Source: Klebsormidium nitens (lineage: Eukaryota; Plantae; Klebsormidiophyceae). From it: 64,000 bases of DNA. Positions 1-64,000 of the stretch are shown here, in pieces. The position numbers and the translations under genes are program-made. The stretch spans positions 1 through 64,000 of the forward strand of contig DF237329.1 in the NCBI GenBank assembly GCA_000708835.1. Reading direction: 5' to 3'. The notes beneath the pieces were generated by a model, which worked only from the letters and a program-made list of their open reading frames with translations, did not search any database and had not been told where the DNA came from. Positions within the stretch are counted from its first letter, which is position 1; every line of letters begins with the position of its first letter.

Positions 1-963
1 ATGACCATAGACTGATCAGGATTCAGTACGTGTAACGTGCGCCCGGACTTGGCAACTCCCTTTAATCTCCTGAGGGGCTTGTCTGTGAAGATTCAGGGGC
101 CCGGGCGATCTCAACCAATACCCCTAACCCAACAGATTACCCGCTTTACGGCACCCTTATTGAGCTAACCCCCGCGCCAACCCTGCGCGGCCCCCAGGCT
201 GTGAAGCTGACTCGGAGACAAACAGCACAAGCCCATCAGGGGAGACTTGAAGGGAGTTGCGCCAAAGTGGATGATGCCCGGTGATAGTACAGGTGTCCGA
301 GTCATCCGATGAGTTCTCTCGATTTCATGTTGACCAAGCGCCATGTGTTGACTTCCCGGAAGCTGTCTCGGGGTATCGTTAGCTTGGATTCGCGGGTTTA
401 GGGCGGGTATGGCCGGTTGCGAGGCTTGTCTTCTCAAGGTTTACACTTTCGGTTTCGGCCTTTCCCGAGCACGAACCTCTGCGAATCACAGTCTGGTCAA
501 CATGAAGTCGGAAAGTACCGTATCCGTATACGTGTCTTACGGCATTACTGGCCAAAGTTGAACCGAACCTTGGCAGCTGCTTCCGACTTGCCTAGACGAA
601 GGTAGACGTCGAAGTCAGAGCAGTTCTATAGTAGAGAGCCGAACTTCACAAGCTCCCGGCCCTCGGTTTCGGATGCTGACTATAAAGCAGCAAGCAAGCC
701 AGCATTTCAATCCAAGCCACTTGTCTGAACTTGCCAACCAAAGAGCTACCAGCTCGCACTTGCTTCAGCTCAATCCTAGCCCCCAGACCGTCTTACCACT
801 TCGCATCACGGAAATCCAAGCAGCCCAAAAAGCGACCTCCTACTTGCCTTCTCGTTCCCAGCCCCCAAACCGTCTTACCGCTTTGCAACCACTGTCGGAA
901 CATTCAAGCAGCCCAACGCCCCCAAGCATCAACCCCCCCTAACTTCCTGTGCGCCCAATCAAC

Positions 964-3900
964 ATGGGCACCCGCGGCGGCCAGCACTCAGTGACTTTGG
1001 CGACGCTCCTCCTGCTGTGTTTCCTCGGGGGATCCCTCAAGCTCACCGCCGCTCAGCAGGCCCCCGGCCCCGCGCCCGCCTCCGGGCCCACCCCGGGGGG
1101 ATCCCCCCAGCTCACCGCCGCTCAGCCTCCCCCCCCCACGCCCACCTCCACGCCCACCCCCCCCTCCGTATACCTGGACCCCGAGGGTGTCTGCCCCGAC
1201 GGCCCCGACGCGTGCTTCGCGCGCTTCAACGCGAGCTTCCCGAGGGCGTTCAACGGCAGCTCGGAGGTCGCGTACCGGAAGGGCGTCTTCTACGCAAACG
1301 TCCAGCTGATCGACGCCCGCAACCGCGAGAACCGCTCATACACGCTCGCAGTCAACGAGTTTGCGGACTTGACGCACGAGGAGTTTATCGCGAGCTACAC
1401 GGGGGCGGTTCCCCCCAGCGACGGAAGCGATGGGTCCGGCAGGCGGCTTTTGAGGGAGAAGAGGGGTTTTGCGGGTGCGGCGCGGCGCTCGTTGCTCAAC
1501 CTCCCGTCCTCCGTTGACTGGCGCACGACTGGGAAGCTGCAACCAGTCCTAAGCCAGACCTGCGGTGAGTGTTGTTTGGTTTTCGCTTCTCTGGTTACTT
1601 GGGGGATCACCTCGCATCTAAGAACTTTACAATAGGTTGATTTGGTGGCATCCAGCAGGGTGTTATCGATGGTACTTGACTGCACCCCCTAGCTAAATGA
1701 TATGATGTTTCCAATTGAAGCAGGCACCTTGATTACGACTACTCACAAGAAGAAAAAGTCTGAGCTCAAACCCCCTGTTTACGGATTCATGTGTTCTCAC
1801 AAAACCACCTCTCATTATGAAGGGCCCTTGATTATGGTCGACCCGAATGTGGTCCTCAACCCTATCCCTACTCAATCACAGAAAGCCTTCGCCCTTAACC
1901 AAGTCTGGATGAAGACAGTGAACCAGCTATAAACCCAGCTCCGCTTGGTAGAAGGCAACTTAACCAACCACAAACCAAACCCACAAATCAAACTTGCTCA
2001 ATCAAGGTTCCCATTCAATCCAACAGGGACCTGCTGGGCGCATGCCGCTACCGCCGTACTTGAGACGACGTTCAACATCGCGACGGGGCAGTATGTCAAG
2101 GGCTCTGAGGAGGAGATGATTGACTGCTTCCCTGAAGAAGCGGGAACAAGCTGCTCCGGGGGCGGGTGGCCTGGAAATGCGATGGATTGGGTCAAGGCGA
2201 ACGGCCAAACGACGGCGGCAAAGTACCCTGCCGTCTTTCACGCCGAGAAATCCATCAACCCGGCCTGCGACGCAGCAAAGGTGAGTGCCCTGTCCGGGTA
2301 ATGTGCTGGTCGGCATAGCTTATGAGCAACAGAGCTCTCTTTGCAAGCCGCTCAAAATTTGCACTAAGCTTTGCGGTGATCACCGAGCCTTCCGACAGGT
2401 GTTGTTACACTGCTCTTTAAGTACCTTTTGAGTTGTTATAGAGTAGGAGTAAGAGTAAGGGAGTTCTGAGTCGTAAGTTGTCGTTCAGGAGTTTTAAGAG
2501 ATGAAGGAGCCCCCTTCGGTTGTGCCGCCTCGCATCTGAAAAGCTCAGCCTTTCGTGCTGCTCTTCGCGTGCGCCCACAAGAGACGTGCCCAAAGGGAAG
2601 CCTAGAAGTCGTGTTACCGAGTACTGACGCAAGACTGCCTTCCCCTTCCTGCAGAGCGCCAGCGATGACATCACGGTCGACTACGTGTACCACCTGTCGC
2701 AGCCCTCGGAGGACGTCATCAAAGAGCAGCTCGTCAACGCCCCTGTCGTCGTCCTCTTCGCAGTCGGAGACGACTTCCAGTTCTACTCAAAGGTGAGCCG
2801 GCGCGTGATCCTATAATGGTGTCAGAGTCGAGCTGGTGTCAACAGGTGGAAACACATTGAGTTGTGTTGAACTGTACTAGTTAACCTAGGTTGTTGACAC
2901 GATAATCAGGGACTTACCCCTCACCTCATTTACGTTCTATGCAAGGCTTCGTGGCTCTAGCTTTGCAGATATGGCAGGTTTGCGACGTTGCAGAAAGTGA
3001 TACTCAAAATCAAATGCGCTCGTGCGGATTTTGTCAAAGTGGCCCGTGCTCGTGCGCCCATTTCTGATTGCCCGTTCACACCCGCCCGTTCACACCTGCC
3101 CTTTCCTATCCCTCCGTTCAATGCCGTCTGTGCGCCCCCCCGGCCTTTTCACACACGCCTGTTCCCACTGTTCCCACGCGCCTGTTCACACTCTCCCCTT
3201 CCACTGCAGGGCGTCTTCGACGGGCCGTGCGATACGACCGTGGTTATCAACCACGCGATGGCCGCCGTTGGATACGGTTCCGAGAACGGCGACGACTTCT
3301 GGATCGTGCGCAACTCGTGGGGCGCCACGTGGGGCGAGGCGGGGTACGTGCGCATCAAGAGGGGGGTGGACCAGCCGTACGGCCTGTGCAACATCCAGTA
3401 CCAGATCGACTGGGCGACCAAAAAGGGTGAGGCGCAATCACTAGGGGGAGTTTACTTTTAACCAGATTAAGTCGCATGGGCTGCAATGAATTGTTTTGAA
3501 TTGCTCAGGGAGTGATGGGTGTGATTTTGTTTGTTGGGCGTCAGTCTTGGCGCTTGCATCTGTATGGAAGCAAACTACTTCTCCGTCTACCCTTGTGGTG
3601 AAGTCGATTGCAAGGGAGCTGAAAGCAGATGAGATCGAATATCATCCAGTGCACGTGCTTGTTTCTTGCTTCATCGGGTCTCTATTGTGTCAGTGAGTCG
3701 GACTACGAGAAACCCTGGAAGGTCCAAAAGCAGCCGAAGCAATCTCGTCGCTGAGCAACGATTCTTTTGCGTGCCGAAAAACGTGCTGAACGCTGACGTG
3801 TGCTCCACGTGCAGCTCAAGGCTACTGCCAGCGCAACAACCCCTGCCAGAACAACGGACAGTGCATCGACGGGGGATCAGCTACCTCCTTCCAGTGCAAC

Positions 3901-5041
3901 TGCGTGACTCCTTACGAGGGGACGTACTGCGAGAGAATGCAGACTCCAGGTCAGCAGTCTGCGAGTCCCCATTCCGCCATTAGTAATTCGTCGACTGCTT
4001 CTTTTGAATTGTTCTATCTGACTTCTCATTTCTTCCCAGCTGAGTCGATGTCCATATATAGTCCTAGTGTCCGCAATATAGGCGGACCAGTATCCGCCCT
4101 TATTGCCGTTGTCTTTTGCCTGCTGGTTTGCGAATCAAAAATTCCTCTCTTCCATGCGCGCGCGCAAGAGAGAATTGAAAAAGACGTGCAAAGACGCTAC
4201 TTTAAACAGCTGCTCACGCAGATTTGATTTCCATTGCAGACTGCTTCTCCGCTAGCGAGTGCGACTTCTACTTTGAAGGATACCAGAGCTATGTTCCAAC
4301 CCTGTATCTGGGCCCTGGAACCGGGGACAACAGCATTAGCCCAGCTATCATCAATTCCAAGTGAGCGGAACAAATTTCAGTCACCTCACTTGCTCGACGC
4401 TGGTTCTCTAATTTGAGGATTTGGTCTAGCTTCGAAGTACCAGAGTAGACCCCATCCTTCCACACTCTGATGCGCTGTGAAATTCGATATTCAGTATGTT
4501 CAGAAACTGAAGGCATGTAGTCGTTCTTTCTCACAAATGCGCAAAAGCTAGGCGAAAGGATGAGAAAAAAAGTTGAAACCAGAAACCGCAAAATGGATGG
4601 CGCCCTCGGGCATCGGACAATCTTCAGAGTAAAACTGGTCCCTCAAAACTTTTGATGACACAACGTCCTTCGGCGAAGGCAGTTTAGTTGACGACCTGTC
4701 CCGAACGACGAAGTCCCGAAATCTCGAAGAAAGCTTCTCTAATCAAGGGATCCCCCTCTTTCAGGGACGGCGGCCAGCACGTCAACGTGATCAACACGAA
4801 CCAGGGCTACGGCGCGTACCCCCCCATTCCGAACGACAACCAGAACCAGTTCTACGGGGGGGGCAACTTCGTGCGCGATCGCACCTTTAACAACCCCCAG
4901 AACGTGAACGACTTCCGCGGCAAGTGCATCAAGCTCCGCCTGTCCAGCGTACAGCTGTCGGACGGAAACAACCTCAACCCCAACGACGGGAACGGGCAGT
5001 ACCCGGAGGAGCGCCGTTGCGTTGCTTTCAGAACCGCTTAG
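964..5041 (+). CDS. Secreted papain-like cysteine protease (C1A) with I29 prodomain, EGF-like module and unrecognised C-terminal domain; ~580 aa
   Basis: Exons 964-1564, 2027-2280, 2655-2792, 3210-3426, 3815-3949, 4240-4360, 4765-5041, all GT-AG with consistent phases (1743 nt). Signal peptide, Pro/Thr-rich spacer, ERFNIN/GNFD-like prodomain ([20 protein letters not shown]; AVNEFADLT), catalytic motifs QTCGTCWAH, INHAM, RNSWG. Exon 5 reads [35 protein letters not shown] (EGF-like six-Cys spacing). Confidence 0.88.
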
Positions 5042-6719
5042 GGAATTGGGCGGTGGACGTGAGAAATTGGTGTGTGAATTGTAGAGTTCCCGCCGCATTT
5101 GAAGCGGCTTAACTTATATTGGTGGTTTTGAGAGATTTGACTATTGACAGCGGTGTGTGTGTCGGATGTTGTCTCCGTTTCGAAAGGAAACGGGGCCTAG
5201 GTTGCAGGATAGCGATCTGATTTTGTTCGATAGAACATTGACATTGCCTTGTATGATGGGAAAAGAGGTCCGGTTTGTGTAATCCCTCGTAGGATGGACA
5301 TCTAGGACGCAATAAACGTAATGTCGCCTGGAAAGTGAATAACGTGCTAATGGTCCAATCTAGGTACGTTTACGAGTCATAGAATGGAGAATCTAGGAAC
5401 TTCGCAACAACATTTCACACTGGAAGTAGCCCTGGTACTATGTAGCTGATACGTTTTTAATCATATATTTAGATCATATTTTCGTACGGTATGATCGAAA
5501 AGATTGACCAAGAAAAGGTTGACCATCAACCAAGTGGCAGTAAGTTTGGGAAAGGAGGCACAATTTGAACTAGAATCAGAATAGCCGCATGAGGGAACAT
5601 AAGCATTGATATATATGCTGGATTTGATTTACTGCTGGACGAGCTTTTCAATTTAACATTGTATTAACATACAAGTTTTCCGAACGTTGTTTTGAGCGGA
5701 GTCAACCCTACGCTCCGGCACAGATCATGACAAGAACATGTAAATGCGCATACCATGAGTGAATTTTTCAAATGCCCGTGACACACTGAAGGATCAGATT
5801 CCATCATTGCGAGGAGCTGAGATTCAATGATTGCATGAGAGCTGAGAACTGAGAGCAAGCTCAGAGAAGAGGCCCGGGTCGAGGTACATCTCTCAAAACG
5901 CTGAGTGGGACGACCTAGCTGCTGGCCGCAAGGTGCCAGTGACTAGGCGAAAGCAGGCTTGAGGCTGTCTACCACCACACAGACAATAATTCTCTACATG
6001 GGAGCCCGTTCACCGTCACTTTGCTGGATATAGTGATGTAGATATGGTTTAAATTTTGCGGTACCTAGCCGCAGTATGCTTTTTAAAAAAGTTCAAGCTC
6101 CATGCATGCACTTTTTCTACATTTCGGGAAGAATTGCGAGCTTGACTCCGGTCCCGTTTCATTCATATTTGATGATGCGAGTTGCAACGATGTTTGCAAC
6201 TGCTCATTGGCAATTTAATCACAACGATGAAAGGACTGAGAAGCCGGCCAGGTGTACTATTTGTTATTAGCTTGCTGCATCGCGCAGGCTTTCAACTTTA
6301 TCAAAAGTTGACAGTAGCTTTCGTATAAGGCGGTTACTTTTGCAGTCGGAAGGCTCGGGACTGCAAACCCCTCTCACCAGATGCACTCAGATAGACAAAA
6401 CGTGATATCATTCTAAATCTTGGTAGCAACGCACCGTCGCCAGCATTTGCCAAAACTAAATGCATGTTGATAAAAGTTGCTCGGGTCTGCATCAAGAAAT
6501 TGGTTTGCTAAATTGTCGTCTGTGCTTCGCTATTTGCCTCGCCGGAATCGTCCATCTCATGAAACACCTGCTGCTCGCCAACGCCTGTCAACACGAGTCT
6601 CGTGTTCCTGCAAATTGCTCAACTTGCTTGCGTGACATACTAAGAAGTGCGATGCCAAAGTACAGAACGAACATCCGAAAGCCCAGAGTGACCCACAAGC
6701 TTTCTCAGCCTCCGTCGCT

Positions 6720-9700
6720 CTACTCCACCTTCAGCGGCTTGATGTTCCAGATCTCCTCGGCGTACTGCTTGATCGTGCGGTCGGAGGAGAAGACGCCGCT
6801 GCCCGCCGTGCTCATGATGGACATCCGGGCCCACCGGTCCTGGTCAAGGTACGCCTCGTCCACCTTCTTCTGGGCCTGCACACGAACGCCGCCGTCATGC
6901 TGACGTCAGCATCTCGGGGAAATGATTGCCGCCATCATGCTCACGTCGGCATTCCGCTGCTTGCTTCCCCAGACTTCAAGACGAGGTAATTGCCGATTCC
7001 GGGGTTTGGACCACTCGGCATGGGCGTCGGGTGTCCTGGCGGTTGGAGGTCTACGGCGCAGGGCTCGTGATGCGACAAGCCTTTCAACTCGTCTGATATG
7101 ACGATTTGGTATATACACTCATTGAAAGCACATTCGAAGTCTTCGCTCAATCCAAAAACATTAGTTGCGCTTGCCTTGGTATCTCTGTTCAAGCAAACAA
7201 TTCACAACGGAAATGCTCAACTTGCCACATGCCGCGGAACAAGCCCATTTTACCGCCCACCAACAAAAGATGACGAAGGGCAAGCGATCTGGTACAAGTG
7301 ACGGCCGCAAAAAGCGGTTGAGACGGCGCTGCCAGTCACTTACCCACGACCACAGTGTTTGTCACCAGCCGCTTACCAGAAGGGCACGCCACAAGGAGGA
7401 GGAATGGAGAAACTTAGCCGGATTATATCTCCGCTAGCCCCTTATCAAAAGAGCACCCGAAAAGAAGGAAAGACTAGAGGCACAACGCAAACACGATCAA
7501 AGGAACCAAACACAGAAGAGAAAGATAAAGAGATAATATAGATCTAGCAAGAAGCTTACCTCCAGATAGGTCGCGAAGTCCCGGCCGACCAGGAAATAGT
7601 CGCCCCGCCCAAAGCCGCTGTTGCCCTCCAGCGAGTCGAGCAGGGGCTGGTAGTCGTAGTCGCCGAAGGCCTTGCTGCGGACGAAGTCGCACGCCTCCAC
7701 GAAACGCGGGTCGGGCAGAAACTGCAGCGATACGAAGCGGTGAGTTGAATCTGACTCGAAGCGGGGCCTTTGGATTTGGTGTCTTTGTTGAATGCTTTTA
7801 TTCGGACCGATGAAAGGTTCTAGCTACACACTTCGTTCTATACCTACAAGCACCTTGCTGTACACTCACGTTTTAAGATACTGCCAGAGTACCCTCTCTT
7901 TTAAATCCTGCCCGATCACGACAACGTCAGGTTCGTATCTGCGGCGCGGTATTCGAGTTCCAGTAACCAGGAGCCCAGTAAAGCAAGCAGCGAATTCGAT
8001 GTGGTTGCACGCGCTTGCAGCGTGCTGCGCCGGGCAAGCGACAGACCCGACCACCGGCGCACCGCTTTGCACTGTCTCACAACCGGCTTTACACGACTGC
8101 GTCTCCAGAAACCATGCGGAAATGCTCCGTACTCTGCACAGCAATTTGTGTGAAACTTGCACCGGCGATGGGCCTGGATTTCTCGGTAACACAATCTTGG
8201 ACCGCGCGATCCCCTCTGGACACCGATCGGACGGTCCAAGATCATACCAAGCAGGTTTCGATTCGCGCGAGGGTTGCCATTCCAGACAAACAGCCGTAGT
8301 AACGCTTCCTTACCTTGCCCTCCTCTCGCTCCTTCCTTGCAATTGGCACCTCGTCTGCCGTGATCCCAAATAGGAAGAAGTTCTCCTCGCCGACCTGTTC
8401 CCGGATCTCCACGTTGGCGCCGTCGAGCGTGCCGATGATGAGGCAACCGTTGAGCGCGAACTTCATGTTGCTCGTCCCGCTGGCCTCCATGCCCGCCGTG
8501 CTGCGGAGCAGACACGTCAGCACACGTCAGCAGAGGCTACGTCAGAACCGCGCCAGCACGTCAGCAGAAGCTACGCAGGCATCGGCTTTGCAAATCGGAC
8601 ATCAAGCTCTGATGTCTTCTAGACTAGGGTTGAAGAAGCCGATGACTCCGCTGCGATGCTGGGTGAAGGCGGATCGCATTTCAAGTGACAGAACCCATGG
8701 AAGGAGAACGTGGACTCCAGTTTTCGTTCTGGACCCCCACACTGCTTGGTACCCCATGCGCGCGCGACCGAGCTGGCTGGTTACAATCAACGTCACCCGG
8801 TCTCTTGGTCCCATGCCCGGGGACGCGGAACTAGGTCTATGTACGTCTATTTGAGCCCTCGGTTTGAATTCAATCGGCCGGTCGAGAGTAGGTAAACAAG
8901 GTTACCGGTAATACGCGTGTGGCAAGTGCCGCGGCAGCCTAGCCCCCAGCTGCTCGCGCATAGGTATACCAACCAGTGTGGGGGTCCAGAATGAAAACTG
9001 GAGTCCACGTTCTCCTTCCACGGGTTCTGACAGAAACCTTACAGCTCTCGCAAAAATTGATAATTACATGTAAGCCGAACAGCGCGGACTCTGTCGGGAA
9101 TCAGGTAAACAGCAGGACCGCAGAAACGCCAAACTTGCCTGATGTGCTGTGAGAGCTCGCTTGCAGGGATGGCCGTCTCGGCGACCGTCACGTTGTAGTT
9201 GGTCAGGAACACCACCTGAAAGGGGTTCAATTTCGGTTACATACGGGTTTGCGAGACCCGATGATTTGACAGACCCAGCTTGACACGAAACGAATGCCAA
9301 TAGGAGAGGCATGGGACTGTGCTCGACAGCTCGCTCTCAGAACACGGGAGTGTTGATTAGCTTCCGAGAAATCCACCTGAATCTCTCGCAATGAGCTTAA
9401 CGCAGATTTCTTGTCACTTTTGAGAAGGAGCTGATTGCTTGTTGGCCCACAACGGCCGGCCAGGACAAAAAGAACATCACCTCAAATTCGTCACAAATAG
9501 GATGAGCAAGACCCTGCTACTTTGAGGCATACTCAGTCCTTGACGGCGTTCAGAAGCGTCTGGCCAGGATGGATTGCCTTCTGGGTTTTCACTTTAACGG
9601 ACCGTTAACCCCAGTGCAAACCAACTCCTAACTCCCTCCCTAACTCCCAACACCCTCACCTTGAGCAGGTCCCCAATCTTCGCGTCGTTGTTAACCACGG

Positions 9701-12700
9701 AACCAACGTCGGTAACCAGCTTCACGATGCGCTTGGCCTGCGTGTACGTGGCAAACGCCTTGCCGCCGAACATGACGACACGCGGCACGACCTTGGCGCG
9801 CTCCTCGGGGGACATGGCCTTGAGCTGCTTGTACCGGTAGATGACGCCCAGGATGTTGAGCAGCTGCCGCTTGTACTCGTGGATGCGCTTGATCTGCGAA
9901 GGCCGGATATAAACTTTCAGCACCTTTTACAACCTGGACCTTTCAGAAGTTCATGGTTTCAGGTCCTTTTTGGGCCTCGTTGGTTACTTAGCGAAGATTG
10001 ATTGTGCAAATTGCTACTGTTGCAACAACGCTTTGGCAAGCGCTCGGGAAGCACTATGCAGCAAGAAAGCAACTCAAAGATATCTGTTTGTGAAGCTGTC
10101 TCTAGCATCACTGTTCGGGCTTCTTCTCACAAGTTCCACTCCTCAAGTCTCACAGGCGTGAAGTGAAGGCTACGGAAGAATCTACATATTTCTCTTCTTT
10201 GAGCTCTTGAGTTGCGCAAAAGCTGTCTTCTTCAGAGCCACGCACAGTAGCCCGCGTTCAGTTCAACAAAGGCATCGCCCTTTCATGAAGTCAACGCGAG
10301 CGCTCCTCCAACCTACTCGAGTAACCATTTGAACGCCCTCTGTCACCATCGCATCGGCTTTACTGACGTTGGGCGAACAGCATATGCGGACGGCGGGGTA
10401 TTATAGCATACCTGAATGTCGAAGAGCGCGCTGGGGTTCACGGTGACGCCGATCTTGTCCTTGATGTAGCCCGCGAGGACCTCCTTGGCGGCCTTCTTCG
10501 CGGACACCCACTCCTCGTGCAGCTTCTTGTCGTCCGCAAACTGCGGGCAGAGAGATGGAGAAACGATGATGTGCCACACGGTCACAAACGGGGGTTTGCA
10601 AAAGCATTACGAGGATTTGTCAAGGAACCTGAGGCGTCAATATTCCCGGATTAATACGAGGCGCCCGGCGGAGACTTGTTTAAGAGCGCCGTACTGCCAC
10701 CGGCAGACGTCCAAAACGTGTAAAACCTTTTTGTCAAAAACGGGTCGTCCACGATTGAATGCCGTCAATCGAATAGAATTTGAAAGTTTTCGTGTCGCCT
10801 CAGATTCTCAAGTATCATGTACAGTGCCACGAAGCGCCAGACTGTCGTTGGCGCGACTCTGACCAGTCGTATCTTCGACCCTGCTTCCAAGCGCTAGTGT
10901 ACTGGCCTTGCAAAGCAAGTCGAACCCAAAGATGAAGAGAACTGCGGACGTCCGGACGCGACCCACCTTCCGCAGCCCAGTCAGCTTGGTGATGTCCGTG
11001 ACCCACTGGCTCGTACACCAAAACGCTACTGTTCAAATGTGGCCTTTCAAAACAACACCAACTAGGAATCGCGCAATTTACGGACGTCCGGGGACGGGAC
11101 TCACCTTCCGCAGCCCAGTCAGCTTGGTCGTGTCCGTAACCCACTCGTCGCTCCCGAGCCACTTGCTGATCACCGCGCTCAGCTTCGGGTTGGCAAACTT
11201 GAGCCACCGGCGCGGCGTCACGCCGTTGGTCTTGTTCTGGAATTTATGCGGCCACATCTTGTAGAAGTCGTTGAACGTCTCGTTCTTCACGATGTCGGAG
11301 TGGATCTGCGCGACGCCGTTCACCACCTGGGCCGCGATGACGCACAGGTTGGCCATGCGGACCACCTGCGGATGACAATGATGACGTCAGTGCTTGCGCG
11401 ACCCTGACATCCGAGCGCGGGACCAACGTGTTCAAGGAGGATATTGCCTGCAATATTCACTAGCGTGCGAGATCAAGCCTCCACTTTCACGACCTGGGCC
11501 GCGATGACGCACAGGTTAGCCATGCGCACCACCTGCGGATGACAATGATGACGTCAGTCGTTGCGTCGTAGTGCGTATGCAAGCCCTGAACTATTGTAAC
11601 GTTGTCGACATTGCCTGCAGATTCTCCGATTTTGTGCCACATGAAGCTTCAGCGTTCATGACCGGGGCCGCACACGTTGGCCATTCGCACAACTTGAGGA
11701 ATGCGTCCATCTCTTGAATGGAACCCTACGCCATATAAAAGTTGCTGACCCTGCAAGTCTCTGACATGATTGCCAGCAATTGATCCGATCATATATTCGT
11801 ACCCAGCGAATGTAACCCTGTGCGTAAGCATGCGCCTAAATACGGATGTTGTCGTTCCGAAGAGTCTTCTTTTCAGACCGGACCACACGAAGTCATTTCA
11901 TCCAGTCTGCGGCCGCACAAGCGCGTAACACATGTGTCAGATCTCGTCTCCTGCTAATAAATTGAAATGCGCCGTTGAGAACCGCATCCGCAAACCAAGG
12001 TCCCCAAGTCAGACAGTGTCTCTCCAACTTGCCCGTCTGAAAGCAGCGCACCATTTCTGTAATCCTCAGAAAATGACGCTTTACCTGCTTGGGCGGCTCC
12101 CCCCCGTTCTGTGTGGCCCCCAGCTCCTTCTCGTCATCAGAGAGGACTCCACCCAGGATACGCAGCCGGCTGATCAGGTCGGCCAGCTCCTCCTTGGAGG
12201 CGGACTTGTGCTGCTCGCGCAGGCTGGCGATGAACTGCGTGGATGGAGGTGCAAAATGGTGGTGAAACATGTGTTCAAAAAAGGGTTAGAAGTTGGGTAA
12301 GAGTAAAAGAGAAAATAAAGAAGGCACTCGAACCAGGGCTTCAACGTCGTGAAACCTTAAGGGTTTGGGCACAAAGTTGAGGTCTTAGTCTTTCGGCCGA
12401 GTCCTGCTTGCTGGGTTGGACTTTCAGACTCAAGGGCGTGGATTTGCTAACGAAGTTTGGCGTTGGATCATGAGAGAAAGGGACTATCATGTAGGAACGG
12501 CTGAACGCAAACTAAACCAATTATCGTTAAAATACCAACTCACCGCTCGCCCTGACCACTCAACTTGATACAGGGAACGACGCACCGACCATTCCATGCC
12601 TACTCCCTGAACCCAATCATACCAAGCGGAACAAACAGCGTCTAGCAAACGGTGCAGACAGCTACTTCTGAATGGCAGTCACAGGAGAAATGTCGCGCGT

Positions 12701-15700
12701 CTCACCCGCTTGTCGATCTCTGCAATGATCTCGAGGTGCCTGGGCAGGAGCTTGGAGAATACGGCCAACGGCCACTTCTCCAGAGCCTCGGGGAGCACCG
12801 TGTGATTGGTGTAGTTGACGGTCCTGATGGAAAGGGGCGCCAAGCGTCAGCATCTCAAAGAGCTGCGATGGCGTGCCTTGAGGATCACAGTATGAGAATT
12901 GGTTTGCATCTACGCAAGATTGATATGCTGGAGAATCTTCAAGTACAAATGCCTTGTCGAAAGAGAGGCCGGATTTCTAAGGGCTGTTGGCTGACCTTAC
13001 AAGCGAGGTAGTACGTCCCTAAGTCGACCTGACAAGCTACTGAGCGCATCACCTAGTCTGAGATGAATCACCAAGCTTGTACTTCTTCGAAGATTCTTCC
13101 AGTAGCGACAGCCCAGGCCTAGTCCAGCGGAATGTAAAACTAGCACGTAGGGAAGAAAGCAGAACAAGTGACGCTTGCAGAAAAAACGCCTACTTCGTGA
13201 CGAACGGCTCAAGCCCTGTGCCAACCTAACAACAACCTCACAATAAGAAAACAAAACACCGCGAGAAGGCTTGCAAACGACGCTTACTTGGTGACGTTGC
13301 CCCAGGCCTCATCCCAACTAGATGGAAGGCTGCCTTAAGAAAGCAAAAGAACAAGAAAAAGGTTCCAAAGAAAACGCTCACTTGGTGACGATGCCCCAGG
13401 CCTCGTCCCAGCCGAGGCCTTCGCGGTCGAGCAGGAGGCGCATCAGCTCGGGCGCAGCGAGCGTGGGGTGCGTGTCGTTCATCTGGATGGCCACCTTCTC
13501 GGGGAACTCCGACCAGTTCACGGGGGATCCCTCCGGGCGGCGGTCCAGGAACGTCTCCACAATGTCCTGAGAAAAACGGGGGGGGAGAGGGGTTTTGGGA
13601 GGTGCTTTCACCGATCAGTGTCGAACAAGTAAGAGCAACAAAAGGACGGACTCAACACCGCCCCTGGACGCTTCCTGAGACTGTCTTGTCAGATACGAGC
13701 GAGTACGACATTGCGACCTTCTGTGTCAGGAAGGTGCGAGCGAAGGTATTACGAGCGCCTCAGAAGCTGACATTGCTTGCACACCAAGACAATTTGGCGA
13801 GTGTTTCCGTTCTCGGATCTGCCTCGTGCTTCAAAAACTTTGTTTCCGCCTTCCTGTCTTTCGATATTGCACCCCCATACACACGTGCCTCCACTGCCCT
13901 CAGTTTCCGCTGAAGTTCAATAGCAACAAGGAGGTGAAAGCTGGCATGAGTCGGGCAGTTCGTAAAGCTCAGGGGAGTGCTTCTTACCTGGACTGACGCG
14001 CTGCACAGCATGTACTGCTGCTTCAGCCGCAGGAGCTTCCCAGCCTCGGTCCCGTCCCCAGGATACAACACGGCGCAGATCTGCAGGTAAGGAAAGTGGC
14101 GGCTGGTCTATACTCCCGCTCTGCTCTCTTTTGGTATTCACGTGACCAATCATGTGACGCCAATTCTTCCCTGGGTGCACATGTGACAAGCGCGTTTTGG
14201 TCGTCCACCCCTTGTATCATAGCATTGCCTGACGAAGTATTTGCAGCCGTTTTGTTTTTACACTGCTCAAGTGCTGGTTTCTGACGAACCTGTCGGCCCA
14301 GGTCACTGCCACATTGCGACACAAATGCTTTAAGCACATGATGAGTCGTCTCTGTTTCAACCCTGTTCCATACAAACCTTACTTCAAAAGGCCAGATCCC
14401 TAACCATCTTCGCATCAAACCAGTCCTTGCAACCTACCTGCTCTGCGGTGGCCCACGCCTTGGTCGCCTCCTCGTACTCCCCGTTGTTGAACTTCTCCAG
14501 CTGGAAGTACTCCGCAGGCACCGCAGCGCTCCAAAGCCGCAGGCTGATCGTGTTCTTTGTCTTGTAACCCGGGATAGGAACGTCGTATGCCTGAGCGAGA
14601 ACCTTCTCCCCCCCAACCCAGCGCCGCTTGCCATTCTCTCCTACTTGAACCTCACCAAAGAATTGGATAGGGTACACAATGCCGTGCCGTTGCACCTCCC
14701 AGGGGTGGCCCATCTGCGAGCAGAGACTTCGGACTCTGCACTTGCCCTTGCATTCAACTCTGTAGCGGTGCTGCTCTATGGGAGGCTTTCGAAAATCAGT
14801 TCTTACATAGCCATCGGCTGTGTTTTGGTATCTAGCAGCTTTGGGGAAAATCCCTGACTGTGGGAACAGGCTCCCATTTGAAGAGACATAAAGTTCAGGT
14901 CATCCTATGCAAAAGCTGTGGACATTTTGCCTATGAATCCTTTAATGCTAATGAAAGCATGGAAAAAAGTGGACATTGAGATGACCGTACGGAGTGAGTA
15001 GCAGGCACGCCTGGTGCAAATGGTGCACTGACACAGGTGCAGTTAGCCACTTCATCTATTTTAGAGCTAGAAACACCTCCAGCCAGTGGCGCGGAACATG
15101 AATTATGGTCAATCTCACCTCCAGCCAATTCTCAGGCTCCTCATGCTGCCCTGCCTTGTCAATGCTCTGCCGGAAGAGGCCGTGCTTGTACCTGGATGCA
15201 CAGTGAAGGGGTTATAGCTCAAGGCAGCAATACGGCTATGCTTACGAAGACAGGCAAATGACAGAGTTCCACTGAAAGCTAAGGAAAGCCATCCTTGGTG
15301 GTGGTCATGCCTCTAATCAACAGGAAACAATGCAGATCTTAAACACTGCATGCAAGAGCGCCGATTGCCACCAAGGAGGGCGGCTGTTAAAAGCCTACAC
15401 ACAGCTGCCGTTTTCAGCAATATCAGTGTCGACCCACTGATCAAAGAGGAGCTGCGAGAACTTTCTATCGGTCAAAACTCAGCTGCCTTCTGGGACCTCC
15501 GATGAAGAATCGTCATGATCTAAAGGTTCAACCACTTGGGGACACATGACTGCACCTGAGCCCGTATCCCCCTGCTGGCAGATTGAGGGTGGCAAGCGAG
15601 TCCAAGAAGCAGGAAGCCAGGCGTCCCAAACCTCCATTGCCAAGAGCAGCATCCGGTTCCTGTGAGAGAAAGGTGACAGAATCGCTGACATCAAGAAAAA

Positions 15701-16976
15701 ATAATTGGAGTTTGACCACAAAGTACGGATAAAGGTGCCCCTTTCCTTCTGTTCACAGCTTTGTCCTCAAAATAGTGGTGCGTTTGACACGCTACAAAGG
15801 CCCAAGCGACCTCAAACCTGTACTATGGATGACTTGTTTCATCCTTCTTCAAGTGAGATCTTCAGCTGGATATAAACCAAGAACAAGGAAACAAGGTCAC
15901 TGCAGCCTGTCACAGCCTAGAAAGCACGTGAGCTGGAGAATAAGCAGAGTAAGATATGCACAGGTTGGAAGGTCAACGACAAATCTACCAGGATCTATAG
16001 TGTGCAGATTCAGAGTCTGCTTCCATTGTAGGAGTTATTAAAAGGTGCCAGACAAGTTGACCGGCGCCCTTGTGTACATTCTGAGAATGCCCTAAATCAG
16101 ATCCAAATAGCAGTCAGGATACAGGACTGCATCCAGCATATGATAACAAACCAAGCAGAGTGATATCCAGCACATTCGCTGTGCTCCCAATATTAAGGGT
16201 GCTCTTGTGGACCAATGAGAGGTGTTTGTTTGGTATGCTCACCTGATCAGCAATGGTCTCCAGATCATAACCAAGCTGCTTCAGCGCTTGCGCATATGCG
16301 TTAGTGATGTCCAAGTTTCCAAGTGCATTGAGCAAAGCGCGACCCTGGAAAAGGAGAGACGAAGTTATGGATGGTTCAACTGGACAGAGAGCTGCAGTGG
16401 TGCTTTATCAGATCAACATGCGCCACCGTAAGCCAAGGATTCTTCTTCTGGAAAAGAGTGCTGGGAAACATATTTCGCAGAAGGGCAATGAGCGCAGACT
16501 ACTGGAAACCCTCCCCTTTGATACTGCAAAAGTGGAGGCGTCAAAAAGAAGCTGAGCTTGCAAGCGCCTCAAATGCTCATTTTCAGCATCAGCAACTTCT
16601 GATGTCCAGGATGCAGAAGTCAACAAAAAGCAATTGGTGCAAGCGGATTCTAAAAAATCCAGATCTGAAAGGGCTACTTCCAAGAAGCTATGCATGCAAC
16701 GAACTCCTCTGGATCAATGTTCACCTGCAGGAACTCCATGCTGATGTAGTAGGCCTGCTTGGGATCCTTGCGCGCCAACTCCTGATGCGTCAAGTTCCAT
16801 TGCCTGATTAGGGAGTCCCGCACGCTCTCAGCAGTGGCCGTGTATGCAGCCTTGGGCTCAAATTTCAGTGGTGCAGAGTATGGGGTGAATTCAGCATGGT
16901 TCTTGATATTGGAAACCACCGCCTCAACCTCCTGCGGCTTTGCTCCAGCCTCATCGGCAGCAATGGCTGGCGTCAT
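6720..16976 (-). CDS. PHS2: Alpha-1,4-glucan (starch) phosphorylase, cytosolic Pho2/H-type; ~852 aa
   Basis: Exons (minus strand): 16976-16725, 16344-16243, 15659-15556, 15191-15119, 14713-14438, 14080-13988, 13566-13382, 12823-12706, 12234-12085, 11365-11105, 10540-10412, 9893-9660, 9215-9139, 8500-8314, 7721-7560, 6875-6720 (2559 nt, in frame). Motifs [46 protein letters not shown] (PLP lysine), FSSDRTI. No evident transit peptide and no L78-sized insertion before VVRMANL, hence the Pho2 call. Confidence 0.93.
8691..9027. mobile_element. MITE-like element, ~70 bp terminal inverted repeats, flanked by TGACA direct repeats
   Basis: 8691-~8763 (gaacccatggaaggagaacgtggactccagttttcgttctggacccccacactg) is the near-perfect reverse complement of ~8955-9027. 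TGACA lies at 8686-8690 and 9028-9032. Located in the phosphorylase intron 9138-8501. Confidence 0.75.
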
Positions 16977-18149
16977 CGTGGAGGAATGTGACAGAGCAAT
17001 ATGCACAGCGCCGAAAAGCGCTCTCTCAAGCTGATCAAAAGTGCGAGCAGGAGCGACGAAAAAACAGCAGGGCGATCAAGGAGAAGCAATGCGTTCCTCG
17101 CTTATTACGGTACACTTGGTTGCTTGAGTGGCTGGAAGTCCAGCTGCTGTGGACATGAACTTCGATGGAAGATCTCCTGCTTCGCTAAAATTGGAATCTA
17201 CTTACGAAGAGCTGATCAAGAACGCTGATCGAGATTAACCAGCTGGTGCAACATGTACGATTTGGACACTGTCCTCAGCTCTAGATCGGACTGCAGGCGA
17301 AGGGTTGAAGTAGTGTCAAGTATAGCCTATGAAACATGCGTACGTGACAAGTACGCGAGCGGAGGCTTGCCAACTGGCTGACGCATGGCACGCCAGCTGG
17401 CCAACTAGGAAAGTGCATCGGACGGTGGAGACGATGATCGCACGGCATCCGTCTTAATCATTGCGGTCTTCCTAACCGTCTTAGTATCAACGGTTTAAAA
17501 GGTCATGTAGGAAAGTGGACGGCGGAGATGGATTGCATTAGGTGAATGCTGAGTCTGCATTTCCGAAACTTGCGGTGGCAGCCGGCGCTGATACTTCTCC
17601 ACTGACGAAACATTGCACTAGTGTCAAGCAAGCCAGGAACTTTCCAAGTATAACATAGACTTCAATGGAACCCGCACAATGGACTCGAACCGGCTGGGTA
17701 GAACGACACCAAAGGTTGCTTCTAACTGTCCGCCGTGCTGTGAATGCGCACTACCTCTTGCTTGGTACAGCTCGCGAAAGTCGACCTCTGCTCTGGCAAC
17801 AGGGGCGCAAACATTGCTGCTTGCAGCGCTTGAGCTTCAACTTCAAGGAGACCTCAGACAACCAAGGCCTGAAGACAGCACTGGTGACAAGGAGGTGACA
17901 GCGACCTCACCGCAATTGGTGCAGAAACCACGGGACAGAGTCCTCGAAAAGGACGCAGCAAAGTAGACTTAAAGCAGGGCACTGAGTATCTTAAAAAGGG
18001 TGTCGGTAATTGGTTTCCTGGTGAAGCTCTTTCTCTTTCCGCTTGCGGTGTGCCCTACATAGTTTTTCAACAGAAGTGCTGTCCCTGCCGCTCCCTTAAG
18101 CTGCTCAGTCAACTTGACTCGTAACTGGGGTGTCCATTTTACAGCACAA
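16977..18149. promoter_or_regulatory. Divergent intergenic region shared by the phosphorylase and arabinofuranosidase genes
   Basis: Start codons point away from each other ~1.17 kb apart. An acceptor just before the GH51 ATG (ttttacag|cacaaATG) implies a 5'UTR intron. No individual element is called. Confidence 0.5.
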
Positions 18150-21100
18150 ATGCATCCTTCCAAGCCTCACCTAGCAGTCCTCTCCTTTCTCGCCTGCGGC
18201 TTCCTTCTCACTGCCGCAAAGCCTTTGAGCTCTGACATACCGGACCGCACTGACATCAGCGATGAGGTCATAAGGGGAAATGGGTTGTCGCGGGGCAATG
18301 CGCTTGATGCAACGGTGGTGGTTGACACATTTCAGACGGGCGTGAATGTGCCCAAGACGCTGTTTGGGGTTTTCTTCGAGGTAAGCTGAAACAGAGCTTT
18401 GTCTCGTCAAGGCGCTAATTCCAGTCTCTGACTTTTACCCTGAGTCACAGAAACAGATTGGTTGCTTTCACTTGCTTCCCTCAGTTATGGACATCTGTAG
18501 TCTGGCTGCACCTTGGGCCTGAAGGCAGTAACGTGACAATTTGGAATACACCTGAGGTGCAGAGAATACAACATGGATACGCGCGCTTGAAATTGTCCAC
18601 CTTTGATGACTTTGATTAAAGAAAGAGAATGGTGTTGGTGCCTGAAAACTTCTGTGAGAACTGATTCAGGAAGCTTGTCGATGTAGACAAGTGTGGGTAG
18701 AAAGTTCACAGTCAGTTGCGGTGTACTTGATACAGCTTCTTCTAGGTGACTGCCAGTTTTATTCACCTAGTTGTTCTTACTGAAGCCCGTAGTAGCTGCA
18801 CTGATAGGATTGTCGCCCACTCTTTTTGCTTTGCATGAAACATTCTTGATAAGCCCTCGCTTGGTGCCACTTTGTGACCTTGTAATACGGTGCTGGCAAA
18901 GTTTTGTGCTTTTTCCAAGAGCCTAAGTGCTTTTCGCTTCCTGTTTTCTCGCTTATCTGTTAAAGTACATATATGCCACCAGGGGAAAAATCCCAGGTTT
19001 CCTCGTCTGAATAGTAGCAATAGCTGGATGTACTTTCAAGTTTCTACCACATTTTTCAAGCGCCAGCTGGAACCAGTATACCACAGAAGGTAGGGACCAT
19101 GATGCAGACATGGCTTGCGCTGATCGCGAATGGAACAAGCCGGGGCGCGTGAATGACAATTCAGCGCAGTGTCCTGAGGACTCTGAAGTGACTGACTGCA
19201 ACCTCAGTGCAACCCTATTTTTGGTCTTCAAAAAGGGTTCAGAATTGATGCAACATGGGCAGAACTTTTCAAGCGTCATCGTAGGCAGGTGATTGACCGC
19301 TGGTTAATGTACTTGTGTTTCTACCTGTGGTCCTAGCACCATTCACATTGTGTTGGCTTTCAGTGTGAAAATGCCAGCTCAGAAACCTTCAGTCGCTGTA
19401 CCAGCTGCCAGTTGTCGAGACTGCATGTTCAAAGTACTGTCTTTTGGTTGCTCAAGCTTGGGAATGGCCCCATAGCAAAGTAGATGCAAAAGGAAGATTC
19501 TTGGTCATGTGGGCGCCACAACTTGGTCCACCGTTGAGGTTGCTGCATCATGTCATATCAAGGATCGAAACAAGGCGTCCCACTTCGTTACGGTCTGTGC
19601 GTCTGACTCCTCACAAGGCGTTATCACTCTGTACCCTTATTTGGAGTTGATGGCTGAGTGACGCTCGCTTGTAGACAGCAGCCACTGCTTAAAAGTGCAT
19701 CTGCCTCCTTCTGGACTTCTTACAAGCTCCTCTCACATTGCTAAAACCTACTCTGTAGAAGGCAATTTTACATTTTATTCTCCTCGATGCGAGGCTCTTA
19801 GTTTTGAGCTGTTTCAATCACATTCCAACTAGGGTGGGGTGCTCTGATGACGCGGTGGTGCAGTGATAGCCATGGGGAAGGTCAGAAGACTTGCGAAAGA
19901 AGTCCTATCCTTGTGCCCGCCCCTCCCCACCTTTTCAATCTTCACAATCTGGGTTTCATCTTGGAGTCTCTTTTGTCGTCACCTTTCGCTGCCTCAGAGC
20001 CTAGCGGACTCCCACGGAGCCCGCATATTACATAAAGCTGCTCATTGGACGGTGTTAAAACTCCAAGCTTATGGCTCGCTACATCTCGTAAGTATGTAAG
20101 TTTAGAGGTCATCACCTTCCCACTGTGCTCCAAAAAGAAGGGGAAGAACAAATGAAACTTTCCATATGAAACTTCTTTGTCCCGGTTATGCAGGAGATCA
20201 ACCATGCTGGAGTTGGTGGCCTGGACCCAGAGCTAGTCAGCAACAGAGGTGGGCGCTCGCAACGTGTTTTTTTGGCCTCAATCTAGTTGGAGTCAGACTC
20301 TGGCTGCTGTGACTTTCAGCCTGCAATGGGTCTTGGTCATCTCGGTGCCGTCCACTTCTGTTTCAGAGAGGCGCTCGTGACTTCAGCAACTTCTCTCACT
20401 TTCACCTGGCCGGCAGGGTGTTACGCCGTCCTCAATTGAGCCCAGGCCTTCAATGAGCTCTTGGATTATGTCAGATCCTAAGGACAATTTGCAGTGCCCT
20501 GTATTTGCCATTGAGCCACTCCGATGGACACCAACGATTCTGGCTTGACCCATATTGCAAAGCCTAGGTTTGAAGCATATGAGCTGTTCAAGACAGTCTC
20601 CATCCAGCCTTTAATCCTGATTGCTTGGGCTTCTTGACACGGTTTAAGCTAGCCTGAGGATCCGCCTCAACTTACGGGCTAACCCGGCCTAACCCACAGG
20701 TTTCGGGGCCAGTGGGCAGTACACCCCATGAGCCCTCAATCCGGATCGCGGGTGGCTGCCCTCACTTTCATAGATTGTAACCAAGTTCGATCATGCACTA
20801 ACTCGGCCCAAACCACAGGTTTCGGGGCCGGTGGGCAGGACACCCCGTCCTCAATTGAGCCTTCAATCCCGATCGCGGGTGGCTGCCTTGACTGGTATAA
20901 TTCTTAACCAATTTCGAAGTTAGTCACGGACTAACCTGCCCTCAAGCACAGGTTTCGAGGCCGGTGGGCAGTACACTCCGTCCTCGATCGAGCCCTGGCG
21001 TCCGATTGGGTCCGAACCGGACCTGTGGCTGGAAACCCAAAAGGCGTCCGTTTTCGAAGGGAACCCGATTGCGCTCAAGTTTGAGGCGCGGGGCGCGGGA

Positions 21101-24100
21101 GACGAGAACGGGCAGCTGAAGCAGGCATTGGGGTTCTCTAACCCGGGTTACTGGGGGATGGTTAGTGCGTTGACCTTGATTGTTGGTCTGCACCTTGGTC
21201 TGGTTTCGAGATGAATAGAGAAAGTGCTCGGGAGGCTGCCTTTGCAGACCGGCAGTCACAGAAGGGGCTCGGGTTTGCTAATGATGGTCAGGGGTACCGC
21301 TAACGTTTTTGGAAAGATTGTGACCGGTTGCAGCGGTTCATTTGCAGTATGCCTGATTGGGGTAATTGGTGAAAACGGCAGTAGAGCAAGCGCTCGGGGT
21401 TTCTGATTCCGGTTATGGGGGCATGGTTAGCAATCAAATCTTCTCAGCATTCACACCAGAACAATAGGAGCCTTGTCAGTATGCAGTTGGATTTAGCAGT
21501 TCAGCAACCTTTCATCGGTGATGCTTGGAAGAAGTGCTTGAGATAGGCTGTTCAGGATTACATATCAGGTTTAGGATTCCTAAATTTGACCACTGCTACT
21601 CGATATGGCTTTCTTTTTGGTGAGGAGAGTTCCTGTAGATTTGTTGAATGATTCCCGGTCTACAGCGTGTCTCAACGAGTCAGGGATTGTCGGATTCTGA
21701 GGCTGCGATGTGTTTTCAACTTCTGATTCGACCTGTCCAAGCATGTTTTGACTTCTTGTGCAAGATGGAGCGCTGGTTCTTGGCTTCTGAGGATGCATTC
21801 CTGAGTACTCTGGTTCTATCGTAGGAACAACGTAGACCCGAGCAATACTTGAGAATCTCATCCAAGAGGAACATCGAGCACGAGCATCGCACATCGAGCG
21901 CGCGGTTGCCTGAAGCAATCCGTGACCTTTGCAGAACATTGAGGCTGGCGAGGAGTACAACGTCACCATGTGGCTCAAGTCGGAGGGATCCCTCAACCTG
22001 ACGGTCGCGTTCCTGTCGCAAAACGGGCAGTGGGTGCTCGGAGAGGGCCACATTGTGTGAGCACGTCTCTAAGCCGTTCCAATCACGCCGTTTACGAACT
22101 TGTGGCTCCTCGCTTTTGACTCCTCTCAGAACAAGGGCTTTTTTGCCAATTGCGGGCTGCTCGGAAATGGTCGCATCTTCTGAGAAGCGTCGTAGACATA
22201 TCCTCTTCGTGCAAATTTGACCATTGTCCGAAAGGCTCGTGGGTCCTTTCGAGCGTTTGTTGTTCTTCTCGTACGGTCTGATTGCCTTTCAAATCGAGCT
22301 CTCTACCCGCCCTTTCTCGCTTGAATGGCAAAATTGCCACCTCCTGTATCAGGCAAAGAGTCGACTTACCGCAAGGCCTTTCAGCAACAAGCTTACTGGC
22401 TGATTGAGAAACATGTGCAGATTACCTAACAAAAGCGCGTTAATACTGCGTGCCCATGTGAATCCAAACGACACGCATCAGGAGAGCAGAGCCCTCATCA
22501 TCCCTCACGGACTACTATTTGCGCAGAATAAGGGTCTCATTCTGACACACACTTTGACGAGATTTGCAGCGAGTTCGCGGAGAATGCTGCCACGTGGCAG
22601 CAGCGGCACGTGACCATCCGGGCGTCCTCGACGGACCACAAGGGCCAGCTCGCGATCACGACGCGGCAGCCGAGCACCATCTGGTTCGACCAGATCTCGG
22701 CCAAGCCAGTGAAGACGTTCAAGGCAAGTTCAGATTGCGTCATTCCTCACCCTCTCCTGCTTCTTGTGTTCGCAATAAGCTTACTGCAGCTAGAGTTCGC
22801 TCGCCGACCTGCGCACGACACGCCACCGACCCGCTGGGAAACCTGATTTTCTCCCTTCAATAACCCGTATCAGTCCAGACTTGGCAGCTCGTCGTTCGAA
22901 GCCCTTTCAGGACGCTTCAAACCGTCAGCCCACCGTTTTGCAACTTCGTTGCCTAACGTCCTTGCATAACACAGCACACGCGCCATGGCACATTACCCTG
23001 CTCAAACACGACCCGCTCGGACAGGTGCGGGCACTTTTCAGCGCTTTCAGCGCTGCCCGTCTGTCTTAGTTTCGTCTGTCTTTGTGAGGTGGCTCCGAAC
23101 CTTGGAAAGTCTCCATCCCGAGATTGCTTCTGACCGTTTGAAAATTGATGATTCATCGGAGTTGTGGACGCCCATGCAGGGCCACGGGATGCGCGTCGAC
23201 CTCGCCGAGAAGCTGCTGTCAATGAAGCCCGGCTTCATCCGCTTTCCTGGTGAGCGTCTGTTCGAAACCTCTGAACGGGACTTTTGGGAGACTTTAACAT
23301 GGCTGAGTCTCGGTAAGTTTAAACCAGCTAGTGTTGTCAAGATTTGGGAACATTTCCTTTTGCGTTGAAGCTGTCCGCCTTTCCTACGCGTTCCGCTGGT
23401 TCTCGTCTGTCAGTTATTTGAAAAAGCGCCACGAATATTGGTCGACATCTGGAGGGGATGTCCAAAACTCGTTTCCTTTGGATCATAATATCTTTCCAAA
23501 CATCTGCCGACATCAGATATCGGATATAATGTCACAATTGCTTTCTCTGCAGGCGGCTGTTACGTCGAAGGTGTTCGCCTTCTCAACCCCTTCCGCTGGC
23601 GCCAGTCCGTTAGTAAATCGAGACAACGCTCCGATCACTTTGCTACGTCCCGAAGGATTTGCCAACGCTATTTCACATACCCTTCAATTCCTCATCAAGT
23701 GTCGACGTTCTGACGGTTCATTCAGTTCCATTGCAGGCGGCTGTTACGTTGAAGGCGTTCGTCTCTTCGACGCCTCCCGCTGGCGCCAGTCCGTTGCTTA
23801 GTCGGGAAAAAGCTCCTTTCACTTTGCTACGTCCGGAAGGGTTTGCCATCGCTGTTCCACAGATCCTTCGATTCCTTAAAAGTTTGTCGACGCTCTTAAA
23901 AGTTTGTCGACGCTCTGACGGCTTATTCATTTCCGTTGCAGGCGGCTGTTAGGTCGAAGGTGTTCGTCTCCTGAACGCCTTCCGCTTACACCAGTCCGTC
24001 CAGTTTGAGAACCGCCCCTTTACTTGCCAACGTCCAGAAGGGATTACCGAAACTTTTTTCAGTTGGATCTCAATGTCTTCCGATCATCTACCATACTTCG

Positions 24101-27100
24101 AATTGATCTTAAAGACCGTTTCTTCCGCAGGTGGCTGTTACGTCGAAGGCGTCCGTCTCCTCAACGCGTTCCGCTGGCGCCAGTCCGTCGGTCGGTGGGA
24201 GAACCGCCCCGGTCACCTTAACGACGTCTGGGGTTACTGGTCCGACGACGGTTTGGGTCTCTTCGAATACTTGCAACTCGCGGAGGATATCGACGCTGCG
24301 CCAGTGTGGGTGTTCAACAACGGCCTGAGCCACACCTCGGAGCTTGACACCAAGACGATCGGGCCGTTCATCAAGGTGAGGGCGGAAGAAACGTGGTGTC
24401 AAAGCAGCGAGGCGTACGGCTCTTAGGAGCTCGTTTTGGGGGGGTTTTAGACCTCTTGCGTTTGCCACAGGAGACGCATGTTTCTACAGCTCGTATTAGT
24501 TGGACCGCACCCTTGCAAAAAGTGACTCTTTGCTCTCCAGGTTCTCCAAGCTTTACACGACTTTTAGAGATGATCAGAAACGCGTTTCGAAGATGAACCG
24601 AACCCAGTTCTGACCGTTTCAACATGCACTTTGTCAGCTGCCAGTCAGGCCGCGGTATGCGATCGCCACAACAAAAGAAGGTTGAGCTCAGCACCTGGGG
24701 GCCCAAAATAAACGTGGATTTCCAGATCCTAAACTTCTTTGCGGTCGCGTTTCTGCAGGACGTTTTGGACGGCATCGAGTTTGCGCGCGGCCCGGCCGAC
24801 AGCGAGTGGGGCTCGCTGCGCGCGGAGATGGGCCACCCGGAGCCTTTCGATCTGGAGTACATGGCCATTGGGAACGAGGACTGCGGGAAGCGCCACTACG
24901 AAGGTGGGTTTCCTTCTAGATTATCAAGATTTGTTGGTTTCGCGTTTGTGGTGAGTGTAATTTCCAGAATGACTGCTCAGTATGACGCAAGTGGTGAGCG
25001 AATGTAGAGGACATGCGATCAAAACTTACAATGGTCAACCTTGGAAAGACGAGCACTCATCAATGGCTTTTTGGGTCTCCGCTTCCCCTCTGAGAGACAA
25101 GACTCGAAGCTTCATTGAACTGTCTGTAGAAAGCAGAGTGATGCGATTTAAGATTTAAAAGCTTCGACCAGGCACTCAAGAGATTGGTTTCTCGTGGTCA
25201 AGGCTGACACGTTTAGCTTTTTGCCGCGCAGGCAACTACCTGCGGTTCTACCAGGCAATCAAGGCGCGCTACCCGTTCATGAAGCTCATCTCCAATTGCG
25301 ACGCAACTAACATGCCGCTCGTCAACCCCGCCGACCTTTTTGATTACCACGTAAGCCTTTTCCTAGAGCCTGAACATTCCTGTGCGAGACGATTGGCTTC
25401 AGACTCGCTTTCCTTGGGGTGTTGAAAGTTTCAGAGTCCAAAAACAGCTTCAGTACAGCTCAAACTACCTTCCCGGACATGATTATTTTCACAGATCTGC
25501 ACGGCCCTCACTCGCTCTCTGAGCGTTTGGATTTGCCAGAAGGAATCGGAGGCAAGGCTAACAAGGACAGGCAAATTGGCCACGAGTCAACAATTCCCTT
25601 TTTGAGAACACCGACTTCAGGCTATGTATGCCACGCATGCAACCGCATTGGTGGTGCGCTGTGTTCGGAGAAGCGTTCGATCGGCTCCCCTTTAATCTCA
25701 AAACCCTTATTGAGTACTCAGACCCGTGACGACGAATTTTCGTTTGACCCTCATCAAGTTACTGCGCGCTGTGGCATAACGTGGGTTTCCTTCGTGTTTT
25801 CCTCTTTGCAGATTTACACCTCCGCCGCCGCTCTCTTCGCACTGTCCAACAAGTTCGACGGGTATGACCGGAGCGGGCCTAAGGTATGTAGCAAGCCTCC
25901 TCCCTCATTCCGCAAACTCCTTCAGTCAATTTCCTGGTCATTTCACCCGTCTCTAGTTTTGTAGTTGCCGGAACTAAATGCTCGTGAGCTTGCACCCGGT
26001 GTTTAGCCGCAGCCCTTTGAAGCTCCCGATGCATCTTTCCAGATTCTTCGTCCTAGAAACGGCTGGGTTGCTTAAATTCGTGACAACAAACTGCTTCTCT
26101 CAAGCAATCAGCCAACCGATGTCGAACGGTTCGTAGCGGCCATGAGAGGTTTTGGACATTGTTCGTCAGTCGTCTCGGGTGCTTTCAAAGATTCCATGGA
26201 AGAAGCGTTTCTTTGCCGCGACCTGAAAGCGTTGCTTTGCCTCCTGAAGTTTGGCATAACGGATGCTATGGGAGGCCCTGTTGGATCAGACTGCAGAGCT
26301 CTTTTCTGTGTTTACCGTGATTTCGGCCAAAAATAAATAATATATCTGCCCTGCAAGAGGCGTTGATTGGTCGATAACGGTACTTTTTAGCAGGTAGTTC
26401 TTATCCTGCCAAAGTTTCAAACGTGTCATAATTGATTCTTTGGCGTCGAAGGTAACAAATTGAAATACCAGTACGGTATATCCTGCAGGTATTCGCCAGC
26501 GAATACGCTGTGGTAGGCCAGGACGCCGGCACTGGGAGCCTGCTTGCTGCGGTTTCCGAGGCGGGCTTCATGGTTGGACTCGAGAGGAACAGGTAACCCC
26601 GCACCTAACTCCTTTTCACAGACAGGTAACCCACTTCTAACTGCTTTTCGGAGACAGTACTCCACACTAAAGTAACTTCACCCTAGGCGTCGAGTTCATG
26701 GCTGGGCTCGAGAGGAACAGGTAACCCCGCACCTAACCACTTTTCTGGAGACAGGTAACCTACACCACGTGCTTTCCGTAAATAGGTAACCCAATACCTG
26801 AATGCTTTCCACAAACAGGAAACCCACACCTAAGTAACTCTCGAAAACGGATTGCCCTAGGCGTCGGGCTCTCATGGTGGGGCTCGAGAGGAATAGGTAA
26901 CCCATCACCTAACCAGAGTTCCTGGTAATAGCTAACCCGCATACCCTTCTGAAAGAGGTCATTCTAGGCCTCCGGTTTACGGTCGGGCTTGAAAGGAACA
27001 GGTGTTCCCTCTAATCCTTACCACTATTGAAGACTCTTGGTAAAAAGTAGTGGCTATCAGTTCCAGAAGCTCGTCCAGCGCCTGCGTTCCAAAGCAGGCT

Positions 27101-29051
27101 TGGCTCTGAAAGTGCTCGGAAGAAGTATCCAAGCTTTTTGATGTGACCTGAAGATGCTCTCTCTGTGACACGATCAAGCAGATTGGCTCTTTTTACGGTT
27201 ATCATGGCAGTCGTCCCCTCTAGTATCGTCATCAAGATGGCGAGCTAAACTTCCCTGTCGGTGACCATTTTAGGATCTGTGGTGTCCGTAGGAAACATTC
27301 TCCTCCTGAATCCAATTCTTCGGAGAAGATCGTCGGTTGCTGACGTCAGCTGCCCCTTGCAGTGACGTCATCGAGATGGCGAGCTACGCGCCGCTGTTCG
27401 TGAACACGCACGACCGGACGTGGAACCCCGACGCGATTGTGTTCAACTCGTGGCAGAGCTACGGGACGCCCAGCTACTGGGTGCAGGTGGGTCAGACAAA
27501 CCTCGTTTTATTTTTTCTACAAGTCGTAAGCAAGATTTAGACTAGCTCAGTGGAGATCAACATCTATGGAATGATCAGAACAGTTCTCGTGTTTGCGGCA
27601 GAGCTACGGACGCCCGGGTATTGGGTGCAGGTGGCTCAGCGTAACCCGATTTGAAGAACTTTTGAGAACTTGGACGAGCAAATGGGGTCACCAGCTAGTC
27701 CACGTTGTTATGTCAACCAAGACCGGGTTCAAGCTGGGGCACAAGTATGGGAGCTCAGGTATTGGATTGCAGGCGGGTCAGCTTAACCCAATCCGTTGAG
27801 CAGTCGAATCACCACAGGTCCACCGGATCGTCTGCACGTATAGGGTTCACCTTACCTTCGGTAAACAGGGTTTCAATAGCAACGTCGAGGCGATTTTGTA
27901 TCTATACGGAGCCAAGGTTACGCGTAATGGAACAAAGGTACATGGACGAAAGCGGACGAAACCCCCTTTTTCCCGCCTTGAACAATGCCGCTGATAAGAT
28001 TTTGAGGCAGCGGCAGCAGCCTGCTGTTGTTCTCCGAACGGGCATCAGAAGTGAACAGGAGAACTGAACAATCGCCAGAAGACCAGAAGGCGGCACACCG
28101 TATCGAACGCACGGAAGCAAGGCAGAAGTCTCATGTATCGAAACGATTTCCCTTCTGTCGCAGACGATGTTCAACAGCAGCGGCGGCAGCCTGCTCATCC
28201 CCGCGCTGGTGCAAGGCGTCCAGGGCGCGACTGCAAACACTCTGGTTGCGTCAGCAACCAAGCGGGTTGACGTCAACCAGGAGCGGTACATCGTGAAGGC
28301 CGTCAACTTCGGCGGTCCGATGAACGTCCAGATTCAGCTGAGCGGACTGTCCGAAGACGCGCTCGGTCCGGAGGTGACCGTTACCACGCTGACAGGTGGC
28401 AGCATCTGGGACGAAAACTCGTTTAGCGAGCCGGAGAAGGTGGGTCGGTGCGATGTAGAAAATTAAGGGTTGAAGTTTTGGTTTTGTCAGGTTACGGAGA
28501 TTGTTTGTCTGCCGTTGGTGACCGAGCTTGGTTCAATTCTGGTTGCTTGAGTCGGTGTGCATGCGTTCTTACACTTCAATGTGAAGCACGTCTGGCTAGA
28601 CCTGGGTCAGATCGGCTGATGAGAAAGTTGCGATTCAAGGGGTTTGCGACAGTTTGGAGACAAGCTTGTGTTAGAATGCAACGCCTGCGTCAGGCAAGCG
28701 GTGATTCTGTCCTCGACAGGTCGAGAAGCCTCCTTGTTCAACGCAGTTCCAACATTAACTCCTTGTTTCTAGCATTTTAGCCACCTGATACCTAGTGCCA
28801 AAAGCAACGCTATGTGCCTTCTTCCTGGGTAACTTCTGAATGCGGCTCCTCTCTCTCGGTCCCTTCAGGTGGTGCCTGTGAAGAGCCGAGTGCCTCTGGC
28901 CGGCAACGACCTCCTCGTATGGCTTCCCCCAATGTCTGTGAACCTTTTCGAGTTCCCATTGGCGGTTGCAGAGGCGCGAACAGAAGTCCACGTGGAGGTT
29001 CAGACGGAAGAACACGTGGAGGCTAGCTTCGAGAAGATTGCTGTCGTTTGA
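18150..29051 (+). CDS. Alpha-L-arabinofuranosidase, GH51 (plant ASD1/ARAF-like), secreted; ~702 aa
   Basis: Exons 18150-18380, 20194-20248, 20952-21160, 21935-22056, 22570-22723, 23180-23249, 24131-24375, 24759-24903, 25232-25350, 25812-25883, 26489-26592, 27363-27486, 28164-28439, 28869-29051 (2109 nt, in frame). Motifs FFEEINHAG, FIRFPGGCYVEG, YMAIGNED (acid/base Glu), VFASEYAV (nucleophile Glu), MASYAPLFVN, N-terminal signal peptide. Confidence 0.92.
23553..24040 (+). repeat. Three decayed tandem copies (~190 bp period) of the acceptor plus 5' part of arabinofuranosidase exon 7
   Basis: tgcag|gcggctgtta[c/g]gt.gaagg.gttcg.ct.... begins at 23553, 23737 and 23942. The intact exon begins at 24131. 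Confidence 0.9.
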
Positions 29052-30412
29052 GTGTATTTTAGTACGACGAGGTTTGGAGACCTGTACCGTAGTCTTGGTG
29101 TATGATAGGGGCGATTGGTTGGTAAAGGCTTGTGCGCGATTGACCGTGAGGTTGTACCCAAGTTCCGAGGGGCTATGTTTGCACCAGGTAACGAGGATTT
29201 CGCAAGTAAGCGGGGCAAGACAGGGCTTCAAAGAAGGAAGGGTAATTGACTTGTGATACATTGCGTTAGGGACGATGACTTTGGCTCGTGCTGCGTTCCC
29301 GTCGTATCATAGCCTTGTCGAGGGGATACAAGGGTTCTGCTTCGTAAGACAGATTAGCTTTAGAGCTTTCTCAAGAGCTTACGCTGTAGAAACGCTGACC
29401 CTGGGCGGCGCAACAAGAGGTACAATTGACCGTCACAGCGCGGCCGCGCCCTAAGCTTGGACATCTAACACACTTTTCGACAATCATTGAACGTATCATT
29501 AAACATATATGAAGTCCAAATCTTCCTTGCCACTTCACCAACAGTCGATCTCGCTTTCGAATTTAGATCCAGAGACGATCCGTTTCGCCTACCCCCGCGC
29601 CCGTCGAGAGCTCTGAGTGAGCTTTGATTGTATACTGGTTGCGATACTCATCGTCCGGCCTCCCTAACGTTGTATAGTCCGGTCCTTGACATGGACTCAC
29701 GCACTTTGCACTCTCGATCCTGATTTCAAGCTAGCCGTCTCGGGAACAAGGGGCACGCAAGCCTGCTCATGCACTAGGGTCAACATATCACGGCGGAGTC
29801 GATCGACGGTGTGCGTATTTCCTAGTATAGCTTGCATTTGTGCATCATGGCAGCATATTGAGTCATTGATATCGGAAGCTATACGCGGTTAATCTAGACA
29901 GATTTACTATAGTAGAGACATTCTTCAAGTTGCGAATGATCCCAGCCTGGCAGGTCGCCATAAAGGTATGCGGCGTATGGAGAGCAAGATGGAAACGGCG
30001 GCACGCACCTCCTACTAGGAGGCGCGTGCCGCTAGCTAGGCTACGGGCATCGTGTGCACGGGCCGGCGTGGCACCGATTGGTGGAGCTGAACTCTTGACG
30101 GACGATTTCTTTAATTTATGCGTGCTTTATTCTAGCGAAGCAGCTAGTATAGATAAACCAAGATGAGGGGTTCTTGTCTTCAGTGAAGCTAGTGTCATCT
30201 CAAGGAATCTGTGTTAAGAATCTGTGCTCGTAGGGCATGCATAGCTCAACGAACTGCTGACGATGTGGTTGAGGTCTCCTTCTGTGGTTATCTTCCACGC
30301 TCATGCACCAACCTCGAAGGGCGACCTGAGATGAGAGATACTTTCATGAGACCAAATAAGGTTGCTCGAGCATTATCAATGAGAGTCGACTGACTTCTCT
30401 GGTTTGTTCGAA

Positions 30413-32644
30413 TCAGCTTCCATCAACGACAAGTTTACACCCTGCTGTCTTATTGGATTTGTTTCTTATCGTTTCAGGCAGATCTAGCAAAGCACTGCAA
30501 CCTGTCAGGTCCAACGCTTGGAGCTTAGGCCACTTCTCTGCACATCCGGGCAAGTGATGTAGGTTGTCACAACTTCTCAGAACTATGGTCAAGACCTCGC
30601 TCCAGGAACTAATAGACTCCGGAAGGGTAGTCAGCCTGCGGCACGCCTGATCGTCGACGCCAACTTCAAATGAAAATCCAAAAAAATGGTTCGTCCGAGG
30701 AAAGACGCCCGCAGGTATGGCCGCCAACACGCAAGGCCCCAAAGCTACGAGCTTTACGCTGGTCCAGTTCCCTACACTGTCAGGAAGCCTTTCCAACTTA
30801 GAACACAGCAACTGAACATACTCTAGTTGCTCCCAGGCACCAACCGTATCTGGCAGCGCTACCAACTCTGGCCCATGCACGACGAGAGATCTCAGATCCT
30901 TCCAAGATGCAACTGCTACTTCTGGAAGCCTCTGCGCCAGCAGATGCCTGACATGAAAGCGGGTCAGCTTCGACCAGTTCCGTGCACTTTCTGGCACCTC
31001 CGCTACCCACTCAAACTCCACGTCCTCTAGGTTCTGCCAAGCTCCCACCGCCAACGGCAGATCTATCCGTACAGGGTCGCGCGTCCTAGGAGTCAATTGG
31101 AAGCTACGGAGCTGCTTCCACTCACACACCTCTCGAGGAAGCGTCACTAAGCGCTCGCAGGATCTGATATGGAGGGTCTGCAATTGCTTCCACCCTCTCA
31201 CTCCGGAAGGCAGGGCGCACAACTTGCTGCAGTAAGAGATGGTCATCTCCTGAACCAAACCCCATTGGTCAACGCACTCTGGAAGGAACTCAATCTCGAC
31301 GGCACGGAGAGTGATGTTCAGAAGCGCGCCCCAGAAATGTCCCTTCACGGTCTTTGGGAGTAAGCTTTTCAAAGTTGAGCTCACAAAGTCCATGGTTTTC
31401 TCGGGTGCTTCTTTAATCGAGAGTAGGCTCTTGAACCCCCGATATGTGTCCAATAAAACATCCTCAAGGGCGTCCCAACGGCGCCCCCCCTTCGGCAAAC
31501 GCTCAAGCTTATCGCAAAAGCTTATAGACATTTTTCTCAGATTTCTCCAGCCATGCACGTCCTCGGGTAGCGTTTCCAGGGTGCCACATTCTTCCAGCCA
31601 GACTTCCTGCAGTCCTGTCCACCCCTGGACGCCCTCAGAAAGGTCCTGAAAACTAGAGCAGCGCCGTATACTCAATTTGCGAAGCCCCTTCCAGCCCTTT
31701 ACTTCTACAGGGAGGCCGGAGAGCAAAGGGCAAATCTCTAGCTTCAAAGTTTGCAGGCTGCGCCAAGCGCTGACTTGCGAAGGGAGCTTTGTCAGGCTGG
31801 AGCACGAAGACAAATGCAGCTCGCGCAATCGGGACCACGCGTTCACTTCTGGAGGCAGCGACTCAAGCTTACTTGCACCATGCAACCAAAGAACTTCAAG
31901 CTTGTTCCAAGCACTTACGGTAGGAGGGAACTGGTGCAGATTGGCACAAATGTGTCTGGAAAGGTTGGGAGACCCTAAAGCAAGTACCTTCAAGTGTTTC
32001 CAGCTTTCAATCACGCCTGGCAAACTATCTAGGTCAAGATTTTTGATCTGAAGATGCTGCAGGCCGGTCCATTGCTTGCTTGCAAAGTGAAGGTCGTCAC
32101 AGTGCGCGAGAGTCAGATTCTTCAAGCAGGTCCATTTTGCAGTCCCAGCTTCTGACAGTTCTCCAAGAACCAAGTCACCACGTAGAGCAAAGCTCTCCAG
32201 CCACCCCCACTTGAAGATCAGCTTTGGCAATTTTACAACTCTAGGTTTCTGACCAGGAAGATGGTCTTCGTAGTAAAAGCTGATCTCTAGGTGCTTGATC
32301 CGGAGGGAGGTCTTATCTGCAAAGCTCAATATCTTCTCACAGTGTACCTCCACAGCCTGCTTGGAAGTATCATCCAGCACCAGATGGAGGCTGTCTAGGC
32401 AGGGAAAAAGATTGAAGCGCCTTCCCACTTGTTCAAAAGTAGGTTTCTCTCCGAGTTTGGGCCAACAAATGGCAAGGCTTCTGACTCCTTCTCTCCCAAC
32501 CGAACGCCACTGTTTGCACACTCCACTGAAAATCTTCAAGGATGTCGTGGCGTAAGGTCCTTTGTCGAGAAGACTTGCTATTCGAACCAGGAGCTCCCTT
32601 GGCAAGATGTCGTTGATGCAGGGTGCTCCCTCCTGGCAAGCCAT
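30413..32644 (-). CDS. Intronless F-box + leucine-rich-repeat protein (~24-aa LRRs with conserved Trp), 743 aa
   Basis: Single 743-aa ORF. N-terminal F-box-like segment INDILPRELLVRIASLL...FSGVCKQWRSVG is followed by more than 20 repeats of LPxxVxxWxxLxxLxLxxCxxL. Confidence 0.88.
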   Translation of the reverse strand: MACQEGAPCINDILPRELLVRIASLLDKGPYATTSLKIFSGVCKQWRSVGREGVRSLAICWPKLGEKPTFEQVGRRFNLFPCLDSLHLVLDDTSKQAVEVHCEKILSFADKTSLRIKHLEISFYYEDHLPGQKPRVVKLPKLIFKWGWLESFALRGDLVLGELSEAGTAKWTCLKNLTLAHCDDLHFASKQWTGLQHLQIKNLDLDSLPGVIESWKHLKVLALGSPNLSRHICANLHQFPPTVSAWNKLEVLWLHGASKLESLPPEVNAWSRLRELHLSSCSSLTKLPSQVSAWRSLQTLKLEICPLLSGLPVEVKGWKGLRKLSIRRCSSFQDLSEGVQGWTGLQEVWLEECGTLETLPEDVHGWRNLRKMSISFCDKLERLPKGGRRWDALEDVLLDTYRGFKSLLSIKEAPEKTMDFVSSTLKSLLPKTVKGHFWGALLNITLRAVEIEFLPECVDQWGLVQEMTISYCSKLCALPSGVRGWKQLQTLHIRSCERLVTLPREVCEWKQLRSFQLTPRTRDPVRIDLPLAVGAWQNLEDVEFEWVAEVPESARNWSKLTRFHVRHLLAQRLPEVAVASWKDLRSLVVHGPELVALPDTVGAWEQLEYVQLLCSKLERLPDSVGNWTSVKLVALGPCVLAAIPAGVFPRTNHFFGFSFEVGVDDQACRRLTTLPESISSWSEVLTIVLRSCDNLHHLPGCAEKWPKLQALDLTGCSALLDLPETIRNKSNKTAGCKLVVDGS

Positions 32645-33538
32645 GTCGAGGCTCCCGGACTGCTCGCCAGAGTCCTTGCAACAGAAACCTCTTACAACAG
32701 GGCTTCAACACCGTACCCCTACCTGCTTCATAAGCACAGTGCGCTTCAAAGCGGAACAACAGCGTTTATAAAATGAAAGCTGACTATCGGGAGGAAAGAA
32801 TCGTAAATAGAAGGGAGTGCGAATAAGATAAACTCAGACACTCAAGACTTCAGGCTTCAGAGCTTGTTCAGATTGCGCGTGCGGTCGGGTACGTACGTCG
32901 GCCGCGGCCAACTTATCAGGTTGCGCGCGGCCGCTCGCGCGTCCGCGCCATTAAAACAAGGTTTCAAGGTTTATCGTCCAAAAAAGGCTCGCGGACTTTG
33001 ATAGCCCGCGGCCGGCGGAACGAACGGAACGGGCCCATCGTACGGCAGAACCTTACGCAGCAGCATCAGGGGCGAAAGTAGCTCCGCACGCAAATTCAGA
33101 AGCAAGCCTGCCGCCATCCACGCTTGAGCTATGAAGCTGCAAAGTTGCTTTTAATACTAAAACGCGTGCGAAGCAGCTGCCTGCCATCGTCATGGAGATT
33201 GGAGCATTGCATTATTGAACTTTCAGTGACTCTCCTAGCTTTGTATTGGACGGTCGTACGTATTACTTCTTACATGAACGTTCCGCGTAATCAACTTATG
33301 CATCGATACTCCATGAGACTCTTCGAAGAATTTCGTTCTGATTACAGCCATGAAAGCAAATGCATCGTGCAGACCGGTCTTCATGCCAGGATCAATTAAG
33401 CCATGCCAGTCCTGTATTCAATTCAATGCAATGTACAACTTTTGGAAAGATTCGAATAACGCAAGCTCTCGTGCTACTTCGTCCTAGCTGCTGGTGGCTC
33501 CATCTACATAAGTCGTGAGCTTTACTTCAAAAACTATG

Positions 33539-35894
33539 TCACGGTTGAACACAAATGTCTACACTTGCACCAGATGCAACTTTTTCCTGGGTTTTGTATT
33601 GCTCAAACGCTGCAGTGACGGCTTCGTTGCATCCACTGAGCAGCAATGTGACGTCTGGATTTTGAAGAGGCCAGGTCATCACGGAACTGGGAAGCTCTGT
33701 CAGACTGATGCAGCCTGACAACTCAAGTACATCAATCTGGGACCATTCTCGTACAGTGTCAGCAGGCAGGCGAGTCAAGCTTTAGCAGCCGCTCAGGTCC
33801 AGTATTCTCAACTGCTTCCATGCTCCCACGGACTCTGGAAGGGCGGTCAGGCTGATGCACGGCTCGAGGCCCTCGACCTGATGCGTTCTTCCAAGTCCCA
33901 GAGAATAGAGAGCTTGCCAATGACCTACGCTCTCAGGCAACGCCCTCAGGGACCGACATCCACTGAAGGGTACTTGCCAGATTTTCCTCCACTGGCCGAC
34001 ACTGTCCGGGAGTGACTCCAACTTCGGACACGACAGCTCGATTGACTCTAACTGCGTCCAGGAGCCTACCGATGCTGGTAGGCTTTGAAGGTTTGGCCCG
34101 GAGACGTTCAGATTTGTCAGGTTTGTCCAAGCTTGAACCGCCTGCTCTGGAAGCTGCTCCGCCTTCAAAGCTTTGATACTAAGGCAGATCAAGTTGGACC
34201 ATCCTCGAGTGCTTTCGGGGACACTTTCCAGTCTCCCTATAGAAATCTCTTGTACGTTCACCCAAGCACCGACCTCCACAGGAAGAGTCGTCCAAGCCAA
34301 GGTGCTTTCGTCACTCTTCAGCTCGATTTTCTGGAGCTGTTTCCATGCGCCTACTTCTTTGGGCAGCGTCGATACCAAAATACAATCAGCGATGTAAAGG
34401 GTTCTCAAATTCCTCCATCCTTCTACACCGGAAGGCAAACCCCGAAATGAGGCGCAGCCAAAAATGGTCATCGTTTGGAGGAGGCCCCAGTGAACTACTG
34501 CTTCTGGCAAGGATTCGAGCTCGGTGTAGGAAAGTGTAAGATGCACTAATGCCCCCCAGAAGCCCACTTCCTCTACATTTGAGTTCAAGCTCATTGTTTC
34601 TCTCACTGGGTCACTAGGAGCTTCCTTCAGTAAGCCTTTGATTTGTTTGTTATTGCCCAAGCAAACCGTCTCCAAAGAGGTCCATTGTTGAACCTCTTCG
34701 GACAAGTGCCTAAGCTGCCCGCAATGGCTGATGTTGATGCTCTTGAGCTCAATCCAACACTTGGGAAGACCTTGTAAGTTGTAAGGCGTCACAGCTGTTT
34801 ATATAGACATCCTGCAACTCCCTCCATCCACCGACACCCTCAGAAAGGCTGCGAAAGCTAGAGCAGGAGGACAACACAATCTTACGCAGTCGCTCCCAGC
34901 CCTCAACTTGCGTAAGAAGCCCGGGGAGTCTCACGCAGCAGCTCAGATTCAAATCTTGCAATGACTTCCACAGTCCCACCGAAGGGGGAAGCGCAAGCAG
35001 GCCGACATCTTCGAGACTTAAACTTTGCAAGCTGTGCCAAGCCCCTACTTCTGTTGGGAGCGCTTCGAGACTGGGGCATGATCTCAAATACAGCTTGCGC
35101 AGCTTGGACCAGGATTTTACTGCTGGTGGAAATGAGTGAAAGGAGGGTGCTCCGCTCAGGCTCAGAACTTCGAGCTTGTTCCAGACACCTTCGAAGGAAG
35201 GGAAGCTCTGCAGCTTAGAACAAGTGCGATTTTGTCCCAAGGCCCCCCCCAGTTGCAATGTTCTCAGATCCCTCCACATTCCAACGGCGTCTGGAAGCTC
35301 TTCCATGTCGAGCTTGTCCACTTTGAGGACTTGCAGGCTCGTCCATTGATTGCTAGCCGGAGGAAAGGCGTCGCAATAGGTTAGAGTCAGGCTTCTCAGG
35401 TGGATCCACCTTCCCATTCCGGACATGCTTCCAAGAACAAAAGCATTCCCCAGAGCAAGGCTCTCAAGCCAGTCCCAACGAAGAATGGCGTCTGGCGTCG
35501 CACGAAGTGGAGATGCAGGGTAGTAAAGGCCAAATGCTAGATGCTTGATGCGGACGGGCTTCTGATCAACAGAGCTTATTACTCTCTCAGATACCTCTAA
35601 CGTGGTCTGGTCCTGCGTTCGCAGATGAAGGGCATCTACGTAGGGAAAGAAGCGTAACAATCTCAAGACATGCTCTTCTGCATCCCCTCCATGAAGACTG
35701 CAGTTGATCCATAGACCCTTAGCTGCTTCTCGTCCGATTGAGCGCCACTCTCTGCAAACTTGCATGAAGCTCTCCAGACGACCATACTTTCTGTTGCTGG
35801 AAGGCTGATCTGAGACTAGAAGTCGTCCTATGTGAGTAAGTATCTCCCTCGGCAAAGCAGAGTTGATGCACGGTGCTGCATCCTCGCAAGCCAT
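33539..35894 (-). pseudogene. Disabled tandem paralog of the F-box-LRR gene (frameshift plus in-frame stop)
   Basis: ORF pieces 35894-34749, 34792-33782 and 33778-33539 are colinear with the 743-aa paralog (start MACEDAAPCINSALPREIL). There is a ~2-nt deficit near 34770-34790 relative to the 24-aa LRR register and a TAA at 33784-33782 in DLSGC*SLTRLP. No room for introns at either lesion. Confidence 0.8.
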
Positions 35895-36735
35895 GCTCTG
35901 AAGACCTCAAGGAGGCTCCTGCGGAAAATTCCCGGCAGCTTGGTCTGTGCTTGGGCGCCCCCCCAAGCAGGATCAATTGCGGAAAAGGCTCCAGCTAAAC
36001 AAAGACGGTCCCTAACGATCCCTGTTAAACTGCTCACAGTACTATTAAAAGACTCGAAGCCCTTCAAGTTACCTTGACTTGAGTTGAAGCAAGCACTGAG
36101 CTAGCGCGGCGCGCGGCCGGGTGCGCGGTCGCGTCATCAAAGAGAGGTTTCAATCAAACCTCGCGGACGGTTCGAAGTCCGACGGAACCAACGGAACTGC
36201 CCAATGTGCTACGGACGGTCTTCGGTGTCATGTGTGGAACGAATCTAGCTGTACTGTCTTTGCGTCACGCTCATCAAAGCCTGCCCCTCTTTAAAATCAA
36301 CCTTGAATCTGTCTCACACTTTGCTCCAGAGGCGGCATACGAGGCAGCTGCCTGCAAAAACCATCGTCCTGAGCTGCTTTGAGAGTTTCCACCTTTGTAT
36401 TTGACGGCCTAATTGGAATCGGTTGGTCTTTTCACAAGCTTCTGCTTAATGTGGATCATTCGTCCGCATAAATCTCCTCTAAGAAGCTATGTCTTGCTGT
36501 AAATCAAGTGCTGACTTAAGAATAATCTAATCAGGAATGAGCCGCTGTTTTGAGAGCGGTTTGGATGAAATCTTTGACAATCACCTGACGCGTGACGTAG
36601 CCTCGAGTGGTAGCGTTTCTGATCAAGGCCAATCGTGAAGGGGAAAAAGGTTGAAGTCTCAAAGCCCTATTCCAGAAGCTTCGTCACTTTGCTCGACTCT
36701 GGAAGAGGACTAAGGCTTCTTTGGAAAAAGCATTC

Positions 36736-37653
36736 ATGGGAACCGGTCGGAAGTACGTCGAAGCGGAGACGGATCAGCTGAAGAAAAGCAATCTTCTCCT
36801 CCGTCTTTTGTTAGAGGTACAGGATGCCGAACGAACTCTTCAAGGTAAGAGGAGGAGCGTGATGAGAACAATCGTCACAACTAGCTCAAGCAGTTCTCAG
36901 GGCTTCGCTCCGGCTTCGCTTTCTCATGCCGAATTTTATTGTTGTTGCATGGTAAATTCAATGCAGCTTTGAGCGTTTCAACGGGTCACTGCTTGTTCTG
37001 ACTTGTCTTGCTCTTATTACTCCTGTTTTGCAGAGGATCCAAACGTAAGGACCACCGATAACGGAACCTTACATGGAGAAGATGGCGAACTTCAGGTCAG
37101 TCTCAAACGATCCGTTTCTTATGTATCTTCTAGACAGACCCTTACAGAGGGTGTTACAGGTGACTGATGATCTACGATTCCCACAATTGATATCAAAGAG
37201 TAACAAAGTAACAAAAGCTCTTCCTGTTAATTGAGGGCCAACCACTTGAGGACCATGTAGTGCATTGTAACGTCAGGTCTTAAATGAATGAGCTTTTCTG
37301 AGATTCCCACAACTTTTTTTTCCTGAAATTCAGTACCATGAGAAGGAGTCTTATTTGACAAGTACGCATTTGAAGGATATGTATCCATATTCAGAGTCCT
37401 TTTGAGAAATGAGGTGCATGTGTGTAGGAGCTGATCAATCGGTGATTGAAGTCATGAAAATGGTTTTCGGACGTTCACGGTCAATTTTGACTCTTCTCGC
37501 TCGCTGCAGAAAGATGAGTCCTTGCTGCCATCTCTCATTCGACTAAAAGACGAATTCGAGAACTACATCTCACGGCAAAGCAAGCTCAACAAGGCAAGAG
37601 CTCTTCTCGCGATACTAGGAGTGGCTGCCGTTATGTACGTCTGCATATGTTGA
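36736..37653 (+). CDS. Putative small (~104 aa) protein with helical N-terminus and C-terminal hydrophobic tail
   Basis: Exons 36736-36844, 37034-37095, 37510-37653 with canonical GT-AG sites and matching phases. Protein ends KARALLAILGVAAVMYVCIC*. No family recognised. Confidence 0.5.
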
Positions 37654-39035
37654 AGTAGCCGACGAATTGTACATAGGGTGTAAAGCTAGCTGCCATAAAG
37701 TTTGAACAACCGACAGTTGTTGCCGTGGTTTGAGAGCCTTACTAAGGGAATTGATCTAGCTCGAGCAAGTTAGAAAAGGGGTGGCCCATCATCCACCATC
37801 AAAAGGCGTATTGAGGTGAAGTCTGCCAGCATATCTCTCTGCCTCACAGATCGGTTACAGCTCTACCTTTCCTGGAATAATCTTGAACCCTGTGTCCTTG
37901 TACTGACCTACGTGCCTTTTTTGACATCTGGCGTTGACCTGAGTGAAGTGCGTCAAGGTGACAAACTTGAGACTGTCACAGCGTGTAACAATGCCAGGCG
38001 CTGCGCGCGGGGCAGAAGACACCTCAAATGACCTACGTTGCAGAACTTCAGAATTTTCAGCCTAGCTCATTATGCAATCATTGAAGAGAAGTAGGTACTT
38101 GCCCTGGCATAGATGACATCCGAGCGAGAATGTTGCAGGGCCGGCGTCCAACTGTCTTGCTGCCTCAGCTGATTGCCAACCCGTTGACGTGCACATCCAT
38201 ATATATACATACTATGTATACATATATGTGTATGATCAACTCGATCAGTGAGTCCGATATAAGCACAATAGCTTTACATGGCGTACGTGTAGGTTTGTGC
38301 ATGCGAGCGGCTATCCGACATGTGCGCGGGCCACTGAGACGGTTTGCGAGGCCCTCAGTGCACGTACACATGATCTTCAACAATTTCGAAGCTAGGATCC
38401 GACAAGTTTGTATATACTGTGTCTGACGGCTGACCAACTGCAATCATCTTCCAAGAGTCATGGCGATCCGACTGAATGAAGCAGCAATCCGACACGTAAA
38501 TGCGCGTACGTACCGCCGATCGATCTTGCATCATTTCAAGCAGCAAATAAAGTATGGGCGTGCCAAATACGTTTGCTAAGCGGACCGGCGTACGCGGGCA
38601 TGCCAGAGCATTGGACGCGCAACCAACTTCAGGCGGCCCACCTTGAGCGCTAGCCAGCACCATTTTTGAATCAACATTCTAACTGAGCACACACTGAGGT
38701 CGAACGATCACATGCCAGGCCCGGCTCATGCGCAACTTGATGTCCCTTATGGAACAGATTGGTTCTAGCAACAGGGCGGTCCGGTCTATCAGTGCTACAA
38801 ATTGTGAGAACGATCATAGAGAAAAGCCTACTATTCTGACCTTTTTGACTCTGCTCGTTGCATGAGCAACTTGCTAGCTTGTCAGTACTGGTCGGAGTGT
38901 ACGCATGCTAGTACCAGTATGACAAAAGTGTCGGAGAGCTTGCCGAATTCATAAGAAAACCGTACGCCAGGACTATGCTACTACAGAATGATTCTTTGGT
39001 CTGTATGTCGAATATATTGCTGTTGATCTCTAAAA

Positions 39036-42000
39036 TCAGGAATGGTTCGGTGCAATCTCCCGGTATGGCACTGGGGGTATCGCCGGTCTGCTTGGCGGGC
39101 TCGGAGTAACCCAGGGTATGTGCCGGAAATCTTCGCCGCCGTAGATCGCCTTGTCTCCGAGTTGTTCCTCTATCCGCAAGAGCTGCACGCAAGGATTGCG
39201 ACACAGGTTCAGAAATCAGAGGAATGTATGAACTTTTTCGCACTCCCGCTACGTGAAGGGCAATGGAGTCCGACAGATGCAGATAAATCTAAGAAGACGA
39301 AGAGGCTATCTTTGTACAAGTCCTTCTAGAAATCGATGTCGAAGTTGACGCACGTGCCTTTGGCAGCTTCTCGTAGATCTTGGCTGTATGATCGGATCCG
39401 AGAAGCGGGAATGTATCATCAGAGCGTTAAGTCCCAACCAGCTGAACCTCTTAGACGTAATACAGAAAGGAAAAGCAGATGAGGCGATAAGGGGACGGTC
39501 CTACGGCCGAGTCTCAGATAAACGCAGTGCACAAAGGAAGACCAGATGACGGTATAAAGAGAGGGTCCAAAGGCCATCTTTATAAACGTGCTAAAGAAAA
39601 TGGTCAACAAATTGATGGAACTAGGAGAGGGAGGCAACACAGTTTACATGATTGTACTCCGCAAGCCGTTCGTTCTGGCAGGGCGCCCCCGACTTAAACC
39701 GCGGGCCTTACTGCCAGGTCAGCAGGAAAAGAAGGAACTAGAAAAGGGAGGAAACGCAGTTTCACCTGATTGTACTTTGCGAGCCGTTCGCTCTGGCAGG
39801 GCGCCCCCGCTTTGAACTGCCCCGCCGCGAGCCCCACTGCCAGGTCAGCAATGAACGCATCGTCCGTCTCTCCACTCCCATGACCCACCATGACGCCCCA
39901 GCCCGCCTCCTTAGCCGTTCGCACAGCATCGATGGTTGCAGATACCGTTCCCGCATCGTGTACCTGCACAATAGGTTATACGCACTGGGTAAGTTTATGA
40001 GTTTTCATCCACAGCATTTTGATGACCTAGCCCGTCTCCTTCGCCGTTCGCACCGCATCGATACTCGCGGACACAATAGGTTATTAGCGCTCGATAAGCT
40101 CTTGAAACAACCTTTTAACGTCCCAGCCCGCCTTCTTCGCCGTTCGCACCGCATCAACGGTTGCAGACAACGTTCCCGCATCGTCGATTTGCATGATAGC
40201 TTATTAGCATAAGTTCAGCTTTTGACTTTTGTTCACAACATTCTGACGCCCCAGCCTGCCTCCTTTGCTATTTGCACCGCATCCATGTTTGCGAACACCG
40301 TTCCCACTTGGTGTACCTGCAAGTTGAATCAGGAGCACGCGGTCAGGTTAGGGGAATCAAAGGCTGCTTTATCTGAAGCTTTAAGGTATCACAAAAGAAT
40401 ATTGAACGGTACTGAACGGTAAACGGTCTCGAGAGTGGTCATCTGTATGCTCTTCTACCTCCTTTGTTCATAATACAGGAACGTGAACATTGATCCGCGC
40501 CTCGGGATTGCAAAGATGTTCCGCCCCCGTTTGCAAAGCAGACCCGGTTGACGCCTTGTCAGGTACCGCTTGACCAGAAAACTCATGGTCATGATTTCAA
40601 ATGAGCGACCCGTGCCGAGCATGTCAAATACGACTTTTCCGTTTCTGTGACGTGAGGGAGAAACGCCCTCACCTTGACTAAGAGCCCATTGCACCACTTG
40701 CCCTGCACGGCCGCTGCAATCGTCTTCACATTGCTCTCCAGCAACTCGTCCCCGACTACCTGCGAAACGCAGAACGAGGGTTCGACTTCTGCCCCGATCG
40801 CACGAATGACAGAATTGATTGTTGCAGCCAGGCGGTCGACTCTCGCAATGCAAAATTGTTCCCTTCAGATTCTTGGCACGTCAAAGACTCTACTCCTAGC
40901 TGAACAATCGCTTCACACCCAAAGCCGGAACACTCTGTCAGGTCACCTACGTAGAAAAAACTTTCCAGGCACAAAGTGCGAGAACGTTTTATTGGTCCAG
41001 AAAAGGATAGAAGCATTCCGTTACTCTTTAAGCCTAGCAGTTGTCAGATCGCAATAAGTCGTGGTCCACCTTGGATCTGTAGGTCAGACTGCATCAGGAT
41101 TACGTCAGCGGCGTTCAGGCCCTTGATTTTTCCCCAGTCGGTCCGGTCGGAAGGGAACTCCTACAAACACGAGCGGATATGCGTCGCACGGCTCCATATC
41201 TGATGTCATTGAACTGGTAATTGGAACCAAAACGCACCTGGCACACGTCAGCAGCGTTGAGGCCCTTGGTGTTCTCCCAGTCGGTTCGGTCGAAGGGATC
41301 CCCCACCGACACAATCGGATATGCTGCGCATAGCTCCTTATATGACGTCATCAGGTCGGCCCCCGTCTTCTTCTGCTTCCCGTCGTTGTTTGGCGTCTTG
41401 TAGTCGAGGTCGTATACCTTTGCCTCTGGAAGAACGGTATGAGAAAGAAGTTGGAAGCCGCGAAACCATCAGAACAGGGGAACGAGCGAAGTCCACGGTC
41501 TACAGACTCAATCACACGTCGAAAGCTGTGAGTGTGCAGAGCAGCGTACGAAGCCAAGCTCTAAAATATGCTTTTGAGACGCGGGAACCGAGGATCTTAA
41601 ACGCCGCAAAGCTGCCTCTCACAAGCTCATCCAAGGAGCGGCCAACTGTAGACTTCACGAGCGCATCCGCTCTTATCCATGAATGACACTGCTCCTCCGA
41701 AATGCTGCTGACATCGTTTAGTAGTCAGAAGACAACGAGTGGCCAAAGTTCGTAAATCGCAGGAGGTCCCTCTAGGTCTCGTTCACTTTAGGGAACCCGT
41801 GTGGATGAGAAGAAAGTCTCCCGTGAAGCACCCCAGCAAAACGAACCTGGACTGAGAATCAGAACATGACACACACGCGCCATGCACGCTGCTCCTTCCT
41901 CATGAATTCTAGGTCGATGCAACGCCAATTAAAGGCCGCCACGTGTACAGCAAGTCTTACCAGTGAAGAGATTGCTTGCGACGACATCCAGGCCGATCTT

Positions 42001-45000
42001 GACCCTCCCCGTTCCTCCAGCCCGATCAATCGCAGCCACGATAAGGTCAAGAGCCTCCCTCCCACTGCAAGAACCAAGAAGGCTGTTCGAGACTATCGTA
42101 CTTGTGTATCTATTCCTTGAGGTCTGCTGAGTTGTTAACTTGTAATCTGAAGAAGCGCAACCTAATCAGTTCAAGAAACTCCTTTCCACCGCCTCTCTTC
42201 TATGCCAATTGCTTTGATTGAGAATGTGAAGGCCTGGCAATGCCTGCGATAATTGCCTTTTCACTGAATGCTTCCAAGCTTCTTTGTGTGTTGCTGTTGC
42301 TGATCAACATGTAAATTTCAAAGAATCTATCTGCGAGCCAGTCAGAGTTTGCGAGCCAGTCACCTCTGGAGTGCTCCATCTATTCGGTAGTTCTTTCACG
42401 TTAGACTCGTAGGATCATATTATTTCAGCAATCAAAACCTGGCTAGACAGTGGACTCACCTCGAGATGCTTGGAGCATAGCCGCCCTCGTCCCCTATGGA
42501 ACACGGATCGGCCGGGTACTTCTCCTTGATCACGGTCCGCAGCTGGTGGTACGTCTCGGTGCCCATTCGCATCGCGGACGCAAAGCTGTCTGCGCCCACT
42601 GGGAGGATCGTGAAGTCCTGCGGTGTATATTGGCCGAAGTCAGTCAATAAGCTGACTTCAAGCGAAACGCCCAAAGCAACGACCAGGGGGGGGGGGCACT
42701 GACGGGTCGTTTTGCCGAGCAACCAATTACCGAAAGTCTCTTCTTATGTACGGAGAGTCAACGTCTAGTGCCCTGATTCGAATGCGCGATCATAGCAAGA
42801 AAAGAGAGTTCGCCAGCGGCAGTAACACTCCACTACTGGGGCGCTGCGGACATGCCCGCTTCGCCTCCTTTGTTTTTCGTGATAGCTGGCAGTGAGGTCA
42901 CAAGAGGTCTAGGACCTTCAGCGGGTCTGGGCGCCTATATTGCGATGCGCCATCGGATCGAAGTTCCAAACCTAAGTGGAGCGAATGAGGAATTGAGGCG
43001 GATGTTGGGCAGATAGAAAACATAATACGGATCAAGTAGCCTAGTCCGGATTCAAGGGACTGGGGTGGGCGACGGTCGAAGCGAGGTCGTGATGTCTGTC
43101 GCGAAAAAAACAACGAGGAGTACTTACTTTGTAAGTACTAATTTGCAGTCCCCAAATACTAATTTGCAGTCCCCAAAGGAGCCAGGTCTTAAAAAATAGA
43201 GCCTGCAAGAATGACTTCCAGCTCTGGAGAAACTTCAGGAGGCATGGCGTATGAGCAATTACCTGACACGCCAGTTTATTCCCTGCATGGCGCCCCCCGT
43301 TGATGACGGTAAAAGCGGGAACTGGGAGGACTAGTCGAATGTTGGCTGCCAGCTCAGCAATGTGCTGGTAGAGCGGAACGCCCTTTTCCGCAGCACCTAA
43401 AAGTCGGTTACCAATGTGTCAGTGCAGATCACAGCCTAATATCGAGGAAGTCATGGTATAAATATACTACCGAGTGCCTGGGGCCGAACATGGGGGAAAG
43501 CGCAATTGAAGGACCCATTTAAAGAATTCATGGGGCCAGTCATACCAAGACAACCTTAGCCGGAAAACAGCTGTCCAAAGGTGCAGCTTGCTCCGCGCTT
43601 TGATCGAACAATAGAACTGAGCAAGAATCTATTCTGATTCGTTCGCTTTGTCGAACGTTTTTGCAGGAGAGTAGACATGAAAGATTCATACAGCAAACCA
43701 ATGCTGAACCATTCACGAATGTTATACATCTTAGGAAGCAGCGTTGACTTCTCAAAGCACCAAAGTCTGTTCTCCTCACGTTTATCACAACTCTGCAAAA
43801 GGCGTCTTGTAATCAGAAGCAGCTCAAATGTCCACATCTGAATAACAAGGAAAGGCCTCACCCGCTCGACACACTGCCAAAGACACCGCCAGGATCGCGC
43901 TCGCCCCACCTCCCGTCTTGTCTCCGCTCTTTTCAAGCACTCTGCAGATCAGCTGGTCGATCTCCACCTGCTTTGTAGGGTCCTTCCCGATGAGCGGCGG
44001 CGCAAGAACGGTGTTGACAATCGCAATCGCTTGGCTCACACTACTGGGTGGGGACTTTGAGGCATCTTCGTCGGAAGTGTCGTGCCTGGTAGGGAGGAAG
44101 TTGCTGGTTTGAAATTACCAAGGCATGTTTGGTAGGGATTGGTGAGGCAGCCAAAACTGTGATGCTTTCTGCCACCGCCTGCTGAACTGCGGAAAAGAGA
44201 CCTCTTCACTTGATGCAACGTAGTCTTTGCTATATCAACGAGGAAGCGTACACAGGATCGCATACTTCTTTACACAATTGTACGCTAAGGAGTCTCTTTA
44301 CAGATTACGGCAATCATCGAGTTACATAACCTGTGAAGATGCAACAGTGTGCACGATGCAGCTCCCTCAAGGCGTTTTGCCCACCGGAACCCAGATGGCA
44401 GCGTCTCCGCTCGTGGCCACAGCTCGCTACAAATCCGAAGTCTCCACCAGAATCAAAGGCCAATGAAAAGCGCATGTGAATCACTTACCCCCTGGTGGCC
44501 TCTCCGCTCGGGACCGCCGCTCGAAAAGACCCTTTCCTTGTCTGCACATCGACCTCTATGGTGGGGACGCCCCTGCTGTCATAGATCTGGCGAGCCCTGA
44601 CCTTGGTGATGACAGCGGGGGCCGCACGCCTCAATACGTCCGCCTGCAGAATGGAGAGGCTTGGATTGTCTCATTTCAAATCTACTTATGTCGTTTTCGC
44701 GAGGGTGATGGTTTGGTGAATGTCTACAACGTACATGTTCAGGTTTGAACTCGCGTCTCTTTGGCAATTGTGGTCTTAGAATTGACCTCAATGTGACTGT
44801 AATCTACCTTGGAGACAGTTCAGTTGCCACCTTGAAGAGGTAGATGGTGGCAGAGGCTTTTTTAGCAACTAATCATCAAACATCATCCTGTCGGCAAGAG
44901 CTTCAACCTCCACATTCTGGCCCCGAAATTGTGGGCTTTGTGCCCCCACTTTCAATCCCGAATTGCGCCATAACATCTTTTATGAACCATCGACTTCAGC

Positions 45001-45597
45001 AGGTAGTCTGGTTTGAACAAAGTGGCTTTAGAAGTGGCCCTTACACAAGGCAATCTGCCAAAAGTGGTTGCCAGTTCAGAAGGAACATCAGTGTCTGACT
45101 CAATTGCAATTGTAACTTTGCCTGCCATTTAGGCCAAGGACAGCCGCAAACTTGAAAGAAGCTCTCAACATAATTCTTGTACAATGGGCGCCTACTCTTG
45201 TGTGTGCAGTCCTGCTGATATAGCCCATGATATGCAAACCCTAATCTAGAAGGGTTGGTCCGCTGAACCCCTAATTTTCCTAGAAAAGGTGGATAGTCCA
45301 GTGCATTGTTCAAGATCTGATTCTGTCATAAAGCTCGTCATCCTTCCAAATTGTACAACAAGCGGTCAGTCTAAACCGCAACTAAGATCGAACTCTCTTC
45401 TCTTAATCCAAGGCTGGCTGACTTTTTCTATCCAAGCTTACCAGATAGCTCACAGGCTCCTCTGCTCGTGCCCTGACCGCTGCATTGACCGCCTCCTCGA
45501 TCCTCAGCGAGAGCTGGTGCTTGTCCAGGTACTCTTGCACCGTCAAAGCTGCAGTGCTGGTGCTAGAGGTTGCTTCTCTCGACGCCATCGCTTTCAT
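39036..45597 (-). CDS. ENO3: Enolase-family protein of the ENO3/ENOc type with N-terminal docking-like extension; probably catalytically impaired; ~516 aa
   Basis: Exons (minus strand): 45597-45442, 44643-44489, 44085-43862, 43396-43263, 42617-42460, 42064-41961, 41425-41238, 40759-40673, 39963-39766, 39182-39036 (1551 nt). [26 protein letters not shown]-terminus is typical of plant ENO3. Also [53 protein letters not shown]. Start could be the ATG at 45588. Confidence 0.88.
43136..43177. repeat. Perfect 21-bp tandem duplication in an enolase intron
   Basis: tactaatttgcagtccccaaa twice, at 43136-43156 and 43157-43177. Confidence 0.9.
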
Positions 45598-46793
45598 CAA
45601 TCTTCAGGACAAAATCAGATATAATCAGTTGCTCACAGAACAGAAAGAGCAAAGTGGCGTTCTGTGTCACCTTGAATTTTCGTCACGATGGGCTCCAAAG
45701 AACCTTGCTCGCGCAGTGAGCAGCTGGTGAGCAGGTTGAAACAATGAAAGAGCTGGGGAGAAGCAGATCTCTCATGCATGAGTTCAAACTCAGCAGCGGC
45801 CATGAATTGTCATTTGCTCGAGTGCAGAGCTGAGGACCTGAGGTAGATAGGTACTACAAACCCTTTCACAAACTGAGGATGACTTGCAGCGTTACGTTTC
45901 ATCGTGAAAGTTTCATACAGCGTTCCAGATCTGTACTCTCTAACCAAACCCGTAACGCTTAGTTCGGATAGGGGTCCCGAGCCGCCGCCCCAGCTCATCT
46001 CCCCAGCCAGGACCACCTTCTTCCTCTTTCCAGCTTCCTTCCGAAGGCAGCTGCGCCCGCTGGCTGTAAAGGTGAGGGGGCCATCGCTCCCTTCTTCTGC
46101 TGGTGCTTTCCTGCTGTATGCAAGAGTGTTGAAGGAAGGAAAATATCTGTCCTGCATTCTAGGCTGCGAGACGTCCCTGAAGTGGGTGACGCTTTGGATG
46201 TGCCCTATCGGGCTGATGAGATGGGGCAGGCAACAGGGCAGTGCAAAGGAGAAGCAAAGCAGAGCATGTGGCAGTATCAGGGGGCAAGGGGACATCAGCA
46301 GAAGGCTTGTTGGGGTTGGAGGGGCTGTCCCGTCATTGCTTGAACCGTTACCACCCTATCTTTAACGGGATGTGCATGGTTAACAAGTCAAAAAGTTGTA
46401 GGCAATGTGCGGAGCAATGCACACGTCATCCTTCCGGGGAGATAGCGCTGTGTTTTGACTTCTTGGGCCGCATGTTAACGGTCAGCCTGCTTATTATGTT
46501 GGTGGAATGGATGCTGTTCTGATTCTCGTAAAATTATGCGGCGCCAAAGAAGGTCAAACCGCTCTTTTTACTCGGTTCAGCTTTTTAACACCTTAGGCTC
46601 CTCCTTTGGTGCTTGAGGGATAGGCAGGACAGCGTTATTTTGGGCCAAGGCCTTTTTGCTTTTGGAAGGATGCAACTACGAAAAGCTGTTTCCATTGCTG
46701 ACGGAAAGGGAAACTCATGTGTCCACCCCTCTCCTACTTCAAATTGTATCGCTAATCCTTGGAGATTGTGTTGCTGCAGGGCAGGATAGGATC
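45598..46793. promoter_or_regulatory. Divergent intergenic region shared by the ENO3-like gene and RPL7
   Basis: Head-to-head ATGs ~1.2 kb apart. An acceptor (ttgctgcag|ggcagg) shortly before the RPL7 ATG implies a 5'UTR intron. Confidence 0.5.
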
Positions 46794-49700
46794 ATGGCAG
46801 ACAAGAAGGCTGTTGCCAAGGCCCCGGCCCCTCAGGCCAAGGTACGGTTGCTTTCACTACTTCCCTGCCTTGAGCAGATTGTGGCTTCATACGCAGGATC
46901 AGACAGGGGTTGTTTCATGCGGATTGCCCTTGAGGTCATCGTAAGACAAGCGAAGTCCCAGACAAGAGGGGCCAGCAAAAGCAAAGCAGCACTAACAAAG
47001 ATGATGCTTTATGAAGCAACACTGATCGTTAGAAGGCGCCCAGACGATAACCTATCAAAGTCTAATATTTACGGCCGGCACCCACCACATGCATAGCTGC
47101 GGATCCTCAATCTTGGCCCTTGTAGGATTGTGGTAATGGTAACTGGTTTGTTTTTCCTCCCCGAAGCGTACTTCTGGTCGCGATATTTGCGGCTGGATCA
47201 TATTCGGCCAGAAATGCATTTTGCTGGTAGGGCAGACTCTGCTAGGAGGGGTCGAGGGCAGCAGTGAGGAGGTTACGTCCCACTGTGAGCAACACAAGTC
47301 GCTGATATGGAATACGCTCTTTGACAGGCCGCCGAGAAGGTGCCTGAGTCTGTGCTGAAGAAGCGGAAGCGCGATGAGAACTGGACCAAGCAGAAGAAGG
47401 AGACGGAGCTGGCCGCCAAGAAGAAATCGCGCGCCGACCGCAAGGTCATCTTCAAGAGGGCAGAGGCGTACGTCAAGGAGTACCGCCAGCAGGTGATTGC
47501 CCAGACATTGAATCACTCAAGCTTGTACTTTGCAAATGGATGGACTGCTCTTGATTCACTGGTTGTCTTGGTAAGTGGCGATGGCATTCCTGATGGACTG
47601 TTGTGATTGGATTTTGAGTTTGCTCTTTTTAGGTGCCACTTGTTGTCTTCGGACCAATCCAGGTCCTCTAAGGTGCCTTGGGTTGAGCAGGGGCATCCAT
47701 GCTTGCTGGCGCCAGAGACTGCTGGCGCAGTGTGGCCGTAGTTGAGAATCGTTGGCTTTTGTGCATTTTGGAGATTGTCGCTGGCGTCGCAATCAGGGCA
47801 GTTGGGAGGGGCAACGACGAGTAGGGCGAATGAACTAGGGGCTCTGGAATCTAGCAGGGGTTAGCAAGAGGGGACTCGAACGCAGGGCACAGAAGAGAAA
47901 GAACTGGCTCAGCAGATTGTACGGAGCGAGTTGCTTGTGGAACTTAGTGATGCACAGCAAGCTGCACTCTCGGAAAGGGGTGCATCTAGGTTCGGGTTGG
48001 CACTCCCTCGGGTTGCGGCGTAAAGCCCTTTTGCTAGTATAGTAGAGACGGCAAAGGGACTTGGGGCAGTCTGGCAAGGCATGGTCACTTATGGAATGGT
48101 TCCTGAACAGAACTCATCGGAAGCTGATGGCTGAGGGCAGTGGCAGAAACTTGGGGAGGCTGTTTCTGAGCAAGAATTTGAGCACGGAAACAAGACAGGT
48201 CTTGGTTGAGCGACTGAACTCAGCGACCTTAGCCAGTTTGACAAGTTTCGTCTCTGCACAGACTCCATCTGTCTGTCAACCCTTCCTTGGGTGTAGAAGG
48301 CTTGACTTGGCATGCCACTGGCCGGGGGTCCAGCACATTGGAAAATTTCTTGCTAAAGGTTGGGATTAAGCACAGCATTCCTGAAAGACTTCACTTATCA
48401 GACGCCTATACTTTTGTTTTCTACAGGATCCCATCGTGATGGAAAAGCAAGCCAAAGCGGGAGGCCAGGTTATTTATCGAAAGATTCTGTTTCTAAGTAC
48501 AGAGGGCTGTATTTTGCAGGAGGCCGACCTGATCCGCATCAAGCGCGAGGCGAAGCTGAAGGGCGGGTTCTACGTGGAGGCGGAGGCGAAGCTGCTGTTT
48601 GTGATCCGTATCCGGGGTATCAATGACATGCACCCCAAGACTCGCAAGATCCTGCAGCTGCTGCGGTTGCGTCAGATCTTCAACGGCGTCTTCATGAAGG
48701 TCAACAAGGCGACGCTCAACATGCTGCACCGGGTCGAGCCCTACGTTGCCTACGGGTGAGAGATACTGGTTGCGCGGTACAAGCTCTAGGGTGTTAGCAT
48801 GTTGATGCTTGAGCCTTGTGCATATTCAGTGGCGACTTGATGACGGCAGAGAAGACGATGGTCAGCATGTTACCCAATGTTGAGTTGCGTGAGAGTTGTT
48901 TGAGGTTCGAGGTCTGAGGTTCAGGCTTCCAAGGTCCTCAAGTTATTTCGTGACACATCTTCTATGTCTGTTGTGGTGTTTGCAACATTTGTGAAAGAAA
49001 AGAGAAACGATTTTTGACCTAAGTGCGCTATTTTGAGCTCTGCGTTTTGCCCAGCGGTGACATCCTTGGCTGTTTGAACTTTCAATTGTTTTTGGGAGGA
49101 AGAAGGTCGAGAGTTCTGTGCTCCAGCATTTTGCAATGTGTTCTGAATGATACCAACGATCTCCACCTTCTCATTGTGCCATCAATACTGAGTTGGTGCA
49201 GGTCTCGCTGCTCTTGTGTTGTCTGCTATTTCCATCTGACGAGTTTAGAAGGATCTCCTCTGTCTGGGTTGTGTTGGAAGACTGTCGCGGCGGGTGGCGG
49301 AGATGATGAGTAGCTTGGTCCGTGTTTTTGATGCAGTGCACTCTGTGCGCTCATGGAGATAAAAACTTGCTCGTTTTTGCCAACCTGATCCGCCCCGCCG
49401 CGCAGTCTTCTTCAAGAGTTTGGAAACGCACTCTTTCGTGGTATTCGAGTCCTGAATCTGCGGCACTTTGAGAATGTGTGACATGTGTGGAAGGTTTGGG
49501 AATTGGCTTCTCGAAATCCTTGAGTAGATTCGTCTTGTTTGATCCGTTGACAGGATGGCACTCTTTCTAGTAGCTTGTCGTGGTTGTGAAACGTCTACAG
49601 TATTTTCTTGTCTACTTGCAGCGGATTTCCTTCAAGAGATTGTGAAACGGCTTTGGTTGAGATTCCTCAGAAGAAGATCACCGATTCCAATTTCATGACG

Positions 49701-50614
49701 CCCTCTGACTCTCGCACAGCCCTGACCGAAGAGTTCTTCCACTGCTCTGACTTCCAGAATTTTTGAATGGCAGGTACCCTAACTTGAAGAGCGTGAAGGA
49801 GATGATCTACAAGCGGGGGTACGGCAAGCTGAACAAGCAAAGGATTCCTTTGACAGACAACGCCGTCATTGAGGAGGTAAGAATCGAACATCTCTTATCA
49901 GGAGGAAGATTGCTTTGCAAGGGTTGAAGCGGCGATAGTAGATTGGACTAGAAGGGTGACCTCGTTCACAATTTGAGTGCAGTCGACATTTCATCTCTGA
50001 AAGTGTTACCAGAGTTTAGACGTGTTGACACTCTGGTTGTAGTGGTCATGACCCTCTTGAACTGCACGCTTGTTTACCCGATGGAAAGCTGACGTGCTAC
50101 TCAAGTTCTGTGTAAGTCGGGACGGCAAAGCAAGTTAAAACACCTCGAAGACGACAGGAATTGACGATCCCCCTCATAGCAGAAGGATTCGGTTCTGCGG
50201 ACCCAGTCATGCAGACGCAGCTCTTCCTCCTTGAGCGCTTCCTTTCGACAGAGCGTCGACGAGTTTGGTCGTGCGCACGACGACCTGCAGTCCGCCCATA
50301 CGAAGTTAGCACTGAAGGAGTCGAACACATAGGTCTCGTCCATACTGACGTCAGGAGGCATTTATGCTGACGTCAGCACTTCCGTTCTTCGCGCGCAGGC
50401 TTTGGGCAAGTTCGGCATCATCTGCATCGAGGACCTGATCCACGAGATCTACACAGTGGGCCCCCACTTCAAGGAGGCCAACAACTACCTGTGGCCGTTC
50501 AAGCTGTCGGCGCCCCTCGGCGGGCTCAAGAAGAAGCGGACCCACTACATCGAGGGGGGGGATGCCGGGAACCGGGAACTCAAGATCAACAACTTGATCA
50601 GGAGAATGAACTAG
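46794..50614 (+). CDS. RPL7: 60S ribosomal protein L7 (uL30); ~255 aa
   Basis: Exons 46794-46841, 47328-47492, 48520-48755, 49774-49876, 50399-50614 (768 nt). Sequences [75 protein letters not shown]. Confidence 0.96.
49296..49394 (+). ncRNA. U18: Box C/D snoRNA, U18/SNORD18/snR18 homolog, in RPL7 intron 3
   Basis: Box C TGATGA at 49304-49309 and box D CTGA at 49385-49388. Terminal stem gcggcgg..ggcgga / tccgcc.ccgccgc spans 49287-49401. Guide cttggtccgtgttt (49314-49327) followed by D' TTGA is complementary to the conserved LSU rRNA sequence AAACACGGACCAAG, matching the U18 guide/D' layout. Confidence 0.88.
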
Positions 50615-52272
50615 GGCGGATGGACGGTGCTAGCGGGCTTTGCGTTCTTGTGCCGGGGACGCGGGGCTTGAAAATGTTGTGTCTACCTTAAATTCTGTTT
50701 CCATGCGTGTCATATGCGGTGCCAACATGGAATGATGGGCGTGTAACTGCTCTACAAATGATGGCTTTTACAAGCCACGTCCAAGCAGATTGAGTTGTCT
50801 TCATGCAAAACATAGAAAGTGGATACTATTGATCTGCTTGGTCAGTGGGAGGCGTGTCAGGATCATCCTTGTCCGCCTCTGATTCGGCATGCCAGGCATG
50901 CTTAAGTTATGTACTGCATTTCCTGTTTGTAAATGATTCTGTAATTGGCAACCCCGCCAGCTTTGGTTGGATCATGTGAATGCGTAAGCCGTAGAGTGCA
51001 CTGCCCCTGCATGAGGGTAGTGTGCAACGGCGCAACCTACATACAATCCCATACTTAATGGTCTTTGCGTTTAACATGTATCTCTTATACGAATAGAAGC
51101 ATGGCGGCACGCTTCAAAACTGTGGTAGCTTAGTAACCTATAAAAGCGTATGTCATGATGGTGTCTTGTTTTTCGTTGAGCTGTAGCCAGTGGCGGCGCC
51201 GGGCCATAGGCTTCTCATGGATTACAATGTTGTTAGCATGAGCTTGAAAGTGTGAGTCGGCTTATAAATTGAAATACAACTACCGGCCTACCAGCAATCA
51301 CCCATACACCGTTCAGACGCTACAACTCTGGCCGGATGTATGCAGCCCACTAAGCAACGAAATTTGGAAACGCTTACTTAGGCTTTTGCAGAGGGCTTCG
51401 ATCAAAACATCTGACCAACAAGTTCTTGTGACGGACTCTATCTTGTGCTAGGCCAGGATGTTGGTAGCAGCGGGTCGGGTAGGAAGCATTTGGTAGGCTT
51501 TGAAGGACGATGGCTCGTGCGTCATCTTGATGGTACTATAGGTTGGAATGCAATCCTATGCGCCGCGGGCCATTATGAACCCCTGCCCGTTACTGATGCT
51601 ATCCTACTTAGCGTGTGGCGCCGTTAATGACCATTGACAGTGCTAGTTCATAACCATTCTGAATACATTGATTTGCAAGTGAGGGCTAGGCGTACGGCCA
51701 CCGTAGCGGTTTAAGCTGGATTTCGACCGTCATAAACGCGCACTGATCATCCAGGATGAGGGGGTTCTGCATCGCAAGATGTCAATTGCACAATCTAAGC
51801 ATGAGCTACTAGCCCTTTCAATCCGGAAATTCGATTGACCTTCCATGCCCGCTTGTCGGATATGTAACCAAGTTTTCAGTTGCGATGACTCACTGAAAAC
51901 CAATGCTTTGACAAATTAATTCAATGCAACGGGATGAAACGAGGCTGAAAACATTGTACAAGGCGTACCGAAGAGTCACTCGGGTCCCTCTTTTGGAGGA
52001 TGTCGGGCTAATGCATCTTGAATATCAAAACACATTGGGATGCGTTGACCCGATTCTTAACCGCTCAATTCCAGACAACGTTCTTGTGCCCTAAAGCTTT
52101 TCGGCGGATACGATCTGCCCCACAAACTTCTTATCGCAGCGTCAAGAGCACGACTCAAGCAAGCAATCCACACACGCGAATCATCATCGATTTTAGTTCA
52201 ACTCTGTCAGAGTGTTACTTCACAACATGTTGATCCAGATCCAACCGTTCCGCTCCTCTACTGAATTGCGTA

Positions 52273-53592
52273 CTAGCGCCGGGTGCGGATATCTTTGGAA
52301 GTTCCTCCTTCAGGGATCCATGCCATGATGGTACCTGTCCTTCCCCCAGCTGAACTGTTGTCGTTTGGAACTTCGGCTAAGCCAACGGCCATCTTGTAGG
52401 GACAGGTTGGGTCTACTTCGGTCACGTTTGGGAGGTTAGTACACCACTGCTTGTGGGCCTTCACCCAGTCTGCCTTCTGACACTCCTGGGAGGACAGACG
52501 ACGTCTATGAATGGGAGGCCGCCGGTGGAAGGTCAGATTCAGAATCTTAAATAAACCCGCGCATTGATCAGTTCTAAAAGATTGCATTCTTGAGGGTCAC
52601 CGTGACGTTTATACCGACCTTGAACTTGCAATAACTGAAAAACTCGCCTGGATTTGCACGAGGATTTTGAAGTCAATCGTGATTGCTGAAAAGGCACCAA
52701 GTGGACGCAGACTACCAAACCTTCGGATACCTATCACGTTATAAGGAGACTCGACTGACAGTTGACGCTCAACTTGTTTCTGTGCTTGTAGACGGCTCCA
52801 ATCATTCAGACTTAAATTGTCGTGCACAGATTTCCGCAGGAGTTCCTACTTCAAGCCCTGTGGCCCTCATAGAGAAGCAAGCTCTTTGAACGACACGTGG
52901 ATGGAAAAACATCCATGCCTTGTCGCGAGGTGCCATCAGAAGGAAACTTGCAACAGATCAAAAATTCTCAAAAACGCTCTCACATTCACGTAAGCGAGCC
53001 TTTCTTGTCTATATTGGGTAAGCCGAAATCGAATACCTCTCATCTTTTTAGACGGAGAAGTAGAGCCAACCAGCGCCATCCTTCCCTTGTCCTTCCAAGG
53101 ACCAGAGCACAGTTCTCTTCATTACTAACCAATCCACTGCGCTTGAGAGCTCGATGAAAGACGCTCCAAACTGTCCGCTCATTCTTCTCTTCAGTTGATC
53201 TTGGTATAAAGCAGCTTTGACACAATCTCTTCACTCACCTTGCTGCAGTACCACACTAAATGGCACGCGGTGCACTTCTTGAGCCTCACGTCCGTCTCCC
53301 GGCGCGGAATACGGGGCTTTCTCCGGCAGTACTGACAGATCGGGTTCTCCCAGCGAAACTTCACGAGCATATACGTGTCAGGGAGCCAGTGCGGCTGTTC
53401 ACTGTCGCTCAGAGCCCGGCGGACGATCTCCCGGTTGCGCTCCAACTCACACTGCGGGTATTTGCTGAGCGCGAGCTGGAACTCGGGGAAATCCACTGGG
53501 ACAGTCTTAACCCTGGTGTCAAAGTCTGGCTCGCGCTCCCAGGCAACGACTTCCTTGGACACCTTTGGCCGGTGCTTCTTTCCGGGGGCCAT
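52273..53592 (-). CDS. Small MYND-type zinc-finger protein, copy A (~188 aa)
   Basis: Exons 53592-53239 and 52485-52273. Joined motif CQYC-x17-CTACHLVWYCSKECQKADWVKAHKQWC. Confidence 0.85.
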
Positions 53593-55875
53593 TCAGCCAA
53601 TCTGCACTGGGAAGATGAGCATTACACGCGAGTCTTTCGACTTGTCAGGATGCCTTTTTGGGCCCAGCTTTAAAAGCCACTTCAGAGGCAAAGCTAGACC
53701 GCAGATACCAAAAAGTCAGCCCGCAAAGATAACGCCAAAATGGAAGGCACAGCTCCTTTCAATCGCAACTTACTCAGTGACGGCAAACCGATAAACAAGA
53801 CAATCAGCCACGCATTTGTCTTCCGACAAAGCAAAGCTGAAAGAAGAAATCAGGAGCTCAGCCGTTCTCAATATCGGCGAAATTCCTGATATCTACGAGA
53901 GCGACTTCAAGTGTACACGGAGTTCTGGCCGGTGTAGTCAGAAATGACCACAGATGTGACGTTCAATGTTTTCTCAGCTTCTCCCAAAGCCTGATCAATC
54001 AAAGCAGAGTATTTTGTTGAACGCGTAATTCAGCCTTCATTTGGGCTTGCAATAAGCTCATGTCAATAAGCTCGTGCTGGCTCTGCACCTCAACCCGAAC
54101 GGGAAATTCAGTTGGAGCGCAAACCAGAAATGTCGCCTGTTTCTTTCTCTTGCTTAGAAAATTGAATTTTGAGTGCTTCGCTTCACTCCTTGCAGAAAGA
54201 GAGAATCTGAGAAGCTACATGCTGTCGCAGAATAAGGCTTAATCCTCATCTTCGATTCGGAAGAGACAACAAATGTGCATAAATTCTACCCAAAGTGATG
54301 AAGTCTGGCCAATCGAATCTTCTCCAGGAGGCGAATGACGCGCACTTAATTAACCTCAAAATCTTGACTTCATCATCCAAATTTATACCAGGTATGTACT
54401 GAGGGCTTATCAGACTCTCGAATGAGTCAACTTCAATAAAGATGGAAATTAGCAATAAGCTCAAAAGCTGAAGAGAACAAGGGGAAATGGAAGCTTGTGC
54501 TCACCAGTTAGAATAACCCTCCAAAGCAATTTGTCACCTGTCCGAGTCAGCTATCAGCTCCAGGGGTCAGCTTAAGTCAGCGCTCTGCTCCAATCAAAGC
54601 ACCAGGTCTCTTATGTCATTTGAACTTTCCCTTTCAAGCGAGCACCCAAGCTTTAGCACTTGTACAGCGCAGGCGCCCCGAAGCTTTCTGATGCGCCGAA
54701 CCTTCAAACTCACACGGCAAGAAAAACACAAAATCCGCTGCCCTGTGGCGCGCCGACCCCAATCTTTGAAGCCCTTCAATCCCTCTTCTCAGATCATTCT
54801 CGTCTTACTAGTAACAGAAAATGGCGCCGCTCCATTTGAAGATGGCAGTAAAGGCCCCGGCGCTGCATCGAGTGCGCACCATTGCTGACCATGCACGACG
54901 ACGATCGGCTGAGCTAGCTGAGCTAAGGCAAGCTAAGGTGAAGCATCGATCGTCAATGGAGAAGAAACAACCGACGCGACACAACTGAGACTACATATAT
55001 GGATCTGATGCAAGCTACAGCGTCGAATCGTCGTCAGATTGGGATGGCGGATTATCATCTTCGACAGGAAATGTCGCCTCTTGTTTGATCCAAGAGTTGG
55101 GAAATCTTCGACGCGCTTCACTGCCCGACATAGTTGACGGTTCCGCTCCAGTACATACGCGACGAGACCGGGAAGATCTTCAGCTGCGGAGGCTGCGGTG
55201 TAGGCTCACTGGCCTTGGAAATTGTACGCGCGAGCGCGTACGCGCGTGCGCTGGACAAAGAGCCCGACCTGGGCGGCCGCGTAAGAGGGGCGACCCGTTC
55301 CCACACTGGGATCTGCCCTTCGCCCGTCATGATTGCGTGCGCTCCGGGGACAATGTTGCCGCCGCGAATGACTATTTTTGGCTGCAGGAAGATTCGTGTG
55401 CCGGCACCGCGCAATCAACCCCACCCCGGCTCTGTTCCTCGTTCTTGCCGTCGTCTCACTTCGAAGCCAGAGATGCCCAAACCGCCGGCCGGACCACCGA
55501 AACCCGGGCACTGGAGCGGTTGAAAGTCAATCAGCTGAATGGGCGAGGACCCAAGCGGTGTCTGAAGCGAAGCCTGTCAGATGGCCGGCCGCGAAGCCGC
55601 CCACGGCCAAACTTTCAAACTGTCCGCACTACGAAGCGCGTGGAGCCGCCGATGCTGCGAATTAGGTCTGGAGCCACGAGGCAGTCTACGCGGACGGCAG
55701 CAAGAAAGGGGCACCTTAAAGTCTTCGCGCGCGCGCGAGAGGACGAGAAGGGAGGTGAACAGCCGGGAAAGTGGAGAGGTTTACCGAGAGCGACGAAAAC
55801 AGCAAGGAACTAGAGGAGCGAGGTCCTTCTTCAAGGGCAGAAGCTGAGGAGACGGCGGGGGCTTGGCCGCAGACC

Positions 55876-56062
55876 AAGAATCTTCAATTTAGCAATAGTA
55901 AGCTTTAGCAATAGTAAGCTCACCAGCCTGGGACGGGTAGGGTTAGTTTGGGGGTTAGGGTGGGTTCGGGTGCGGAGCGGGTGATTCTGTAGGTTAGATT
56001 TTTAGTGTTAGTGTTGGAGCTTACTATTGCTAGCCCTTACTATTGCTAAATTGAAGAGACAT
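55876..56062. mobile_element. MITE-like element with ~41 bp inverted repeats, G-rich core and 9-bp target-site duplication (Mutator-like)
   Basis: tcttcaatttagcaatagtaag.ctt.tagcaatagtaagctc (55881-55921) is inverted at 56017-56057. The direct repeat ccgcagacc lies at 55867-55875 and 56063-56071. Confidence 0.75.
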
Positions 56063-57886
56063 CCGCAGACCGCACCCGGAGAGGCTCCCAAAGGCTGGGC
56101 TGGCGTCAGCCAGGGCGCGGATGACGTCAGGGACCTCGCGGCGCGCATGCTAGGATCGCAAGAAGAGGCGGCCGGCGCGGTCAGGTGGAAGAATCGGGGG
56201 TCAGATCCGTCCGCACAGCTGAGGACGAGTTCCTTCCGCCCAGTCGATTCATGAGGAAACTAAGAGAGTCCCGGGTGGGGAAGAGGCAGAAAGACGGCTC
56301 GGGGATTGAGGACGGAATGGGCGGACGTGGCAGATGGTGCACCGGAACGGGTACCGATGAAGCGGAATGGAACGATGAGAAACGTGGCGAGGAAAAGGGA
56401 GGCGGCGAAGAAAAGTGATGAGAGTTGGAACTTGCTAGTCCGGAGGACTTACAACGGAGCACGGAAACGGGATGGGGGAATGTAGCGCACACGGGGAAGT
56501 CAACCCGCCGTTTTTTTGAAAGAATCTGGAGCAGCGCCTAAGAGCAGATCAAAGCGGCGGCATTAAGCGAGCTGTCCAGCGGGCGATCGGACGATTCGGA
56601 GCTGATTGAGAATGTCCTGTCCGGATTGGAAGCAGAAACGGAAAAGATTGGGACGCCGGATTGGAGAGAACAGCCCGGTGAAGAAGTGACTGGGAAATTG
56701 AGTCCAGCTCATTGATCGATGGAGTAACCGGTCTCAAGATACTCAGGGCGATCATATGGAAGACGTGATCTCGACCAAGGGGGCCGGAGTCGGCTGATTT
56801 TACCGGAAAGATTGACAGCAGTCTGGGTGCGAGCACGGGTTGGGAGACAAATGGGGGCCAGGCAGAAGGGGAACGAAATGCCGTCAGAGTTGAACTTTCT
56901 TTGAACATTTAAAACAAAGACTCTTGCCAAAAAAGATCGACCTTTTGAGGAGCAGACAGACTTCTTGTCGTCCTTTGCAGCAGCAATTCTTCGCTCTTCT
57001 GACGGTGTTCGGCGGCTGTACTCAGCCAGTGCATGTCAACTTTCTTCATTTGAAACATGATGGAAAAGACACACTCTACGGCTATTGGCAAAAGCACTTT
57101 CTAACGAGGTTAGGTTTCGCCAAACCCTAACACTGTCGACGATAGTATCGTGGCCGGCAAGCTCAGCGCGATCTGTCCAGTAGAACTTTTGCGCACGTGC
57201 CAGAGCGCAGCTCCGCGGGAACGGTGAAAGCTGAAGGGTTTTTACGTGCACGCATGCTCGCAACGGATTTCCACCAACAAGGAGCACGTCAACTTAGCTG
57301 TCCGTATCTCATGCACATCCGAGAGACTGTCGTTCGAAATCTGCCTCATTTACAATCTATTCATGGGCCCTTCAGTTACGATGCGCACAAAAGGTAGCTG
57401 GTTCATGCAAGGGCTGCTAAATTACTTATGAAGGCAAACACGTATGCCTTTGTAGATCAAGCAAAAACGAATGATTCTCGGACGAAGCTTGAAGAACTTT
57501 GTTTTTATCGAACTAACTAAATTGGACGGTCACCATCATGGGTAGCACTGTTGTGAAGCTTACTCAGAGGTCTATCGGAGCACAGATGGATGCTGCGCAA
57601 ATTTCTTGTCACATGCATTTTTGTTTGCGAAGGCCACACGCATTGGGGTTGCACAGCAAACTGAACCCCCCCTCGATTCATAGGAGGCGAAAAGTCCTGA
57701 CGAGTAGCCGAATTTGTCCCCAAGTATCCACGAAAACGGATCGCCGATTGAGTCCGGAATGACCATCTAATCAGCATCTCCTCAGCTGAGCAGCTGCTGA
57801 AAGTCCCCTTCTCAATCAGACGCTTTGCAGGTTCGAGCAACTGTTGTCGCTATCCTAATCATGTTAGACGCAGCTCGACGTACGGA

Positions 57887-58783
57887 TCAATCACTTGGCG
57901 GATACGGTACAACTCTCAGCGGGACCTCTACTTTTCCTTCCAAAACCGCTAGTCTGTCTTCTCGAGACCATTCCGCGCTAACCACCCTCAATTGGTATGG
58001 ACACTCGGGGTCCACTTCGGTCACGTTCGGAAGGTTCGTACACCACTTCTTGTGCGCCTTTACCCAGTCCGCTCTTTGGCAGTCCTGAGCATTGAGATAT
58101 TGTCTCGTCAGCAAAGTCGAGTACAGTAAATCGAGGATTTTACCGGCTTTCCTTGCTCACTGATCGTGTCACGCTCTACGTAATTGACGCCGAAACCTTG
58201 CATGGGATTTGAGGTCGAAAACACTTTGACGTGAGCCTTGTGAGTTTTCTGTGTCTTATCATATAAGTCACCACCCAGACGGATGTTTCCTTCTTGCCAG
58301 AAGCCCCCTGGAATCCCTGAAACCCTAAGAAGAGAAACGTGGGTGCATTCAGTCCCTCAGAACACCTTCGAGATTGTGACATACAGTCGCTTGCGTTCAC
58401 CACTGCAGCACAGCTATGCAATTCCACCTCACCTTGCTGCAGTACCACACCAAGTGACACGCCGTGCACTTCGTCAGCGTGACGTCAGCCTCCTCGCACG
58501 GTTCCTGGGGCTTCCTCATACAGTTATGACAGATCGGGTTCTCCCACCGGCCCCTCACAAGCTCAGCTTTGCTCGGGAGACCAAAGTTCGGCCTGTTCCC
58601 CATGCCCTGGCGGACGATCTCGTGGTTGCGGTCGACTTCGCACTGCGGGTACTTGCTGACAGCGAGCTGGAACTCGGGGGAGTCTACCGGGACGGTCATC
58701 GCCCTGGTGTCAAAGTCTGGCTCGCGCTCCCAGGCGACCACCTCCGGGGACACCTTTGGCCGGTCCTTCTTGCGCGACGGCAT
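57887..58783 (-). CDS. Small MYND-type zinc-finger protein, copy B (~182 aa)
   Basis: Exons 58783-58433 and 58084-57887. Joined motif CHNC-x17-CTACHLVWYCSKDCQRADWVKAHKKWC. Same intron position and N-terminal domain as copy A. Confidence 0.85.
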
Positions 58784-60380
58784 CTTCTTATCTGCAAAAC
58801 GAGATTTGGAATGTTAGACACAGCTAAAGATATACTGTTCAATCAATGATCAGGAATGGAAAAAGACCCAGATACAGATCATCCGGGCCAAGCAAAGCCA
58901 GAAAGAAACTCATAGTTTGATCGTTTGGCCGTTGGAAGTCTGAATGCACGAATATCTGGGAAAACGAGTGCCCACGAGATTTTAGCTTGTGCAGTCGGCA
59001 AATCCATTGTCCGTGAGTTCCTTTTTGAGAATTCTTTACCAACTTCTTCAAACAAAGCTGGGCTGTCTGTGCTTCGAAGCAATGTTATTGACCTAAATTG
59101 CTTAAAACTCCTGTCAACAAGCTTACGCTATTTGTATATCTCTTGTTGCAGGTAAAAAGCTGATAGAAAATCAGACACGAATTAGCCGTCTTTGAATCTT
59201 TCGTGCTTCCAAGCATGCCTTCTTATTGCTTTTCTATCATCCTGGCAGAAAGTGAGGGGTTCAGAAGCTGTATACGGTCATAATATGTACATATTGCTGC
59301 AGTCCGACTCTGCTTTGGTAGAAAAGTGGCACCAAAAGCCTCCAAGACAATCACGAAGCCTAGACACTGCAACTGACTTCCACTTGATTCCGAAACTGTG
59401 GCTTTACATGAGAGTTGACATCAAGTATGTTCTAAAGGCAATCTTAGAACTCTTGACATGTCAGCTTCAACGACAAATGGATTTCAGTGATCAAGCTCCA
59501 AAAAAGAGAAAGAGGGAACTCTAAGCTTGTGCTCACGAGATGAAGGATACCTCGATGCTCGTTTTAATCTGCCTGATTACAACCAGCTCAAGGGTCATCT
59601 AGACTCAGCGCTCTGCTCTCATTATCGCACCTGATCCATTGATGAAGGGAAGCCTGGTATCAAACTTCAGCTCTTTTACGGCGCACGCAGCGCGTAGATT
59701 GCTCTATTTATGCTTCAAGTAATTATATATAAAGATCCGAGCTTAGGGATCGAATTTGCGTTTATGCTTTCCTCTGGCAACCTGTATGAATCGAAAAGTT
59801 CTTTCCCGCCACCTTCGAATGTGCTTGTCTGATCAGCATCAGAAATGGCACTGCTCCGCTTGAAAAGGCATAAAAAGGCGCCGGCGCTACCTAAGTTTCA
59901 AATGTGCTACTGCTGATCATGCACGAAGCCTATTGGCTTGGCGAAGCATCGTCACATGGGGCAAAAAAGATCGACGCGACATAAGCGGTGGTCCACTGCA
60001 GATCTGGAACCGACGAGTATAATTACGGCGTCGGATTCTAACCAGACCAAGAAGCAGGACGACATTCTTCGATGGAAATGTAATCACGCCTTGCTTGATC
60101 GTTGGAAAGACGTTCGAGACTTTACGGCACTACTCCACACCAACAATGCAGCGAAGTCCTGCAAGGAAGACTGATTCCAAGAGCAAGCTGTCGAGACAAT
60201 AAGGACAACTAGGACTCTGCTATTAGGAGGAGAAGTTAGCGCTCTTGATACTTGCCGAAGAAGGGTCGTTCTAGAGAGACTGACGACTCCTCGAAGGGAG
60301 GCGCTGTTCTTGGTTGTCAAGAAGATGCCTTTCGTTTGAAATGCCAGGAAGAGCACTAAAGAGCAATTAAGGTCTCCTGT

Positions 60381-63300
60381 ATGTTGATGATGGAGAGCAT
60401 GCAGATTAGGCCCTTTTCAGAATCAGGCTACCAGATGGCGGCAGCTTCGGAGGATGTTTCCGCTGTTTCGTTCGAGCATGTCCAAGGCCTGGTACCGCTG
60501 ACTGAAAGGTCAGCAGCAGAGCTGCTGGCTGGTTCCGCGGTGCAGACAGGCTTGAGCCGCCATGTCTTTGGAAGCATCGCTGTGATCATGGAAACCTTCA
60601 AGATCTTCGAGAGCGAGCAAGAGCTACGAAGACACCCAGATGTGCAGGGGGAGTGGCTCCTGAGGATTGCAGAGCTGATGCATGTCATCAGGCATCAGCT
60701 GTTTGAGGTCAAATTTGCGCTGGGACAGAATGAGAGAAAGCTTCGTCCCCTTGCTGAAGAGCTGGATCGATTCAACAGAGATTGCTTGACACGGGCTCGG
60801 AACATCCTGTCTCCTGCAAGCTACGAGTCCCTGTTTCAATCGCGCCATACATTCCCTTCGCCAGAAGAACAGTCCCAAAGAAACCTGCAGCTGAGAGAAA
60901 AGGTCGCACTCCTGGTTTCGGAGGGGGACTCTGCTTCTGGAAGTGGCTCAAGGCAAGGTTCGAGTGAGACTGAAATCAGGAAGCTTCGCAAGAGGGTGAA
61001 GGAGCTTGAGGAACAGCTCCGCGTATCAGAGGAAAGGAGAACAGCGGAGCTCAGGGAATCAGAAGAATCCAGAAGATCTGTCTCAGAAGAGAATGTTGAG
61101 TTGCAGCGGGTGAGACGTTCTTTATCTGCTTATAGAGTTGATCCCAATTGGCAATCTCTGGCCCTTTTGACTCTTCCAAAAGAGTGCCGAACAATCTGAT
61201 CAAAGTTTCCTGTTTTTCTGCTGGGACTCTTCTCATTCTCAGAAGAACATACCTGCTAAAATACCATAAGGCGTTGCAAACGGTTTCTGGCAGCTTCAAG
61301 TCTGGTCACTAGTTTACTGGTCAGAAAAGCTTTATTCCTGGATATCTCCGAATTGTGAGGGAATTTGTCTCGAGAGCCACGAAGCGTTGCTGTGCATTCA
61401 TTGTGAACCTTCGTTTGTTTGCATCAGAACATCATGCTGCTTCTAAGGTCCGGAATAACTTATTGTAGATTCTACTTTCTCATATCATGCAAACCAGGTT
61501 TGAGTTGAAGGAAAACCCTAGACAGAGGTTGTCTTTTGTATTTTTTGGTTTCATTGAATTTCAAAATTCAACTCACCCTAAGGGCCCTCGTTTTTCAACT
61601 TCACACATGCCGATCTTATCAGGGAGTCCCTACTCTTGAGTTGCGATGCCGATGGCAGGCATTCCTTAGCGGTTTGAACCTACTATTCGCAGACTGATCT
61701 ACCATCTGAAAATCATCTAGAAAAAATAGAGCCACATTCTAGGGTGCATTTGACGAAAGCTGAGCGCACGGAACTGGATTGCTTTGCCGAGTACAGATTC
61801 TTCAAACCAGTCAGATGTCCCTAATTTCAAATGCACCCTCTGTTAGAAACCTTGCTTCAGTTGTGACAAGAAAAGTACCACAGAACAACCATTGTTGCTC
61901 AACGCTGAAACAGGTCCTACTCCTGCATTTTGCAGACCTTGATAAAACTAGCAAATGAAACATTTGAAAAGAAAACGAAACTCCTGCACGTCTTTCAAAG
62001 CTGGTCTTCAGATATGCAAAGAGTCCCCTCTTGGCCTATCAATCTTCGCTTCTTTCTGAAATTCGATCGATTTGCAGAGGATTCAGCAACTTCAGGCCGC
62101 GGTGAATAGCTTCGAGTACAAGTCGAGCAACATGGAGAGCGTCGTCCTCGACCTGGAAGCGCGCAACCGGAAGCTTGCTGAAGAAGCCAGGGAGTCCCGC
62201 CGTGGCGGCCGTAGATCGCGCGCCAAGAAGACCGCCGAAGAGCCGTCCGCGGATCAGCCGCTCTCGCAACCGGGGTCCGCCGCTTCTACCCCTGGACACA
62301 GCGCAACCCGAGCTTCATTTGAGCTCCCGGGAGAGGCCAACCGGGCAGAAGAAAGTTTCTCAACTGACTTCACAAGACGGGGGTCTGCACGAGAGCCCTA
62401 CGACGTCCGCAACCTACAGATCGAGGGAAACAGAGGCTCTCGTCGGTCGGGCGCGCCGGAAGCAGATACTCGCGGGGATGGTGACGTCAGCAAAAACCGG
62501 GAGGCAGCCCCCGAGCCACGAGCGACCAACCGGCCCCCGTCCTTTGATCAGTCCTACAAGAAAACTGCACGGAACCAGAAGAGCCCGGCGGCGGGAAGCG
62601 TGGCGCTTGGACCGGTGGGGACTCCTTTCGGCACACCTGCAGGGGGTTCGCAGATGAGAACGCCTTTGGACGCGGTTCCAAACGGTTCGGATCGGTACCC
62701 ACCCAAGCTTGAACTGGAGCCCGAGTCAGAAGAGCCGGTGCATTTCGGGGGCCACGAACCGCGGAACGAGGCCGACACGTGGCACGACGACAATCCGCAA
62801 GGGGTGCACGAGAGAAGCCCACCAAAAGCAGCTTCATGGCAGCGGGGTCTGATCCAGTCGATCGTGAAGAGGACCCTTCCAAAAGAGCAGGTCAGCAGGA
62901 TGAGAAAACGGAGTGAGGCTTGTTGCCTCTTTTTGATGAGCAAGTTCAGCGGACATTTAGAATTGCTCAAGCGGGAATCTTTCACAAGTCAGCCTCCTTT
63001 GGGTTTTTCTCTCAAAAGTCTCTATCATGAAAGACACGACTCGCTACGTTTTTCATTGAAGTAATATTTTTTTTTCTATATTACACACTTCAGTGTTGAG
63101 GAGGTCTTTCAGATGTTGAGAATTGCGATGAATCCATGCAAGACAGCATTATCATTCTGTTACTCACATTTCTAGACTCCTGCTTTTCTAAGAGTAGGAT
63201 ATCCACTGTCAACAGTGGATATCCCTACAAGGGCGCAATTCAAAAGTCTTTCTTCGAACGCAGATAGCCCAAAGGCCGATCCGGCACTTTAGTAAACTCG

Positions 63301-64000
63301 GATTTGCAGATTGTGCAGGTCATGCAAGCTCCCCGTGACGACAGAGTCCCCGTAGTTTCTGACGGCCGCGGACGCGGGCGTGAGGCCGCAGAAACCGCCT
63401 TCCCCAATCCCAGCGAGCCCGGACCGCGAAAGCCGCGCGAAAGAAGAGAGCCGGACTCCGTATCTCGCAGCCGGGCGGAACCCCCGCGCTCGGTGTTCTT
63501 GAGCAGAGACGATGAGACTTCCGTCTTGCCAGCAGCTTCGGAAAGCGGGGTTTCTCGCCCCCGCAGAGGAGCAGCGCCCGAAGAGATCACCTTCAGTTCC
63601 TTCATTTACGGCGTGTCTGGCGGCTGGGAAGACCAAATACTAGAGAGCCGGCTCGAAGACGCGGTGTCGGCTGCCGTCAGCGGCTTCGACGCCTTCCCCA
63701 GCACTACTTTCAGTCGTTTCAGGGGGCGCGCAAATGTGAACAGGCTCAAGGGGAATCCCCGGCCGACCTTCGCCTTCTGCGACTTTGCGTCCAACCTTGC
63801 GAAGGAGTGCTTCGACGACGGGACCTCGCGGGGCCGCCTGGTTCTGAAACTGGAAGGATGGACGCTCCCCGTTCAAAAGCCGCGAACGCAGGACATGGAG
63901 AGCGTTTCCTACTGGGAGCGGCGCGCGCTGGACGATCTCTGGGCGCGCGCGCGCGGTGCAACCCCCGCCAAGACTCTGTACGCGCGCTTCCTGGGCGAGG
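60381..64000 (+). CDS. Putative multi-exon gene: helical/coiled-coil N-terminus, long disordered region, RRM-like domain; truncated by window end
   Basis: Coding blocks 60381-61109 (donor cgg|gtgaga), 62078-62890 (cag|AGG...CAG|gtcagc) and 63310->64000 (open frame not in the ORF track) are all phase 0 and join in frame. The last block contains SFIYGVSGG and PTFAFCDF (RNP2/RNP1-like). Linkage of block 1 to block 2 is inferred; small exons may be missed. Confidence 0.55.

Follow-up and report, generated by a model that had tools for sequence, protein, structure and literature searches.

In a green alga of the Klebsormidium type, what does an intact, intron-free gene do that joins a probable F-box to about 22 tryptophan-bearing leucine-rich repeats (LRRs) of the NLR/SHOC2 type, and why does a broken copy of it lie in tandem beside it? 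In the window, by which we mean the whole 64-kb stretch of DNA analysed, this gene (c1) holds a reading frame unbroken over 743 codons, by far the longest in the window, followed by the two halves of a c1 paralogue, c2 (381 and 336 aa), and then by an ORF of 330 aa. The MAC(Q/E) start is kept in four c1 orthologues and paralogues, and c1 contains 0 introns compared with at least 4 exons in the neighbouring papain-like protease gene (943–3458), in agreement with an earlier note on this DNA that had described an intronless gene among intron-dense neighbours. Neither exact look-up nor word search found c1 in the public protein sets searched, exact look-up of a 760-aa K. nitens ORF likewise gave no match, and the window had no match in an Rfam search. 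The gene and its parts are arranged as follows.

30413–32644, minus strand: gene c1, intact and intronless, encoding an F-box-like/W-LRR protein of 743 aa (stop codon at 30413–30415)
32480–32617, minus strand: F-box-like head, aa 10–55 (from Pfam, family signature, SKP2 register, AF2 helices and ESM-Atlas)
32210–32479, minus strand: linker, aa 56–145, three long strand-plus-helix repeats between head and solenoid (from the AF2 family-MSA model)
31451–32209, minus strand: W-LRR block 1, aa 146–398, 11 W-anchored repeats (from W spacing; folded part aa 146–300, pLDDT ~80–96)
31334–31450, minus strand: irregular 'island', aa 399–437, breaking the solenoid (W spacing 48 aa here)
30416–31333, minus strand: W-LRR block 2, aa 438–743, 11 more W-anchored repeats (second irregular stretch at ~aa 650–680)

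The head at aa 10–55 is probably an F-box, the docking motif for a ubiquitin ligase, as judged from sequence comparisons and a structure model. It carries the signature LPxE(L/I)L..IA..L, followed by a variable loop of 9–17 aa and by L..F..VC(K/R)xW..(I/V)GR, in which L, P, L, I, L, V, C, W, G and R do not vary among 10 members, and it is the best-conserved part of a family otherwise 26% identical. Pfam recognised LRR_14 (3.7e-17) and F-box-like (6e-4) in c1, the latter at aa 13–49 with 19.9 bits against a cut-off of 24.3 bits; the equivalent place in c2 scored 18.4 bits against the same cut-off, and 15 of 23 family members were matched at E ≤ 0.01, the best at 2.5e-5. A 50-position head profile aligned with the SKP2 F-box (1fs1, 1ldk and 1fs2), staying in register over the two halves apart from a single gap at the loop, at a non-significant E of ~0.4. 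The SKP2 F-box chains were its sole natural PDB matches apart from marginal MED7 and PKG rows, with the top score going to a designed repeat protein, and a 141-position N-terminus profile searched against the PDB gave nothing meaningful. AF2 with the family alignment placed helices at residues 10–13, 16–27 and 36–55 ahead of the first strand (residue 56), at a head pLDDT of only 48–72, and the named clusters nearest to the ESM-Atlas features of aa 1–62 were all F-box. The F-box named in the earlier note thus stands as probable, given the matching members, the SKP2 register and the three predicted helices, although the score of c1 itself lies under the Pfam threshold.

Behind the head, the AF2 family-MSA model predicts linker strands at 56–61, 85–90 and 118–123 and helices at 70–78 and 95–111, with pLDDT 68–95. 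From aa 146 onwards c1 contains ~22 W-anchored repeats with a modal spacing of 24 aa and the consensus WxxLxxLxLxxCxxLxxLPxxVxx. With a regular expression leaving the 'IGxL' position free, W occupied that position in 57 of 58 family repeats, whereas among NLR-type matches 258 of 329 had L there and 5 had W; the W repeat of ~24 aa that had been noticed earlier is thereby confirmed. The region of the island is irregular in c2 as well, and the orthologue in another alga (L001) is without any region matching c1 aa 380–446, which includes the island. A 300-aa model of c1 built by AF2 with the family alignment reached pLDDT 84.5, while single-sequence AF2 of the whole protein (pLDDT 48) was not usable. 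Tandem Repeats Finder detected no 72-nt periodicity in the DNA, so the W-LRR repeats are old.

The solenoid LRRs belong to the NLR/SHOC2/XopL class, with a conserved L replaced by W. The PDB sequence matches were headed by RPP1 (5e-21) and SHOC2 (5e-18), followed by Roq1, XopL and NRG1/ADR1; the Pfam LRR models found on c1 were LRR_14, LRR_R13L1-DRL21, LRR_13 and LRR_RPS2; and the named matches in a word search with c1 were mostly plant CNLs. A word-index search with aa 1–215 returned P0001 as sole match, and one with the 12-member family alignment returned mostly NLRs again and missed most known family members. SKP2, TIR1 and COI1 were not among the best 60 of 70 PDB sequence matches at E ≤ 1e-3. 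With the 300-aa model, in which LRRs dominate, Foldseek placed XopL 4fcg first (1.5e-8), then NRG1 and SHOC2, with COI1 at rank 48 (TM 0.29), and VIA-align gave the best superposition on SHOC2 (Z 19–20, r.m.s.d. 2.5–3.1 over ~200 residues). Hence the earlier description of LRRs unlike the TIR1/COI1/EBF type agrees with both kinds of search, and their designation as NLR-style is right as to class (RPP1, Roq1, NRG1/ADR1 and CNLs) but not NLR-specific, SHOC2 being the best structural match.

Several known systems come close to c1. With SKP2/FBXL1, TIR1 and COI1 it has in common an N-terminal F-box, probable in c1, that runs straight into an LRR solenoid; the SKP2 F-box is in register with the c1 head, after which c1 has helix-bearing long linker repeats first, and SKP2, too, has long linker repeats right after its F-box. 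FBXL LRRs are of the cysteine-containing type with ~26 aa. By contrast, the repeats of the main c1 solenoid are 24 aa long, of NLR/SHOC2 type, and carry a Cys ladder and a Trp core, and the H1–H2 loop of its head bears a 9–17-aa insertion. Plant NLRs (RPP1, Roq1, NRG1/ADR1 and the CNLs RGA1-4) are the best named sequence matches and have the repeat class LxxLxLxxCxxLxxLPxxIGxL in common with c1, which differs in having no Pfam match to NB-ARC, TIR, RPW8 or CC at E ≤ 1, an identity of only 24–28%, W for the L of 'IGxL', and no detected concave-face hypervariability. SHOC2 and the Ras-group LRR scaffolds give the closest structural superposition in addition to the sequence match, but the ladder position of SHOC2 is Asn, whereas c1 has Cys there; c1 further has the Trp core and the F-box-like head, and its range is narrow and lineage-specific. 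XopL of Xanthomonas, whose LRR was the first Foldseek match (NCBIfam XopL 7.6e-48), joins an LRR of the same class to ubiquitin-ligase activity (PMC4133400). c1 is without the XL-box, reaches 163 bits against a 500-bit cut-off with matches confined to LRR stretches, and is ~25% identical to XopL and to Ralstonia PopC-type LRR effectors; moreover, XopL has an in-built catalytic domain, whereas a ligase link of c1 would run via the host SCF.

The head profile yielded 24 matches at E ≤ 1e-3 among 1.84 billion (1.84e9) representative proteins, ~21 of them real, and all full-length ones carried W-LRRs; the sole named relative was Klebsormidium nitens GAQ85897.1. Literature searches on the family, on K. 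nitens gene identifiers and on 'tryptophan ladder' LRRs found nothing. The family is small, undescribed, fast-decaying and lineage-specific, and its decay is visible in the window itself.

33539–35894, minus strand: c2, a pseudogenised tandem paralogue oriented like c1 and ~38–44% identical to it (from two ORFs and DNA alignment to the L001 orthologue)
34772–34785, minus strand: c2 lesion 1, a 7-nt tandem duplication (CTTACAA twice), frame +1 (7-nt insertion relative to L001)
33782–33784, minus strand: c2 lesion 2, an in-frame TAA in place of the orthologous GAA (Glu) (from DNA alignment)

c2 lies upstream of c1, its ORFs 34749–35894 and 33782–34792 are in different frames, and its frame runs on beyond the TAA to a stop at 33539–33541. 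The syntenic pair in the L001 alga is broken as well, by lesions unlike those of c2, and the c1/c2 tandem pair predates the split from that alga. Differing lesions have broken c2, both L001 copies, L003, both L008 copies and L009, and further tandem or paired copies occur at L006 and L008. The tandem pair with one dead copy, which the earlier note had likened to a birth-and-death family, is therefore borne out by the two disabling lesions of c2 and by broken copies family-wide. Wherever the DNA of an intact family member was seen, tandem pairs included, the gene is a single ORF, which points to spread by DNA duplication of an ancestrally intronless gene.

Selection on the family is purifying but relaxed. 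Against the orthologue, dN/dS (NG86) was 0.26–0.42, within an overall orthologue range of 0.21–0.42; it was 0.21–0.36 for copies broken today and 0.16 at core positions, and W was unchanged in 26 of 26 repeats compared, the species compared being separated by dS 0.5–0.9. Although dN was nominally highest at concave-face positions (0.32 vs 0.24), in a crude test the concave face was no more changed than other non-core positions (83/192 vs 141/358, p = 0.41) and omega was 0.43 vs 0.42, so the positive selection on the concave face for which a check had been suggested was not found. Hua et al. 2011 portray the lineage-specific plant FBX class as tandem, pseudogene-rich and under relaxed selection, and attribute it to 'genomic drift' (PMC3030570). 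The W-LRR family resembles those F-box genes in tandem duplication, relaxed purifying selection, many frameshift and stop pseudogenes and narrow range, and differs from them in its W-LRR recruitment module, its occurrence in a streptophyte alga and its intronless genes.

We favour, at a probability of roughly 0.6, the reading that c1 is a lineage-specific SCF substrate receptor of a birth-and-death F-box family. In an SCF (SKP1-CUL1-F-box) ubiquitin ligase, c1 would serve as the subunit that receives substrates, its three-helix F-box-like head docking on SKP1 and its curved solenoid of ~25 repeats offering the protein it binds to the E2 to be ubiquitinated; for c1 we infer the contact with SKP1, the ubiquitination and the type of substrate. 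With Trp in place of the first core leucine in every repeat, the aromatic rings would stack within the core into a spine like the Phe spine of 'typical' LRRs. The family is limited to Klebsormidium and relatives, intronless, enlarged by tandem DNA duplication and subject to quick copy loss (birth and death, or genomic drift). Against the SCF reading stand the Pfam score (19.9 vs 24.3 bits), the SKP2 match at E ~0.4, the head pLDDT of 48–72, the loop insertion of 9–17 aa and the lack of a c1 entry among the public protein sets searched.

Given that about half of the sampled copies are broken, c1 itself could be drifting, as a not-yet-broken member of a neutrally expanding and decaying family with no important present function. 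The differing lesions across the family, omega values of up to 0.42, the absence of c1 from the public annotation and the fit to the FBX genomic-drift model (PMC3030570) all favour such a dispensable copy. We nevertheless consider it unlikely, as the 743-codon ORF is unbroken, omega was clearly below 1 even in now-broken copies, and the core and every W were kept between species at dS 0.5–0.9. The F-box scores under threshold, together with SHOC2 as best structural match (Z 20), would also suit a protein that is no SCF component at all, its head a mere N-terminal cap and its LRRs a scaffold assembling signalling complexes as SHOC2 does. The head is, however, the most conserved part of the family, with the invariant LP and VC.W typical of F-boxes, and F-box-like was found independently in 15 of 23 members, which makes a pure scaffold highly unlikely. 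We give almost no credence to c1 as a gene lately taken up from a foreign source, be it viral or bacterial (effector-like), or as a retrocopy, although the earlier note had called its intronless state consistent with retroposition or horizontal origin. The intronless state in an intron-rich genome and NCBIfam matches to XopL, XopAE and XopAC at 1e-40 to 1e-48 would fit, but those scores lie far under the family cut-offs and cover LRRs only; plasmid tblastn found just Ralstonia PopC-like LRRs, the best bacterial and plasmid matches being LRRs at just 25–26% identity; and no bacterial or viral protein was found that pairs this head with W-LRRs or that exceeds 40% identity. In addition, a viral-contig scan showed no relative, GC matches the surroundings (0.52 vs 0.51), no poly(A) remnant was found 3′ of the stop, and duplication into the tandem pair preceded the divergence from the L001 alga.

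It may also be speculated that the c1 family acts in immune surveillance, in which proteins of microbes or viruses would be recognised by the LRR and passed by the F-box directly to the proteasome, in an NB-ARC-independent 'degrade on recognition' system. This reading is attractive, its present support being the LRR class common to NLRs and the tandem duplication, rapid turnover and pseudogenes resembling those of immune families; the nominally top concave-face dN and the pairing of the same LRR class with E3 activity in XopL (PMC4133400) point the same way. We regard it as improbable, since the concave face is without excess change, overall omega is <0.45, and non-immune SHOC2 and LRRC8 use the same LRR class. 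Quite improbable, too, is its extension to streptophyte algae at large, which would wire NLR-class LRR sensors into SCF and degrade non-self by a defence route running alongside NB-ARC NLRs; the Klebsormidium W-LRR family would be one such case, and a second may be provided by F-box-like/NLR-class-LRR proteins of Closterium (P0016).

In practical terms the gain is modest: a gene missing from annotation, a corrected model of the K. nitens gene KFL_002600050, and a defined profile with which to search for family members. The intronless tandem pairs, with orthologous copies disabled independently in two algae, provide a compact case of F-box gene birth-and-death outside land plants. If the c1 head binds SKP1, the LRR class of plant NLRs, SHOC2 and bacterial effectors would also have been taken into service by SCF ligases, and this in a streptophyte alga that diverged early; the F-box/LRR proteins would then gain a new subtype, marked by a Trp ladder of which a full-text search found no description.

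The intact gene c1 reads as a single frame of 743 codons, and because no other open reading frame in the 64-kb window exceeded 330 aa, the halves of its broken tandem paralogue c2 aside, it is not a chance frame. Its product contained 28 tryptophans (3.8%), 22 of which opened a W..L..L.L repeat at intervals of 21-31 aa (mode 24), with two wider gaps of 48 and 54 aa. The consensus of 156 repeats from 11 family members, WxxLxxLxLxxCxxLxxLPxxVxx, is the motif described in the earlier note read in a shifted register. In their DNA the c1 repeats have lost all 72-nt periodicity, indicating that they are old. Three long strand-plus-helix repeats (aa 56-145) preceded the 24-mers, and two stretches broke the register.

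Features of the window
30413-32644, minus strand: c1, one open reading frame
31334-31450, within c1 (aa 399-437): irregular island breaking the repeat register
c1 about aa 650-680: second irregular stretch breaking the register
33539-35894, minus strand as c1: c2, 38-44% identical to c1
34772-34785, within c2: 7-nt tandem duplication (CTTACAA twice), shifting the frame relative to the orthologue on contig L001
33782-33784, within c2: TAA where the L001 orthologue has GAA
943-4224, plus strand: papain-like cysteine protease, multi-exon (signal peptide plus I29 propeptide, catalytic Cys, two more peptidase exons, EGF-like at ~3790-3950)

The island at aa 399-437, which could serve as a hinge or a binding loop, occupied the same position in c2 and in the protein match P0002, and falls in the part deleted from the L001 orthologue.

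In a regular-expression tally with the LRR core fixed and the 'IGxL' position left free, this position was Trp in 57 of 58 family repeats, whereas the other matches carried Leu in 258 and Trp in 5 of 329, bearing out the claim that an invariant Trp replaces the Leu of NLR repeats. Because most of the relatives' 329 repeats have a hydrophobic residue there (L, M, F, I or C), we infer that the family Trp residues are probably core residues building an aromatic ladder.

The solenoid belongs to the NLR/SHOC2/XopL class of LRRs, as profile, sequence and structure comparisons indicated together. Pfam reported LRR_14 (3.7e-17), LRR_4, LRR_8 and LRR_R13L1-DRL21, with LRR_13 (RPS4B-like) and LRR_RPS2 slightly below their cut-offs, and NCBIfam reported XopL, XopAE and XopAC at 1e-40 to 1e-48, matching the LRRs only and far under the family cut-offs. 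PDB sequences ranked RPP1 (5e-21), SHOC2 (5e-18), Leptospira LIC proteins, Roq1, LRRD1, XopL (4fcg) and NRG1/ADR1, and the named matches among 5.8 billion clustered proteins, all 22-37% identical to c1, were predominantly RGA1-4-type plant CNLs, with Closterium LRR proteins and one Xanthomonas effector. For a 300-aa model built with the family alignment (pLDDT 84.5, pTM 0.80), Foldseek placed the XopL LRR first (1.5e-8), then LRRC8, NRG1 and SHOC2, and VIA-align ranked SHOC2 first (Z 19-20, rmsd 2.5-3.1 over ~200 residues). The label 'NLR-style' was thus correct, but the class is not exclusive to NLRs, since it includes SHOC2 and XopL. The proposed dissimilarity to TIR1/COI1-type repeats also held: SKP2, TIR1, COI1 and FBXL chains were absent among the best 60 of 70 PDB sequence matches at E<=1e-3, and COI1 appeared only at Foldseek rank 48 (TM 0.29).

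The head of c1 (aa 10-55) is very probably homologous to the F-box. The proteins of c1, c2 and both L001 copies shared a MAC(Q/E) start and the signature LPRE(L/I)L..I...L ... VC(K/R).WRS(I/V)GRE, and the residues L, P, L, I, L, V, C, W, G and R were invariant in 10/10 DNA-derived members, in which a loop of 9-17 aa separates the two halves. Pfam F-box-like matched c1 aa 13-49 with 19.9 bits against a cut-off of 24.3, matched c2 at the same place, and reached E<=0.01 in 15 of 23 family members (best 2.5e-5). A 50-position head profile searched against all PDB sequences found the SKP2 F-box chains (1fs1, 1ldk, 1fs2) in register over both halves with a single gap at the loop, at an E of ~0.4 that is not significant alone; a designed repeat protein scored better (E 0.093), and MED7 and PKG rows were marginal. 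For aa 1-62, ESM-Atlas features pointed towards F-box clusters (0.91), and AF2 predicted three helices (10-13, 16-27, 36-55) ahead of the first LRR strand at 56, at low head pLDDT (48-72).

A 141-position N-terminal profile (HMMER, 1.84 billion representatives) recovered 24 proteins at E<=1e-3, ~21 of them real; P0098 and P0112 were rejected as unrelated repeat proteins. All full-length members combined the same head with W-LRRs. The sole named member was K. nitens GAQ85897.1 (KFL_002600050); the others were reading frames from SRA (Logan), JGI and ENA assemblies, and five contigs of a single SRA run, SRR23617307 (L001, L003, L006, L007 and L009), together carried at least seven copies. The c1 and c2 proteins were absent from the public protein sets searched, and our literature search found no paper on the family. 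In the zygnematophyte Closterium sp. NIES-68, P0016 (CLOM_g12720) carried an N-terminal 'DDLPNDVLARIL ... VCRRWRRV', a marginal F-box-like match (E 8e-4) interrupted by a long insert and followed by NLR-class LRRs with Leu, not Trp, at the ladder position; since it pairs these two elements, the architecture may be wider among streptophyte algae.

The earlier note had described a tandem pair with one dead copy, and c2 indeed carried two disabling lesions relative to its L001 orthologue, together with an in-frame 9-nt deletion. Past its TAA, 80 codons stay in frame (33539-33781); they include a C-terminal motif, 'TWPLQ..D....LLSGC', which recurs in copy 2 of L001 and, as 'EWPLHD', in the K. nitens paralogue, and the end of c1 is different. 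L001 (5,056 bp), from a different alga with ~75% nucleotide identity confined to the coding parts, carried both genes in an identical order, which places the c1/c2 duplication before the split (dS ~1.7-1.9 between c1 and c2, 0.5-0.96 between orthologues). Both L001 copies were disabled by differing lesions: copy 1 lacked the region matching c1 aa 380-446 and shifted frame, and in copy 2 a stop codon replaced a conserved Leu. Further broken copies lay on L003 (frameshift), L009 (deletion and frameshift) and L008, a 232-kb JGI metagenome contig (3300060284) with a head-to-head pair (3291-4782, minus; 6001-7952, plus), both with several stop or frameshift lesions. Since roughly half of the family copies sampled are disabled, birth-and-death evolution is confirmed and extended. 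A second tandem pair, on L006 (3962-5656 and 6751-8562; 564 and 603 aa, same strand), was intact and had a conserved C-terminal tail of the 'C.CP.LPYW / DWKH' type, which c1 lacks.

Selection on both genes was relaxed yet clearly purifying (NG86 dN/dS between orthologues 0.42 and 0.26 for c1, 0.36 and 0.21 for c2), implying recent lesions. Omega was 0.16 in the repeat core, 0.43 at concave-face x positions, 0.42 at other non-core positions and 0.30 outside the repeats, and the Trp was unchanged in 26/26 compared repeats. NLR LRRs are typically hypervariable on the concave face. No such hypervariability was seen here in a weak test on two sequence pairs (amino-acid changes at 83/192 concave-face against 141/358 other positions; Fisher p = 0.41).

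The absence of introns among intron-dense neighbours was upheld: c1 has none, and the papain-like protease gene has at least four exons within 943-3458. Two long plus-strand frames of 272 and 330 aa (60381-61199 and 62072-63064), neither with a Pfam match, resemble exons of a protein that is coiled-coil or of low complexity. The K. nitens paralogue also has intron-rich neighbours (584 aa over 8.2 kb, 319 aa over 4.1 kb); its public model (GAQ85897.1) is annotated as 648 aa with a predicted intron, but because its locus (DF237209.1:10001-12283) reads as an uninterrupted 760-aa frame that runs on through additional W-LRRs and ends in an acidic stretch, that intron is probably spurious and the gene model wrong. 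The intact members seen as DNA (two on L006, one on L007) were likewise single frames. The retroposition or horizontal origin offered as an explanation found no backing: no A-tract follows the c1 stop, with only an AATAAA ~285 nt downstream, GC content was 0.52 against 0.51 in the surroundings, plasmid tblastn returned nothing beyond Ralstonia PopC-like LRRs at 25-26%, and viral contigs encoded no relative that we found. A foreign origin is thus unsupported; most simply, a gene without introns in its ancestral form was multiplied by tandem DNA duplication.

Taking these observations together, an SCF substrate receptor is the best-supported reading of c1, in which the head would dock on SKP1 and the W-LRR solenoid, broken by the island at aa 399-437, would hold the substrate. 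We also considered a SHOC2-like scaffold outside the SCF, which the repeat class would allow and the F-box-like head disfavours, and a drifting, dispensable copy, which the many dead relatives would suit and the purifying selection on c1 would not. The receptor of the earlier note, degrading whatever it recognises, is less likely and finds no specific support here; its design has a precedent in XopL, in which LRRs of the same class are coupled to an E3 domain (PMC4133400). In its evolution the family follows the pattern of those plant FBX genes that are lineage-specific, duplicate in tandem, evolve under relaxed selection and include many pseudogenes, a class that Hua et al. attributed to genomic drift and did not find significantly linked to how Arabidopsis responds to stress or pathogens (PMC3030570).

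F-box/LRR proteins, like their turnover, are already well known; the new elements are the joining of an F-box-like head to NLR/SHOC2-class repeats, the strictness of the Trp ladder, the family's confinement to a narrow range of algae and its organisation as intronless tandem genes.
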